From: Heterodontus francisci
Lineage: Eukaryota
Reading direction: 5' to 3'
Length of the DNA: 64,000 nucleotides
Assembly: GCF_036365525.1 (NCBI RefSeq)
Contig: NC_090380.1
Coordinates: 96,247,942-96,311,941 of the forward strand
The notes beneath the pieces are model-generated. The model searched no databases, was not told the origin of the DNA, and was given only the letters and a program-made list of their open reading frames with translations. The translations under genes were made by a program, and so were the position numbers. Of this stretch, positions 1 through 64,000 are shown in pieces (the stretch's first letter is position 1; every line of letters starts with the position of its first letter).

Positions 1-1239
1 TCATAATTTAATCCTTTAAACCTTGGCTATCATTCTGATAAATTTGCACCTCCTCCATGGCCTCCTTTCTGAGGGTTGATGCCTACCAATGAGCAGAGTA
101 GTGTGGATGAGGTCTGACCAATGTCTGTTATATTAATTCCTCACTTATGAATTTCAGCCCTCTTGAGCCAAAGGCTAGCATTCCATTTTGATTACCTTCT
201 TTCATTAATTTTCATAGCTTTAATTATAGTTTCTAACTAGATCTGAGTGAAAACCTCTTGCTGTAACAAACCACTTGTTCTATGACTCAATTATTTAAAT
301 ATATCTGATGAATAGTACCTTTTTAACTTCTAGGTTCAGTAAGAAAGTAGCTGCTGAGCTACATCAAAAGATGTTTTGTAGGGATCCTCTGTGACCCAAA
401 TTGCTCGATTTGGAGTTGTGAATTTCTGTAACCATTAGTTTCTTGATAATCAGGCTGTTGGAGCTGCAGTGGATGAATTAACTGCTATTGGCTGAGGTAC
501 CAGGTTCACCTACATTCAGAAGATGACTATTCCATTTTTCCAGCAGGAAAAAGAATAAATTCAACAGGAATAAGAATAAATAACTGGTTGCACAGCAAAG
601 GTTTTGCACCTTTGGATTCCTCACAGTGTAGAATGACATAGAGTGCACCCATGTAGAGATATAGGGCTGTCAGTCATTCTGATGACATCCATCAACTTCC
701 ATTCCATCAACATGCTGGCTGTCAGTGATGGCCAGAAAAGAATCATCTGGTTGACTGTCAAGTACCTGAAGATTGACACAAGTCTCACTCATCCTGAGAT
801 AATCATGCATTCCTAGTTATTTTTGGAGGACAAATAGTTACAGGATTCTTTTGGGGGGGAAGCACTGTTCCCCAGAGAAGCATGACTGATGACAGTAATA
901 AGCATCAGTTAAATACCTGTACAGCTATATATACTGAAGCACATAAATCTGTTGCCTCCATTGTACAGGAAGTAATTATTCTACTCAAGCAGAGATCTAG
1001 GCATTTGGATAATTTTGAAGGTGGCCAAAGTTACTAATGTTTGAGGTTTGTAACTCACGGGCAATGGAGCAAGAGAAGCTCCTGGGAGATGGAGGAGGAA
1101 AATGGCAAGAGAATTGACCTTACTGATCGTCATTTCAACTGAAGATATCTATTCTATCAATGCACCAGGCATCAACCATGCTGGCTGAATACATTACTTT
1201 TGATCTGTACTAGAGCTTCAGGGCATGAAGGATTAAAGA

Positions 1240-1895
1240 GTTGTATATCCAAGTTTGCAGGCAACACTAAGTTTGGAGGTAAAGAGGTATAGTAACTTGT
1301 GTAGACGGGTTACAAAGGGATGTAGACAGATTAAATGAATTAGCAATGTGATGGAGTTCAATGAGAAGAAATGTGAGGTCATCAATTTTGGATCCAAGAA
1401 AGGAGGGAGTACAATGCAGATTCACCAGAATGATAACAGGACTTAAAGGTTAAATTATGAGGATCATTTGCATCAACTTGATTTACATTGCCTTGAGTTT
1501 AGAAGGTTGAGGGGTGACGTATTTAAGGTTTCTAAAATGATAAAGGAATCTGATAGGGTAGATACAAAGATTATTTCCTCTGGTGGGGAAATGCAGAACA
1601 AGATGACATAATCTTAAAACTAGAGCTAAGTCATTTAGGAGTTAAATCAGGAAGCACTTTTTAGCGCAAAAGATAGTGGAAATCTTGAACTTGGGCCCCA
1701 ACCTCTGAAAAGATGGTGAATGTTTCATCAATTTAAATCTTCAAGTCTGAGTGTGTTAGATTTTTGTTAGGTCAGTGTAATAAGTGGTAGGGAGCAAAGA
1801 TGGGTAAATGGAGTTGAGGTACAGATCTGCCATGATCTAATAGAATTATGGAACAGACACAAGGGGCTGAATGGCTTACTCATGTTCCTATGTGC
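1240..1895 (+). mobile_element. Degraded CR1-type LINE 3' fragment
   Basis: Frameshifted RT remnants (aagtttgcagg..actaag = KFA..TK; gagttcaatgagaagaaatgtgaggtc = EFN..KCEV) and CR1 3' tail (ggggctgaatggcttactcatgttcc). Confidence 0.7.
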
Positions 1896-3334
1896 ACACT
1901 GTTGGAACACTGAACACAGTATATAAGTGTACATTACTGTGGTACACATCACACATCACAGTACTACACTAGCACAGTACTGCACTAACATTCAACACAG
2001 TACTATATGATCACAACATTGCACAAATGTATTACGCCAGCCTGCTTGCAGTTCCAGACCACAGCATTAAACCAGCATGCTAGTACATGTTACATAGTGT
2101 TGTACCAGTACATCAGGCTGTACCACAGCACTGAATTATTATAATGTACCCTTGAAAACTGTTATCCTATTTAAGAGTCTAAAGCTATGTTACATGCCCA
2201 TTTAATGTGAAGGATTTATGTGCACAACAACACAGCATTCATTTAAACATAATTCATATAATGCTTTTTGAATATATATAGTCAAATGTGGCATGAGGTC
2301 CCATGTGTGCCCACCACAGAAAGACGGAATACCTTTTAGTAACCTATAAACAGAGACAGTGGCATCTATCCAGACACATTTTGTTATCTGCAGAATAGCT
2401 ACACAATCATTCAAAGGAGTGAGCACAAATAAACATTAATCTAGATTGTCCTGACACTGGTCGGACAAGCAGGCTTTGCTCACAATATATCAGTAGAATT
2501 CCTTGTTGTTTGCTACCAGGTTAGAGGTCAGAGATGTCAGTTTAACATTAGTGGACCATGTTATAGGTGGACTGTGGATTCTACTGGGAGACAAACCAAC
2601 ATGGCCATTGTGTTGTGGGAGAATTGAGGCTTTTCCTTTTAAATTCAGGATGACATCCATTTCTACTGAAACTCACTCTGTGTAAATTCGAAGAACTACC
2701 CAGTCTCATGAGTGACAATCATCACTTTCAGATCCACTGACTGATGTGGGAAAAAATTTCTAAACAGCTGTTTATTGATGGCTCCTTTACTATAGAAAGG
2801 CACATGCACAGTTATCTTTATCTGAACTGAAGTTATACGACTTAATGCTTTGAAATTCAAACCAACAGAGAGTAATTCAAGAGCAAAATATTAACAGAGA
2901 TGTCCTCTGGATACTGAGACTGGGTAGTTGTCAAAAGGTTCTTCATCGTACATGGTTCTTGCATGGCTGATGGGCATTAAGGTATTAAAACTCTGGCAAG
3001 ACATAGAAGGACAACCAACACCTGAAGGAGAGCTCGGTTAGTGTTTTGGGTGGGGCCCTTCATTAGAACTTCAATTGAAACATTAACCTGCCAAGTTGTT
3101 TCAGACACTGTTCATTTCCAGAATTTCCTGTTTTCATTTCATGTTTCTTTGTTATATTTATACTTAAAATGCATCTGGGTCAGCAATGTCTTTAGATGAC
3201 ATCTTCTTTGGGGCTTTGGAAATCTAATGCACAGTTTTTGTGTTCATTACTCTTAGATAATTATATGTTTTGGGTAGAAGCACTTGTACTTCTTTGGTGA
3301 TTAAGCTGACGGTGTGCAGTTTAAAAAAATTTTT

Positions 3335-4372
3335 TATTCATTCATGGGATGTGGGCGTCGCTGGCCAGGCCAGCATTTATTGCACATCCCTAATTGCCCT
3401 TGAGAAGTTGGTGGTGAGCTGCCTTCTTGAACCGCTGCAGTCCATGTTGGGTAGGTACACCCACAGTGCTGTTAGGAAGGGAGTTCCAGGATTTTGAACC
3501 GGCAACAGTGAGGGAACAGCGATATAGTTCCAAGTCAGGATGGTGTGTGACTTGGAGGGGAACTTGCAGGTGGTGGTGTTCCCATGCATTTGCTGCGCTT
3601 GCTCTTCTAGTTGGTAGAGGTCGCGGGTTTGGAAGGTGCTGTCTAAGGAGCCTTGGTGCATTGCTGCAATGCATCTTGTAGATGGTACACACTGCTGCCA
3701 CTGTGCGTTGGTGGTGGAGGGAGTGAATGTTTGTAGATGGGGTGCCAATCAAACGGGCTGCTTTGTCCTGGATAGTGTCGAGCTTCTTGAGTGTTGTTGG
3801 AGCTGCACCCATCCAGACAAGTGGAGAGTATTCCATCACACTCCTGTATTGCGCCTTGTAGATGGTGGACAGGCTTTGGGAAGTCAGGAGGTGAGTTACT
3901 CGCCTCAGGATTCCTAGCCTCTGACCTGCTCTTGTAGCCACGGTATTTATATGGCTACTCCAGTTCAGTTTCTGGTCAATGATAGCCCCTAGGATGTTGA
4001 TAGTGAGGGATTCAGCGATGGTAATGCTGTTGAATGTCAAGGGGAGATGGTTAGATTCTCTCTTGTTGGAGATGGTCATTGCCTGGCACTTGTGTGGCGC
4101 GAATGTTACTTGCCATTTATCAGCCCAAGCCTGGATATTGTCCGGGTCTTGCTGCATTTCTACACAGACTGCTTCAGTATCTGAGGAGTGGCGAATGGTG
4201 CTGAACATTGTGCAATCATCAGCCAACATCTCCACTTCTGACCTTATGATTGAAGGAAGATCATTGATGAAGCAGCTGAAGATGGTTGGGCCTAGGACAC
4301 TACCCTGAGGAACTCCTGCAGTGATGTCCTGGAGCTCAGATGATTGACCTCCAACAACCACAACCATCTTCC
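3335..4372 (-). mobile_element. 5'-truncated CR1/L2-group LINE with a 325-aa C-terminal RT ORF (3390-4367)
   Basis: [14 protein letters not shown] and WQVTFAPHKC motifs; 3' tail ..gggcaattagggatg..aataaatgctggcc..cccatgaatgaa. Confidence 0.9.
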
Positions 4373-5781
4373 TTCAGTCAGTGTATGTGAGAATATGACA
4401 TAAGAATAATTTATTATCATGTATAATGTTTTGGGGTTTGAAGTTCTATGGCAAGGTCATTGATTCAAAGAAATTATAACACAGAAGGAGACCACTGAAG
4501 ATGGCTGCTTTGTCCATCATGTCTATGATGATGTTTGCACTTCAACTGGAGATATAAATTGTAATCCTGCTCTTTTCCCTGCACGTTTTGTTTTAATATT
4601 ATCCCTTTTTGAATAGTTATCCAATTATCTTTTTAATAGTTTTATAGTCTCTACCTCAATAGCCAAGTGTGATGAAGCAGTTAAGATTTAACTAACTCTC
4701 TTTATTAGATCAATTCTTCTAATTTCTCTTTCCTTCTTCTAGTTATAAGCAAGAGTCCAAGCCCTTCTTCTTACCTACTTGCCAACCAGTGGAAATAACT
4801 GTTCCCTATTCAGCCTTTTGAAACCTGTCATAATTTTTAAAGTTACTGTTATAGTGCACATAATCTTCTCTGTTCCAGTGAAAAGGCCCCAATTTTTTAG
4901 ACTTTGCTTGAGGTATTTGGATTTTTGTAACATTTTACTCTTTTTTTTAATTCCTCCCACATTATTCTTTTCAAATCAAAAGCTGACCAATTCTACCAGG
5001 CACTGAGTGATTCGGGGACAGATATATCAAGGAAGTAAAACTTCACTACAGAATTAGTGATGAAGTTACAAATAATGTGCTCATGAATGATATGTAAATA
5101 AGAGGAATCAGCACTGAAGCTGATATTTTGGCCTAATTCAACAAACTTGCTCATGGTCACACCTGTAAACAGCCCTCTGCAATAGTAGATCTTTGTTCAG
5201 TGGAAAATAACTGGCAACAAGTGATTGTACCAGGTGGATATACTGAAAGACTTAAAATAAGTCAGACTTTCCAACCTGTCTAGTGCTTTGATGGTCTAAA
5301 GAGGTTCTCCTTACTTGTGTGTCAGGACGTGAACCTTGATGGTTCCTTAGCAGGCTTGTGAAAAGGTATCTGTGCAATTATTTTGGTCTTATGCAGAATA
5401 ACTGAGATGGTAGGAGATGAGCGATTTATTGAGAGGGGAATTGTGCTCTCTTCTTTCTAGGAGAAATGCATGGATGTGTTTTCTTAAGTAGTGTAATAAA
5501 GGGAGAGATGAGTCCTTAATGAGGCAAATGACCTCTGCTCATTCCAAGTTTTCTTATGCAGTGTAATGATTTCCACTTAACTTTACGATGTTAAGGGGAG
5601 GAGAGATGCATCCAAGTTTCCTCATGGCACAGGACGGCTCTCCTCACTCAATATTTTTTCTGTATAGCTTCAGGCTTTTGAATTGTTCCAGTTCCAAGGT
5701 CTAAATCTGAGTCCAAGTTCAAACTTGAAACCTGAAAAAAATTCAAACCCAGTAGTTCACACAATATCTATATTTGTACTA

Positions 5782-5930
5782 AAAGCAAGGAATGCTGGAA
5801 ATACTCAGCAGGTCTGGCAGCATCTGTGGAGAGAGAAGCAGAGTTAACGTTTCAGGTCAGTGACCCTTCATCAGAACTGGCAAATATTAGAAATGTAAAA
5901 GGTTTTAAGCAAGTAAAGCAAGGTGGGGCA
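5782..5930 (-). repeat. Penelope-type terminal repeat carrying a minimal hammerhead ribozyme motif
   Basis: Same repeat recurs at about 14590-14700, 22495-22565 and 27170-27395; hammerhead core at 5842-5878. Confidence 0.65.
5842..5878 (-). ncRNA. Minimal type I hammerhead ribozyme motif
   Basis: Minus strand reads AGTT-CTGATGA-AGGGTC-ACT-GACCT-GAAA-CG-TT-AACT: CUGAUGA/GAAA core, stem I AGTT/AACT, stem II GGTC/GACC, loopless palindromic stem III. Confidence 0.65.
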
Positions 5931-6643
5931 AGAGATATTTGTGCAGAGTATATTTGTACTGTTGACTTATATTTAAAAACATGATTTAAATATATTTTTC
6001 CCACAAGTTTATCTGAGAATTTCTTGTTAAAAAAACTCATCTATCATGCAGAGTAGAACATAGTAGATGACCTGACTGCATTGTTGGTTCAGCCTTAGAA
6101 TAGTTGTGTGACAGGATAAAGAGGAGGACAATTGTTGAAAAGGACAGGAGGAACAATTGTAAAAGTTGAAAAACAGAATAAAGTGAAACATATAAAATAC
6201 ACATTAATATGTATTTACATATGATTGCCCTGAACTTCCAACAGATGCCAACTTGACAGTTGTGCTGGATCGTGCCCACTGGTGCCCTCTAATATAAATA
6301 TCCCTGCCAGATTTTGCAGGGTCAATGGGAGGGCACGTCATTTTTATTGGGCAAGCAGGCACAGGCGCCATTTTGGTGTCCACCTGCCCAAATGCCTGGA
6401 AACTAAGATGAAATCTCCTGTAATGTTGGGGATTTACTTGCCCTCTGCCAAACTCTGCCTCTGTTATGATTGGCCTCCAAGCAAAGGGGCTAGTGGAGAT
6501 TTTAAAAACTTGTTCTCTTTCGCTGTCCAGGCTGCTTTCCAGGCCTAGTCAGGGCCCTTGTGGTGTGCATGACCCTTTAGAAGTAGGTATTTCTCACCTT
6601 TTCAGCATACCAGTTGCAACTGATTATGCTGGGACCCATCCAG

Positions 6644-6962
6644 TAGAGCATGGCTACCCGACCCGAACCCGACAGGACCCAATGACATGTGTCGGGTTCG
6701 AGTCGGGTCGCTCTTCTGGGTCCGGCATTTGGGCTCGGGCCGGGTCGGACACAGAGACAGCCAGGATGTCAAGGCAGGAAACACTCCGCACTAGTCTGCA
6801 GTGAGCGATTCCATCCAAGGTAAGGCACAACCTCTCCAATAAAGTTGATTATATTCCAGTGGTCAGGTCGGGTCGGGAAAAAATGAAAGGACTCAGTCTG
6901 GGTCGGTTGTGGTTCGGTTGGGTTTTGGCCGGATTTCATTTGCAGACCCGAGCAGGACTTTA
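6644..6962. mobile_element. hAT-type MITE (non-autonomous DNA transposon)
   Basis: TAGAG..CTTTA ends, repeated ACCCGA/TCGGGT subterminal motifs, 8-bp flanking duplication CCATCCAG/CCATTCAG (7/8). Confidence 0.7.
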
Positions 6963-7507
6963 CCATTCAGGGCCAGGAACAGGTTGTCTTGATTTGCAAA
7001 ATCCCAATCCCTTACCCTGCTTGGAGACCATAATTTTTCTTGTAAGGGGATGATGGATGTTTCACCCCTCACAAATCAAATTGGAAACTAGCAGAAACAG
7101 TGGAGATCCAATGTAACAAGTCCTCCCCCATTTCTTTATTCATTATGCCAGTTGAGTACATGTGGTATGAATATCTATTATGTATTAAATTCAAGAATGT
7201 GGGCTTTACCTTTCCATGAACATTTATTCTCAGTATCTCCAGTATGTGGTACTCCTATAGGTGATGCAGTGTATTTTCAGTGTTAAAGGTGTCAGGCTTC
7301 CTTGCCACATCCAATTACACATAAGATATCTGCTGCTTTTATTGAAAGTATAACCCCACGCTGCTTTCGGCATATCTCTTTGATCCATTGTTTTTCCCTC
7401 AGTTCACTGAAATTTCTAATTTCCGGAATAAGGGCTTAAAAGAAATTTTTTAAAAATCCAAAAGTTATATATTTCACAATAATACGATTAAATTTATCTG
7501 TTAAGAT

Positions 7508-8829
7508 TGTTCCTACCGAGACCGGAGGAGTGCACTGTTTTTCTAGTTCCACTTCTCCACAGGTCACAACATATATATAAATTTTTTCCAAGTTTCTGAT
7601 AAGGTCAATCATAAACTCTAGTTTAATCCCAGAATAAAATACACCAACCAGGTTTCTTTAACAAACAACAAAATTATCAGTTTATTATAAAACAAGACTT
7701 AACCAGTAACGAAACAAAGCATGAACACACAGATTGAAATATAAAAGTTCCCTTTGTACCTTAGCCCCTCATACACACACACACCAGTTAACTGAAAAAA
7801 TAAAAAGATTTACTCTTTAGGGCTCTGTTACAAAAAAAAAGACAAGAAGAATGCTTTGGCCAAATACTTCCTCATTCTTGAAGAAAAAAGAGAAGATATG
7901 GAAAGATGCCAGATGTCCTTTTTTCCGGTTTGGGGTCCTAAATACGCGTAGACAGCTGTCTCTGGGATCTTCCTGGAACAGTTCTTTTTGGGTGATGTTA
8001 AAGATCAGTTTGGGCAGGCTTTCCAGGAGGAATGCAGCAACAGGGGTTTCAGGCAGACCTTGCAGAAGGAATGCAGCCTCAATTTCTCTGTTTCTTATAC
8101 TCGCTTCTAAGAACTTCTCAAAGATATGAAAAATTGGCAGGCTTTTCAAAGAGCTAGAAAAGGTTGAGTTGGGGTTTGTCCTTGGCAGGTTGAATCTTTT
8201 ACTCCTTTTCAGAACACTGTCCATACCCCAACTGCCTGTCCAAAGTGAAACCAAAAACATCTCACGAGTCAAGTCTCCTGACCCCTATAAATCTTGATCT
8301 GTCACTTCTCTGTAAACATCTTCCCCAAGTCAAAAAGCCTCCCCTGCTGGCTATTTATAGAGTCATAGAGTTATGCAGCACAGAAACAGGCCCTTTAGCC
8401 CACTGTGTCCACGCCGGCCATCAAAACTATCTGTTCTAATCCCATTTTCCAGCATTTGGCCTGTAGCCTTGTATGATGTAGACCAGACCAGTTAAGGATG
8501 GCAGATTTCCTTCCCTAAAGGACATTAGTAAACCAGATGGGTTTTTACAGCAATTGACAATGGTTTCATGGTCATCATTAGACTAGCTTTTAATTCCAGT
8601 TTTTTTTTAATTAATTGAATTAACATTTCACCATCTTCAATGGTGGGATTCGAACCCATGTCCTCAGCATTAGCCTGGGCCTTTGGATTACTCATCCAGT
8701 GAAATTACCACTACACCACTGCCTCCCCAACTATCTGAAAACAGATGTCTTGCAGTACCTGAATCTTTTATTCAGTTTTAAAACACAAATTCTCATAATT
8801 TAACAAAAAAAATGGAAGCACTCATAACA
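7508..8829 (-). mobile_element. Solo LTR (TG..CA) with nested CR1 tail (~8358-8480) and SINE (~8480-8728)
   Basis: tgttcctacc..ctcataaca ends; flanks AGAT/AAAT; homologous to the 20549 and 50251 elements. Confidence 0.65.
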
Positions 8830-8919
8830 AAATATATTTTGTGCATTTTCAGCATCTGCATTATTTTGTTTTTGTAACAAACTTGTGGCATAGGGAGTAA
8901 GTGTGGCAGCAGAAAGTTG

Positions 8920-10845
8920 TTTTTTTATTCGTTCCTGGGGTGGGCTTCGCTGGCTAGGCCAGCATTTATTGCCCATCCCTAATTGCCCTTGAGAAGGTGG
9001 TAGTGAGCCACCTTCTTGAACCGCTGCAGTCCATGTGGTATAGGTACACCCACAGTGCTGTTAGGAAGGGAGTTCCAGCATTTTGACCCAGCAGCAGTGA
9101 AGGAATGACGATATAGTCAGGATGGTGTGTGGTTTGGAGAGGAATTTGCAGGTGGTGTTGTTCCCATGCATCTGCTGCTCTTGTCCTTCTAGGTGATAGA
9201 GGTCACAAATTTGTAAGGTGCTGTCTAAGGAGCCTTGGTGCATTGCTGCAATGCATCTTGTGGTACACACTGCTGCCACTGTGCGTTGTTGGTGGAGGGA
9301 GTGAATGTTTGTGGATGGGATGCCAGTCAAGTGAGCTGCATTGTCCTGGATGGTGTCAAGCTACTTGAGTGTTGTTGGAGCTGCACCCATCCAGACAAGT
9401 GGAGAGTATTCCATCACACCCATGACTTGTGCCTTGTAGATAGTGGATAGGCTTTGGGGAGTCAGGAGGTGAGTTACTCGCCTCAGGATTCCTAGCCTCT
9501 GACCTGCTCTTGTAGCCAAGGTATTTATATGGCTACTCCAGTTCAGTTTCTGGTCAATGGTAACCCCTAGGATATTGATAGTGGGAGATTCAGCAATCGT
9601 AATGTCATTAAATGTCAAGGGAAGATGGTTAAATTCTCTCTTGTTGGAGATGGTCATTGCCTGGCACTTGTGTAGCACGAATGTTACTTGCCACTTATCA
9701 GCGCAAGCCTGGATATTGTCCAGGTTTTGCTGCATTTCTACACAGACTGCTTCAGTATCTGAGGAGTTTCGAATGGTGCTGAACATTGTGCAATCATCAG
9801 CGAACATCCCCACTTCTGACCTTATGATGGAGGGAAGGTCATTGATGAAGCAGATGAAAATGGTTGGGCCTAAGAACTAAGCCCTGAGGAACTCTTGCAA
9901 TGATGTCCTGGAGATGAGATGGTTGACCTCCAACAACCACAACCATCTTCCTTTGCACTATGTACGACTCCAACCAGCATAGGATTTTCCCCCGATTCTC
10001 ATTGACTCCATTTTTGCTAGGGCTCCTTGATGCCATACTTGATGTCAAGGGCAGTCACTCTCATCTCACCTCTTGAGTTCAGCTCTTTTATCCATGTTTG
10101 AACCAAGGCTGTAATGAGGTCAGGAGCTGAGAGGCCCTGGCGGAACCAAAACTGAGCGTCACTGAGCAGATTATTGCTAAGCAAGTGCCGCTTGATAGCA
10201 CTGCCGACGGCACCTTCCATCACTTTACTGATGATTGAGAGTAGACTGACAGGGTGGTAATTGGCTGGGTTGGATTTGTCCTGCTTTTTGGGTACAGGAC
10301 AGACCTGGGCAATGTTCCACATTGTCAGGTAGATGCCAGTGTTGTAGCTGTACTGGAACAGCTTGGTTAGGGGCTTGGCTCGTTCTGGGCACAGGTCTTC
10401 AGTACTATTGCCGGAGTGTTGTCAGGGTCTATAGCCTTTGCAGTATCCAGTGCCTTCAGTCGTTTCTTGATATCACGCGGAGTGAATCGAATTGGCTGAA
10501 GACTGGCATCTGTGATACTGGGGACTTCAGGAGGAGGCCGAGATGGATCATCCACTCAGCACTTCTGGCTGAAGATGGATGCAAATGCTTCAGCCTTATC
10601 TTTTGCACTGATGTGCTGGGCTCTCCCATCATTGAGGATGGGGTTATTTGTGGAGCCACCTCCTCCAGTTAGTTGTTTAATTGTCCACCACCATTCATGA
10701 CTGGATGTGGTAGGACTGCAGAGCTTAGATCTGATCCGTTGGTTGTGGGATCGCTTAGCTCTGTCTATCGCATGCTGCTTACACTGTTTGGCACGCAGGT
10801 AGTCATGTGTTCTAGCTTCACCAGGTTATCACCACATTTTGAGGT
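8920..10845 (-). mobile_element. CR1/L2-group LINE, 5'-truncated and frameshifted (same family as 3335-4372)
   Basis: RT pieces MFADDCTMF, NPANYHPVSLLSIISKVME, ALDIK; same 3' tail as the 3335 copy. Confidence 0.9.
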
Positions 10846-10871
10846 CTGCCTGTGGAATTGCCTACAGTTAC

Positions 10872-12008
10872 TGTCCTGAGAATGTGCTATGTCGAATGAT
10901 GATTTTTTTAATCTACTGGCTGGAAAGATGAATTAAATTTAAAAGGAAATGAAACAGATAAAAGTTGACTCTGCTAACAGATAAGATGGCTACCCCAATT
11001 TGCATCACTATACTCCACATTCCAATGCATTGAGATGGAGACCAAGTGTCTGCCCAGTCCCCTCAAGAACAATGATCTTGGGAATCTGAGTTAACTACCT
11101 ATCCTGCTCCCATTAGCAAGCCATTAAGGCCATCACTTCGACATTAAACTGGTGGAGATGAAACACTCTAATCTAATCACTTGAACAATGGGACCCTGGT
11201 TGTGAGAAGTGAATTCCTAGGCATGGACTGATTAAGTTGCAATACACACCGGTAATCACCATGTTGAATCACTGGGAGATGGTCATGTGACAGGCCCACC
11301 ATCTGTTCGCTTAAGCTTGTGCTTTTTCTGTACCAATGAGACAGGCAGCGAGAGACTGACAAGAGAAGACCCAAGTGGTGTCTCTCCTCCCTCCCTCTCT
11401 CTCCAATCCACTTTGCAAGCTTTGAACTCTGCCTGCTGACTGTAACCACCAAGGCATATCATTTGTGCAGACAAAGACCCCTGGAAGGAAATCATTGGCA
11501 TTGCTGTCTCCAGGAGAACCACCGAATCAGCCATCCACATCTTCAAACTGGAAGCCTCGGGACCATTAAATTCAGCCTGAAGCCAGCCAAGTAATGGGGC
11601 TGGATCTTATTATCCTCCTGACAGCGGGTTTCTTGGCAGGAGCCCCACCTCCTACACAAAATCCAGCCCCACCAACCTCCACAGACTGCACACCCCTTTT
11701 TATTTCTCTGGACTCTAATTCAACCAATCTATCCTTCCCCACTCTGTAATGTGTGTGTGTGTGTGTGTGTGTAAAAGTCGGAGCATGGCTTATTATTTTA
11801 CTTAGATCAGTTTAAGCAAACTTTTTTCTTTGTTAAACTCAAGAAAAGCTGCCCGATTGGTTTTTATTCTGACCATAGCACGTAAATAGTTAAACACTCA
11901 CTGAATTGGCAAGTATATCCACTTTAAAAAAGAAATAAACCTGTTGTGGTCAAGCAAGGAGAGGGAAAAGAGGAGAGCTCTTCAACCCCTCCTCACCTGC
12001 TTGTAACA
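10872..12008 (+). mobile_element. Solo LTR with nested 75-bp TIR element (11596-11670)
   Basis: tgtcctgag..cctcacctgcttgtaaca; homologous to 36698-37735; nested GGGGCTGGAT..ATCCAGCCCC. Confidence 0.65.
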
Positions 12009-12049
12009 GTCACAAGAAAATGAAGTTATTATAAATATATATGCTGCTG

Positions 12050-13030
12050 CTGCTTGTAGCTACTACCACATGTTGTCTGTCATGGTATGTCATGCTCGCC
12101 TATCTTGCGCCATCTTCACACATCCACTGTAGCTCATCTGCAACTGCTTTGTGATGTCCATCATTCAACTATGCCTAGGTCAACCCCTCTTTCTGCTGCC
12201 CTCCACTTTGCCCTTTAGAAGAGCTTTTCAGCTCTGACCAAATAGCTGAAATACTGAAATTTTCTTTTTTGGATGTAACATTTTAAAGTTCTTTTTGCTG
12301 TTGCAGTTTCAAGCACCTCTTCATTTGTCTTATGGTCTGTATAATGAATTTTAAGCCCTTATCTTAGCATCCACATTTCAAAGGCCTCTATTTTCTTCCA
12401 CAGATCTTTACTTATTGTCCAGGTTTCTGAGGCCTACATTAAAGTGGATAGAATGTAGCATCTTATGAATTCTTTCCTTGTTAAAAGCTTGAGCTTTCTT
12501 GTTGTTAACACATCCTTCATCTTCACAAAATTACTTCTGGCTATCATTATCCTTCTTCTGACTTCAGCATCGCATCTACCATCTTCTCTTATCATTTGTC
12601 CTAAATAGATAAACTTATCTACTTGTTCCAGTGTGACACTATCCACTTCAATCTTCACTCTGGTTTCTTCGTATATATTCCTTCTAACTACCATTGTTTT
12701 ATCTTTTTGGCATTCATACGCAATCCATATTCTAAACTTCTAGATTTTACTTGATCTGCGATATTTTGTAGGGCCTCGTCTGTCTGCAAGTAGTGCTGTG
12801 TCGTCAATGTACTGCAAGTTTGTTATGTTCTTATCTCCAATTTTTACACCTGGAAGTACATCTAATTCTCTGAATATTTGTTCTGTGTACAGATTGAATA
12901 ATTTTGGCAACAGTACACAGCCTTGTCGTACTCCTCTCTTCACTTGAAACATATCTGATTGTCCATATTCTAGCCGAATGCTCACTATTTTGTCCCAGTA
13001 TAAGCTCTGGATAAATCTCACATCTTACAT
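12050..13030 (-). mobile_element. Degraded RTE-clade LINE 3' fragment
   Basis: GVRQGCVLLPKLFNLY, NLQYIDDTALL and DKFIYLG motifs in broken ORFs. Confidence 0.8.
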
Positions 13031-16000
13031 AAATATATTAAGATTCAAGAACTTGAAACTGCTGAACTTGATGAGGTGCTGGTGGATGGACATGTGGGCT
13101 CCCTCTTTCCTTTTTGATATTTTATTAGGACTGCTGCAAGCTTTCTGAGATCTCCGTGTAATGGAGTTGTGCAGCCATGAGCCCAACTTACCCAAAATTA
13201 GACCACAGGAGAAAGAGAGGGAAAGTAACTCTAAATTATGTATAAATAAAATTTTAAACTCCTTGGGGGCTAATAAAGTCAGAATAGCATTATGGCTCCT
13301 ATCTATCTTGTGTTCTCAAAGACAGTTGTTATCCATCATGACAGACCAATAGCCTTCGAGTCATGTGCTCATTCATTTCTGTGAGAGACGTGGAAAATGA
13401 GATAAACATCATACAATCAGAACAGTGTAATAAATTGCATTTGGAATTTAACAAAATAGCAATGATATTGATCTTTAAAAGCAAGAAAATGCAGTCCTAA
13501 TCTCAGTCAAATCCAGGAAACAGATTAATGTAGTTTACTTTTTATAATATTGATCCAGGGAAACTTAATATCTTTTTTCCCTTATTACAAAGAAATCGCT
13601 ATCTAGGAGAGTGCAAAATCAATACAAAGTTTACCAGACATCATAAACAATTTCCAGGATCTAAACAGCACAGCAAGCATATGGAACGAGTAGCCAGGAA
13701 AGAAAGTCATCCGTAGGGAATTTTTCCAAAGAAATTTTATTTTCATGATTGTTTTTTAATACCCTAGGTTCAGAATTATGATGCGTAAACATTTGGGATG
13801 AGATGCAACTTTTTTTTCTGAAAGGCTTTGGTCAGAGATGTTGGATCTGAAGGTAATTCTTTCCAAAATCTATAATCTGTTGTAGTGATGTTAGTAGAAG
13901 CTGATGTCGGCTGTGGATCGCAGCAATCATTCAGTTATTGCCTCCCGCTACTATACTCGAGCAGGATTTTATATTTATAACACGGATAGATAAATAATGT
14001 TGAGAGAAAAAAAAAACAAAGGAAATGATATAGCTCATAGGCTGCAGGATGATTAAATAGACAATCATGAGGTAACATCCTTGATTTCCTCCCTATACTT
14101 TGCTTCAATAGACATCTACTTAGCCTACTGCTTTGTACAGTATGTCTGACTGTTATGCATTATTCTTCACATAAACCTAGCAGTATTTAGCTTGGCTATT
14201 AGTGCATTCTGTGCGGATAATTACAGAGCTGCATTAAATTGGAATTGAGACATATCAATAGAACAATGCGTCCATTCTCTTTTTTTCTTTCCCCAGTTTA
14301 AATGGGCAGTCGCTTTCAGCCATTGTAAGAGCAAAGTGTCTTCAGCTAATGTGGTGTTAATTAATACCTTGAAGGACATGAACAAATATCTGATTTAAAC
14401 AAAACAGGATTGGAAGTTACATGGATGAATATACACAGAGATGAACAAATTCTTTATATTTCGCAATGGTTGCTGTGCTGTTATGGTCATGAAACTGTCA
14501 TCAGTGGAAAGTGGCAAAACAGAAGTCAGTCAGTTATGGTTTCAAGTCTAAGACTCTACAGGATGTGCCTTGGGTCTGAAATGTCAACTGACTGACTTCT
14601 GTTTCTCCACAGATGCTGCCTTATCAGCTGACTATTTTCAGCTATTTTCTGTTTTTACTTTAAGATTGTCAGCATCTGAATTATTTTGTTTTTTTTCAGT
14701 TTAGAATAACTGGTACTCAGTAGAGGTGATAGTGCTCGTGATATTTTGGAGTCAGTGAAACACCTCTTTGGGAGGCTGGAGTGTGGAATAAGGGAATAAT
14801 ATTGCACAACTCTCTTTCAAAAGAGTAACTGGGTGAAAAAAGGAAGATATCATTTATATAGCACTTTATAACATTTCTCAGACACGTCTCAAAGTGGTTC
14901 ACACTGAAATGCAGGGCAAGTTGTTTGATGTCACAGTGGGATGTCTATGTTAGAGAAGATTGTACGCGGTGAGTGAAAGGGAGGAGTTTGATGGACTGAC
15001 TGACATTTTGTTCCCATGCTGTCTTATGTTCCTCTGTAAGAGAAATTTAATGAGAATAAATCAGGCATTACTAGGTGTTATTTTCAGTTCCATACCAAAG
15101 ATGGAAAAAAACTGTTTTGTCACTGGAGTAAATATATTTTTATTAATTTGCAGTAAAGCCCTATTATAAGTGCACCCTATTCTCAATTAATTCTTACAAG
15201 CAGGATGTTGTAATGTAGGTTAATGAGACAGGTTAGAAGTTTAATAAATGTTTTTATGATTGGAATATTCTCATTAGCAGGGTCCTCCTAAAATACATAT
15301 GAGAAACCATCTGCTGTAGGTTCGATTTGATGTGGGTTTTCAAACATCACAACATTTCTAAAATTCTTGTGTGAACCAAAGCATCAATTTTGGCAGACTA
15401 TTTAACAGTGTTGGTCATTATCACCGATGCTGATGCTTTTCTCACCCACTAGCATTATGGATACTTTGTAGCAGAAGTCACTGGAGAGCCTTCAGAAACT
15501 GGGACCGCGAGTTGATTTTTTATTCCTTCCTTAATGCAGAGGAACTGGCCAATTTTAGAATTCTTGCTGCCATTCTGGTTGTGGCCAGCACAAACTAGGG
15601 ACCATAATTGGACCTTTCTGGTCAGTTCCACACGAGGCAATTAATTTACCTATCGTACTGGGGAGTTTCAAGCATTTTGAATATACCTGTGTAAAGGCTG
15701 GATTTCAATCTGTTGTGTACTGAGGTGAGCATAATGCAGTCAGATCTCAGGGCAATCACGCTGACCTCTGCTCTGGAATTTAGCTCTTTTGTCCATGTTT
15801 AGACAATGGCTATAATGAGGCCTGGAGCCAAGTGGTCCTGGCCAGACCTAAACTGAGCATCAGTGGGAAGGTTATTGTTGAGTAAGCGCTGCCAGATAGT
15901 GCTATGGACAGATGGGAAGTGGCGTGGTGACTTATACTCTTCACCTCTCAACTGACCATAGATAGTGTTTTAAAAATAGTGTTTTAGTCCCTGAGTGTTT

Positions 16001-16206
16001 TAAGGGTCACATAAATAGACAAATGACAAGGTTAAAAAGGAAAGATAAATGTTTTTTACACAATAACCCAAAAAAACTTGCAACTTCACTCACTCATGCC
16101 GAGGGATAGGCACTGCCATGTTGCACCATGGACATTTGATAATATTATTGACTCAGCTATGGACATGGGGACAATTAATCTGTATATAAAGTATATGGTC
16201 CAGTGC

Positions 16207-18491
16207 AAAAAACAAAGAACAGTACAGCACAGGAACAGGCCATTTGGCCCTCCAAGCCTGCGCCGATCTTGAAGCCTGCCTAAACTAAAACCTTCTGCAC
16301 TTTCGGGGACCGTATCCCTTTATTCCCATCCTATTCATATACTTATCAAGATGCCTCTTAAACGTCGTTATCGTACCTGCTTCCATCACCTCCCCCGGTA
16401 GCAAGTTCCAGGCGCTCACCACCCTCTGTGTAAAGAACTTGCCTCGCACATCCCCTCTAAACTTTGCCCCTCTCACCTTAAACCTATGTCCCCTAGTAAC
16501 TGATTCTTCCACCCTGGGAAAAAGCTTCTGACTATCCACTCTGTCCATGCCGCTCATAACTTTGTAAACCTCTATCATGTCACCCCTCCAGCTCTGTCGT
16601 TCCAGTGAAAACAATCCGAGTTTATCCAACCTCTCCTCATAGCTAATGCCCTCCAGACCAGGCAACATCCTGGTAAACCTCTTCTGTACCCTCTCCAAAG
16701 CCTCCACGTCCTTCTGGTAGTGTGGCGACCAGAATTGCACGCAATATTCTAAGTGTGGCCTAACTAAAGTTCTGTACAGCTGCAGCATGACTTGCCAATT
16801 TTTATACTCTATGCCCCGACCGATGAAGGCAAGCATGCCGTATGCCTTCTTGACTACCTTATCCACCTGCGTTGCCTCTTTCAGTGACCTGTGGACCTGT
16901 ACACCCAGATCTCTCTGCCTGTCAATACTCCTAAGGGTTCTGCCATTTACTGTATACTTCCCACCTGCATTAGACCTCCCAAAATGCATCACCTCACATT
17001 TGTCTGGATTAAACTCCATCTGCCATTTCTCCGCCCAAGTCTCCAACCGATCTATATCCTGCTGTATCCTCTGACAATCCTCATCATTATCTGCAACTCC
17101 ACCAACCTTTGTGTCGTCCGCAAACTTACTAATCAGACCAGCTACATTTTCCTCCAAATCAATTATATATACTACAAACAGCAAAGGTCCCAGCACTGAT
17201 CCCTGCGGAACACCACTAGTTACATCCCTCCATTCAGAAAAGCACCATTCCACTGCTACCCTCTGTCTTCTATGACTGAGCCAGTTCTGTATCCATCTTG
17301 CCAGCTCACCTCTGATCCCGTGTGACTTCACCTTTCGTACCAGTCTGCCATGAGGGAGCTTGTCAAAGGCTTTACTGAAGTCCATATAGATAACATCCAC
17401 TGCCCTTCCTTCATCAATCATCTTTGTCACTTCCTCAAAAAATTCAATCAAATTAGTGAGACACGACCTCCCCTTCACAAAACCATGCTGTCTCTCGCTA
17501 ATAAGTTCGTTTGTTTCCAAATGGGAGTAAATCCTGTCCTGAAGAATCCTCTCTAATAATTTCCCTACCACTGACGTAAGGCTCACCGGCCTATAATTTC
17601 CTAGATTATCCTTGCTACCTTTCTTAAACAAAGGAACAACATTGGTTATTCTCCAGTCCTCTGGGACCTCACCTGTAGCCAATGAGGATGCAAAGATTTC
17701 TGTCAAGGCCCCAGCAATTTCTTCCCTTGCCTCCCTCAGTATTCTGGGGTAGATCCCATCAGGCCCTGGGGACTTATCTACCTTAATGCTTTGCAAGACA
17801 CCTAACACCTCCTCCTTTTTGATAATGAGATGACTGAGACTATCTACACTCCCTTCCCTAGGCTCATCATCCACCAAGTCCTTCTCTTTGATGAATACTG
17901 ATGCAAAGTACTCATTTAGTACCTCGCCCATTTCCTCTGGCTCCACACATAGATTCCCTTCTCTGTCCTTGAGTGGGCCAACCCTTTCCCTAGTTACCCT
18001 CTTGCTCTTTATATATGTATAAAAAGCCTTGGGATTATCCTTAATCCTGTTTGCCAATGACTTTTCATGACCCCTTTTAGCCCTCCTGACTCCTTGCTTA
18101 AGTTCCTTCCTACTGTCTTTATATTCCTCAAGGGATTCGTCTGTTCCCAGCTATCCAGCCCTTACGAATGCTTCCTTTTTCTTTTTGACGAGGCTCACGA
18201 TATCCCGCGTTATCCAAGGTTCCTGAAACTTGCCAAACTTATCCTTCTTCCTCACAGGAACGTGCTGGTCCTGGATTCTAATCAACTGACGTTTGAAAGA
18301 CTCCCACATGTCAGATGTTGATTTACCCTCAAACAGCCGCCCCCAATCTAAATTCTTCAGTTCCTGCCTAATATTATTATAATTAGCCTTCCCCCAATTT
18401 AGTACCTTCACCCGAGGACTACTCTTATCCTTATCCACAAGTACCTTAAAACTTATGGAATTATGGTCACTGTTCCCGAAATGCTCCCCTA
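16207..18491 (-). mobile_element. CR1 (HER1-type) LINE, 5'-truncated; ORF2 segments 18151-18504 and 16285-18057
   Basis: SDHN endonuclease end; RT motifs [29 protein letters not shown]; CR1 3' tail. Confidence 0.95.
16285..18057 (-). CDS. CR1 ORF2 reverse transcriptase, uninterrupted 590-aa C-terminal part
   Basis: ORF track; complete RT domain motifs. Confidence 0.85.
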   Translation of the reverse strand: MANRIKDNPKAFYTYIKSKRVTRERVGPLKDREGNLCVEPEEMGEVLNEYFASVFIKEKDLVDDEPREGSVDSLSHLIIKKEEVLGVLQSIKVDKSPGPDGIYPRILREAREEIAGALTEIFASSLATGEVPEDWRITNVVPLFKKGSKDNLGNYRPVSLTSVVGKLLERILQDRIYSHLETNELISERQHGFVKGRSCLTNLIEFFEEVTKMIDEGRAVDVIYMDFSKAFDKLPHGRLVRKVKSHGIRGELARWIQNWLSHRRQRVAVEWCFSEWRDVTSGVPQGSVLGPLLFVVYIIDLEENVAGLISKFADDTKVGGVADNDEDCQRIQQDIDRLETWAEKWQMEFNPDKCEVMHFGRSNAGGKYTVNGRTLRSIDRQRDLGVQVHRSLKEATQVDKVVKKAYGMLAFIGRGIEYKNWQVMLQLYRTLVRPHLEYCVQFWSPHYQKDVEALERVQKRFTRMLPGLEGISYEERLDKLGLFSLERQSWRGDMIEVYKVMSGMDRVDSQKLFPRVEESVTRGHRFKVRGAKFRGDVRGKFFTQRVVSAWNLLPGEVMEAGTITTFKRHLDKYMNRMGIKGYGPRKCRRF

Positions 18492-19384
18492 CAATAGTGA
18501 TCATGAATGATACTCAGACTGCTCATAGTTTCCAGATCTGGATTGGAATGAAGCTGCAATAAACTTGTTTGAGAATCTACCCGCATCGGAATCGGCTGAG
18601 AAGCAGCAAGGTCGTTACTATGTGGAAGTGGACGACCGAACTCAGCTCAGTCAGTGGTTCATTTACACGTGTGATGATGCCGACTCTATGAATTAGGAGG
18701 TCCCTAGTGGTCTATGGTGAAAAAAAAATTCATAACTTAGTGGCTGTGCTTAATAATTCAAAAAATGGCAAGTTAAACACATGACATAAAATATAATTTT
18801 TTAAAAAACAAGCGTATTCCCATGGATTTAAAAAAAAATGTATATCATATTGACAAAGCATTCGAATGAAATGTGTCAACATATATTTAAATCAGGTGCA
18901 TAAAATAAGGTTTAAAATTACTGTTATATGCATTTGGTATTTTCTCAGATTAAATTTATGATTGAATCAACTGTAAGTAGTGAAAATCATCAGTGAAAAT
19001 TTCATATCTATAGAATGGAGTTTTCTGGATGTTGATGTCCACACTAAACTACTATGGAAAAAATGGATACTGTACAACAGCTCGGATTTCATTATCTTTT
19101 ACTGTTATACTGTTGTGTATGTAATGTAATAATGTCAAATCAAAAATAATGGATGGGTGGCAGTGATTGAGAAGAAAATAATTGACTCTTGATATCTATA
19201 TAATAAACCGGTTGAGCTTCACTCCCACGCTTTATTATGTGATCCAAACCTCTTATTTAAATTATTTCATTGTATTTTTTCCTACTTATAATATGTCTTT
19301 TTGTAGAGGATGAATAAACTACATGGAGGTTGTAAGCTGTGAAGGGCAGATCTTTAATTATCTGCCCTCCCATTAATAACTGGT

Positions 19385-19630
19385 TCTATCCCATGACTTC
19401 GGCTGCCTGGGCCTCAAGTTCTGGAATTCCCTCCCTAAACCTCGCTGCCTCTCCGCCTCTCTCTCCCTCTCTCTGCTCCTTTAACAAGCTCCTTAAAACC
19501 TGCCTCTTTGACAAAGCTTTTGGTCACCTGTCCTAATATCTCCTTATGTGACTCAGTCTCAAATTTTGTTTTGATAATGTTCCTCTGAAGTACCTTGGGA
19601 TGTTTTACTAAGGACAAGTTGTTGCTATGA
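19385..19630 (+). mobile_element. L2-type LINE/SINE 3' tail fragment
   Basis: ctggaattccctccctaaacc..cttaaaacctgcctctttgac..gcttttggtcacc; similar to the 25900-26100 and 54870-55050 copies on the other strand. Confidence 0.55.
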
Positions 19631-20548
19631 AGTAAAGTCCGTAGCTTGCTAATTTAATGGATAGACAGGACATGCCAATCCCAAAACATTCTCAAAGCAA
19701 CATAACCTGCATTTTGGATATTACACCAAGCCTGAAGTGAAAGAGATTTGTTAACCTGACATTCTACTCTGTTTAAAAAGCTCTGTGGGGCTATGCTAAA
19801 GGGACAACACCACCTCACTGGTAGGTTTACAATTGGGTTTCATTCCTGGAACCAGAGACAAAACTGCACTCAAAGCTGTGGCAGTGTTCATTACATCGTT
19901 CGGTGGACAAATCTGGCCATGGTACTTGATGGATTGCAAACAGTAACAAAGCATTTCCAGAAGTATACACTTACCAGGAGGAAACACTAAGTGGTGATTG
20001 GGAGCAGGGACCCTGACTAACCTATTACCACCAGTCCACTTATTATCAGCCCAGGTATCTGAGACCAGTATTGTGGCTGAACCACTGCCTTGGCTGATGC
20101 CAGCTACTTTAGGACAGATCTGAATTCAGACCTTCTGTTTGGCTCAGTATCATCACTGGACAGTGCATTGATCATTCAAGCAGCCCCTATTTTCATCTGT
20201 AATGCAGATTATAAATCAATTCATTGCTGCTGAGCAATCCAGCAAGGCCCTTCACTATACAAGAGAGCTGTGCTGTGTTTAATTCAGTTGTCAAGGGGCT
20301 TGGACTGATTCAAGAATTTACCGAACTGGTCCTTCAAGGCAGGGAACTACCATTCAATATTATATGAATATGTCCTGTGGATGTAAGAGTCAGCTCTTTT
20401 CTTGTTTTTACTTCGCTAAAAACAAAGTTTTTCAAAATGTTTTCCTTAAAGATTACCAATATATACAATGCAAATATTAAATGCTGAACCCTCCATCTTT
20501 TCTGCAGCACAAGTGTGGTCTACTATTTCCTTCTGACCCTATATAGGT

Positions 20549-22491
20549 TTTTACGACTGAGGCAGGAGCAATGCACTGTCAATTCAGTCCCATCGCTCCA
20601 CAGGTCGCGCATATTATTAAAGTTTTCCCACCCAACTGGAAAACAGCCAAATTAAACACTCTAGTAACCCCCAGAATAAAACAGACCAAACCAGCTATTT
20701 TTAGACAACAACAAATTAAATATTTATTACAAACTAAATCTTAAACACTATTAAGATGTCTAAAGACCTTATTACTTCTTATTTTAACCTAACTCCCCCA
20801 TTCACACACATACACTCAAAAATCAATGGTTAACCGTTTTTTTTTTAAAAAAAAGAATAATGTTTTAAAAATCAGCTGTTTCTTGAGAATAAATAAATAA
20901 CAAGGTTATCAGTCTTTGTGGGTTACGTTCCTGATGGGTGAGGTATCCTAGTGAAAAAATAATCAAATGCCACTCGCAGTCTCCACACGGATTTTGATGA
21001 AACAGTCTCTTAGTAGATAGGCATTCAAACATTTCGGCTGCAGGAGGCATCACACAACTCCCTCAACAATGAGTACAGCAACAGGTCTATTTGAACCTTT
21101 AAAAATCGGCAGTCTCTCAGTAAAAACTTTACTCCAGAAATACAAATGGTCTCTTCAAAGGGTTTTTTCCTCCTTAGACAATTAATTCACCTGTAGCTGA
21201 TTGTAGAATTTCTGCTGAGAGAAATAGACAGCTCTTTCCTTCACTAGTGTCTCTCAAAACTGTTTTTTGCTGGATTTTTACACACAGTTAAATTGATACA
21301 TTATACTATGTGACCTCCTCACTCTCCTGTTGTTGCCTGGAATGGAGACGTGTGACCAGTGGTGTTCCACAGGGATCCGTGCTGGGACCACTGTTGTTTG
21401 TGATATACATTAATGATTTGGAGGAAAGTATAGGTGGATTGATTAGCAAATTTGCAGACGACACTAAGATTGGTGGAGTAGCAGATAGTGAAGGGGACTG
21501 TCAGAGAATACAGCAGAATATAGATAGATTGGAGAGTTGGGCAGAGAAATGGCAGATGCAGTTCAATCAGGGCAAATGCGAGGTGATGCATTTTGGAAGA
21601 TCCAATTCAAGAGCGAACTATACAGTAAATGGAAAAGTCCTGGGGAAAATTGATGTCCAGAGAGATTTGGGTGTTCAGGTCCACTGTTCCCTGAAGGTGG
21701 CAACGCAGGTAAATAGAGTGGTCAAGAAGGCATACGGCATGCTTTCCTTCATCGGACGGGGCATTGAGTACAAGAGTTGGCAGGTCATGTTACAGTTGTA
21801 TAGGACTTTGGTTCGGCCACATTTGGAATACTGCGTACAGTTCTGGTCGCCACATTATCAAAAGGATGTGGATGCTTTGGAAAGGGTGCAGAGGAGGTTC
21901 ACCAGGATGTTGCCTGGTATGGAGGGCGCTAGCTATGAAGAGAGGTTGAGTAGATTAGGATTATTTTCATTAGAAAGACGGAGGTTGAGGGGGGACCTGA
22001 TTGAGGTGTACAAAATCATGAGAGGTATAGACAGGGTGGATAGCAAGAAGCTTTTTCCCAGAGTGGGGGTTTCAATTACTAGAAGACACGAGTTCAAAGT
22101 GAAAGGGGAAAAGTTTAGGGGGGATATGCGTGGAAAGTTCTTTACGCAGAGGGTGGTGGGCACCTGGAACGCATTGCCAGCGGAGGTGGTAGATGCGGGC
22201 ACGATGGAGTCTTTTAAGATGTATCTAGACAGATACATGAATGGGCAGGAAGAAAAGAGATACAGAAGCTTAGAAAATAGGCGACATGTTTAGAGAGAGG
22301 ATCTGGATCGGCGCAGGCTTGGAGGGCCGAAGGGCCTGTTCCTGTGCTGTAATTATCTTTGTTCTTTGTTCTATAACAAGTGCGGCTGGCACTCTGTGCC
22401 TCTTAGTTTTTAAAGACACACTGTTTTTAAACAGAGTTGTAAAGGCACACTGTTTTAATCCAAGGCGAAAAATAAATACAGTTCCATGGCA
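20549..22491 (-). mobile_element. Solo LTR interrupted by a CR1 insertion
   Basis: Start homologous to 7508 and 50251 (..gcactgtc..ccacaggtc..cccagaataaaa..aaacca); LTR sequence resumes after 22372. Confidence 0.55.
21335..22372 (+). mobile_element. CR1 LINE 3' portion (RT ORF 21310-22293)
   Basis: [17 protein letters not shown] and RPHLEYCVQFWSP motifs; tail gggccgaagggcctgttcctgtgctgta..gttct repeats. Confidence 0.92.
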
Positions 22492-22564
22492 GGTAATAAA
22501 AACAGAAAATGCTAGAAATACTCAGCAGGTCTGGCAGCACCTGTGGAGAGAGAAACAGAGTTAA

Positions 22565-23155
22565 TAGGCGAGGTCTTACAGGCCCCTGAGTGATGGGCTT
22601 GGAGGCGGTGGAGCTGGTAAAATGCCAGGGAGCCATCTCAGGAGGGCTCACCACCGGGCCATTTTACCAGCAGCGACTCAGCTGCCTGCTGATTGGAGGC
22701 AGGTGCCAATTTAGACAATTAAAGGTCCAATTGAGGGCCATTTTCTGGAGCCACTGGCATTTTGCCACCACATACGGAGGCTCCATGCCCAAGGAGGGAG
22801 CCCCTAGCCACAAAGGTTGCCACCCTCCAGTCCCGATGCCACTGCTGGAGAGCTTACCTCTATGATCACCGGGGCCTGCCAAACTGACCTCTGCAGAGAA
22901 AATAAATTTCAAACTCCCCTGTGAGGGTGCCTCCATTTGGGGCATCCTCTTGTTCTCCTTGCAGCCTCAGCAGTAGCTACCTGTCTCGGTGCCACTGACG
23001 AGGCTGCAGATCTGCCGGCCCTCTGATTGGGCTGGCATCATGGAGAGCTAGCCCGGCGGGAGCCAATTAAAAGGCTGCCGGCAGAAAGATTGCTGCTGTG
23101 GTCCCATTGCCTGCCCGCCTGGGCTTGGGCCCGCATATAGTCCCAAAGTCGGGAC
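22565..23155. mobile_element. GC-rich MITE (Harbinger-associated family)
   Basis: Shares ccaattgagggcc, ctctgattgg and ggtggcgctgct blocks with 31900-34487, 40300-40703 and 60290-60972. Confidence 0.5.
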
Positions 23156-23582
23156 TTATCGCCACCATCACATCCATGACCTTTCATCAGAACATATATA
23201 CCTTTGTAATGTGATTTATAAATATACATGCCAGTGATGTGTGAGTGGACTCTATAAAACATATGCTTAATCTTACTAATTACTTAGTTGGCAAGTGTAC
23301 TTCTCAGTGTAGTACTGTGCCTTCCAGAAGAAGATGGTCCATATTGAGTTAGCTTCTATTGGCTAAACAGACAGTAGAGACACTCTCGTTAGACTCATCA
23401 CTCCTGGGCAAGGAGAAACATCATCCAGCTTCCAATCATTATCCCGATACCCTTGCTGAAATGAAGACACTATACCATTCATGATTTTGTAACAGATATA
23501 GTGGTGTCCTGGTTATGGTACTGAACTAACAAACAGAGGTTATGAGGTAAAATCCCACCCTGGCATATTGTGTAATTGAAAT

Positions 23583-24670
23583 TGTTATGATCAGGTGAGA
23601 AGGGGTCGCAAGGCTCCCCTCTTGTCCATCTCCTTCTTTGACCGCAACAGGGTTTATTTCTTTTTCAACAGTGGATGTGTTCACCACTTCAGTGAGTGCT
23701 TTACCTTTTATCTTTGTTATGATCATAAAATAACCAATTAGACAAGTTTTCTTGAGTTTAAACAAGAAACAGGTGACTTTATTGTACTTCACCAAAAATC
23801 TGATGGAAAAAAATAATAAACTACGCTACACATTCACTCACATACACACACATGAGATTCGCACGCACACACAAATAGATTACAGAGTGATGTGGAATAG
23901 TTTGGGTTGGATTAGAGTCCAGAACAAATAAAAATAATATACAGTCTGGGCTGTCTGTTAATTAAATTGTCTTCCAGCTGAATCTGGAGTTCTCCCATTC
24001 TTGGTTGGTAGATGTTCTTGGAGACAGTTGAACAGATGGTCTTCTTCCCAGGAGTCTCTGTCTTGGATCTTTTCCAGTCAGCAGACAAGCTTCAAATGCC
24101 CCAAGATCACCTGGGGAGAGAGAGAGAGGGGGAGAAGGAGACAGAGAGAGAGAGAGACACATACACCACCCCCCCCCCCCCCCCCACCCGATGGGTTCTG
24201 CTTCAAAGTCTCAGGAGGTTGTGTCTCTGTAACAAAAGGCTGCTAGCTTTTCACAGATGGGGAGGCAGTCACATGGTTGTTCAGTGTCCTCGTTTGTAAT
24301 TTAATTGGATTCAAGTCTAGATATTCTCAATCTCTCTCAGGTCTCATTGTTTTAATGTGTATCCCCTAGGGGTACATCTTCAATAGTGAATGATTCAAAA
24401 TTGCTTTGAATGTCCTGCTAATGAGAATGATACTGGATAATCTACTCAGTGATCCAATTAATTGTCCTTGATGCGGTCCTCATTAGACATGCTTTACCAA
24501 TTCGATGTCCTGGAATGTGAGGTATTTCAGTGCAAATTGTGATGGCCATCTTGGCTGCCAGCTTTTTAAAAGTTAAATGCAGGATCCCAGCTTTCCTTTT
24601 TAAAGGTTTAACGTACGTTCCCAACTGATGAATTAAACATCTTCATTTGGCATAGTACATTTTCTTGACA
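23583..24670 (-). mobile_element. Solo LTR inserted in a tRNA-SINE
   Basis: tgttatgatcaggtgag..ttcttgaca with exact 4-bp TSD AAAT. Confidence 0.8.
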
Positions 24671-26584
24671 AAATCAATAAATCTGGTAATTTGTGGGCTA
24701 GTACCAGGAAAAACATCAGAGAGTTGTTAAAAGCACAACTGGTTCACTGACATCCTTCATGCCTACTGCCTTGTCTGCACTATTGGATTGACTCATTGGG
24801 ATAAATTTTGTAATCAATGGAAATAGAAATTGGGAGAGATGTCAAATGAGTGGCTGATAAGCTACCACCTGTTTTACACTATCAACATCTACCCCTATGC
24901 TTTTGAAGTGACCTAGCAATTAATTCATTTGCTACTTTTCTGCATAGAGTCAATAATTGTGGCCTCGGCACAGTTGCCCTCTTTCAGAAAATAAAAAACA
25001 CCCATGGTGTTACAGAATGCTATGCATTGTCTCAAGCTTAGATGGTGAATTATCTTTAGACAATGTCCTGTTCCCCATCAATCCCACACCCTATAGATTG
25101 CTTATATTCTCAATTTTCTGGATCTGCCATACTTGCTTGACATGTCATGTAAACTGAAAACCTCTGTGGCTTTCGGCTCCAGTGGTTTCACAACAGTGAC
25201 TGGGTGACAGAGCATCGACACTTGACAGCAATCAATACTGATTGGATCCTGTCAATGTTGGGGTTTATTTTGCCATCAATTACTGCCCTGCCAGCAGCAG
25301 TCTGCTTTCTGCTGATCAGCTGATTTTTCAGCCTCTCTCCCCCACCCCCACAACACCACCACTGCCACCAATAACTGGATTTTTCCTGGATCAATAGGAG
25401 CGGTCAGCAAGCAAAGCTAGACAATCTGTACACAGTCACTGACCACAAACAAACAAGCAGCACAGACCAACTGAGCAGTGCCTTTGAAACTAAATCCTTT
25501 GACCACAGTGGGCAGTTGGATGAACTGATTCAGCCTACTTTTGCCTACAGAGAGCTGGATGTGTTTTTTTTCTGAAAACTTGTTCTCCACATAAAATATG
25601 CATTCTTTTTTAATAACGAGCAAAGAACTTACAGAATTATGCAGATAATTTATTCCCTCTGACTTGTTCAATATGCTTGTAAAAAATTAATTAAATCATG
25701 TCATTGCAGAGACAGAAATTGATGGCTTTTTAATCATCTCATGATGACTGAATATGCAAGCATTTTCTCTGCTGCTAAAAACTGAGAGGGGGTCATTGAT
25801 TTCTGCATTTATTACTGAGCATACATTTCCAGTCTTTGCTACTTTTTTAATTCCAGGCAATCAAATGCTGACGGGCTAAGTTTAGAACTTGTTTACAACC
25901 ACAATAACTTGCATTGATATAGCAACTGTAACATAGAACAATGTCCAAAGACTCTTTACAGAGATGTGATTACACAAAAATGGAGTTAAAGAAGGAGCTA
26001 TTAGGAGGGGTGTTTGGCCAAAGAGAGGGGTTTTCAAAAGGGTCTCAAAGCCCTAGCTGGAGATGAAGAGTTTTAGGAGAGAATTCCAGAGCACAGGGCC
26101 TTGAGTATTGAGGACATAGTTGCCAATGGTATAGCATAGGGAGGGGAGATAGCACAAGAGGCTAGAGTCAGAAGAATGGTGAGTTCCTGGAGGGGGTGGT
26201 TGTAGAGATGGAGGAGGTTACAGAGATAGGGAGGGCCTAGACCATGAAAGGTTTAAATAGAAGAATTATAATATGTTTGAAATGTTGGGAGTCTGTGGGC
26301 CAATGTAGGTTAGCGAGGACAGGAGTAACAGGTTATAGGGACTCAGTGTGGGAGAGGACACAGGCAGCATAGTTTAAGATGAGCTGAAGTTTATGGAGGA
26401 TAAGAGCTCAAATAGGAGAGGATTGTATTGGTTGATTATGGAGGTAACAAAGCCATGGATGAGAGTTTCAGCAGCAGATGGGCTAGAACATGGGTGGAGA
26501 CAAATGAGTTATGCATGTGGACGTTTTTATGATGGACTGCATATGAGACCAGAAGCTCAACTCAGACTGAAATAAGACACCAAG

Positions 26585-26869
26585 TGTAATGTATATTAAT
26601 GGTGACTTCACCTTTAAGAAACCATACCTTTAAGAGATGTGGCCACTGATGCAATTAATTACATCATCAGACATATATAAGGAGGTGACACCATGTTGAG
26701 AGACACACTCAACGCATGGCTTGCAGAGGACATACATACCAGCGAGGAAAGGATCCGGACCCATTGCAATATAGATAAGTAAGACAATAAATAGTGTTTG
26801 TATTCAATACGAATATAAAACCTGTCGTCATTATTTAATGAAGATCTATGAACACAGCATAAGACTAAA
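26585..26869 (+). mobile_element. Short solo LTR (~285 bp)
   Basis: TGTAATG start, twin CCTTTAAG motifs, TATATAA and AATAAA, exact 5-bp TSD CCAAG; 3' CA terminus mutated. Confidence 0.7.
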
Positions 26870-27169
26870 CCAAGGTTGTGAACAATCTCATTAAACCTGA
26901 GACAATGACCAGGGATGGGGCTGGAATTAATAGCAAGGGTACAGCGTCATTGGCTTCAGTCTTCCCAGTGTTTGACTGGAGGAAGTTTATGCTCATTCAA
27001 GAATGATTGTTGTACAAGCAGTAGAACAGCGAACAGATAGTGGAGGGCTCGAGAGGAGTGATGGCAAGGTAAAGCTTAATGCTATCAGATCACATGTGTA
27101 AACTGACCAAATTTTATTAGGTGATGTCACCAGTATGTAGAGGAGGGAGTGAAGGAAAGATCCTTGGGA

Positions 27170-27395
27170 CAAAAGCAAAATACTGCAAATGTTGGAAATC
27201 TGAAATAAAAACAGAAAATGCTGGAAATAGTCAGCAGGTTTGACTGCATCTGTGGAGAGAGAAGCAGTTGACGTTTCTGGTCGGTGACCTTTCGCTGTTC
27301 TGATGAAAGGCCACCAACCTAAAGTTTTACGTCTGTTCCTCTCTCCAGATGCTGCCAGATCTGCTGAGTATTTCCAGCATTTTCTGTTTTTACTT
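27170..27395. repeat. Inverted (hairpin) pair of Penelope-type terminal repeats
   Basis: aaaacagaaaatgctggaaata..gcatctgtggagag (~27207-27260) is complementary to ctctccagatgc..tatttccagcattttctgtttt (~27341-27390). Confidence 0.7.
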
Positions 27396-27970
27396 ATAAG
27401 ATCCTTGGAGATCTCTAGAGGTAACTGTATGGGAGTGGGATGAGACACCAGTGTTGGAGATGCTCTGGCTATGGTTAGATAGGTAAGAGTGGAACCAAGT
27501 GAAGGCAGTCCCACTGAGCTGGACAACAGAGAGGAATTGGAGGAAGGTGGTGTGATTGATTGCATTGCTCTGAAAAAATTATCTTCTCTCTATATAAAAG
27601 TTTTGTCAGCATCTGCTACATGACAGATGTGTCACTTCTAAACTATCAAAAGAATTTTAAAAAGAGAGGAAGGAATGCTGTCCTTTTCTGATCTTGAGCT
27701 CAGCATTCATCTTGCAATCTGCAAACATTTCCATAAACAATAATTAAACTCTGACTTTATGATCTATTTAGACCACTTCCCCCAAGGAAGTAGCTGAGCA
27801 ATGGCCTAAGGTTAGGAAATAAACACTATAATCATACTTCAGACCCCAGTCTATCTGTCAGCAGCACCACAGGAGATTAGCTAGTAAAATTAAGAAGATG
27901 ATGTGCCAATTATCAGCACTATATTGACAAGGGCGATACAAATTTTTGCTGCTCGGAGAAGTATTTCAAG

Positions 27971-28728
27971 TGTTACGACCAGGTGAGAAAGAGGTCTAGG
28001 GTTCTCTTTTAGCCTTCACCTGGTCTTACTGTAACAGGGTTTAATTTTAAAGACACTGTTTTTAGCTCTCCCTTGGTGAATCCTTGTTCACCACTTTCCA
28101 ATTATAAGGCAAACAAACCAGCACAAACAGGTTTACTTAGGTTTAAAGAAGAAAAGTTGAAATTTATTAACCTTAAACAATTCAGAAAGTGGAAAGGTTT
28201 GAGGCAATTTCCGAATAGTTGTTACGGTTCTTCGAGTTCACTGTAGAGTCCTTGATTGCTTTTCGTTGGGGCCCAGTATTCTTCTTCAACCTTGTTCACT
28301 GTAGGAGACTTTTCTCTCTTGGGGTTCATGTGTCTTCAGTGGATTCAGAAGCTTTTGAGAAAGAGATGGGAGCAGACAGGTGTCAGATCTTCTCAGTCCA
28401 GGAGCAAACAGACGTTTTCAGTTCAAACTATTTGTACAATTCAGAAAACCCCAAGTTGCCAAGCACACCTTGGATTGTATCACTTTAGCAGTCTCTGGAA
28501 TGCTCCTCTTACACACAATACTTGGTGATCAAGGTCCATTGTGGTTTGAATGTGTCAGGGAATGGTCCTTTGTCCTTCCAATCACTGTCTGTTAATATAC
28601 AAATGTCTTTTCCAGCCACAGCTGATCTGTTTAACAAGTCCTTTCTTCATCCAGTAACAGTTTAAAAATCAATGTTCATGACAAAATTAATGTGCCTCAT
28701 TATTGGCAGGTGGGGGCCTAGCATGACT
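27971..28728 (-). mobile_element. Solo LTR
   Basis: tgttacgaccaggtgagaaagagg..gcatgact; 4-bp TSD CAAG; close copy at 40892-41727. Confidence 0.8.
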
Positions 28729-30381
28729 CAAGAAAAAATGAGATAACAGAGCTGAACATTTCTTTCAAAAGTAGCTGAACAGTTTAAATGTGACATTATC
28801 AGTTATTAAAATCAGCAGTACAAGTTTGCTTAAAGTACTTCGAGACAATCCAATTCTCAGAACACCAGATCAAGTCAAAGGGTTAAAATAGGACAAGGCT
28901 CAAATGACAAGACAAATTTTAGATTGGTGTCACAAAGAGTGATCAGTGCATGGAGTTGATATCTGAATAGGATAGTGGAGGCAAAACCCTGGAATTATTA
29001 ATGAAACAACTGAATGTTGTGATTTAGGGAAGGTGGGATATGGCAGGGAAACCTGGAGATCTTTGCTAGAAAAATAGTTGTGATCCATATCTGTCTTGTA
29101 ATTACCTCCACATTCCGTAGTCAAAGATCTAGAGCGATGAGGAGAAATTTTTAGATTGTTGGATCTGGAAAAGGTGGTGGAAGCTGATTGCATAATTAAT
29201 TTTAAAAGGGATTTGAACAGGTATTTGAGGATGAGGAACTTAGAGGGTTATGTACAAAATGAAGCTGTGGGACTAAACTCACCTGCTCTCTTAAAGAGTC
29301 AGCACAGATATGATGTACTGACTGGTGGCCTTCTATGATACTATTATCTGTAATTCTGCACCTCTGATGCCATACACTCATTATAAATTATCTTCCCACT
29401 TGTCCACTCAACTTCTCTAATGCAGTGCCAACATTTTTTTAACAATTGCACATGATTTACATTATAATGTACTTGTGAACCTTTACAGCATTGATCGGTG
29501 AGTCCAATAATATGCTTTATTATATAGGCAGGAGTATTATACTGCATAATTCACAAAGTATAACTGAACTGAGGTGGGTGCAGCTGTGTCCCTTCTACAC
29601 CACACAATCTAATTGCTAAATAAAGGCCCTCAGCTCATTCAAAGCTTAATTGTTAATTGGTCAGAGAACTTTTCAAGTTGAAATGTGCTTGTTCATTCCA
29701 GTCTTTAAATAAGTACAGAACTTTTTTATTTTTTGACAAAAGTGGCTGCAGCATGAAATCTGTATTTGTGATTCCTGTCCACCTGGACACAGAATTTTTA
29801 ATATGCTACTAGGCAATTTCCCATGGTGTGGCAACAAGTGTAGTCTTCTGTGAAGTGGGGCTAGCAAGCAGGTTGATAATTTGACCAAAAGTCAGAAATT
29901 CTGGGCTGGATCTTAACTTTTTGCAATAGTATGAAATGGGTGATAGCAAGTTGATAACCTGTTTTTCTGTCTCTCCCGATTCTTGAAGTCAATGGAAATA
30001 AAAACTCTGCAGAGATGTTTAATGGGCTGCTCGCTTGATATCGCCCATTTTGCACTATGGTACCAAGTCAAGATCTCTGTCTTTATTTTTATATAACCAT
30101 TATACATTTCTATGTTCATATTTATAAGATAAATTCATAATTACCCCCTCCCATAAGTGGTGGCAGTAGTGATGAGAGGGTGTAATCGCAGCATGGCAAG
30201 TTTAAAGATCAAAGAATATTATAACAGAAAAGGTTGACAGGAAATGTGCACAGGCATACAATTTTTAATATATTTATAGATAGGTTTTGCACATTAAGCA
30301 TCTTGGCATGATATGAAGTAACCATGCTGAGTTTGCATGTGAGTTGAGTGGAGTGACTTGTAGTCACATGCTCTGAATATT

Positions 30382-31542
30382 TTAGAATTAGAATTAGAAC
30401 ATTACAGCGCAGTACAGGCCCTTCGGCCCTCGATGTTGTGCCGACCTGTGAAACCATCTGACCTACACTATTCCATTTTCATCCATATGTCTATCCAATG
30501 ACCACTTAAATGCCCTTAAAGTTGGCGAATCTACTACTGCTGCAGGCAGGGCGTTCCACGCCCTTACTACTCTCTGAGTAAAGAAACTACCTCTCACATC
30601 TGTCCTATATCTATCACCCCTCAACTTGAAGCTATGTCCCCTCGTGTTTGCCATCACCATCCGAGGAAAAAGACGCTCACTATCCACCCTATCTAACCCT
30701 CTGATTATCTTATATGTCTCTATTAAGTCACCTCTCCTCCTCCTTCTCTCCAACGAAAACAACCTCAAGTCCCTCAGCCTTTCCTCGTAAGACCTTCCCT
30801 CCATACCAGGCAACATCCTAGTAAATCTCCTCTGCACCCTTTCCATAGCTTCCACATCCTTCCTATAATGCGGTGACCAGAACTGCACGCAATACTCCAG
30901 GTGCGGTCTCACCAGAGTTTTGTACAGCTGCAGCATGACCTCGTGGCTCCGAAACTCGATCCCCCTCCTAATAAAAGCTAACACACCATATGCCTTCTTA
31001 ACAGCCCTATTAACCTGGGTAGCAACCTTCAGGGATTTATGCACCTGGACACCAAGATCTCTCTGCTCATCTACACTACCAAGAATCTTCCCATTAGCCC
31101 AGTACTCTGCATTCCTGTTACTCCTTCCAAAGTGAATCACCTCACACTTTTCCGCATTAAACTCCATTTGCCATCTCTCAGCCCAGCTCTGCAGCCTATC
31201 TATGTCCCTCTGTACCCTACAACATCCTTCGGCACTATCCACAACTCCACCGACCTTAGTGTCATCTGCAAATTTACTAACCCACCCTTCTACACCCTCT
31301 TCCAGGTCATTTATAAAAATGACAAACAGCAGTGGCCCCAAAACAGATCCTTGCGGTACACCACTAGTAACTAAACTCCAGGATGAACATTTGCCATCAA
31401 CCACCACCCTCTGTCTTCTTTCAGCTAGCCAATTTCTGATCCAAAGCTCTAAATCACCTTCAACCCCATACTTCCGTATTTTCTGCAATAGCCTACCGTG
31501 GGGAACCTTATCAAACGCCTTACTGAAATCCATATACACCAC
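30382..31542 (-). mobile_element. CR1 LINE 3' portion with uninterrupted 359-aa RT segment
   Basis: [19 protein letters not shown] and KFADDTK motifs; (TTCTAA)n tail. Confidence 0.93.
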
Positions 31543-31899
31543 ATTTTGTCAGATTTTTTGTTTTACTGCATTGTCTTATGCAGTAGAATGACGAGAATGA
31601 AGCCTTGTAAAATCATTGTTAAAAATTGTCTGATGGAAGATGTGGTCTAACACAGGGAATGAACTTATGTATAGACCAATTGAGTCAAAAATCCAGGAAC
31701 TCCTTTTAAGAAATAAATCTATGCTTATGGTTGGCATCCTTCCATCTATGAAAGATGATGGACACACAGCAAAAAATCCATTTAGTTGGGGTGTCTTCAC
31801 TTGGTGCACCTTTGCTGATGACAGTGAAGACCAATCCTTGATAGGCAGGTTCTGCCACAAGTGCTGCAAGTGAAGCTGCCAAGTGATGCTATGAGTTGT

Positions 31900-34487
31900 T
31901 GGCCGGAACTTTATGCCACCCCAGCGAGCCGGACAGTGGCTCTGGGAGGGCTTCCCGACCCACTCCCATCTCCGCCCCCCTTTACATAGAGTGGGGGGGG
32001 GGAGGCAAAAAACGGGCTGCCAGCCCCAGGACAATCAAGGGCCTACGCCCGTCTCCACTGGGATTTTACCCATGGCAAGTGGGCATCCTGGAGCCGGGAA
32101 AGGCCGCCCGGTGAATGTTGTTGACCTCTCCGTGTCCCGGGGGGGGGGGGCCTGACAATCGGGCACAGGGGGCTGCCCCTGCTTCCCCAACCACCCCCAG
32201 GACCCAAGATGCCACCCTTACCCGCAAACGAGCACTCTTGCCTCGCCGAGGCCCGACCAATTATCCCGGCGAGGCAACCCAAACTTACCTGCAGTCCTGG
32301 CTCCATATCCTTGGCTGGGCTGCAGTCCTAGCAGTGGCCACTGCTCCCGGTCATAGAATCATAGAGTCATACAGCACAGATACAGGCCCTTTGGCCCATC
32401 GTGTCTGTGCCAGCCATCAAGCACCTAAGTAACCTAATGCCATTTTCCAGCACTTGGCCCTTAGCCTTGTATGCTATGGCGTTTCAAGTGCTCATCTAAA
32501 TACGTCTTAAATGTTGTGATGGTTCCTGCCTCTACCACCTCTTCCAGATTCCAACCACCTTCTGGGTGAAATTTCTTTTCCTCAAATCCCCTCTAAACCT
32601 CCTGTCCCTTACCTTAAATCTAAGACCTCTGGTTATTGACCCCTCCACTAAGGGAAAAAGTTTCTTCCTATCTAATCTCTCAATGCCCCTCATAATTTTG
32701 TATACCTCAATCATGTCCCCCCTCAGCCTTCTCTGCTCCAAGGAAAACAAGTCTAGCCTTTTCAGTCTCTCTTCGTTGCTGAAATGCTCCAGCCCAGGCA
32801 ACATCCTGGTGAATCTCCTCTGCACCCTCTCCAGTGCAATCACATCCTTCCTATCGTGTGGTGCCCAGAACTGTACACAGTACTCCAGCTGTGGCTTAAC
32901 TAGTGTTTTATACAGCTCCATCATAACCTCCCTGCTCTTATATTCTCTGCCTCGGCTAATAAAGGCAAGTATCCCATATGCCTTCCTAACCACCTTATCT
33001 ACCTGTGCTGCTGCCTTCAGTGATCTATGGACAAGTACACCAAGGTCCCCATGACCTTCTGTACTTCCTAGGATCCTACCATCCATTGTATATTCCCTTG
33101 CCTTGTTAGTCCTCCAAAAATGCATCACCTCACACTTCTCAGGATTAAATTCCATTTGCCACTGCTCCCCCAACTTACCAGCCCATCTATATTGTCCTGT
33201 AATCTAAGGCTTTCCTCCTCACTATTTACGACACCACCAATTTTCCGTGTCATCCGCGAACTTACTGATTGTACCTCTTATATTCACGTCAAAATCATTA
33301 ATGTAGACTACAAACAGCAAGGGTCCCAGCACCGATCCCTGTGGTACACCACTAGTCACAGGCTGCCATTCGCAAAAACAACCCTCGACCATCACCCTCT
33401 GCCTCCTGCCACTAAGCCAATTTTGGATTCACTTTGCCAAATTGCCCTGGATCCCATGGGCTCTTACCTTCTTAACCAATCTCCCATGCAGGACCTTATC
33501 AAAAGCCTTACTGAAGTCCATGCAGACTACATCTACAACTGCCTTACCCTCATGTACACACCTAGTCACCTCCTCGAAAAATTCAATCAAGTTAGTTAGA
33601 CACGATCGCCCCCTGACAAAGCCATGCTGACTATCCCCGATTAATCCCTGCCTCTCCAAGTGGAGATTAATCCTGTCCATCAGAATTTTTTCCAATAGTT
33701 TCCCAACCACTGATGTTAGACTCACCAGCCTGTAATTACCTGGTTTATCTTTGCTACCCTTCTTGAATAATGGCACCACATTCGCTGTCCTCCAGTTGCC
33801 TGGTACCTCTCCTGTGGCCTGAGAGAATTTGAAAATTTGTGTCAGAGTCCCTGCTATCTCCTCCCTTGCCTCACATAGCAACCTGGGATACATCTCATCT
33901 GGGCCTGGGGATTTATCCACTTTTAAGCCGGCTAAAACTGCTAATACTTCCTCCCTTTCAATGCTAATATGTTCAAGTATATCACAATCCCATTCCCTGA
34001 TCTCTACACCTACTGTATCTCCACTCTGTATCCCATCCCCCTGCCAAATTAATTTAAACCTCCCCCCAACAGCACTAGCAAACCTCCCAGCAAGGATGTT
34101 GGTCCTGTTCCGGTTCAGGTGTAACCTGTCCAACTTGTACAGGTCCCAACTTTGCCAGAAACAGTCCCAGTGATCCAGGAAACTAAAGCACTCCCTCCTG
34201 CATCATCTCCTCAGCCACATATTCATTTGTTCTATCCTACTATTCCTATACTCACTAGCACGTGACACCGGTGGCGCTGCTGGGATGAAGCTGCCGGCCC
34301 GATGATTGGCTGGCAGCTCAATGAGGCGGGACTTCCTCCCTCAATCGGGTGGCAGTCCCACCTTGGGACAATTAAAGCCCGGGGACCCGTAAAATGTGGG
34401 ACGGATCCCCGGGCTAGGCGGAAGTGGGTTTGCCACCGACTTTTACATCGCTGGCCAGCTTCTGTCCGTTGGACGTAAAATCCATCC
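31900..34487. mobile_element. GC-rich MITE split by the CR1 at 32352-34267
   Basis: ggccggaactttatg..cgtaaaatcc ends; host sequence gctcccggt|ggcgctgct rejoins across the CR1 with CCGGT duplicated. Confidence 0.55.
32352..34267 (-). mobile_element. Internally deleted CR1 LINE (ORF1 esterase end joined to ORF2 RT)
   Basis: LHLNRNRTNILAGRF (ORF1 esterase-like) runs into KVDKSPGPD..DFSKAFD; (ATTCTATG) tail. Confidence 0.85.
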
Positions 34488-34624
34488 CGTTGTTATTGAT
34501 GTTAGCACTTGTTGCTAAACTGCTGTAGCAACTGGTCATCATGGTAGTGCACACCAGTCCACAGGGTGTGTTGCCATTACCCTCTTTCACCAGCTGGTGA
34601 CTCCCAGTTGCATTGGTCAACATT

Positions 34625-34935
34625 TAGGGCCTTCTCCACCACGGCAGATGGTGAAATTTGAATTCAATTAATAAATCTGGAATTAAAAAGCTAGTCTAGT
34701 GTGACCATGAAACCATTGTCGATTGTTGTAAAAACCCATCTGGTTCACTAATGTCCTTTCGGGATGGAAATCTGCCATCCTTACCTGGTCTGGCCTACAT
34801 GTGACTCCAGACCCACAACAATGTGGTTGACTCTTAAAATGCCCTCTGAAATGGCCACTCATTTCAAGGGCAATTAGGGATGGGAAATAAATGTTGGCCT
34901 AGTCAGCGACGCCCACATCCCATGAATGAATAGAA
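34625..34935 (+). mobile_element. tRNA-derived SINE (5'-truncated) with CR1/L2-group LINE tail
   Basis: Body matches 57975-58385; 3' ~65 bp match the 3335/8920 LINE tail. Confidence 0.75.
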
Positions 34936-35337
34936 AAAAAATGTCACACTTGCAAGTATCCTTGAAGCGGAGCTTTGGACACCCCATTGGTCATCTGGCC
35001 CTGGCTTCCTCACCATACAGAGAGTCCTTGGCTATGCGACCATCTTCCATCCTGCAGATGTGTCTGATCCACCTATGCTGCCTCAGTTTGATTAGTGCCA
35101 ACACACTTGGGAGCTCTGCCTTTGAGAGGACTGAGGCATTTGTGATTTTGTCAAGCCGGGATATACCCATAATGCTCCACAGACAGCAAAGATGGAAATT
35201 AAAGGAACAGTTCTAGGGTTAGTTATTTTTCTGGATGGATGGGCCAAAACATCTTCCCCATCAATAGCGATCTTGTGAAAGACTGTAATATTGTGAGTCC
35301 TAAATTGCAAAGTTTATATATTTTTCTTTTAGGAATA

Positions 35338-35765
35338 GGTCCATAGTGTGTCAGCCATGGCTTAGTTGATAGCACTCTCACCTCTGATTCTGAAAGTTGC
35401 GGGGTCAAGTTCTACTCAAGTACTGAGGGAGTGCTGTACTGTCGAAGGTGCCGTCATTTGGATAAGATATTAAACTGAGGTCCCGTCTGCCCTCTCAGGT
35501 GGACATAAAACATCCCCTGGCACTGATTTGAAGAAGAGCAGGGGAGTTATCCATAGTGTCCTGACCAATATTTATCCCTCAATCAACATCATAAAAACAG
35601 ATTATCTGGTCATCGTCACATTGTTGTTTGTGGGAGTTTGCAATTTGTAAATTGGCTGCTGCTTTTCCTACATTACCATAGTGACTACATTTCAAAAGTA
35701 GAGTGCTTTGTGATGTCCAGTGGTTATGAAAGGTGCTATATGAATGTAAGTCTTTCTTTTTCTTT
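35338..35765 (+). mobile_element. Deu-domain SINE (SacSINE1/AmnSINE1-like)
   Basis: gtactgagggagtgctgtactgtc..ggtgccgtc..gaagaagagcaggggagtt..cagattatctggtcat core; L2-like tail. Confidence 0.75.
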
Positions 35766-36697
35766 CATAATGGAGGACACCAGCAGGGTTGCAAAGTGGA
35801 GGAGAAAATCGAATTGTGGTTACCTGATGTCAAGCTTGGGTTTTCAAAGGCTATAGATTGTAAGATTATGTCAAGCACCACTACTTTTATTACACAGCCA
35901 TGAGATTAAAGGAACAGGACATTGTCAAAAGTCATTTATCTTCTCTAAAATCAAAAATTACTAATCTCCACAGATTCATAAATGATACTGGATGGTTGTC
36001 AGTGAAGGACAAAACAATAATCAAGTCTCTGGGATCGTCTGACAAACACAAACATGGGTTTTGCTCTCGCGGTTTCTTCTGTCATTTAGCTCGCCCCTGC
36101 TCCACCCTGTTGGATTACTGTCATGTAAAGTACTGACAGCCTTCTAATGCTCTCCATCTAGTCGCACTCTTAATATGTCAGGCAAAAAAAGCACAGTTGA
36201 TAAGAGATATTTTCACTGACGAGTCAGCAGCTTCACTATGATCTTTTAGTAATTTACTGAGTTCCCTGTAGACAATAGATGATAAATGGTTGGACAGGCA
36301 CTGTACCATGATTGTAATGGTATGATGTGTGACAGATGTGTCAAAGCAATTAACAAGGATCATTTCAAGTGTGACACTCACCATAATAGTCCTTTGAAAG
36401 AATCCTGCATGTATCTCATATCAGTCACTTTATAAATGACATGTCTTGCTATTCTTTTTAACCCTAAAACTACAAGCAACCGAACATTCACATGAATCTA
36501 AATGTACAAATGAGGCTCAAATTGTTTCCCCTTTGGAAGAAGCAAAAATGTAGTCATCACTGAGCTTAGTCTTTTGTTGGAAAGTATCTCACAAGCTTGC
36601 TAAATATTATGACAACTGAAGTTTTTCTTAACCAATATATATAACTATAAAAATCTTCATGAAATTGTATCCAATTTCTGTGAACTCATGTATGTTT

Positions 36698-37735
36698 TGT
36701 CAAGAAAAAATGCTATACCAAATGAGGACTTTTAATTCATCAGTTGGAAACCTACATTAAACTTTTTTTCAAAAAGGAGCTGGGCTCTTACAGTTAACTT
36801 TTAAAAAATCGGCAGCCAAGGTGGCCACCACAATTTGCATCTGAAATACCTCATATTCTAGGACATCGAATTGGAGACACGTCTAACAAGAATTCCATCC
36901 AGGACAATGCTTTGGCTAATTGAGTAGATTATCCATATCACTTAGCGGGACATTCAAAGCCATCTTGAGGCATTCATGAGTGGAGATGTCCCTCCAGGAG
37001 GTAAACACAGACAATACCACATGAAGGAGGTTTGGGTTTTAAACTTTGGACCTCATTAAAAACAAAGGGGATTGAGTGAACCATATGACAGTCTCCCCAG
37101 AATGAGTAAAACTGGGAGTTTTGTTACACACAGCAGACAAGCTCCTGAGGCTTTGAAGCAGCCAAGCTTCAAGTGCTAACCAGGCAGAACCTCAGTGAGG
37201 CTGTCTCTCATCATAAGTTTGAGAACCAACCACGCCTACAGATTGCTACAGACAGAGACCCCAGGGGAAGAAAGCCACCTACAACTGTCTCTAAGGAAAC
37301 CCTGAGCCAGATGGGCCAGCCACAAAGTGCAGTTCTACCAGCCAAAGACTTCAAGATCACGACTTCAGCTGGAAGTCAACAAAATTACCCGACCCCACAG
37401 ACTGTATATTATTTTTACTTGTTCTGGACTCTAATCCACCCAGCTATCCCTTATCACTCTGTATCAAGTTTGTGCGTGTGACTCTCGTGCATGTGTCAGT
37501 GAAAGTGTAGCGTAGTTTTATTATTTTTATCCAGATTGGGCTTAGATTTTTTTAAGTACAATAAACTCACCTCTTTCTTGTTTAAACTCAAGATAAACTG
37601 TCTGATTGGTTCTTCACAATCACACAAAGGTAAAAGGTAAAACACTCACTGTTTTAAAAAAAGAATAAAACCTGTTGCGGTCAAACAAGAGGAAGGTCAA
37701 GAAGGCCTTGCGACCGCCCTCACCTGATCGTAACA
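36698..37735 (+). mobile_element. Solo LTR
   Basis: tgtcaag..cctcacctgatcgtaaca; exact 4-bp TSD GTTT; AATAAA on the plus strand. Confidence 0.8.
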
Positions 37736-37808
37736 GTTTATTTACTTCATTGATAATAATAGTACCTGCATCCATATATTGATAAACTACAGTGCCATGA
37801 ATATACAA

Positions 37809-39068
37809 GGGCAGAAAATCCTCCTGGAGTTGCCCATTTTACAGGTGTTAAATGAATGTAATGAGTGTCAATTCCATGGAGAAATGTCTCACATCCGATC
37901 AGGTGTCAGAGTTGTGAGCGCAACCATATTGGCGTAGACCACTGCCCAACTGCTCACAGCACCCACCTGCAATGGTGTTAGCTCCCTTATGTATGTTTCA
38001 GGACTCCTGTACTAAATTAATGAGCAGTGCATGCTCTGGGCCTACTCCGCTCAAGATTCTTCAGTGGTTTCTGAAGCCTAGCAGCAACTGCAATCAAAAG
38101 GAGTGCTCTTCCTGACTCCACAGCACTCTCAAGGGGGTAAGGGCCATTGTCAGCCTGCGATGAGCCCCACTCCCCATTATCTTCACCACCCTCCCCTGGA
38201 ACTTAGCTGAGGACTTCGGCAGCAAGGCAGTTGACAAGGATAGGCATCGACATGTTGCACCACGGACATTTGACAAAATTATTGACTCAGCCACAGACAT
38301 GGGAGCAATTAATCTGTATATGAAGTATATATCTTCAACCTAATGCCATTAAAACACAATCTGCTTTAAAACAGTGAGATACCTGGTATTGTTTTTGCTT
38401 GCACAAATAGCTAATGTCTGCCTGCACACAGCGATGCAGAGAATTCCCATAGATGTGTATCTTTCAGGAGTGAGCTTGATCTCTTTCTCTCCACTCTCTC
38501 TCCCTATCCATGCCCATCTCTCTCCCTCAACTGAGTCCCGCTCTCTCTCTCTATCTCCCCCATTTCTGTGCTGTTGCTCTCCTCTGTCTCTCCCCTCTCT
38601 GTCTATCTCTCTCCCCCTCTCTGTCTCTGTTCCCTGGGCCGCTGCTTGTTTAAAGTGCTGCCTGACTCTCAGTGTGCTCGCTCATCAACGCACCATGCTG
38701 TGCCTCTGGGCTGTGTGCTCGCCTGTTTCCTCTTCTCCTTTTGACCTCTCTCTCCCCCTCCCCCGCAGCAGCCATTCCCACTCACTCCCTGAACCTTGCG
38801 CAAACAGCAGGGGCAGCCGATTCCAGCACGCCTGCGCTGCGAACTGTCAATCAGCATCACCCCACCCAGGCAGCCCGTTGTCAGTCAGTGACACTGAGCA
38901 ATCACAGATAGGCATCTGCTGCCTGTTGGCGCAGGTCCCACCAGCCTCACCGCCTGACATACACTTTAATAGGATAGCCGTCAATCAAAGCCAAGCCATG
39001 GGCTCCCCTGTCAATCACAGAGGATTGGCAGGCTGGATGGAAACCTTTGGCGAGCTGGATTCTAGCCC
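37809..39068. mobile_element. Probable non-autonomous TIR element
   Basis: GGGCAGAAAATCC..GGATTCTAGCCC imperfect inverted ends, ACAA on both flanks. Confidence 0.4.
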
Positions 39069-39862
39069 ACAAGCCGTATGTTGGATAACCCAGTTTTAAA
39101 GTAACCTATCCATGTAAGTTTAAAGGCTTGGATCAAGACATTTGAAATTACCACAGACCTCAAAATTTTTACTACGTACACTGGTGTCCGTGTACAGACA
39201 CATTGCCGACCCCTGGCAGGTGGCCTTAAATCTGATGCTGGCAATTCACGAGCTGTCTTTGGAGGCACGATAGATGCCAGAAGCTGGCCCAAAATATTGT
39301 AATGAACACCAGTGTCCAATTTTTGGTGGCTCTTGGGTCTTCCAGCTCCTGCACACTGCTAGTTATGTGCTCACAAACAGGCCATAACCAAATTTTACCT
39401 GAAGAACTATTACTATTGGCTATCTTTAGCTGCCAGAGTGTATCAGGGCATTAAGCTAATGAGTAGGAAGTCTGACAAACCTAACCTGCCTTGGTAACAT
39501 CTTCAATCACCATAAATACCTGCCCATGATCATGCTAAACATTTGCTTTATGTGACAGGATTTGTAAAGAATCCTTGGAAGTAGTAGTTTGACTTTTTAT
39601 TGCTCTATTGAGTGGAATGAGAGCCTTTGCACATCGAATACCAGGGAATTGAAAGCAAGCGGCAGCTGCATACCCTGTCCGAAAAATTTTTGACAAAGAA
39701 AAAGACTGAAGTTCATGGGAATTCCATTAGTCCAGAGAATGATAAATTTGACGTGTGTAGTGTTTAACCTTTATTACATGTTTGGTGCAACCATCTGTGG
39801 AGAAAAACAATAATTTGATGTTTTGGGTGTAACTCGTGGATAGAACTGAAAAAGGATGAACA

Positions 39863-40195
39863 AGGGTGGCACAGTGGCGCAGTAGTTAGCACCGCAGCCT
39901 CACAGCTCCAGTGACCCGGGTTCAATTCTGGGTACTGCCTGTGCAGAGTTTGCAAGTTCTCCCTGTGACTGCGTGGGTTTTAGCCGGGTGCTCCCGTTTC
40001 CTCCCACAGCCAAAGACTTGCAGGTTGATAGGTAAATTGGCCGTTATAAATTGCCCCTAGTATAGGTAGGGGAATGTGGGGATGTGGTAGGAATATGGGA
40101 TTAGTGTAGCATTAGTGTAAATGGGTGGTTGATGGTCGGCATAGACTCAGTGGGCCGAAGGGCCTGTTTCAGTGCTGTATCTCTAAATAAATAAA
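39863..40195 (+). mobile_element. HE1-type V-SINE (tRNA head, CR1 tail)
   Basis: A/B-box-like gtggcgcagtag..gggttcaattc, V-domain gagtttgcaagttctccctgtgactgcgtgggtttt, CR1 tail tgggccgaagggcctgtttc. Confidence 0.85.
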
Positions 40196-40709
40196 CTATT
40201 TAAATAGAACCAGAGAAACATGGTGGGAAATGGGGTGGGTGATACCACAGAAGAATGGAATGATAAATTGAAACTGGAAAAAAAAAGGCTGCATCTTGTC
40301 CTCCTGACAGTGGGTTCCGTGGCGGGCGACCGGAGAATTAGAGTGACGGTGGCCACCACGGAACGCGATGCCATGATTGCTCGACCCAATCTTCCCTAGG
40401 ACGGGGATAGGCTGACATTAGCCTTCCTACCCAAAGGCCAATTGAAGCCCGTAAGTGGCCTATTAACATGCACTTAAGGGCCTCTTCCTGCTGCCACTGG
40501 GATCTTACCTGTGGCGGGGGGGTTCTGCCGATTGTTGAGGATGCCTTGGAAAACAGGGCGCCCCCTTTGTGGGCAATTGGTAGCCCATGGAGGACCTCTC
40601 CACCTCACCGCCCCTCCTTGCTGGAGCCATCCAGACTGGCCCCGGCCTCACCTACCTCTTGTCTGGGGTTCCAGCGAAGGGCCTTTTTCACAAAATCCAG
40701 CCCAAAGAA

Positions 40710-42000
40710 AATGACTTGCACTTATATAGTGGCCTTTACAGCTTCAGGATGTCCCGAAGCTCTTTACAGCCAATTAAGTGCTTTTTTGGTGCAGTCACTG
40801 TTGCAATGTAGAAAACATTGCAGCCAATTTGTGCACAGCAAAGTCCCATGGACAGTGAGGTGACAATGACCAGATAATCTGTTTTAGTGTTTGTTACGAC
40901 CAGGTGAGAAAGAGGTCTTGGGGTCCCTTTCAACCTTCACTTGGTCTTACCATAACAGGGCATGATTTTAAACACACCATGTTTTTAGCTCCCCCTTGGT
41001 GAATCTTTGTTCACTGCTTTCCAATTATAAGGCAAAAAAGCAGCACAAACAGGCTTTCTTAGGTTTAAAGAAGAAAAGTTGAAATTTATTAAACTTAAAC
41101 TCTAATTTCGGTTAACGCCGACGGATACGCGACGTGTCCATGCTAGCATGCATACGTGTAACTCACATGCAAACAGAGACAGAAAAGAGCTGAAGAAAAA
41201 TACAGTGGAAAAGTTTGAGGCAATATCTGAAGAGTTGTTGTTATGGTTCTTCGAGCTCACTGTGGAGTCCTTGATTGTCGGTAGATCTTCTTATCATTCC
41301 AGTATTCTTCTTAAATCTTGTTCGCTGTAGGAAACTTTTCTCTCTTGGGGTTCATGTGTCTTCAGTGGATTCAGAGGCTTGTGAGAAAGAGACGGGAGCA
41401 GACAGGAGAGATCTTCTCAGTCCAGGAGAAAACAGACACTCTACCCAAACTGTTTGTACAAATTCAAATAACTCCAGTTGTCCAACAGGTTAGTCATGTT
41501 ACGAGCTGGTTTGACCATGTCCATTTGTGTATTCAGCCTTCTTAGCAGTCAACCTGGAATGCGAGCTCCCCCACCTTCAACGTCTGGTGATCAAAAGTCC
41601 ATTGTGGGTTGAATATGTCAGGGAATGGTTTAACAAGTCCGTTCTTCACTCCAGCAACAGTTTAAACTCAATGTTCGTGACCAAATTAATGTGCCTCATT
41701 CTTGGCAGGTGGGGGCCTCGCATGACAGTGATATTGATTGAGGGATAAATATTGGCCAGGACACCAGGGATAACTCCCTGCTCTTCTTCGAAATAGTGCC
41801 ATGGGAACTTTTACAACTACCTGAGAAGCTAGACAGGGCCTTGATTTAACATCTCATCCAAAAGACTGCACCTCCAATAGTGTGGTACTCCATCAGTACT
41901 GGAGTGTCAGCCTACATTTTGTGCTCAAGTCTCTGGAGTGGGACTTAAACCCACAAACTTTTCACTGTGAGGCAAGAGTGCTACTGACTGGCCCATAGCT
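40710..42000 (-). mobile_element. Deu-domain SINE split by the solo LTR at 40892-41727
   Basis: Reverse complement of the 35338 SINE on both sides of the LTR. Confidence 0.7.
40892..41727 (-). mobile_element. Solo LTR
   Basis: tgttacgaccaggtgagaaagagg..gcatgaca; same family as 27971-28728. Confidence 0.8.
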
Positions 42001-43669
42001 AGGAAAAGAGTAAAACAAGCCCACTGAGTGTTCTGACAAAGGGAAAACTCATCCCAACTTATAACAATTGTCTGTCACTTTACTAATAAACTGTCAATTC
42101 TAACTCAGTATATAATGAATGAATCAGATGCGCTTGGTGGTCTAAATGTATTATCATGTTGGTAATGGAGGAAGAAGTTTGATACTTCAGCCACTGGCAA
42201 TACCTGACTGAATAAAAGAGGTGAATTCAACACTCAAAAGGCATCCTGGAACCAAATTTTCCAGTCTTGGGAGTGGCCATTGGAAGTGTGGAAAACATTT
42301 TAGCAGACTCTGCAATCATTGGCAGTACACTGCAAAAATAAAAAATGGAGAGTGTTTTCATTTGGTGTGACACTCTTCCAATACACAATACAAACGTCTC
42401 TTAAATTAGACAGGCCTGAAGTTCTTTCTTGAGTTCTCTATTAATATATGCTCCTGAAATCTTCAACCAATTATCACTGTAAATAAGCAACTCTTATAGT
42501 CCTTTCTTGATGTTATTAATATTCATTAAACGTATGATAGGTTCAGAGGGTGTTTCGAACAGATTTTTCATGTCTTCACAAATCAATAGAATACCAGAAC
42601 TATGCCCTTATAATTTAACTTTACGAATATATTAACCAATGATTCCCTTAAAGCCTTACAGGGTTTGATCAACATTCTGAGAGTACGGAACCTTCAGTGG
42701 CATTATGTAAGCTGCATATATTTCTCTCCAGTACACCTCAATAGATCTGTCCAAAAACATTGCCTTTGCATTTTACACATTCTTGACAGTATTTGATCGT
42801 TTCCTTTGTTACTTCCCTTCTCTCCCTGGAATTTACATCTTTTTACCTCGTTCCTACCACAGTACAGTTTTGCAGGCATCTGTAGCCTTCCAGTGTCTTG
42901 TCTGAGGAACCATTCTTCATCTGTAAGTCCAGTCAATGATGTCCCGTTTTAACACGGACTGGGAATTGGGCGGGGAGGCATATCAATGGGATGAAAATCT
43001 GGTGGCTTTGGCATCGTGCAAGCAGTCAATTCTGTCAGATTACCATCCATGCAGTGAAGTTAAAAATTACCTTTGTGACCTCCGGCTCGCTGGTCCCATC
43101 CTACAAGTTCAATACATGGATTTATACTTGAAAAAAATTTGCAGGGCTATGGGGAAAAGAGCAGGGGAGTGGAACTAATTGGATAGCTCTTTCAAAGAGC
43201 CAGTACAGGCATGATGGTCTAAATGGCCTCCTTTTGTGTTGTATGTTTCTATGATTCTAATACCATTGTCATTAGACTATCATGCTCTGATACTCCAAAC
43301 TTTTCAGCTATGCTGCCAAGAATTATAAAGGCAGCGAATCTTTTTAGATGTGCAGCTCTTTGGAGCAGCATTTCTCATTGTCAGTATTTTGGATTTTTGC
43401 ATTTGTGTGCGATAATGTTAGAATTCAAACACTATAGCTAAATCCAGAGCTGAATTTTCAGATCTGCCAAATCTCAGTTTTTTGCAGTTATGTTGCTGCT
43501 TTTTGTATAATGATGTGTTTCATTTCAGTGCAACTCTTAAAAAAAAAAGTAACCTGAACTGATAATTCCAAAGGCTTTTTGAAACATTTCATTGCTTTTC
43601 TCAAAATTTCTCACTGTTTCCATCAGTCTGACTTTGAATGGGCCCAAATTCTAATCTACACAGTTTTTT

Positions 43670-46600
43670 TTAAATTCTTTTGGGCCTCCTTATCTCGAGA
43701 GACAATGGATACGCGCCTGGAGGTGGTCAGTGGTTTGTGAAGCAGCGCCTGGAGTGGCTATAAAGGCCAATTCTGGAGTGACAGGCTCTTCCACAGGTGC
43801 TGCAGAGAAATTTGTTTGTTGGGGCTGTTGCACAGTTGGCTCTCCCCTTGCGCCTCTGTCTTTTTTCCTGCCAACTACTAAGTCTCTTCGACTCGCCACA
43901 ATTTAGCCCTGTCTTTATGGCTGCCCGCCAGCTCTGGCGAATGCTGGCAACTGACTCCCACGACTTGTGATCAATGTCACACGATTTCATGTCGCGTTTG
44001 CAGACGTCTTTATAACGGAGACATGGACGGCCGGTGGGTCTGATACCAGTGGCGAGCTCGCTGTACAATGTGTCTTTGGGGATCCTGCCATCTTCCATGC
44101 GGCTCACATGGCCAAGCCATCTCAAGCGCCGCTGACTCAGTAGTGTGTATAAGCTGGGGGTGTTGGCCGCTTCAAGGACTTCTGTGTTGGAGATATAGTC
44201 CTGCCACCTGATGCCAAGTATTCTCCGAAGGCAGCGAAGATGGAATGAATTGAGACGTCGCTCTTGGCTGGCATACGTTGTCCAGGCCTCGCTGCCGTAG
44301 AGCAAGGTACTGAGGACACAGGCCTGATACACTCGGACTTTTGTGTTCCGTGTCAGTGCGCCATTTTCCCACACTCTCTTGGCCAGTCTGGACATAGCAG
44401 TGGAAGCCTTACCCATGCGCTTGTTGATTTCTGCATCTAGAGACAGGTTACTGGTGATAGTTGAGCCTAGGTAGGTGAACTCTTGAACCACTTCCAGAGC
44501 GTGGTCGCCAATATTGATGGATGGAGCATTTCTGACATCCTGCCCCATGATGTTGGTTTTCTTGAGGCTGATGGTTAGGCCAAATTCATTGCAGGCAGAC
44601 GCAAACCTGTCGATGAGACTCTGCAGGCATTCTTCAGTGTGAGATGTTAAAGCAGCATCGTCAGCAAAGAGGAGTTCTCTGATGAGGACTTTCCGTACTT
44701 TGGACTTCGCTCTTAGACGGGCAAGGTTGAACAACCTGCCCCCTGATCTTGTGTGGAGGAAAATTCCTTCTTCAGAGGATTTGAACGCATGTGAAAGCAG
44801 CAGGGAGAAGAAAATCCCAAAAAGTGTGGGTGCGAGAACACAGCCCTGTTTCACACCACTCAGGATAGGAAAGGGCTCTGATGAGGAGCCACCATGTTGA
44901 ATTGTGCCTTTCATATTGTCATGGAATGAGGTGATGATACTTAGTAGCTTTGGTGGACATCCGATCTTTTCTAGTAGTCTGAAGAGACCACGTCTGCTGA
45001 CGAGGTCAAAGGCTTTGGTGAGATCAATGAAAGCAATGTAGAGGGGCATCTGTTGTTCACGGCATTTCTCCTGTATCTGACGAAGGGAGAACAGCATGTC
45101 AATAGTCGATCTCTCTGCACGAAAGCCACACTGTGCCTCAGGGTAGACGCGCTCGGCCAGCTTCTGGAGCCTGTTCAGAGCGACTCGAGCAAAGACTTTC
45201 CCCACTATGCTGAGCAGGGAGATTCCACGGTAGTTGTTGCAGTCACCGCGGTCACCTTTGTTTTTATAGAGGGTGATGATGTTGGCATCGCGCATGTCCT
45301 GGGGTACTGCTCCCTCGTCCCAGCACAGGCATAGCAGTTCATGTAGTGCTGAGAGTATAGCAGGCTTGGCACTCTTGATTATTTCAGGGGTAATGCTGTC
45401 CTTCCCAGGGGCTTTTCCGCTGGCTAGGGAATCAATGGCATCACTGAGTTCCGATTTGGTTGGCTGTATGTCCAGCTCATCCATGACTGGTAGAGGCTGG
45501 GCTGCATTGAGGGCAGTCTCAGTGACAGCATTCTCCCTGGAGTACAGTTCTAGGTAGTGCTCAACCCAGCGGTCCAACTGTTTGCGTTGGTCAGTGATTA
45601 TGTCCCCCGATTTAGATTTGAGGGGGGTGATCTTCTTGATGGTTGGCCCAAGAGCTCTCTTCATGCCATCATACATTCCTCTGATGTTTCCGGTGTCTGA
45701 GGCCAGCTGAATATGACTGCATAGGTGTTGCCAGTAGTCGTTTGCGCAACGCCTAGCTGTTCTTTGTGCAGTACTTCTGGCTGCTTTAAGTGCTGCGGAT
45801 GTTAAATCGCTGGGGGCTTTCTTGTCGTTCAAAAATGCAATGCGCTTAGCGGCTATGACAGGTTCCAGCTCTTCATTATGAGATTGAAACCAGTCTGCAT
45901 TTCTCTTCGCACTTTTGCCGTAGGTGGTCAAAGCTGACTCATAGATGGCGTCTCTGATGTGGGCCCACTTGGTCTCAGCATCCCCTGTGGGAGTGTTTTG
46001 AAGGGCTGTTACAAGTGAATTTAGAAATTTTTGTAACAGCTGTGGGTGAGAAATTCTGCTCGTGTTGATGCGCGGGTGGCCCTTCTGCTTGGAATGATGC
46101 AACTTCTTTGGTCTGAGTCTAACCTTGCTGCACACCAGGGAGTGGTCGGTGTCGCAGTCCGCACTGTGGAAGCTGCGTGTGATTTGAACACTGTTTAAGG
46201 CGGCTCGCCTTGTGACAATGAGGTCTAGCTGGTGCCAACGACGTGATCTTGGGTGCCTCCATGAAACCTGGTGACAGGGTTTAGTGTGAAAGAACGAGTT
46301 GGTGATGCAGAGGTTATGATAGGTATACAACTCAAGCAGTCTCTGCCCGTTCTCATTCATCCTTCCAACGCCATAGCGCCCAAGGCAGGAGGGCCATGAG
46401 TCATGGTCGGCCCCAACCCTGGCATTAAAGTCCCCCAGCAGGAATAGGTGTTCGGTGTTGGGGATGCTGCTAATGATGTTATGGAGTTGTTCATAGAACT
46501 GGTCTTTAGCTTCAGGTGCGGAGCAGAGTGTTGGAGCATAGATGCTGAGTAGGTGTACTGGACCAGAGGTGGTGAGCAGTCGGATGGACAGTATGCGTTC

Positions 46601-47440
46601 CGAGCCATTTGAGGGAGGCTCTATCATGCTGAGCAAGGAGTTTCTGATGGCGAAGCCCACTCCATGCTGTCTTGGTTCTTCAGGATCCCTGCCCTGCCAG
46701 AAAAAGGTGTAGTCTTGCTCTGCTAGAGAGCCACTCGCGGGGAGGCGAGTCTCCTGAAGTGCTGCAATGTCCACATTGAATCTACTGAGCTCGTTGTTAA
46801 TGATGGCGGTCTTCCGAGAATCGTTGATTTGTGTAAGGTCTTCCGATAGGCCAGGACACATAGTTCTGACGTTCCAGCTTGCAAAGCGAAGGGCTGGTAC
46901 CTTCTTTCCTTTTTTCATGTTGTTTGGTGCGGTGTATCAGTCCACCTTTCGGGCAATGACCCTGAGCTCCAAGCACCCATTGAAGCAGGCAGACTGTGGC
47001 GGGACAGAACCTTATTGACCGGGGGCTGCCCGGTTTGAGGCGGGCGGTAGCTGTCCAGTGAGGTGCAATGACCTCTCCCACCGACAAAGGCAACCCGTGG
47101 CGCCCAGTTTCTACGCCAATTTATCTGGACTTATAACCCGTAACTGCTGCCTTCCGTGTTGTTTTAGTCGCTGTGAGGCAACTATGGAGTGACCTCTCCA
47201 TGGCGCATGCCTGGGCACATTTATGGGGGTTGAGAGTTGCCCAGTCGTCAAAACCCCCCTCTCGGCCTTTCTGGTGGGGTCCAAAGGAGTGCAGGACACG
47301 ACGTTTGGCACCAGTATGGCTGCAGGAACTGCCGGAAACATGCCAAAGGTGACACATGACCGCCTACGGGGTTCCGCTCCGGATTTTCTGTTAGGGTTTA
47401 CTCCCTTAGCCTTGGTCTCTCCCGAGACGCCCACAAGGCA
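43670..47440 (-). mobile_element. Apparently full-length RTE-clade LINE
   Basis: ~520-bp 5' UTR, single EN-RT ORF, short 3' UTR followed by an A-rich tail. Confidence 0.92.
43727..46918 (-). CDS. RTE endonuclease/reverse transcriptase (1063 aa, uninterrupted)
   Basis: APE motifs SWNVRT, LQETR, GDFNA, TDH; RT motifs NYRGISLL, DLTKAFD, GVKQGC, LFADD; C-terminal CSTC..HSRRC zinc-finger-like motif. Confidence 0.95.
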   Translation of the reverse strand: MKKGKKVPALRFASWNVRTMCPGLSEDLTQINDSRKTAIINNELSRFNVDIAALQETRLPASGSLAEQDYTFFWQGRDPEEPRQHGVGFAIRNSLLSMIEPPSNGSERILSIRLLTTSGPVHLLSIYAPTLCSAPEAKDQFYEQLHNIISSIPNTEHLFLLGDFNARVGADHDSWPSCLGRYGVGRMNENGQRLLELYTYHNLCITNSFFHTKPCHQVSWRHPRSRRWHQLDLIVTRRAALNSVQITRSFHSADCDTDHSLVCSKVRLRPKKLHHSKQKGHPRINTSRISHPQLLQKFLNSLVTALQNTPTGDAETKWAHIRDAIYESALTTYGKSAKRNADWFQSHNEELEPVIAAKRIAFLNDKKAPSDLTSAALKAARSTAQRTARRCANDYWQHLCSHIQLASDTGNIRGMYDGMKRALGPTIKKITPLKSKSGDIITDQRKQLDRWVEHYLELYSRENAVTETALNAAQPLPVMDELDIQPTKSELSDAIDSLASGKAPGKDSITPEIIKSAKPAILSALHELLCLCWDEGAVPQDMRDANIITLYKNKGDRGDCNNYRGISLLSIVGKVFARVALNRLQKLAERVYPEAQCGFRAERSTIDMLFSLRQIQEKCREQQMPLYIAFIDLTKAFDLVSRRGLFRLLEKIGCPPKLLSIITSFHDNMKGTIQHGGSSSEPFPILSGVKQGCVLAPTLFGIFFSLLLSHAFKSSEEGIFLHTRSGGRLFNLARLRAKSKVRKVLIRELLFADDAALTSHTEECLQSLIDRFASACNEFGLTISLKKTNIMGQDVRNAPSINIGDHALEVVQEFTYLGSTITSNLSLDAEINKRMGKASTAMSRLAKRVWENGALTRNTKVRVYQACVLSTLLYGSEAWTTYASQERRLNSFHLRCLRRILGIRWQDYISNTEVLEAANTPSLYTLLSQRRLRWLGHVSRMEDGRIPKDTLYSELATGIRPTGRPCLRYKDVCKRDMKSCDIDHKSWESVASIRQSWRAAIKTGLNCGESKRLSSWQEKRQRRKGRANCATAPTNKFLCSTCGRACHSRIGLYSHSRRCFTNH

Positions 47441-49130
47441 GTATCTAAAGCAGGATGTGGATCAGACACCATCAGCAGTGTTGAGAGGCTGGGATACCAG
47501 GAAATTAAGCAGGGTTGATTACATTTTCTTTTTGTGCTATCTTTCTAAAGTCTGCTTGTGATTTGTTTTGCTTTGATCTAACATTAGAGGATACAATTTT
47601 GTACCATTTGATTGAAGCAAGTTAATCAGAGTCCACTGTTAATTTGAGGCAAATGTGGTTGCAATGTAAACGGATCCCAAAGATCGGAGATCACAGTTTG
47701 CTCCTTCTGTGTGTGTCGCACTGCTGAGTGAACTTTGGGTAACTGTGGAAATGGCCTGTTGTTGCCCTGCAGTCCATTGTGTGTGTGCATGTAAACACAA
47801 TCAGCGAGACGTGTACCTGAGTGACACTTGCTACAATTGCTGCCACAGGAAGATAAGGAGAACTACAAGCTGATAACAGATGTTATCAGAGCAGTAAGCT
47901 GCTTTGTAACACTCTGGGGAACTCCCTTAGGAAAACAAATAGAGACATAACAGTTTGTCACTTGCTTTTGAATGATTTTGCCCTTTATTTTCAAGGGGAG
48001 GGTACAGAACTCCAGGGCTGCCCTAGATGGGATATGAAGTAAGACTAATTTTTTTAAACCCTTTGCCACAATGAGAAGAAATAATGAAATTCTATCCCTT
48101 TCTGTATTGAATGCTGGAATCATACAGTATGCATTACAATAGATTAAAACAATTGTATTCCAATTCTGCAATAGGCTATTAATCAATATTAAGCATTTTA
48201 CTCAGAAGAGGACACTTGCTGCCTATGTTCTGACCATGTGACCCACAGTCAGTTGCTCTGGATAGCAGTCTAGCAGACCACAGAGAACATGAAGAGACTC
48301 GCAAGTCCTGTTGACCGTGGCCTATGCTGATTAGGCCTATACACTGGAGAAGGAAGAATGTATGGAGCCCTACAAAGGGCAAAGGGAAAAGTACACCAAA
48401 CAGGAGTTATAAGAAGAGTTAGCAGAAGTCACTGTAGATCTGATCAAATTGGTTGTGTTTGAGGATGTTTTTGAAGGTGGGGATTGATGTAGTAAGGCAG
48501 ATATCGGGGTATCGGTTCTGAGTGGGTTGACCCCCAGAACTAGGACCTAATTCTAACTATTTCTAATTCAGATAAATTATCTGAATTCAAAAACTTAATG
48601 CAAGGTGGTCAAATTTGCAAATGGTGCTAAACCATCATGGGCAGTAGAATCTAGAAGGCAGCTGAGAAATTACAGAATGATTTTGACAAAAAATGCGGGT
48701 GGTCAGAACAATGGTAGATTAAACTTAAGGCAGTAAAGTGGTGCAAATGGGAGAAAAATATAAACAACACACGTGCTTCATCATCAATGGCGCTGAAATA
48801 CCTAAGGATCAAACTGAAAGAGACCTAGGAATCTTAGTGGATTCCATGCTAAACATGTCCAACCAGTGCAGAGCAGCTTTCAACAACACCAATAGATATT
48901 GAAGAATACAGCCAACAGAGTAAAATGTACCTCAGGGAAGTAATAATTAAATTATGTAATGATTAAACTCTGGTGATACCGCACCTGAAATAATATGGCC
49001 ACTTCTGATTGCCAAGAAATAAGAGAGGCATTTGAATGTTGAAGGTAGAGTAGAGCCCTGAATTGGATCACTAACGTCAGAGTCTGAGGACAGATGAAAG
49101 AATAGTGAGCTTTTTAACTAAGAAAGGAGC

Positions 49131-49390
49131 TGTAAAGAGAGCTTTTTATGTTGTCTGATGCAACATAAATGAGATGCATGGAGTTTAGTTGATTGAAGAT
49201 CTCAAACAGGTTTATTAAACAGCTAAACTATTATATACAGTGCAAAGCTATCTATTTATAGAAGCTGCCTCTAGGTGTTACAGCAGCAGAGTGAGACTAG
49301 CGTGTAGCCACATGGCTGCATCCTGGTACTCAGCTCATTAGCATATTAAGATCTTAAAGGGACATCACTCTTAAAGGCAATAACACAACA
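49131..49390 (-). repeat. 3' LTR
   Basis: Direct repeat of 52959-53220; AATAAA and TATA-like motifs on the minus strand; preceded by purine tract GGAAAGAAGGG-TAA (49391-49404). Confidence 0.92.
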
Positions 49391-49553
49391 TTACCCTTCT
49401 TTCCAAAGAAAAGTCTTGTATGCTAAAAGCAAACGCATGTTAAATTGGATAACATCAAAATTATTTATATAGGCATAGAGATTATGAATTTTACAAATAT
49501 AGAAGCTCAAAAGTTCATATATCGTCTAGGTCATTTGATAACTCTTGCTCGGG

Positions 49554-50000
49554 GAGTTTGCATCACATCTGTTACTGTTCTTTCTGAAGTTTCTCCCTCT
49601 TTGCATTTAGTTTCTATTGCTCTCCTTTCAGCTTGCTAACATACTTTGTTGCTTTTCTCAAGATGACCACTTTTGAGGCCTTGTTATTCTTGGAAAGTTC
49701 CGCCACCTCATCTAGAAGAGCCAATAGACAACGCTTCAACTCATTCCTCCTCTGCCTCTTCAGGACATTGTGTCTCCTTTGCCTCTCCTCATCCTCCGTG
49801 TCTGAAGGCATGGGGCTCCAGGTTGAGGACTTTTGGGGGGCTAAGAGTAGTTGGTCTCATGGAGATACCTGTCCATTCTGGCTCATTGTGGTGTTGGCAG
49901 TTCTCTAAAGAATAGAAGTGAAGGTGTGGCATAGTTGTGCTGTTGCTGGGTTTCCATACTGCACTGTTTGATGCTGACCAGAGTCTGCAAGCGGGTTCTG
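49554..50000 (-). pseudogene. myc: Captured MYC-family C-terminal segment (exon-3 equivalent: HNY motif, NLS-like, bHLH-Zip), decayed
   Basis: LVSIKQC..QQQHNYATPS; PTPQ*ARMD; SPMPSDTEDEERQRRHNVLKRQRRNELKRCLLALLDEVAELSKNNKASKVVILRKATKYV; zipper KLNAKREKLQKEQ*QM*CKL. Five in-frame stops and one frameshift near 49831-49840. Confidence 0.9.
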
Positions 50001-50025
50001 GTCTTTGGAGATTTCCCCTTGGCAA

Positions 50026-51460
50026 TGCTCTCGTGGATGGTTATGATGTTGAGGTCCTTACACGCTGGTAGTCTTGCCACTTCTGGTCCGCTCGTGTCTA
50101 CTAGGTAGAATGTTTGTGGTTTCCAAGGTAACTTGCCGAATCTGCATTGCATTGTTAATGTGCCACTGCACAGGATGGGTGACCCATTGAATGCAGATAA
50201 CTTGGCAGTTGTCGGTTGTATCATTGATCTCCAATGTCTCCGGTACATATTTTTACAACCAAAGAAGGAGTAATGTACTGCTAATTCAGTCTCACCACTC
50301 CACAGGTCATAGCATATTAGTTAAGTTTCCCACCTACCAGAAAGTAGCCAAATTAAACACTCTTTTTGTCCCCCAGAATAAAGCACACCAAACCAGGTTT
50401 CTTTAAACAACAACAAAATTAACTATTTATTAATAAACTAAGTCTTAAACAATAATGAGATAATTCGAAATGTGAAAAGATTCTTTTTAAAACTTCTTAT
50501 TCTTCCTAACCCTCATGCACATATACATTAAAAAAAAGGTTAACTGTTTTTAAAAGGATGTTTTGGATTTCAGCTGTTTCTTAGGAATAATAAAATAACT
50601 GGGGTGTAACGTTCTGGTAGGATATTTCTGGGTCGGAGAGGTGTCCCAGAGTCGAAAAGTTGGATGCCACTTGAAGTCTTTCCAGGCGAGGTTGGCAAAC
50701 AGTCTTTGATGGGTAGGTGTTCACAGCACTTCATCTGCAGCAGACATCAGCAAAGGGTGTAGCAACAGGTCTACTTGGGTTTGGAAATAGCAGTCTAACA
50801 ATAGAAGCTTTCTTGAGCTCTCAGGATCTCTGCCAACATAAGAGGCAACAGAAATCACTCCTGAGGAAAAGATTTTTCAGAGACTGGAGGCAATAGGAAT
50901 TTTCTACCTTTTAAAATGCAGGGCTTCCTCTCAGCAAAGCAGCCTTCCTCCACAGAGTGCAGCAACTTCTCTTTTCCTGGGTCTTTTCCCTCTAGGGGTC
51001 TTTTTTCTCTCCAGGCAGATCACAGCGACCACCTCAAATGTAGAATTTCTTTTTACAAGAGAGGGAAGCCATCTTTTTCAGGGAGAGGTCTTTTTTTCTG
51101 GTCTGCAAGTTTGTTCTGCCTTCTGCCTGCCCAGCACTAGTCTTTTACAAAGCAAAAGTGAAACTGAACTCTAACAATAAGTCATGTTACCTGTCATTAT
51201 TTCCCTTACTGTTGTTTGGAACAGGTGTCTTGCAGTCTGTCCCTCTCAGTTCAAATGCCAAGTTTCAGCATTCAATGTTCACAGAAAAATCCTCTTTCTT
51301 AGTTTTTAAAAACACACAGAATTCTTAGCTTTCAATAAAAAAACAAAACTCTTGTGACAATATCTTTGAAGAATCAGACTGTTCGGATATTTCCACTAGC
51401 TCTGATGTCAATCTTGACCCTGAGTCTATGTTTGCCAGCTTTCTTTGGGTGCATGATGTT
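50026..51460 (-). pseudogene. Gypsy aspartic protease remnant, split by the solo LTR at 50251-51359
   Basis: LRVKIDIRASGNI (decayed DTGAS active site). After LTR removal it continues in frame FKD-MY..TAKLSAFNGSPI..FYLVDTSGPEVARLPACKDLNII. Confidence 0.8.
50251..51359 (-). mobile_element. Solo LTR nested in the protease gene
   Basis: Homologous to the 7508 and 20549 elements; exact 4-bp TSD ATAT (50247-50250, 51360-51363). Confidence 0.85.
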
Positions 51461-51728
51461 AATAATGGCGAAAGCTTCCAGTTGTTGGACTTCATCAACG
51501 AGATGTGTCAGGTCCACAATGTGGAATGCCTGTTCATCTTCTGTCTGAGAACTACTTCTCTCTGAGTCTTGTCTCAGGTCTGCTTTGCTCTGGACCTCGT
51601 GTGTTGGCCTGCATTTACACAGGTTTCTGGCACTTTCCTTGCTGCTGTTTGCAGTGTTGCTGCACCTGACTTCTGTTTGCTTGTGTCTGACCGTTATTTC
51701 TGGCTGAGTCTTTGGAGCCAGAATTCCT

Positions 51729-51810
51729 GCATGGGCAGACCCAGTGTCCTTTAACACCTCATGCCTTGCACAGGTCTCGAAATGCAAGGCAATTTCGCTG
51801 TGAGTGGGAC
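51729..51810 (-). pseudogene. Gag nucleocapsid zinc-knuckle remnant
   Basis: HSQRNCLAFRDLCKA*GVKGHWVCPC = Cx2Cx4Hx4C with the second Cys mutated to a stop. Confidence 0.7.
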
Positions 51811-51813
51811 AGA

Positions 51814-52648
51814 CTGGTGTGCAGCAAAGTTAGACTCAAACCAAAGAAGCTACATCACCCCAAGCAGAAGGGCCACCTGCGCATCAACACTAACAGAATT
51901 TCTTATCCACAGCTGTTACATAAGTTTCTAAATTCACTTGAAAAAGCCCTTCAAAACACTCCTGCAGGGGATGCAGAGACCAAGTGGGCCCACATCAGAG
52001 ACGCCATCTATGACTCAGCAATAACCACCTTTGGCAAACGTGAGAAACAGAATGCAGACTAGTTTCAATCTCATAATGAAGAGCTGGAACCTGTCATAGC
52101 CGCCAAACGCATAGCACTGTTGAACTACAAGAAAGCCCCCAGCGAGTTAACATCCATAGCACTTGAAGTAGCCAGAGGCGCTGCACAAAGAACAGCCAGG
52201 CGCTGTGCAAATGACTACTGGCAACACCTATGCAGTCGTATTCAGCTGGCCTCCGACACCAGAAACATCAGAGGAATGTATGATGGCATTAAGAGAGCTT
52301 TTGGGCCAACCATCAAGAAGATCGCCCCCCTCAAGTCTAAATCAGGGGACACGACCACTGACCAATGCAAACAAATGGAACGATGGGTGGAGCACTACCT
52401 AGAACTGTACTCCAGGGAAAATGTTGTCACTGATACCACCCTCAATACAGCCCAGTCTCTGCCAGTCATGGATGAGTTGGACGAACAGCCAACAAAATCG
52501 GAACTTAGTGATGCCATTGATTCTCTAGCCTGTGGAAAAGCCCCGGAAAGGATGGCATTACCCCTGAAATAATAAAGTGTGCCAAGCCTACTATACTCTC
52601 AGCATTCCATGAACTGCTTTGCCTGTGCTGGGATGAGGGAGCAGTACC
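51814..52648 (+). mobile_element. Internal RTE fragment inside the LTR element (antisense to it)
   Basis: Homologous to ~46138-45302 of the full-length RTE; lacks 5' end, 3' tail and TSD. Confidence 0.9.
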
Positions 52649-52946
52649 TGAATTTTTTGCTCTCCCAGGGAGCCTTTGACAGACAAAAAAAAAATCAATC
52701 CTTTAATGACTTCAAGGCTTCTCTTTTTTTAAAAAATGGGGATTCCTCTACCAACAGCAGACTGACTCACCAGATCACAGTAATTACTTTTCAGCCTGTC
52801 TTTTAGCTCTGTCCTCTGCACCTGTAGGTGAGTTCCTTTTTCTTCTTTACACTGAGCCAATATTTCTTTTAACTTTCTTTTAGCTGTAGGTAGTCTTTAA
52901 AGCTGTTTTCCTGTGGTCTTCAATCTTGTATCTTGTCTTCTCACAA

Positions 52947-52958
52947 CTGCTGCCACCA
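52947..52958 (-). promoter_or_regulatory. Primer-binding site (tRNA-Leu type)
   Basis: TGGTGGCAGCAG directly after the 5' LTR; the complement of the vertebrate tRNA-Leu(AAG/TAG) 3' end is TGGTGGCAGCGG. Confidence 0.75.
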
Positions 52959-53220
52959 TGTAGTGAGAAGCTTTTTATGTTGTCTGATGCAACATCAATG
53001 CGATGCATGGAGTTCAGTTGATTGAAGATCTCAAACAGGTTTATTAAACAGCTGAACTATTATATACAGTGCAGAGCCATCTATTTACAAAAGCTGCCTC
53101 TAGGTGTTACAGTAGCAGAGTGAGACTGGCATGTATTTCACATGACTGCATCCTGGTACTCAGCTCATTAGCGTACTAAGATCTTAAAGGGATATCAATC
53201 TTAAAGGCAATAACACTACA
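52959..53220 (-). repeat. 5' LTR
   Basis: Direct repeat of 49131-49390; followed on the plus strand by TSD GGAGC. Confidence 0.92.
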
Positions 53221-55899
53221 GGAGCTGTCTGAAAAACGATCATACAAGATCATTAAAGGTACGGAAGAAATTAGCCTAGATTATTCCTTTAAATTTAAAC
53301 TGTGGGAGTTGAACTAGAGGATATGGGTTCAAACTAGTAAATGGTAGTTGTAGGACTGATATCAGGAAATTCTCTGTCTCATGAAGAGTGATCAACTGAG
53401 GGAGTGAACTACCTTTAGGCAAAAAACTCTCAAATAATTTCAGGAACAACAGGATGCTAACACTTGGGGTATGTGGGGAGGTGTTAAGATCTCTGTGGAT
53501 GGATGGATTAAGGTGGGATGCATGACCTTTCTCACCCAAACGTATCTTGTGAATAGTCACTCAAGTAACAACTTTCTAATAATTGATCTGGCAATTGTAT
53601 TATATTGTCTGTCCTCCTGTGTAGAGTGTTGCAATGATGAGTGCCTAATGTAAGGATCAGGTCTTGCTAAACGCCAACCAAGAAGACTCCTCAGAGAAGG
53701 TGATATATCCCCCCAAAAAGCCAACAACTCAAAAAGAAATTGACTGCTCAGAAATGTAACCCTACAAATAGGGCCATTGCTTTAGAAGTGCCTCAGTAAG
53801 TTTTCTTTTATACTCTTCCTTATGCTATTAAATATTACTCCTGCTCATACATATGTTCACTATGTAAGACAGAAAAATTATATTTCTTTGTTTTAAAATT
53901 AGCTAAGTTCTACTTCAACAGAAACATATGATGCTGGCTGGTGATCCAAAGCTGATGCTGTAACCAATAACCACCATAGCAATGCTGGTGAGCCTTGCAG
54001 TAGGAGGAACACTTATCTGAATAATGCAACTTAATAATGGACTAATTCTTGTGTATCTTTAGATATTATCATCATTTGAATGTTCCAACGTGTGAAAGAA
54101 CTGTAAAGAATTAAGCAGTTTAGTAAGAGGTAAACTAAAACTAACCAACATAAAAAGGAGTTTGGGTTTAATTGTTGAGAGGCCACAATACCTCATCCAG
54201 TTAATTCCAAAAGACGATTGGGCTATGTCTCTCATGTGCTTATGTGCTTGACAAGCCAAAATTATGGGGGACCCTGGTCTTTGCTCTGAACTACCTGCAA
54301 CTCAACATCAATCTCCTACTTCCCCATTTAATCTCCACATACAAATACCCCAAACCACAAAAGGTAATTGAGGAAATTCACTGGGGTAGTTATTCATTCA
54401 CACATCTCTGCTATTCAACTCTGCTTTGGTCCAGACATTTTTTCCCAGCACAGGAACCTGTATAAAGTTGGCAGAACCCAAACACTGGCTAAGTCAGCGA
54501 TGGTAAAGCATGCCTCTTTGGTATTGTATTACTCCTATGGAGACATTAGGAAGCTGATATAGAATAATCTGGCACTGAATTATTCCTATGGGGACATTAA
54601 GATATAAAGGAAATATTTGCTGCCAGGAATACAGTAAAATGTACCCAAGGGTACCTCTTTCTGAGCAAAGTAGTTGTGACTGAAGAAATGACTCTGGACG
54701 GTGCTGATTGACTCATGATTTCAGTGTGTCTACTTTACATATAGCCATCATTTGCTTAGGAACAGTGGCCATTTTGTTCTCTCCTCTTTCATACTCAATG
54801 ATAAGATGATATGTCACATAGATAAGTACAGACAATGGAGAGCATTTAGCCTATCTAGCTCATGGAGATGACAAAAGCAATTTAAATAGCAACTTTGACG
54901 TAGAAAAATATCCCTTTAACATTGAAAAACAGATGTAATCAGAAAGAAAATGGACACCAAGACAAAGCTGAAGCTATTTGAAGTGCTGGAATGGTCTTAA
55001 AGGAAAAGAGGGAGGTGAAGGGGTTTAGGAAGGAAATTCCAGAGTGTGGGGCAAAGATGCCTGCAGGCATGACTGCCAGTGCTGGTGCGATAGCAGGGAA
55101 GGGCTGCACAATAGGGTGAAATTGGAGCAACGGAGATTATTGGGAACTAGTGGAGGGCTAGAGGAGGTTACAGAGATAAGGAGAAGCAAATCCATGGAAG
55201 GATTTAAACACAAGGATGAGAGTTTTAAATTGAAGGTTTTGGGGGACTGGTGGAATTTTACTGGCCCCTTGGTGACAGGCTTAGAGATGGTGCGTGGTGC
55301 CATTAAAATGTTGGGGGACTGTGTCGGAGCCGATCCCCATCGTCTTCCAAGTTTCCCGGGATGGTTGGGCAGTGGGATTGCAGGATGGGCAGGTAATTGA
55401 GGCTGTTAAGCAGCCAAATTGAGAGCAATTTTGCAGTACTTTTTAAATTTTCCATGAGGAGTATCGGCAGCTTGCCTGTTAAAAGGAGGTGAGAGCTTAT
55501 TGGCAGGTGAGTGTCAGCTGGAAGTGACAGCCATTGAGTAAAGCTGCATTGTCAGGCTCAGGTTCTGGTAAGCAAAGGTTTGGACATTTGCAGGGATTGC
55601 AGAGTGTGAGGCCAGGGAGGCAGGTAGTTAGTGGAAGCGTGTTCTCCAGGTCCACTGCAGCAGGTGCAGACAGCACTAGGGGGTTGAGAGGTATTGCACC
55701 GTGAAGGCTCCGAATCTCAATGTGTGCTCTGCATTCTCAGTTTGACTCCTCCAACGAGGAAGAGAGTGGGAGAGAGAGACTGCACCAGCCACATGGAGTG
55801 GGGCTGCAGTGGCCAGAGGAGCACCAGCACCATGAAACTGTGACGAGATGCAGACAATGAGGGTGCATATGGCAATAAGGCAGGCCAATGTTCGCAGAA

Positions 55900-57110
55900 G
55901 ACACTCCCCAGCTGAAAGGGTTTGCAGATGAAGGCTTAGCTTCATGGAGATGTCGGAGCATCAGCGTCTGCGAAGATTGCATCTGTCCAGGCAGGTGGGA
56001 TCAGAGCTGTGCGGAATGCTGGAGGAAGAGTTGAAGCCACTAGGATGTGGTGAGCAGCCTTGCCTGTGGCAGTGAAGGTTACCGTGGCGCTCGACATTTT
56101 CGCTACAGTGTCCTTCCAGGAATTGTCTGGAGACATATGTGGAAAAACCTTTTCATGCAGCGAATGGTTAAAGTCTGGAATGTGCTGCCTGAAAGTGTGG
56201 TGTAGGCAGGTTCAATTGAAGCATTTGAAAGCGAATTAGACTGTTGTATGAAAAGGAAGAATGTGCAGGGTTATGGGGAGAAGGCAGGGGAGTGGCACTA
56301 GGTGAATTGATCATTCGGAGAGCCGGTGCAGACTAGACGGACCAAATGGCCTCCTTCTGCGCTGTAAGAATTCTGTGATTCTGTGATTCTATGTGGTATC
56401 TCTCAGTCATCACTGTATCAAGCAGGTGATGGATGCCATGTACCAGAGGACAGAGCAATACATCAGGGATTGTACCGATCAGGCTAGTCAGGTTGAGAGT
56501 GCAATTAGATTTGGGGCCATGGCTGGATTCCCTCAGGTGCAGGGGGTAAATGACTGCATGCATGAGGCCATCCAGGCTCCTTCAGAGCAGTCAGGTTCCT
56601 TTGTGAACAGGAAGGGGTTCAACCCACTGAATGGCAGTCTATGACTGCCGCAAAATCCTGGGAAGCTTGTACATCCTGAGACAGTACCAGGTGCCTTAGC
56701 TGTTCAGGCCACCCAAACGCCGTTGTGAATGAATGGGTGACAAGGGGTATTCACTAAAGATATGGCTGGTTATACCTGTGCAGAACTCCAGAACAGCCAG
56801 AGGAAACCTGCAACTGCTGCCATGTAACTACAAGGACGACCATTGAGCAAGCCTTGAGCAAACATTTTGAAAATGAGCTTCTCCCAAATTGTGGTGGTAT
56901 GTTGTGCACTGCATAACCTGATGCTCCAGAGGGGAGTTGCATTGGAGACGGACGCCCACGTTGAGTGTGCCACCTCCTCCTGCAATGAGGACGACGTGGA
57001 GGTGCTTTGAGACCAGGCGGCCAATGGAAATGCACCCCTGATTCCGATATCTTTGGGCATTGACAACGTGCCACGGAGACACGTGACTCACTCATAAGCA
57101 CACATTTCTC
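55900..57110 (+). pseudogene. Harbinger DDE nuclease (HARBI1-like) remnant
   Basis: ALPVAVKVTVALDIFATVSFQELSGDICG|ISQS..CIKQVMDAM..AGFPQVQGVNDCMH..FVNRKGF; split by a CR1 tail (56143-56390) with ATGTGG duplicated. Confidence 0.8.
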
Positions 57111-57974
57111 TGAGATTCCATTAAACGCCTCTGGAAATGATTCAGCCTTGGTGGCCTTTCATTAAATACCCTTACCATTTCATTGGCCCCGCCATTACAT
57201 AATTCCAAAGGATGCATTCACCATTGGTCCTCATTCTGTGTGCACCTTTTCATGCCCTCCACCTCAAATGCTTGTCATCTGATAATGACCCACGAGTGCA
57301 GAAATGAACAGATGAGCCATTAAAGTATGCATTATAAGAACTTTAAAGTTGCACAAAGATCTAACACTGTGGCATTCAGCAAATAAATATCATCCAGTGA
57401 GACCCCAAGTGCTACTAGGTGCATTGACGTGAGTGCTTCTGGGTGCTCCTATGTGGTGCTGTCCCAGCGCCTGTAGTTGGCGTGGAGGCAGGCTGCTGCC
57501 TTTTCTACTCCAGTGCGTGAGATGGCTGCAGCGGGCTGCCTTTGGGTACCTGAGCTCTAGAGGGTTCTGGCACATTCGGAGCCACCTGCATCCATGCAGG
57601 GGCCACCTCTGTCATCAGGGCTGCATGCAGCATTTGTGTCACCATCAAAGGGGATGAAATTCCACCGTAAATGCAAAGAACGCCTTGAAAAGAGCTCCCA
57701 ACAGCTTCAGGCAGCCGCTGCTCGACCCTTTCAAGGTTCACCTGCGCTTCCTGCTTACCTGGAGTGGTTCAACACCTGCAACGGGTCCATGCTTCTTGTG
57801 CCATCTTGCCTACCTATTGCTCAACACAGCTCATGGATGTGGCCATACAGTGAAGATCGATGTACACCTCCTTCATCAACTCAGTGGGATGCTGCATGTG
57901 GCGCTCCATGAGGATTGCCACTTTCTCAACTGAGGAGGTCATGCACTTACACACAGAGACACGGCTCCACTTAT

Positions 57975-58385
57975 TGGAGATGGTGGCTTAGTGGTAATGT
58001 CACTGAACTAGAAATCCAGAGGCCTAGGCTAATGTCCTGGGGACATGGGTTCAAATCCCACCATGGCAGCTGGTGGAATTTAAATTCAAATCATAAATTC
58101 AATTACTAAAAATCTAGATTTAAAAGCTGGGCTCAGTAATGGTGACCATGAAACTATCACTCATTGTCGTAAAAACCCATCAGGTTCCCTAATATCCTTT
58201 AAGCAAGGAAATCTGCTGTCCTTATCTGGCCTGGCCTACATGTGACTCCAGACTCACAGCAATGTGGTTGACTCTGAACTGCCCTCTGAAATGACCTAGC
58301 AAGCCACTCAGTTGTCATGAGCAATTAGGGATGGGTAACAAGTGCTGGCCTTGCCAGCAATGCCCACATCCCATGAAAGAATAAA
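57975..58385 (+). mobile_element. tRNA-derived SINE with CR1/L2-group LINE tail
   Basis: gtggcttagtgg (A-box-like), ggttcaaatccc (B box); tail matches the 3335 LINE. Confidence 0.8.
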
Positions 58386-59159
58386 ACAAAATCATGGCGT
58401 GGATGGACTTTTTCATTGAGTGCGCATGGGAGCGAACAGCTTCTGGGAACTCTGACAGATATCCATACATTTCACACTGTTGCTCCAGCATCTGCCACTT
58501 TGCTGGTGACTTCTGAGGCTCACCATCTGCGGGAAACTGAGCACCACCTTTCATTAATCCTCTGATGGGGACTGGCCTCAGCTGTCACTGCCTCCGTCAT
58601 TTATTCATGTGCATCTGTGCAGTTCTCAGTAGCTGGTGCCATCCTTTCCAAATGTGCGTCAATACCCGCCGATGTGAGAGTATCTGCACTGGATTGAGGT
58701 GACACTGTCTCCTCACATGGTGGATCTTCCTCCAAAGTCTCATGTGGTCCCGAAGCCGTTGTTGGTGCCTCGTCCGCAAATGGATCTGCAGCAGAGACAA
58801 GAGTGATGTTAATGAATTGCTCTTTCAACCAATTCCTTCTCCCTGCCCGTGATATGGAGCTTCCTGTGTTCATCAAGGCCCAAAGAGGCACCACAGCTAA
58901 TACTCTTCAGAAGGTTTGATGCTCGCTTCCATCCCTTTACTCACTCTCGCTGGGCTCCACACCCACTAGGTCCTCAGTGGCAGGTTGCCCTGCTGCAACC
59001 CATCCTATCTCCATAGCCACATCCTCCATCGCCATCACTACAGCAACGAAGGGTACTCACCTTCTGTTCTTCTCCACTCCCTAGCATTGTGAGTGTGCTT
59101 CTCCTGCAATGACAGACATACAGTGTCACTTTTGTTTTATCGCCCAGCTGTGCTCATCC

Positions 59160-59450
59160 ATAGAAATGGAGAAACATAGAAAAATAGGAGCAGGAGTAGG
59201 CCATTTGGCCCTTTGAGCCTGCTCCACCATTCAATACGATCATGGCTGATCATCCAAACTCAGTAACCTGTTCCCGCTTTCTCCCCATATCCCTTGATCC
59301 CATTCGCCCTAAGAACTATATCTAACTCTTTCTTGAATATATTTAATGATTTGGTATCAACTGCTTTCCGTGGTAGAGAATTCCACAGCTTCACCACTCT
59401 CTGGGTGAAGAAATCTCTCCTCATCTCAGTCCTAAATGGCTTACCCCTTA
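59160..59450 (-). mobile_element. CR1 3' end fragment
   Basis: catagaaa tail repeats and ggagcaggagtaggccatttggccc. Confidence 0.75.
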
Positions 59451-59789
59451 TTTAGATTTAGAGATACAGCACTGAAACAGGCCCTTCGGCCCACCGAGTC
59501 TGTGCCGACCATTAACCACCCATGTTATACTAATCCTACATTCCTACCACATCCTCACCTGTCCCTATATTCCCCTACCACCTACCTATACTAGGGGAAA
59601 TTTATAATGGCCAATTTACCTATAAACCTGCAAGTCTTTTGGCTGTGGGAGGAAACCGGAGCACCCGGAGGAAACCCACGCAGACACAGGGAGAACTTGC
59701 AAACTCCACACAGGCAGTACCCAGAATTGAACCCGGGTCGCTGGAGCTGTGAGGCTGCGGTGCTAACCACTGCGCCATTGTGCCACCCC
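59451..59789 (-). mobile_element. HE1-type V-SINE
   Basis: Reverse complement of 39863-40195. Confidence 0.85.
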
Positions 59790-59989
59790 TTCGACTGTGC
59801 AGCTTTGTACCACTGGAAGGCCTGCTACAAGCGGCCGTTCATTCTTGGCAATGCTGTGATCAACGCTGACTGACCTCCGGTGTGATGCAACTCTGTGGCC
59901 CAATGTGGACGCTGCTTCCTGGTCATTCCTGATGCATTGGTTGGGCACCTCACCTCACATGCAGGGCTGTAAACTTGCAATTATGAATG

Positions 59990-60220
59990 CCAGTCACCTT
60001 GCCAGGCCAAAGCAGGACATTGAATCACCTCCTGTACTGCACCCATGTTTCAATAACCACCCCGCGGCTGCTGACTTCCTCAGCCAGCTCCAGTCATGCC
60101 TTCTTGCTAACCTTCTCCGCATGTCCACTGGGACCAGCACCTCTCTCGGTTCACCTGCAAAAGCACTTCCTGGGAGGCATCACTGAATTGTGAATGCACC
60201 CTTCCTCCAACACCAGCCAT
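59990..60220 (-). pseudogene. Harbinger Myb/SANT-like DNA-binding protein remnant (first exon)
   Basis: MAGVGGRVHSQFSDASQEVLLQV..EVLVP..LELAEEVSSRG..QYRR*FNVL followed by aag|gtgac; further low-complexity exon remnants at ~57400-59110. Confidence 0.6.
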
Positions 60221-61559
60221 TCCTTCACAGGGTCTCTTGTTCTGCACCCCTTCCAATGCCCGCTGGGGGGGGAATGTTATGCTCTTCCCCCATGGCAACT
60301 TTGTAGGTAGGGAGAGCATATAATCGGGTGGGATGGTCACCTTCCCGCCTCCACCCAGATTAAGTCCAGGGTAGGAAAGCCTTCCTGCTTCACTACTAAT
60401 TGAGGCCCTTAAGTGGGAAATTAATGCCCAATTAAGGGCCTGATCTTGCCGCCGCTGGTATTCGCCCAGTGGCTGGAAGGCCTGTTACCATTTGAGGAGC
60501 ACGCCAAGAAAACCCATATGTGTTGCTTTCCGGCTGCGGTGGGGGTTGGGGAGTCCCTCGTTAAAAGGATCTTAATGCCTGATCGAGGGACCCAGCATCT
60601 GGAAGGGGGTGCCTGCTGAGAGCCACCTCCTCCCCTTGCTGCCAACCCCCTACCCTCCCCCACCCCACGAAACCCCTCCCTCCTTGACTCACCTGGGTCC
60701 AGCACCTTGGTGAGTCCAGTACTGGCAGAAGTCACCGCCTCCGTGGTGGCGCTGCTCAATTAAAGGACTGCCAGCCTCTGATTGTCCAGCTGCTCTGAGC
60801 AGGCAAGACTTCTGTTGCTGAGGTCCACAATGCCGGGGAAGGCCTGCCACTATCCACTTAAGTGCCTAATTGGCATGTAATGTGGCAGGCCTTCCCCAGA
60901 AGAGGCGACGCAGGGCTCCCGCCAGCATTTTAGCCAGTGGCTGAGACCCCCATCACCAGATAAAATCCCGGCCTACGCGTGCAGCCTGTATCAAGGCAGT
61001 AGACTGGCCTTTAAAAATGAAGCCTTCCATCGACTTGACAGCACTATCTCCCGCCCACTACCCGTTATTGGCCGGCTCCCCTGCCTGACAGATGTCAATT
61101 AGCTACAAATGGGAAGATTGCCAAGAAAGTCCCATCACCCACTCATGAGGCCACGCGACCTGCATAGGACCCCAGCATCATGACTTCCACTCATTTGGCA
61201 AAATCCAGCCCTGTAGGTCAGCAAGAATAGGAATGATGGGTAAGTAGAATTAGGAATGAGTTAAGATACAGGCAGCAGAGTTTTGGAAAAAACTGTTTAC
61301 AGTGTATGGCAGGTGGGAGGCTGGTCAGAGGATTATTGTAATATTTGAGTCTGGAGGTGATAAAGGCACAGGCAAAAGTTTCAGCAGCAAATGGTCAGAG
61401 GTGGATAATGTTATGGAGCTGAAGGTAGGTAGTCTTCATGATAGATTAGTCATGGAGTTGAAAGCTCAGCTCAGGGTCGATTAGAACATAGAGGTTGTGA
61501 ATAGGCTGGTTCAATATGAGGGCGATAGCATTCTTTAAGGTGCAATTCTTTTCACATTT

Positions 61560-62080
61560 CTACATATTGAAATGCATCTCACATCTATATGCCTATTCTG
61601 CTAACTTATCTATGTTCCCATGCAGTAGTTCACAAGTTTCATCAGTTTGTTGTACCCTGTCCAATTTTTGTGTCTTCAGAAAATTTCAATAGTGTATCCT
61701 CAATTCCGTTATGTATACAGTGAATAAGAACAATCCAACACAGACCTCTGTGAACACGATTCATCACATCTCTCTCGTCCCAGGCACTTCATTTCAGCTT
61801 TAGACTTTGCTCTAAAACCAACTCTCTGTGCATGTGGCCTCAATTCCCTTAATTCCATGTGTCACTACCATTGCCATAAGTCTCTTTGAATGCTTTTTGA
61901 AAATCAATGTAAACCGCATTCACTGCATTTTTTAAATCTATTCTATTTGCTACTTCTTCAAAGACCTCTGTAAGGTTGGTCAAACATGAGCTGCCTTTTA
62001 GAAATTTGTGCTGACTTGCCCTATTAAGCAATTTTTTCTCCAAATACTTAGTAATTTAATTCCCTATTATAGATTCTAGA
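61560..62080 (-). mobile_element. Degraded CR1 RT fragment
   Basis: QHKFLKGSSCLTNL..YIDFQKAF motif. Confidence 0.7.
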
Positions 62081-62409
62081 GGACTGAAATTCCTGTGGAG
62101 GACTTTTGGGAGCTTTTCTGGGTCAAGAGGTTACTTCTGCCTGCCCTTGGATGCATCACTAATACCAATGCAAAATTCAGGATCATGTGTATTTGCATAT
62201 TGTGGGTAGGTGCCTTTGCATTTCATGATACTGATGCGGTGTTTACATCAGGTGGAAGTGGGGGATTTTGCTGTGACATTGGGCTGGATTTTACAGTGAG
62301 CTTCGAGTCCCAGCATAAATGATCCATTTGAGCTGCTTGAAGATTCATAAAAAATTTGAATTGCATTCAAGATTTAATTTTTTCAGAGAAAGCAAAATAA
62401 ATAAAGAAT

Positions 62410-63272
62410 AGCATTTCTACAGCACCTTTCACAGCTTCAGGGCATCCCAAAGTGCTTTACAGCCAATGACGTACCTTTGAAATATACTCACTGTTGTAAT
62501 GTAGGAAACACTGCAGCCAATTTTGCACTCAGCAAGCTCCCACAAACAGCAACGTGATAATGACCAGACAGTCTGTTTTAGTGATGTCAGTTGGGGACAC
62601 TGGAGAGAACTCCCCTGCTCTTCTTTGAAATTGCGCCATGGGTTCTTTTACATGACGATCACAAAAATAAGTTGCAGTTATGAGGAAAGATTGGATTGGC
62701 TAGGGTTGTTTTTCTTAGAACGGAGGAGGCTGAGGGGTGACTTAATTGAGGTGTACAAAATTATGAGGGCCTAGATAGAGTAGACCGAAAGGACCTGTTT
62801 CCCCTAGCAGACAGGTCAATTACCAGGGGGCACAGATTTAAGGTGATTGGTAGAAGGATTAGAGGGGACATGAGGAAAAACTTTATCACCCAGAGGGTGG
62901 TGGGTATCTGGAATTCACTGCCAGGAATGGTGGTGGAGGTAGAGGCACTCAATTCTTTTAAAAGGTACCTGGACATGCATCTGAAGTGCTGTAACCTGCA
63001 GGGCTATGGACCAGGTGCTGGAAGGTGGGATTAGATTGGGCGGCTAGTTTTCTCGGTCGGCACGGACACGACAGGCTGAATGGCCTCCTTCTGTGGCGTA
63101 ATTTTTCTGTTGTTCTATGGTTCCATGGACCTGTGAAGGCAGACGGGGCCTCGCTTTAAAGTCTCATCGAAAAACGGCATCTCTGACAGTGCAGCACTCT
63201 CTCAGTAGACTTTAACCCACAGCATTCTCACTCAGTTGGCAAGAGTGCTAACAACTGAGCCATGGCTGACAC
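62410..63272 (-). mobile_element. Deu-domain SINE split by a plus-strand CR1 3' fragment (~62670-63125)
   Basis: SINE halves flank SYEERLD..RRLRGDLIEVYK and a CR1 tail. Confidence 0.7.
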
Positions 63273-63654
63273 AAAAAAGTGACTCTTGACCTTTTATGTT
63301 CTAAGTATGACCTCTCACTGGCTATTTTCTGATAAGTTCAGCTGTTGCTGGTGCTGCTTGCTTTCCTCAAACTGTTCTTCCATTCAAATGAAAATGTCAA
63401 GGACAGCATCTGAGATAAGCAGATGAACCTTAATGAGGGCAAATAAGGCAAAACAAATGTGAGAAAGAAGTAATTTGGAAGCTGGAAATACACCGGGTAA
63501 TGCCCATTGGCACACAAATCATGTAATCTGATTACTTGCTGGTCAGTGCGTCATTACATACTGTTTCAATGTATCTGAGAAACCAATCCCAATCTGAGAG
63601 ATTGGGTGGGACTTCTGTGATTTCTCATTAAAATGGCGGTGGAGTCCTACTTGT

Positions 63655-64000
63655 GTCATAGTATCAGCCATGCTCTCGCATCTGAGTCAGATGGTCCTAC
63701 ATTCATGCCCCATTCCAAAGACTGAGCGTTTTATCCCAGCTGACAGTCCCAGTGCAGTACTGAGGGAGTGCTGTACTGTCTGAGGTGCTGTCTTTCAGAT
63801 GTGATGTTAAACTGAGACCCTGTCCGCCCTCTCAGATGGATACAAAAGTTCCTGTGGCACTATTTCAAAAATGAGCTGGGCATATCTCTTGGTGTCCTGG
63901 CCAATATTAATCCTTCAACCAAGACCTAAAACAGATTATCTGGTCATCATCACATTGTTATTTGTGGGAGCTTGCTGTGCCCAAATTAGCTGTTGTGATT
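63655..64000 (+). mobile_element. Deu-domain SINE (runs off the window end)
   Basis: Matches the 35338-35765 core. Confidence 0.75.

Follow-up and report, generated by a model that had tools for sequence, protein, structure and literature searches.

How a piece of a Myc-family gene came to lie inside a Gypsy-type LTR retrotransposon, and what it may have done there, is the question raised by a 4-kb locus in the 64,000-nucleotide stretch of Heterodontus francisci DNA analyzed here (the window). An earlier note on this DNA had read the locus as a v-myc-like capture, made by template switching onto a co-packaged mRNA and integrated as a unit with the aid of a helper element.

Structure of the element in the window

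The whole element lies on the minus strand of the window (Table 1) and carries the structural features of Ty3/Gypsy elements, namely TG..CA LTRs, a primer-binding site (PBS), a polypurine tract (PPT) and a target-site duplication (TSD) within the 4–6 bp range. All parts of the complete unit that had been claimed, including the 5-bp duplication GGAGC, the PBS and the PPT, were found. The K2P distance between the two LTRs is 0.086. The PBS, which we take to be of the tRNA-Leu type, begins with the same letters in the helper element L067 described below and in 4/8 measured copies (TGGTGGCA), and differs by one base in 3 more; the 5′ leader is 72–78% identical to other copies.

Table 1. Positions of the element and its parts in the window
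Feature	Position	Strand	Remark
5′ TSD GCTCC	53221..53225	-	GGAGC on +
5′ LTR, 262 bp, TG..CA	52959..53220	-	239/262 columns identical to 3′ LTR
PBS TGGTGGCAGC	52941..52958	-	directly after 5′ LTR
Element 5′ leader	52660..52940	-	alignable with helper L067 as far as window 52784
Nested LINE fragment, presumably RTE-like	51815..52655	+	ends approximate; 89% identical to second copy at 45303-46137
gag 3′ end (decayed Cys knuckle) and first protease half	51360..51810	-	78% identical to helper L067 1728-2184
Decayed protease active-site motif	51415-51395	-	
Nested 1.1-kb solo-LTR-like insert, other family	50251..51359		ATAT duplication; splits protease
Second protease half	50030..50250	-	in frame into Myc segment; 87% identical to helper L067 2167-2401
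Captured mych last-exon segment	49557..50029	-	donor residues about 201-357
HNY motif	49939-49922	-	followed by NLS-like stretch
Basic region	49772-49746	-	followed by HLH and zipper
Integrase end and 3′ UTR	49405..49556	-	element-derived, after 3′ switch point
PPT GGAAAGAAGGGTAA	49391..49404	-	before 3′ LTR
3′ LTR, 260 bp, TG..CA	49131..49390	-	81.5% identical to helper 5′ LTR
3′ TSD GCTCC	49126..49130	-	

Two nested insertions were found in the element. The LINE fragment, whose RTE-like label is our assumption from its motifs, stands where the element lacks about 1 kb of its gag, and the 1.1-kb solo-LTR-like insert is missing at the equivalent place in 29 other short copies. When the window was compared with the helper, only the LTR, the leader, the gag end with protease and the 3′ end were aligned (the last at 75%, window 49544-49237), and nothing of the RT, RNase H and integrase core was left in the window, in agreement with the earlier reading of Gag knuckle and protease remnants without a replication core. 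The Myc frame of the window copy is broken by 4 stops and one 2-nt insertion. A Pfam search of the gag and protease pieces gave no recognized domain, and none of 707 candidates matched at E 1e-8 when the L054 gag-protease was compared with longer proteins.

Donor of the Myc segment and capture from mRNA

The Myc segment gave an HLH Pfam match (E 8e-10) and agreed with the last coding exon of the host mych gene at 419/474 nt (88% DNA identity), as compared with 63% for c-myc and 59% for N-myc over 254 nt; the HNY motif, NLS-like segment and bHLH-Zip first read from the letters were thus borne out. The donor is the host mych paralogue, the fourth Myc paralogue, and not c-, N- or L-myc. L-myc was ruled out as the donor; the donor exon is identical to P0001, a protein named ‘myelocytomatosis oncogene homolog’. 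In the fusion region of P0132, 8 of 220 candidates matched, comprising 4 host mych proteins and 4 element-borne proteins, all of the latter named from the donor's species.

The exon 2–exon 3 junction was read in the long forms, as the short form of the window lies within one exon. In 10/10 long relatives the 1,707-nt host intron was cleanly gone with the exons in register, and the capture was therefore from mRNA. Further, P0006 is encoded intronless in 975 bp.

An intronless piece could also come from a LINE-made mych retrocopy that inserted later, the explanation which the earlier note had set against its own, and LINE fragments do enter elements of this family, the window copy included; an assembly chimera is a further alternative. 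However, neither poly(A) nor a separate TSD was found at either end of the Myc segment in the window copy, the segment stops within coding sequence, and element sequence was replaced rather than interrupted. A contig under another organism label (X5 record 14) bridges the junction, and the identical junction was found at 918 places with different TSDs. Both explanations are refuted, because identical junctions recur at unrelated loci.

The helper element and the template-switch junctions

Helper L067 shares the LTR (81.5%), gag and protease (87%) with the myc-bearing element, and its matches to RVT_1, RT_RNaseH and rve are arranged as in Gypsy elements. No env frame was present in L067, where about 150 nt separate the integrase end from the 3′ LTR. 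Compared with solved structures, the helper RT gave three matches, 4ol8, 7q5b (Ty3-G Gag-Pol) and 8r0s, with none else under E 1e-5, and among these structures it appears to be nearest to Ty3, with retroviral RT less close. The full sequence was read for one helper copy, and a readable junction was present in 1/4 short helper pieces; the helper-type junction motif had 1,061 matches in total, with 0 in the control.

Relative to the helper, mych stands in place of RT, RNase H and the integrase core, and the reading frame is preserved at both original ends. The 5′ switch point is a 7-nt exact microhomology, GGATGCA (random expectation 0.0006), and the 3′ switch point has CAAATT (6 nt) plus a further 9-nt match (15/19; random expectation 0.0019). 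Two later upstream deletions are likewise in frame. The loss of the intron together with microhomology at both ends supported the proposed template switching, and integration as a unit was supported by a helper that shares the LTR and shows the replaced interval to be RT–RNase H–integrase.

These junctions suggest the following course. An env-less Gypsy-type element with a single gag-PR-RT-RH-IN frame would have co-packaged the spliced host mych mRNA, and its reverse transcriptase would have switched to this mRNA and later returned, each time at a short shared stretch. As the anatomy shows, the end of exon 2 and exon 3 of mych, without boxes I and II, thereby replaced the RT, RNase H and integrase core in frame. 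The resulting chimera, which retained the LTRs, PBS, PPT, gag and protease, presumably relied for its copying in trans on the parent family, itself found here.

Copies, subfamilies and age of the family

The window element is a decayed member of a Gypsy-type LTR family that is non-autonomous and numbers at least about 1,450 copies in genome G000. The junction motifs were found 918 times in the short form and 539 times in the long form, while the reversed-pattern controls gave 0 and 1, respectively; the matches are therefore not due to chance, and the short- and long-form motifs did not cross-match in a 40-copy sample. Recurrence of the same junctions at many loci with different TSDs, which the earlier note had named as a check, was thus obtained, whereas its picture of a single event gave way to a family that has more than 1,400 members and falls into subfamilies formed by one deletion after another. 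The window copy is of the shortest form, which is also the most numerous. The window copy and 4/8 copies with measured LTR pairs have a 5-bp TSD of their own, and the other 4/8 are without a clean TSD; in 11/20 larger loci, the 6 kb examined did not show both LTRs.

The tree placed the host and 8 long copies apart from all 30 short and 2 long copies with 95/90 support; it is star-like, with 27/38 inner branches open. All copies examined were old and mostly decaying. At the epaulette shark mutation rate of 7e-10 per generation (95% CI 1.4-14.1e-10; PMC10587355), the K2P distance corresponds to about 6e7 generations, an age that appears excessive whatever plausible generation time is assumed, and therefore no date in years is given.

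Loss of the E-box-reading glutamate and absence of Myc boxes I and II

The E-box is read by a His/Glu/Arg triad (PMC7226237, PMC10437117). In the family, the E-box-contacting Glu has changed to Lys, with 633 exact motif matches for Lys vs. 48 for Glu, a number that includes the host gene itself; that is, Glu is replaced in 633/681 exact matches, about 93%. Similarly, Glu was present in 4/40 sampled copies and Lys or its derivatives in 36/40, and most element copies are without the intact triad. None of the captured pieces seen begins before donor residue 121. Myc boxes I and II, at 43 and 101 (DCMW at 101), are both farther upstream and were never captured, and the captured piece lacks the parts by which Myc drives cancer.

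In the retroviruses MC29, MH2 and FeLV-myc, myc replaces replication genes, with helper dependence and intron loss, and is fused to gag in MC29. These viruses are enveloped, infectious and somatic, transform cells, and carry c-myc with boxes I/II and an intact basic region. The shark element agrees with them in architecture, in having a gag-(pro)-myc fusion, replaced replication genes, helper dependence and an mRNA origin. In contrast, it is env-less and germline-amplified, it carries mych without boxes I/II and mostly with Lys for the E-box Glu, the RT of its helper is nearest to Ty3 among solved structures, and the full-length elements most closely related to it are single-frame and env-less, one of them named from sea urchin. 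The likeness to v-myc therefore stands for the replacement of replication genes by a myc-family gene and fails for function, and a transforming element or endogenised acutely transforming retrovirus, already largely refuted, is highly improbable.

The marine invertebrate Ty3/Gypsy elements P0150, P0167 and P0122, a clade that we assume to be Mag-like, also have a single gag-PR-RT-RH-IN frame like the helper. They are 37-43% identical to the shark family over the protease and spacer, with a similar Cys knuckle region and a TRxGR terminal motif, but carry no captured host gene.

Reading frames, selection and the role of the Myc piece

All 3/3 upstream junction types keep the frame of the bHLH-Zip (a chance of about 1 in 27 for random, independent junctions), and the common downstream deletion leaves the integrase end in a different frame. 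None of the subfamilies seen lacks the bHLH-Zip, with flanking parts lost; a KRAR NLS-like stretch and the zipper are present in all forms, and an EEIDVV box is present in the long forms and gone from the most numerous form. The HLH has diverged least from the host, with 0.87 amino-acid identity vs. 0.79-0.81, and the columns where at least half of the copies differ from the host number 2/45 in the HLH, 3/15 in the basic region and 3/17 in the zipper. The in-frame upstream junctions fit selection for a bHLH-Zip protein and selection for a merely open frame equally.

Purifying selection on the Myc part was not detected, in a test made weak by the star-like tree. With transitions and transversions separated, no excess of synonymous changes was found among shared variants (p 0.70 and 0.81), and the protease control also gave no signal (p 1.0 and 0.21). 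A first tally had given a synonymous share of 0.33-0.38 for shared variants vs. 0.24 for singletons; this excess was rejected because it vanished upon that separation, being an artefact of recurrent transitions.

On balance, the family is probably helper-dependent and defective-interfering-like, with the Myc piece a disarmed open-frame passenger. During its spread, as the copies show, the E-box-reading Glu gave way to Lys and successive deletions shortened the element. The Myc piece most likely kept the polyprotein frame open, as a translated, stable and packaged RNA needs, and variants with less Myc activity and a shorter RNA presumably out-replicated the others, like defective-interfering genomes.

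Myc and Max are a textbook pair, and Max has a repressor link with Mga. It is possible, if doubtful, that after the same capture the Myc piece was useful as a dominant-negative Max decoy, a bHLH-Zip without transactivation domain or E-box recognition, perhaps freed by the element's own protease, which favoured element expression or survival in germ cells. The three in-frame junction types, the never-deleted bHLH-Zip, the early sweep of Lys, the few host-differing columns in the HLH vs. the basic region and the higher number of myc-bearing (at least 1,457) than helper-type junctions are consistent with a decoy, although RNA surveillance or translation-coupled packaging would explain the in-frame junctions equally, the zipper also has shared changes, and the selection signal is missing. 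As to numbers, non-autonomous elements are described as often exceeding their parents without cargo function (PMC5131818). A bHLH-Zip-only dominant negative, Omomyc, has been described, and mutating the E-box Glu abolishes DNA binding (PMC7226237). Omomyc and the element piece are both bHLH-Zips without a transactivation domain; however, Omomyc is engineered, retains E-box binding and has zipper changes (PMC7226237). That the element-borne bHLH-Zip, by giving up E-box recognition but retaining its dimerisation surface, evolved into a Max-sequestering decoy aiding germ-line spread, e.g., by relieving Max-dependent repression, is rather unlikely.

The in-frame fusion to Gag-protease could instead have given the Gag polyprotein a structural or targeting role through the NLS, zipper-driven assembly or chromatin tethering by EEIDVV, with the Myc network unaffected. 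We take the EEIDVV motif to be c-Myc box IIIb. Box IIIb of c-Myc binds WDR5 (PMC7226237), and the NLS-like stretch and zipper occur in all forms, but the EEIDVV box was lost from the most numerous form, a selection signal was not found, and the helper provides such functions in trans, making this role improbable. Returning to the disarmed passenger, the sweep at the E-box Glu suggests that a mobile Myc fragment is tolerated in a germ line only after it has been disarmed, or else that the element used it as a decoy.

Comparison with other gene captures, and implications

LTR-mediated retrocopies, in which internal ORFs are replaced by partial mRNA with a median of 6 bp microsimilarity at the switch points, have been reported from fly (including Gypsy elements), mosquito, zebrafish (5/7 young retrocopies), chicken, mouse and human, and have been copied further as non-autonomous elements (Tan et al. 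2016, PMC5131818). As that report describes it, the mechanism is already known, and LTR-mediated gene capture in vertebrates is not new. The shark family shows the features expected of such retrocopies, with ORF replacement, intron loss, switch microsimilarity and the absence of poly(A) and an own TSD. The cases described there are single- or few-copy, whereas the shark family runs to at least 1,450 copies in several subfamilies, is fused in frame at both of its original junctions and carries a Myc-family cargo. The word ‘oncogene’ does not occur in the main text of PMC5131818. Maize Bs1, an LTR element with host exons, was also secondarily retroposed with shared switch points, but is described with one to five copies per genome and three donor genes, in a plant (PMC5131818). 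An earlier description of Myc-family capture amplified to such a scale was not found in the literature searched, most subscription papers and repeat databases lying outside its scope.

The family is a complete fossil record, left by an env-less element in the germ line of a vertebrate, of the proposed steps of oncogene capture, i.e., co-packaging, two microhomology template switches, intron loss, in-frame gag fusion, helper dependence and later deletion, with donor, helper and intermediates all within one genome. Its large copy number permits testing whether the cargo was selected for, against, or neutral. If the decoy were true, oncogene transduction would be reversed into a transposon-borne anti-Myc, the first capture of a host transcription factor serving a vertebrate Gypsy element. 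At least 4 element copies bear a myc or N-myc-like gene annotation, and such entries will lead both the counting of Myc-family genes and the mapping of reads in sharks astray.

Structure of the element in the window

The provirus-like unit described in the earlier note, with two ~260-bp TG..CA LTRs, a TSD, a PBS and a PPT, was confirmed. The LTRs are 262 and 260 bp long, both have TG..CA ends, and they are identical in 239 of 262 columns (K2P 0.086); the TSD reads GCTCC on the minus strand, and PBS and PPT are both in place. The interior comprises a leader, a nested LINE fragment occupying the site of ~1 kb of missing gag, the gag end, a protease interrupted by a 1.1-kb solo-LTR-like insert, and the Myc segment, in agreement with the gag, protease and Myc bHLH remnants noted before. 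The Myc segment scored as HLH (E 8e-10). A stop-free frame runs from the protease through to the Myc HNY motif, and beyond this motif the Myc frame holds 4 stops and one 2-nt insertion. The solo-LTR-like insert was also found beside four other loci of the genome searched (L028, L052, L053 and L059).

Positions in the window of the element and of relatives of its nested inserts
Feature	Position	Strand	Remark
Whole element	49131-53220	minus	Confirmed as a real unit
Second RTE-like LINE fragment	45303-46137		89% identity to the nested LINE fragment, opposite orientation
Relative of the 1.1-kb protease insert	20564-21052		71%
Relative of the 1.1-kb protease insert	7628-7712		83%

The Myc segment derives from spliced mych mRNA

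Among 118 genome matches (119 of 1,624 candidates scored), three host Myc loci were found, namely c-myc, N-myc and mych, and no L-myc locus. The Myc segment matched the mych locus on contig C16 at 419 of 474 nt, vs. 63% for c-myc and 59% for N-myc (254 nt each), and the C16 donor exon is identical to P0001, the H. francisci protein that NCBI names 'myelocytomatosis oncogene homolog' (mych). The donor lineage was assayed in 40 copies at 10 positions where P0001 departs from five other shark mych proteins. Because 291 of the 398 readable codons carry the donor residue (61 carry another shark's residue and 46 neither), the capture took place inside the donor's lineage. The catshark mych protein (P0003) carries a short tandem duplication directly before the basic region.

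The short form present in the window lies wholly within exon 3 and is thus uninformative on intron loss, while the longer relatives, which hold the end of exon 2 plus exon 3, are informative. In every one of the 10 long loci, host exon 2 is joined by its last base directly to the first base of exon 3, the 1,707-nt host intron being absent, and the database protein P0006 has the order protease, short spacer, mych exon 2 end and exon 3 in a coding sequence of 975 contiguous bases. At least four element copies (P0006, P0132, P0286 and P0287) bear the NCBI names 'myc' or 'N-myc proto-oncogene protein-like', and start with protease or pol-spacer sequence.

Helper element and switch points

A protease query returned 362 relatives, including single-frame gag-PR-RT-RH-IN proteins, one of them named from sea urchin, and a gag-PR-RT-RH-IN query found many gag-pro-RT loci in the shark genome (58 of 59,319 candidates scored). 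The helper anatomy was taken from one locus, L067, continued by L072. It shares the LTR (81.5%), protease (87%), leader and gag with the window element, and carries a Ty3-like RT, RNase H and an integrase core in Gypsy order, so a helper such as the earlier note had supposed does exist, although this copy is itself broken. No env was found in L067/L072, where the integrase end is followed by ~150 nt and then the 3' LTR. Nested insertions interrupt the integrase (L067:4568-5417) and the 3' LTR (L072:487-785). The helper-type junction motif occurred 1,061 times in the genome (control 0).

The sequence GGATGCA is common to helper and mych at the 5' switch, in the same frame; this original junction was seen at 7 of 10 long loci (clean in 5), the other 3 beginning deeper in exon 2. 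The 3' switch has CAAATT in both, followed, after four mismatches, by nine further shared bases, also in frame. Matches of 7 and 6 bases at random position pairs were obtained in 0.06% and 0.19% of draws, respectively. Together with the missing intron, this microhomology at both switches bears out the proposal that myc was picked up from mRNA by template switching. Excerpts of PMC5131818 give microhomology at switch points as the signature of LTR-mediated retroposition, and the shark element shows the same signature.

Amplification and order of the forms

An 851-nt protease-Myc-3' query matched all 40 scored candidates (of 5,002), 39 of them outside the window locus, at 83-87% identity. The 22-nt protease-Myc junction motif occurred 918 times (≤2 mismatches; control 0), and the spliced-junction motif of the long form 539 times (control 1). 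Since the two motifs show no cross-matching among the sampled copies, of which they pick up 22/30 short and 9/10 long ones, their sum of 1,457 is a floor; extrapolating roughly from this sampling, which is skewed towards well-kept copies, gives ~1,850 copies. The junction register was the same in 29 of 30 short copies, and off by a base in the remaining one. Both LTRs were present in 9 of 20 larger loci (6 kb fetched per locus) and not in 11. In 8 measured LTR pairs, the unit size was 3.15-3.18 kb in six and shorter in two, K2P was 0.088-0.122 in seven and 0.24 in one, and four copies had clean 5-bp TSDs, each different. Identical junctions thus recur at many loci with different TSDs, which is what the earlier note had proposed to count, and capture, helper dependence and amplification are nearly certain. 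Five matches of the same score and extent on contig C29 (33.4-42.0 Mb) are probably one copy within a recent segmental duplication or assembly duplication.

The upstream junctions seen were of three types: the original, a second type deeper in exon 2 (P0006 and P0287), and that of the window element, which lies inside exon 3. Protease and Myc share one frame in all three. Several downstream integrase-tail deletions are in frame, and the commonest is out of frame. A tree of 40 copies plus host was star-like, with 27 of 38 inner branches open and the bootstrap not settled; it separated host and 8 long copies from all 30 short and 2 long copies (support 95/90). From this split and the element anatomy we infer that the long form probably came first and the short form later.

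Role of the captured Myc piece

The capture starts at donor residue 121, past the motifs at 43 and 101, and the short form, which has lost EEIDVV as well, starts at residue 201; we take these motifs to be Myc boxes, the first two being boxes I and II. At the Glu position of the His/Glu/Arg triad, the 40 copies have Lys (28), Arg (7), Met (1) or Glu (4), and exact motifs genome-wide number 633 with Lys vs. 48 with Glu, the host gene being one of the 48. Mutation of this Glu abolishes DNA binding according to an excerpt of PMC7226237, and the triad also appears in an excerpt of PMC10437117; a title cited within PMC8870482 states that the amino-terminal domain is needed for transformation. Because boxes I and II precede the capture point and the triad Glu is mostly replaced, a transforming v-myc is unlikely, the proposed likeness to acutely transforming v-myc viruses is not supported as regards function, and we give a transforming role scarcely any credence.

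The Myc cargo seems, on balance, to be a passenger that was disarmed. That it instead serves the element as a Max decoy is a lesser possibility, consistent with the in-frame upstream junctions, the retention of the bHLH-Zip by all subfamilies seen, and an HLH that is closer to the host (0.87) than the other parts are (0.79-0.81). However, stratified counts gave no synonymous excess among the variants shared between copies (p 0.70 and 0.81), in a test that is weak because the protease control was equally blank. A structural aid is a quite improbable role for the piece.

Novelty and occurrence beyond the window

LTR-mediated capture is an already described mechanism, with cases from zebrafish, chicken and mammals; the vertebrate cases of PMC5131818 are listed in its supplements. 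Targeted literature searches, which covered the listings of a chiefly open-access library, found no env-less Gypsy element that had captured a Myc-family gene and reached >1,400 copies.

The family occurs beyond one species label, because the short junction is spanned by an organism B contig (X5 record 14, 49936-50222). DNA-run contigs of organism C covered 20 of 30 bins and none of the unique flank, and none of 8 matches was an element-borne fusion named from a different species. An X2 contig spans the 3' LTR into the flank, and X2 may be the source sample. Contigs of X9, a run guessed to be RNA, have a loose end at window position 49569 or 50030; they extend into mych 3' sequence of the host type and into a stretch lying upstream of the short junction, the latter being host or long form.

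Follow-up and report, generated by a model that had tools for sequence, protein, structure and literature searches.

The window, by which we mean the complete 64,000-nucleotide stretch of Heterodontus francisci DNA analysed here, holds an LTR element in which a protease is followed by part of a Myc protein. How were the two brought into one reading frame, is their join peculiar to this locus, and what has kept it? We found that the in-frame join of protease and Myc is a family trait, and that the Myc-bearing family is a high-copy, helper-dependent Gypsy-type family with an in-frame Gag-protease-Myc.

Anatomy of the copy in the window

The element lies on the minus strand from 53220 to 49131 (Table 1) and is a decayed, defective Gypsy-type copy with two LTRs of about 260 bp, which are 91% alike. 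About 1 kb, with most of gag in it, is missing at the nested LINE fragment (sister short copies measure about 3.17 kb), and the protease motif reads DIR; a Gag-Pro-Myc order can therefore be demonstrated from other copies only. In a sister copy, gag is matched by zf-CCHC_3 (E 0.0019). The bHLH of the window copy (49784-49626, minus strand) is recognized by the PF00010 profile with an E value of 8e-10. The copy is interrupted by stops and one frame slip: stops are found at 51376-51374, 49885-49883 and 49843-49841, three more stand at the zipper end, and the slip lies at a run of C. This copy is dead.

Table 1 Features of the Myc-bearing element, with positions in the 64,000-nucleotide window
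Feature	Position	Strand	Basis
5-bp target-site duplication GCTCC, upstream side	53221..53225	-	sequence
5' LTR, 262 bp, TG...CA	52959..53220	-	91% identity to 3' LTR; K2P 0.086
Primer-binding-site-like TGG... stretch adjoining the 5' LTR	52947..52958	-	sequence/position only
5' leader of the element	52685..52946	-	matches other copies
Nested LINE fragment, antisense to the element	51814..52648	+	88-89% to LINE at 45303-46138
gag C-terminal remnant (zinc-knuckle region) and protease N-half, with frameshift and stops	51360..51813	-	sequence comparison
Protease catalytic Asp codon	51409-51407	-	within gag/protease remnant
Nested 1,109-bp solo-LTR-like repeat, 4-bp duplication ATAT	50251..51359	-	sequence; copy search
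Protease C-half ending at the junction	50030..50250	-	80-87% to helpers without myc
Captured mych exon-3 piece: HNY motif, NLS-like basic stretch, bHLH, zipper	49557..50030	-	88% to host gene on G000:C16
Integrase C-terminal tail remnant, out of the Myc frame in the window's form	49507..49551	-	sequence comparison
Polypurine tract GGAAAGAAGGG	49394..49404	-	sequence
3' LTR	49131..49390	-	LTR comparison
5-bp target-site duplication GCTCC, downstream side	49126..49130	-	sequence

The first-pass annotation of this locus had proposed that removal of a nested solo LTR restores the frame, and this holds: the 1,109-bp insert (51359-50251) has ATAT on both sides, is absent from the other copies and belongs to a high-copy repeat of the same length (8,527 first-look candidates, most scored matches being full length). 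Insert and one ATAT together account for 1,113 bp, which leaves an Asp-to-HNY spacing of 357 nt, the commonest in the family. The annotated ORF 50248-49883 (minus strand, 121 aa from its ATG) is indeed open and runs from the protease C-half into Myc sequence. The proposed join is in frame but had to be relocated to about 50030 (between TIHE and SIAKGKSP), some 14 codons before LVSIK. Likewise, the frame does reach the bHLH by way of the slip at the C run, which at this size occurs in 0 of the other 90 copies, but there is a second stop at 49843-49841, and three more stand at the zipper end. The stretch RARVIK*PRRYMNF*, annotated as a probable integrase tail, is a genuine integrase remnant; in the window's form it stands in the third frame and not in that of Myc, the two being in frame only in longer forms.

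Elsewhere in the window, a LINE at 43727-46936 (minus strand) has an uninterrupted frame of 1,069 aa with endonuclease and RT and matches the LINE fragment inside the Myc element at 88-89%. Direct repeats at 3351-3982 and 8940-9560, 89-93% alike and about 5.6 kb apart, are probably the LTRs of another element, and short frames with a CCALHNL motif at about 56700-58000 recall, as we presume, Harbinger-type transposases.

Donor gene, helper element and extent of the family

Of 1,624 candidates found with PF01056, 119 were scored, and among these only three host Myc-family genes came to light; L-Myc was not one of them and may sit in the unscored remainder. The three are a c-Myc-like gene, an N-Myc-like gene and mych (G000:C5, C3 and C16; L070-L073, L078, L082). 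The element copies share 88-92% DNA identity with the gene on C16, compared with 67% over a short stretch with the c-Myc-like gene, and the exons of the C16 gene translate to P0001, the myelocytomatosis oncogene homolog (mych) of Heterodontus francisci. The name mych is that of the source's annotation, and the donor was assigned by closest DNA and protein likeness. "L-Myc" had served as the first donor label and was dropped once protein hits pointed to mych.

In 45 of the longer copies, 39 of them with exact spacing, the 3' end of exon 2 is fused to exon 3 without the 1.7-kb intron, so that the source was a spliced mRNA. The captured stretch comprises roughly the final 63 codons of mych exon 2 together with almost the whole of exon 3. 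In all copies mapped it starts at host ruler position 4082-4166, after the DCMW box (which we take to be Myc box II), and the N-terminal activation region is therefore absent. In the short form the EEIDVV motif is gone as well, and what remains is HNY, the basic NLS-like stretch and the bHLH-Zip. Zebrafish mych is described as maternally expressed in PMC2323570; shark mych would thereby be in the germ line, if it behaves like the zebrafish gene.

Among 15 loci fetched via the integrase tail, 12 are myc-less helper copies. These share LTR type, gag, protease and tail with the Myc copies and then carry RT, RNase H and integrase (RVT_1, E 2.5e-20; rve, E 1e-9). In the Myc copies, the spliced 3' half of host mych takes the place of RT, RNase H and the integrase core; the exchanged part begins some 20 codons into RT and extends to the integrase tail. 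Short look-alike stretches are present at both capture points (one helper copy per side). By its features, the helper protease stretch is a retroviral aspartyl protease (score 0.96); it had no match in Pfam or solved-structure searches, and a search for longer homologues of the stretch found none. A protease fold from five sequences had a mean pLDDT of 33.5 and was set aside. The catalytic Asp is kept in 29/32 short, 15/19 middle, 20/27 long and 9/10 helper copies.

Direct LTRs with TG...CA ends, a target-site duplication, a polypurine tract and a primer-binding site (by position only) are those of a Ty3/Gypsy element, as is the order protease-RT-RNase H-integrase in the myc-less copies. The nearest named RT relatives of the helper are echinoderm elements with 56-58% identity. 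We presume a likeness to Mag/SURL-type Gypsy elements, judged by general features and nearest hits only, in the single gag-pol frame, the CCHC gag, the PR-RT-RH-IN order, the 5-bp duplication and the TRSGR..KP..RY tail. The intron-less host piece between discontinuous retrotransposon halves is in turn the feature of LTR-mediated retrocopies. RT-bearing copies are nested within every gag-pro clade, in trees that are weakly supported; one copy labelled myc-less in the gag-pro tree, L173, carries a short myc piece.

Exact counts with patterns taken from the window gave at least 1,747 sites matching a bHLH 30-mer within 3 mismatches and at least 560 matching a junction-spanning 24-mer within 2 mismatches; the reversed-pattern controls were 0 for both. 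These patterns recover 40-56% of the short copies and 61-87% of all copies in our samples, and scaled totals come roughly to 1,000-1,400 short copies and 2,000-2,900 overall. A DNA search with the host exon returned 2,896 candidates, and a window-based DNA search 42 matches from 40 scored of 7,349 candidates. The analysed set consists of the window and 90 copies, of which 39 were chosen by DNA likeness to the window, 19 via the Myc_N profile (which favours open frames) and 32 via DNA likeness to the host exon. An independent sample of 30 loci was chosen by gag-protease alone; 25 were new, and five repeats of earlier places were excluded. The copies fall into a long, two middle and a short form, the last being that of the window, and the elements measure 3.2-3.8 kb with no env-like stretch seen.

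Some pairs of copies are unusually alike, namely L060/L061 (G000:C18), L114/L126 (C40) and L104/L116 (C8); L061, the near-identical twin of L060, was excluded from the codon-distance, residue/indel and protease-Asp counts. In L104/L116 the myc part is near-identical and the junction types differ, a pattern suggestive of duplication, conversion or recombination. A truncated piece of the Myc element with one LTR also lies antisense within a different Gypsy-type element (L139:5034-5619, oriented).

All examined copies are old and decayed. The median K2P distance of LTR pairs is 0.11-0.12 in all groups (50 copies; 0.086 in the window), which at an assumed rate of 1e-9 per site per year, an order of magnitude, corresponds to about 55 million years. 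Element-type gene models were found only in H. francisci among the best 120 of 492 protein matches. Six public models of this species are element copies (P0002, P0004, P0006, P0009, P0010 and P0012), of which P0009, P0004 and P0012 read from the protease through into Myc in three forms. Models of this kind bear the names N-myc-like or myc-like; the sequence derives from mych. Contigs about 85% alike from the runs of two other organisms cover the whole stretch. Contigs that bridge the short junction come from runs of organism A (X12 records 7 and 8) and organism B (X5 record 21) whose RNA label is a guess; they show presence of the family, not transcription. Read depths from such runs were set aside, host mych transcripts contributing to the Myc part. 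For organisms B and C, the shares of words in the runs amounted to 0.06-0.08. The open literature searched listed no LTR retrotransposon of sharks that bears myc; the family may already be catalogued in subscription journals, repeat libraries or supplements.

Reading frames and the fate of the Myc residues

The proposal of an ancestral Gag-Pro-Myc in one frame is borne out by the other copies. Between the start of gag and the protease, all 10 intervals have a commonest spacing divisible by 3 in the short, middle and long forms, and this spacing equals the helpers' commonest value (one interval tied). Four junction types upstream of the zipper are shared between copies, and all are in frame. 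At the capture point, preserved in the long form, 21 of 29 measurable copies are in frame, 20 of them at 60 nt, the remainder carrying small indels of various sizes. The middle-form deletions of 129 and 108 nt are in frame in 12/17 measurable copies, and the window-type deletion of 378 nt in 40/40 copies and in 18/20 of the independent sample. Since some gaps were split in the alignment, the sizes given for deletions are net sums. Downstream of the zipper, the frame of the integrase tail is preserved in four of five types, namely at the capture point and after deletions of 213, 309 and 393 nt. The fifth, the 382-nt deletion of the window's form, is out of frame and the commonest tail variant; it gives the zipper a new end of ~23 residues with a stop ~100 nt before the LTR, near the native stop. 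In addition, three copies share two compensating deletions that regain the frame at the cost of the last zipper turn, and a 12-nt gag deletion common to 13 copies is in frame.

The first-pass annotation had cautioned that an in-frame join has a one-in-three chance. This worry is lessened, with 4/4 shared upstream types (p 0.013-0.023) and 8/9 types overall (p 0.001-0.003; 0.001 at 0.34) in frame. The chance level was set by private indels, 49 of 143 being in frame, and by repeats of 3-5 nt between the two regions, with an in-frame share of 0.32-0.39. Longer repeats are more often in frame (7/13 and 8/20 at 6 nt or more; 5/5 and 4/7 at 7 nt or more), and at a null of 0.5 the p values are 0.06 for 4/4 and 0.02 for 8/9. 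Shared stops, the other circumstance named as fatal to the proposal, were not encountered either: among the copies examined no stop is common to all, the most frequent occurring in no more than 35/89, and the element was thus not dead at capture. The stops seen most often, in 22-35 of 69-90 copies, are spread over the three groups and fall on CpG sites, a pattern to be expected of decay after insertion.

The basic region of host mych aligns exactly with that of c-Myc, in which His359, Glu363 and Arg367 read the E-box (as described in PMC10437117), and five of five outgroup shark proteins retain all three. In the element, Glu is kept in 9/29 long, 0/21 middle and 0/39 short copies, mostly with Lys in its place; His is kept in 24/28, 7/21 and 9/39, respectively, and Arg in 81/89 copies. 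Neither of the lost sites, Glu or His, is CpG in the host, and the independent sample agrees (Glu 1/22, His 3/21). These counts suggest an order of forms from long with Glu through long with Lys and middle to short, in copy trees that are weakly supported. HLH and zipper residues are kept in ~70-100% of copies, which fits cargo or function, except for the last zipper Leu, present in 4/39 short copies.

Codon selection was judged from pairwise distances only, and the myc test, with 154 codons and ~10 lineage changes, has low power. Within groups, the myc dN/dS of 0.82-0.87 serves as the neutral baseline. In a three-way split, dN and dS are 0.012 and 0.035 on the host branch; on the long-form branch they are ~0 and 0.013 (P 0.04 with all codons, 0.09 without CpG codons), which may hint at early constraint on Myc. 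On the short-form branch they are 0.018 and 0.012 (bHLH-Zip alone, 0.013 versus 0.014), so the codon test proposed earlier gave no sign of purifying selection on Myc along this branch at that low power. The net dN/dS of gag-protease is 0.30-0.36 for the short form against the long form or helpers (0.30 short versus long). This low value may reflect the helpers' selection, brought in by recombination, because gag-pro divergence is three times that of myc and RT-bearing copies occur in every gag-pro clade.

What kept the frame

We lean towards the explanation that selection kept one open frame and that Myc rode along as disarmed cargo. A Gypsy-type element with a single gag-pol frame would have packaged spliced mych mRNA alongside its own RNA, and two template switches at short look-alike stretches would have swapped the RT/RNase H/integrase core for mych, in frame at both ends; building on the observed anatomy, intron loss and frames, we infer such switching as the capture route, after the template-switch model described in PMC5131818. 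The product would still have made Gag and protease, taken RT and integrase from helpers and kept exchanging gag-pro with them, and would have shrunk through successive deletions from the long to the two middle forms and the short one. Selection would have kept the frame open from gag to about the native ORF end, a plausible reason being that an RNA which is translated and free of stops is stable and gets packaged by the Gag it encodes. Myc itself would mostly be cargo, its activation region never present and its base-reading Glu lost early and His later; with these two gone, DNA binding and any harm from it would go as well.

Alternatively, the Myc piece may have been a useful protein, either a nuclear, DNA-blind bHLH-Zip that binds Max as a dominant negative or a dimerising part that carries Gag-protease into the nucleus, and the deletions would have trimmed it to this nuclear core. 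We consider this possible, though doubtful. All upstream deletions spare HNY, the basic NLS-like stretch and the bHLH-Zip; in the 76-codon bHLH-Zip, 2 of ~7 lineage changes outside CpG fall on the three base-reading residues (p ~0.02, post hoc); Myc-bearing copies number 27 versus 3 RT-bearing ones in the sample chosen by gag-pro alone; and dN is near 0 on the long-form branch. However, dN is not below dS on the short-form branch, bHLH-Zip alone included, the three-copy variant is without its final zipper turn, most short copies no longer have the last zipper Leu, and short defective elements frequently outnumber their helpers even without useful cargo, as is generally known. Like Omomyc and Hydra Myc3, the module is a bHLH-Zip without N-terminal boxes, and for Omomyc and the Myc-box-deficient Myc3, competition for Max is described as proposed or shown (PMC7226798, PMC10177328). 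Hydra Myc3 binds E-boxes with Max in the account of PMC10177328, whereas the shark module lacks the base-reading Glu, so that any action it may have would be confined to sequestration. That the captured Myc evolved over successive waves (2,000-3,000 copies) into a DNA-blind, Max-binding natural dominant negative, altering cell state or bringing the particle to the nucleus, seems unlikely to us.

Rather unlikely, too, is that nothing past the protease was selected and that the in-frame joins are by-products of switching at in-frame short repeats. The junctions do lie on look-alike stretches with similar codons, in-frame cases are overrepresented among the longer repeats between the regions, the tail variant seen most often breaks the frame and short-branch Myc codons look neutral; against this stand the 8/9 shared junction types (p 0.001-0.02 across the nulls tried), the in-frame gag deletion in 13 copies and the compensating double deletion in three. 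The first-pass annotation had also compared the locus with MC29, an exogenous retrovirus with a transforming, activation-competent v-Myc derived from c-myc. The layout agrees in outline, and as in the avian gag-myc virus presented in PMC10177328 the element is replication-defective and helper-dependent, with myc in frame behind Gag and replacing pol. Unlike MC29, it is a germ-line, Gypsy-type element without env, its donor is mych, and a whole protease precedes Myc; moreover, the Myc piece lacks the activation region and its E-box contacts were lost, and in this functional respect the comparison fails. The window's form also appears to have lost the protease-RT spacer, the expected place of the protease cut releasing a Myc module, which the annotation had envisaged. 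An activated Gag-Myc that drove proliferation of carrier cells and thereby spread the element is accordingly very improbable. Nine long-form copies keep Glu, but capture began downstream of the DCMW box in all copies mapped, Glu is lost in 80/89 copies, and the 3.2-3.8-kb elements show no env-like region; for short and middle forms this explanation is largely refuted. The element is built like MC29 but could not have worked like it.

As described in PMC5131818, LTR-mediated retrocopies in animals and Bs1 in maize likewise have a spliced host mRNA piece between discontinuous LTR-retrotransposon halves and secondary retroposition; they also have look-alike stretches at both switch points, to which those of the shark element, judged on one helper copy per side, may correspond. 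For Bs1 that account gives between one and five copies, and for two of the Drosophila cases more than one insertion site, compared with at least 1,747 copies in the shark. Unlike the cases presented there, the shark family has passed through successive structural forms and carries a proto-oncogene fused in frame to Gag-protease.

Retroviral oncogene capture is known from short-lived, tumour-derived isolates, and the LTR retrocopies described in PMC5131818 are low-copy. The shark family is the fossil record of an oncogene capture that became part of the germ line and multiplied to thousands of sites. What befell the oncogene afterwards can be read across the copies, with the frame kept, the activation region absent and the DNA contacts lost stepwise. 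In public gene models, the myc-like naming of element copies inflates the Myc family of this shark. With this family one can test which parts of a captured oncogene a selfish element retains, and whether the frame alone is selected.
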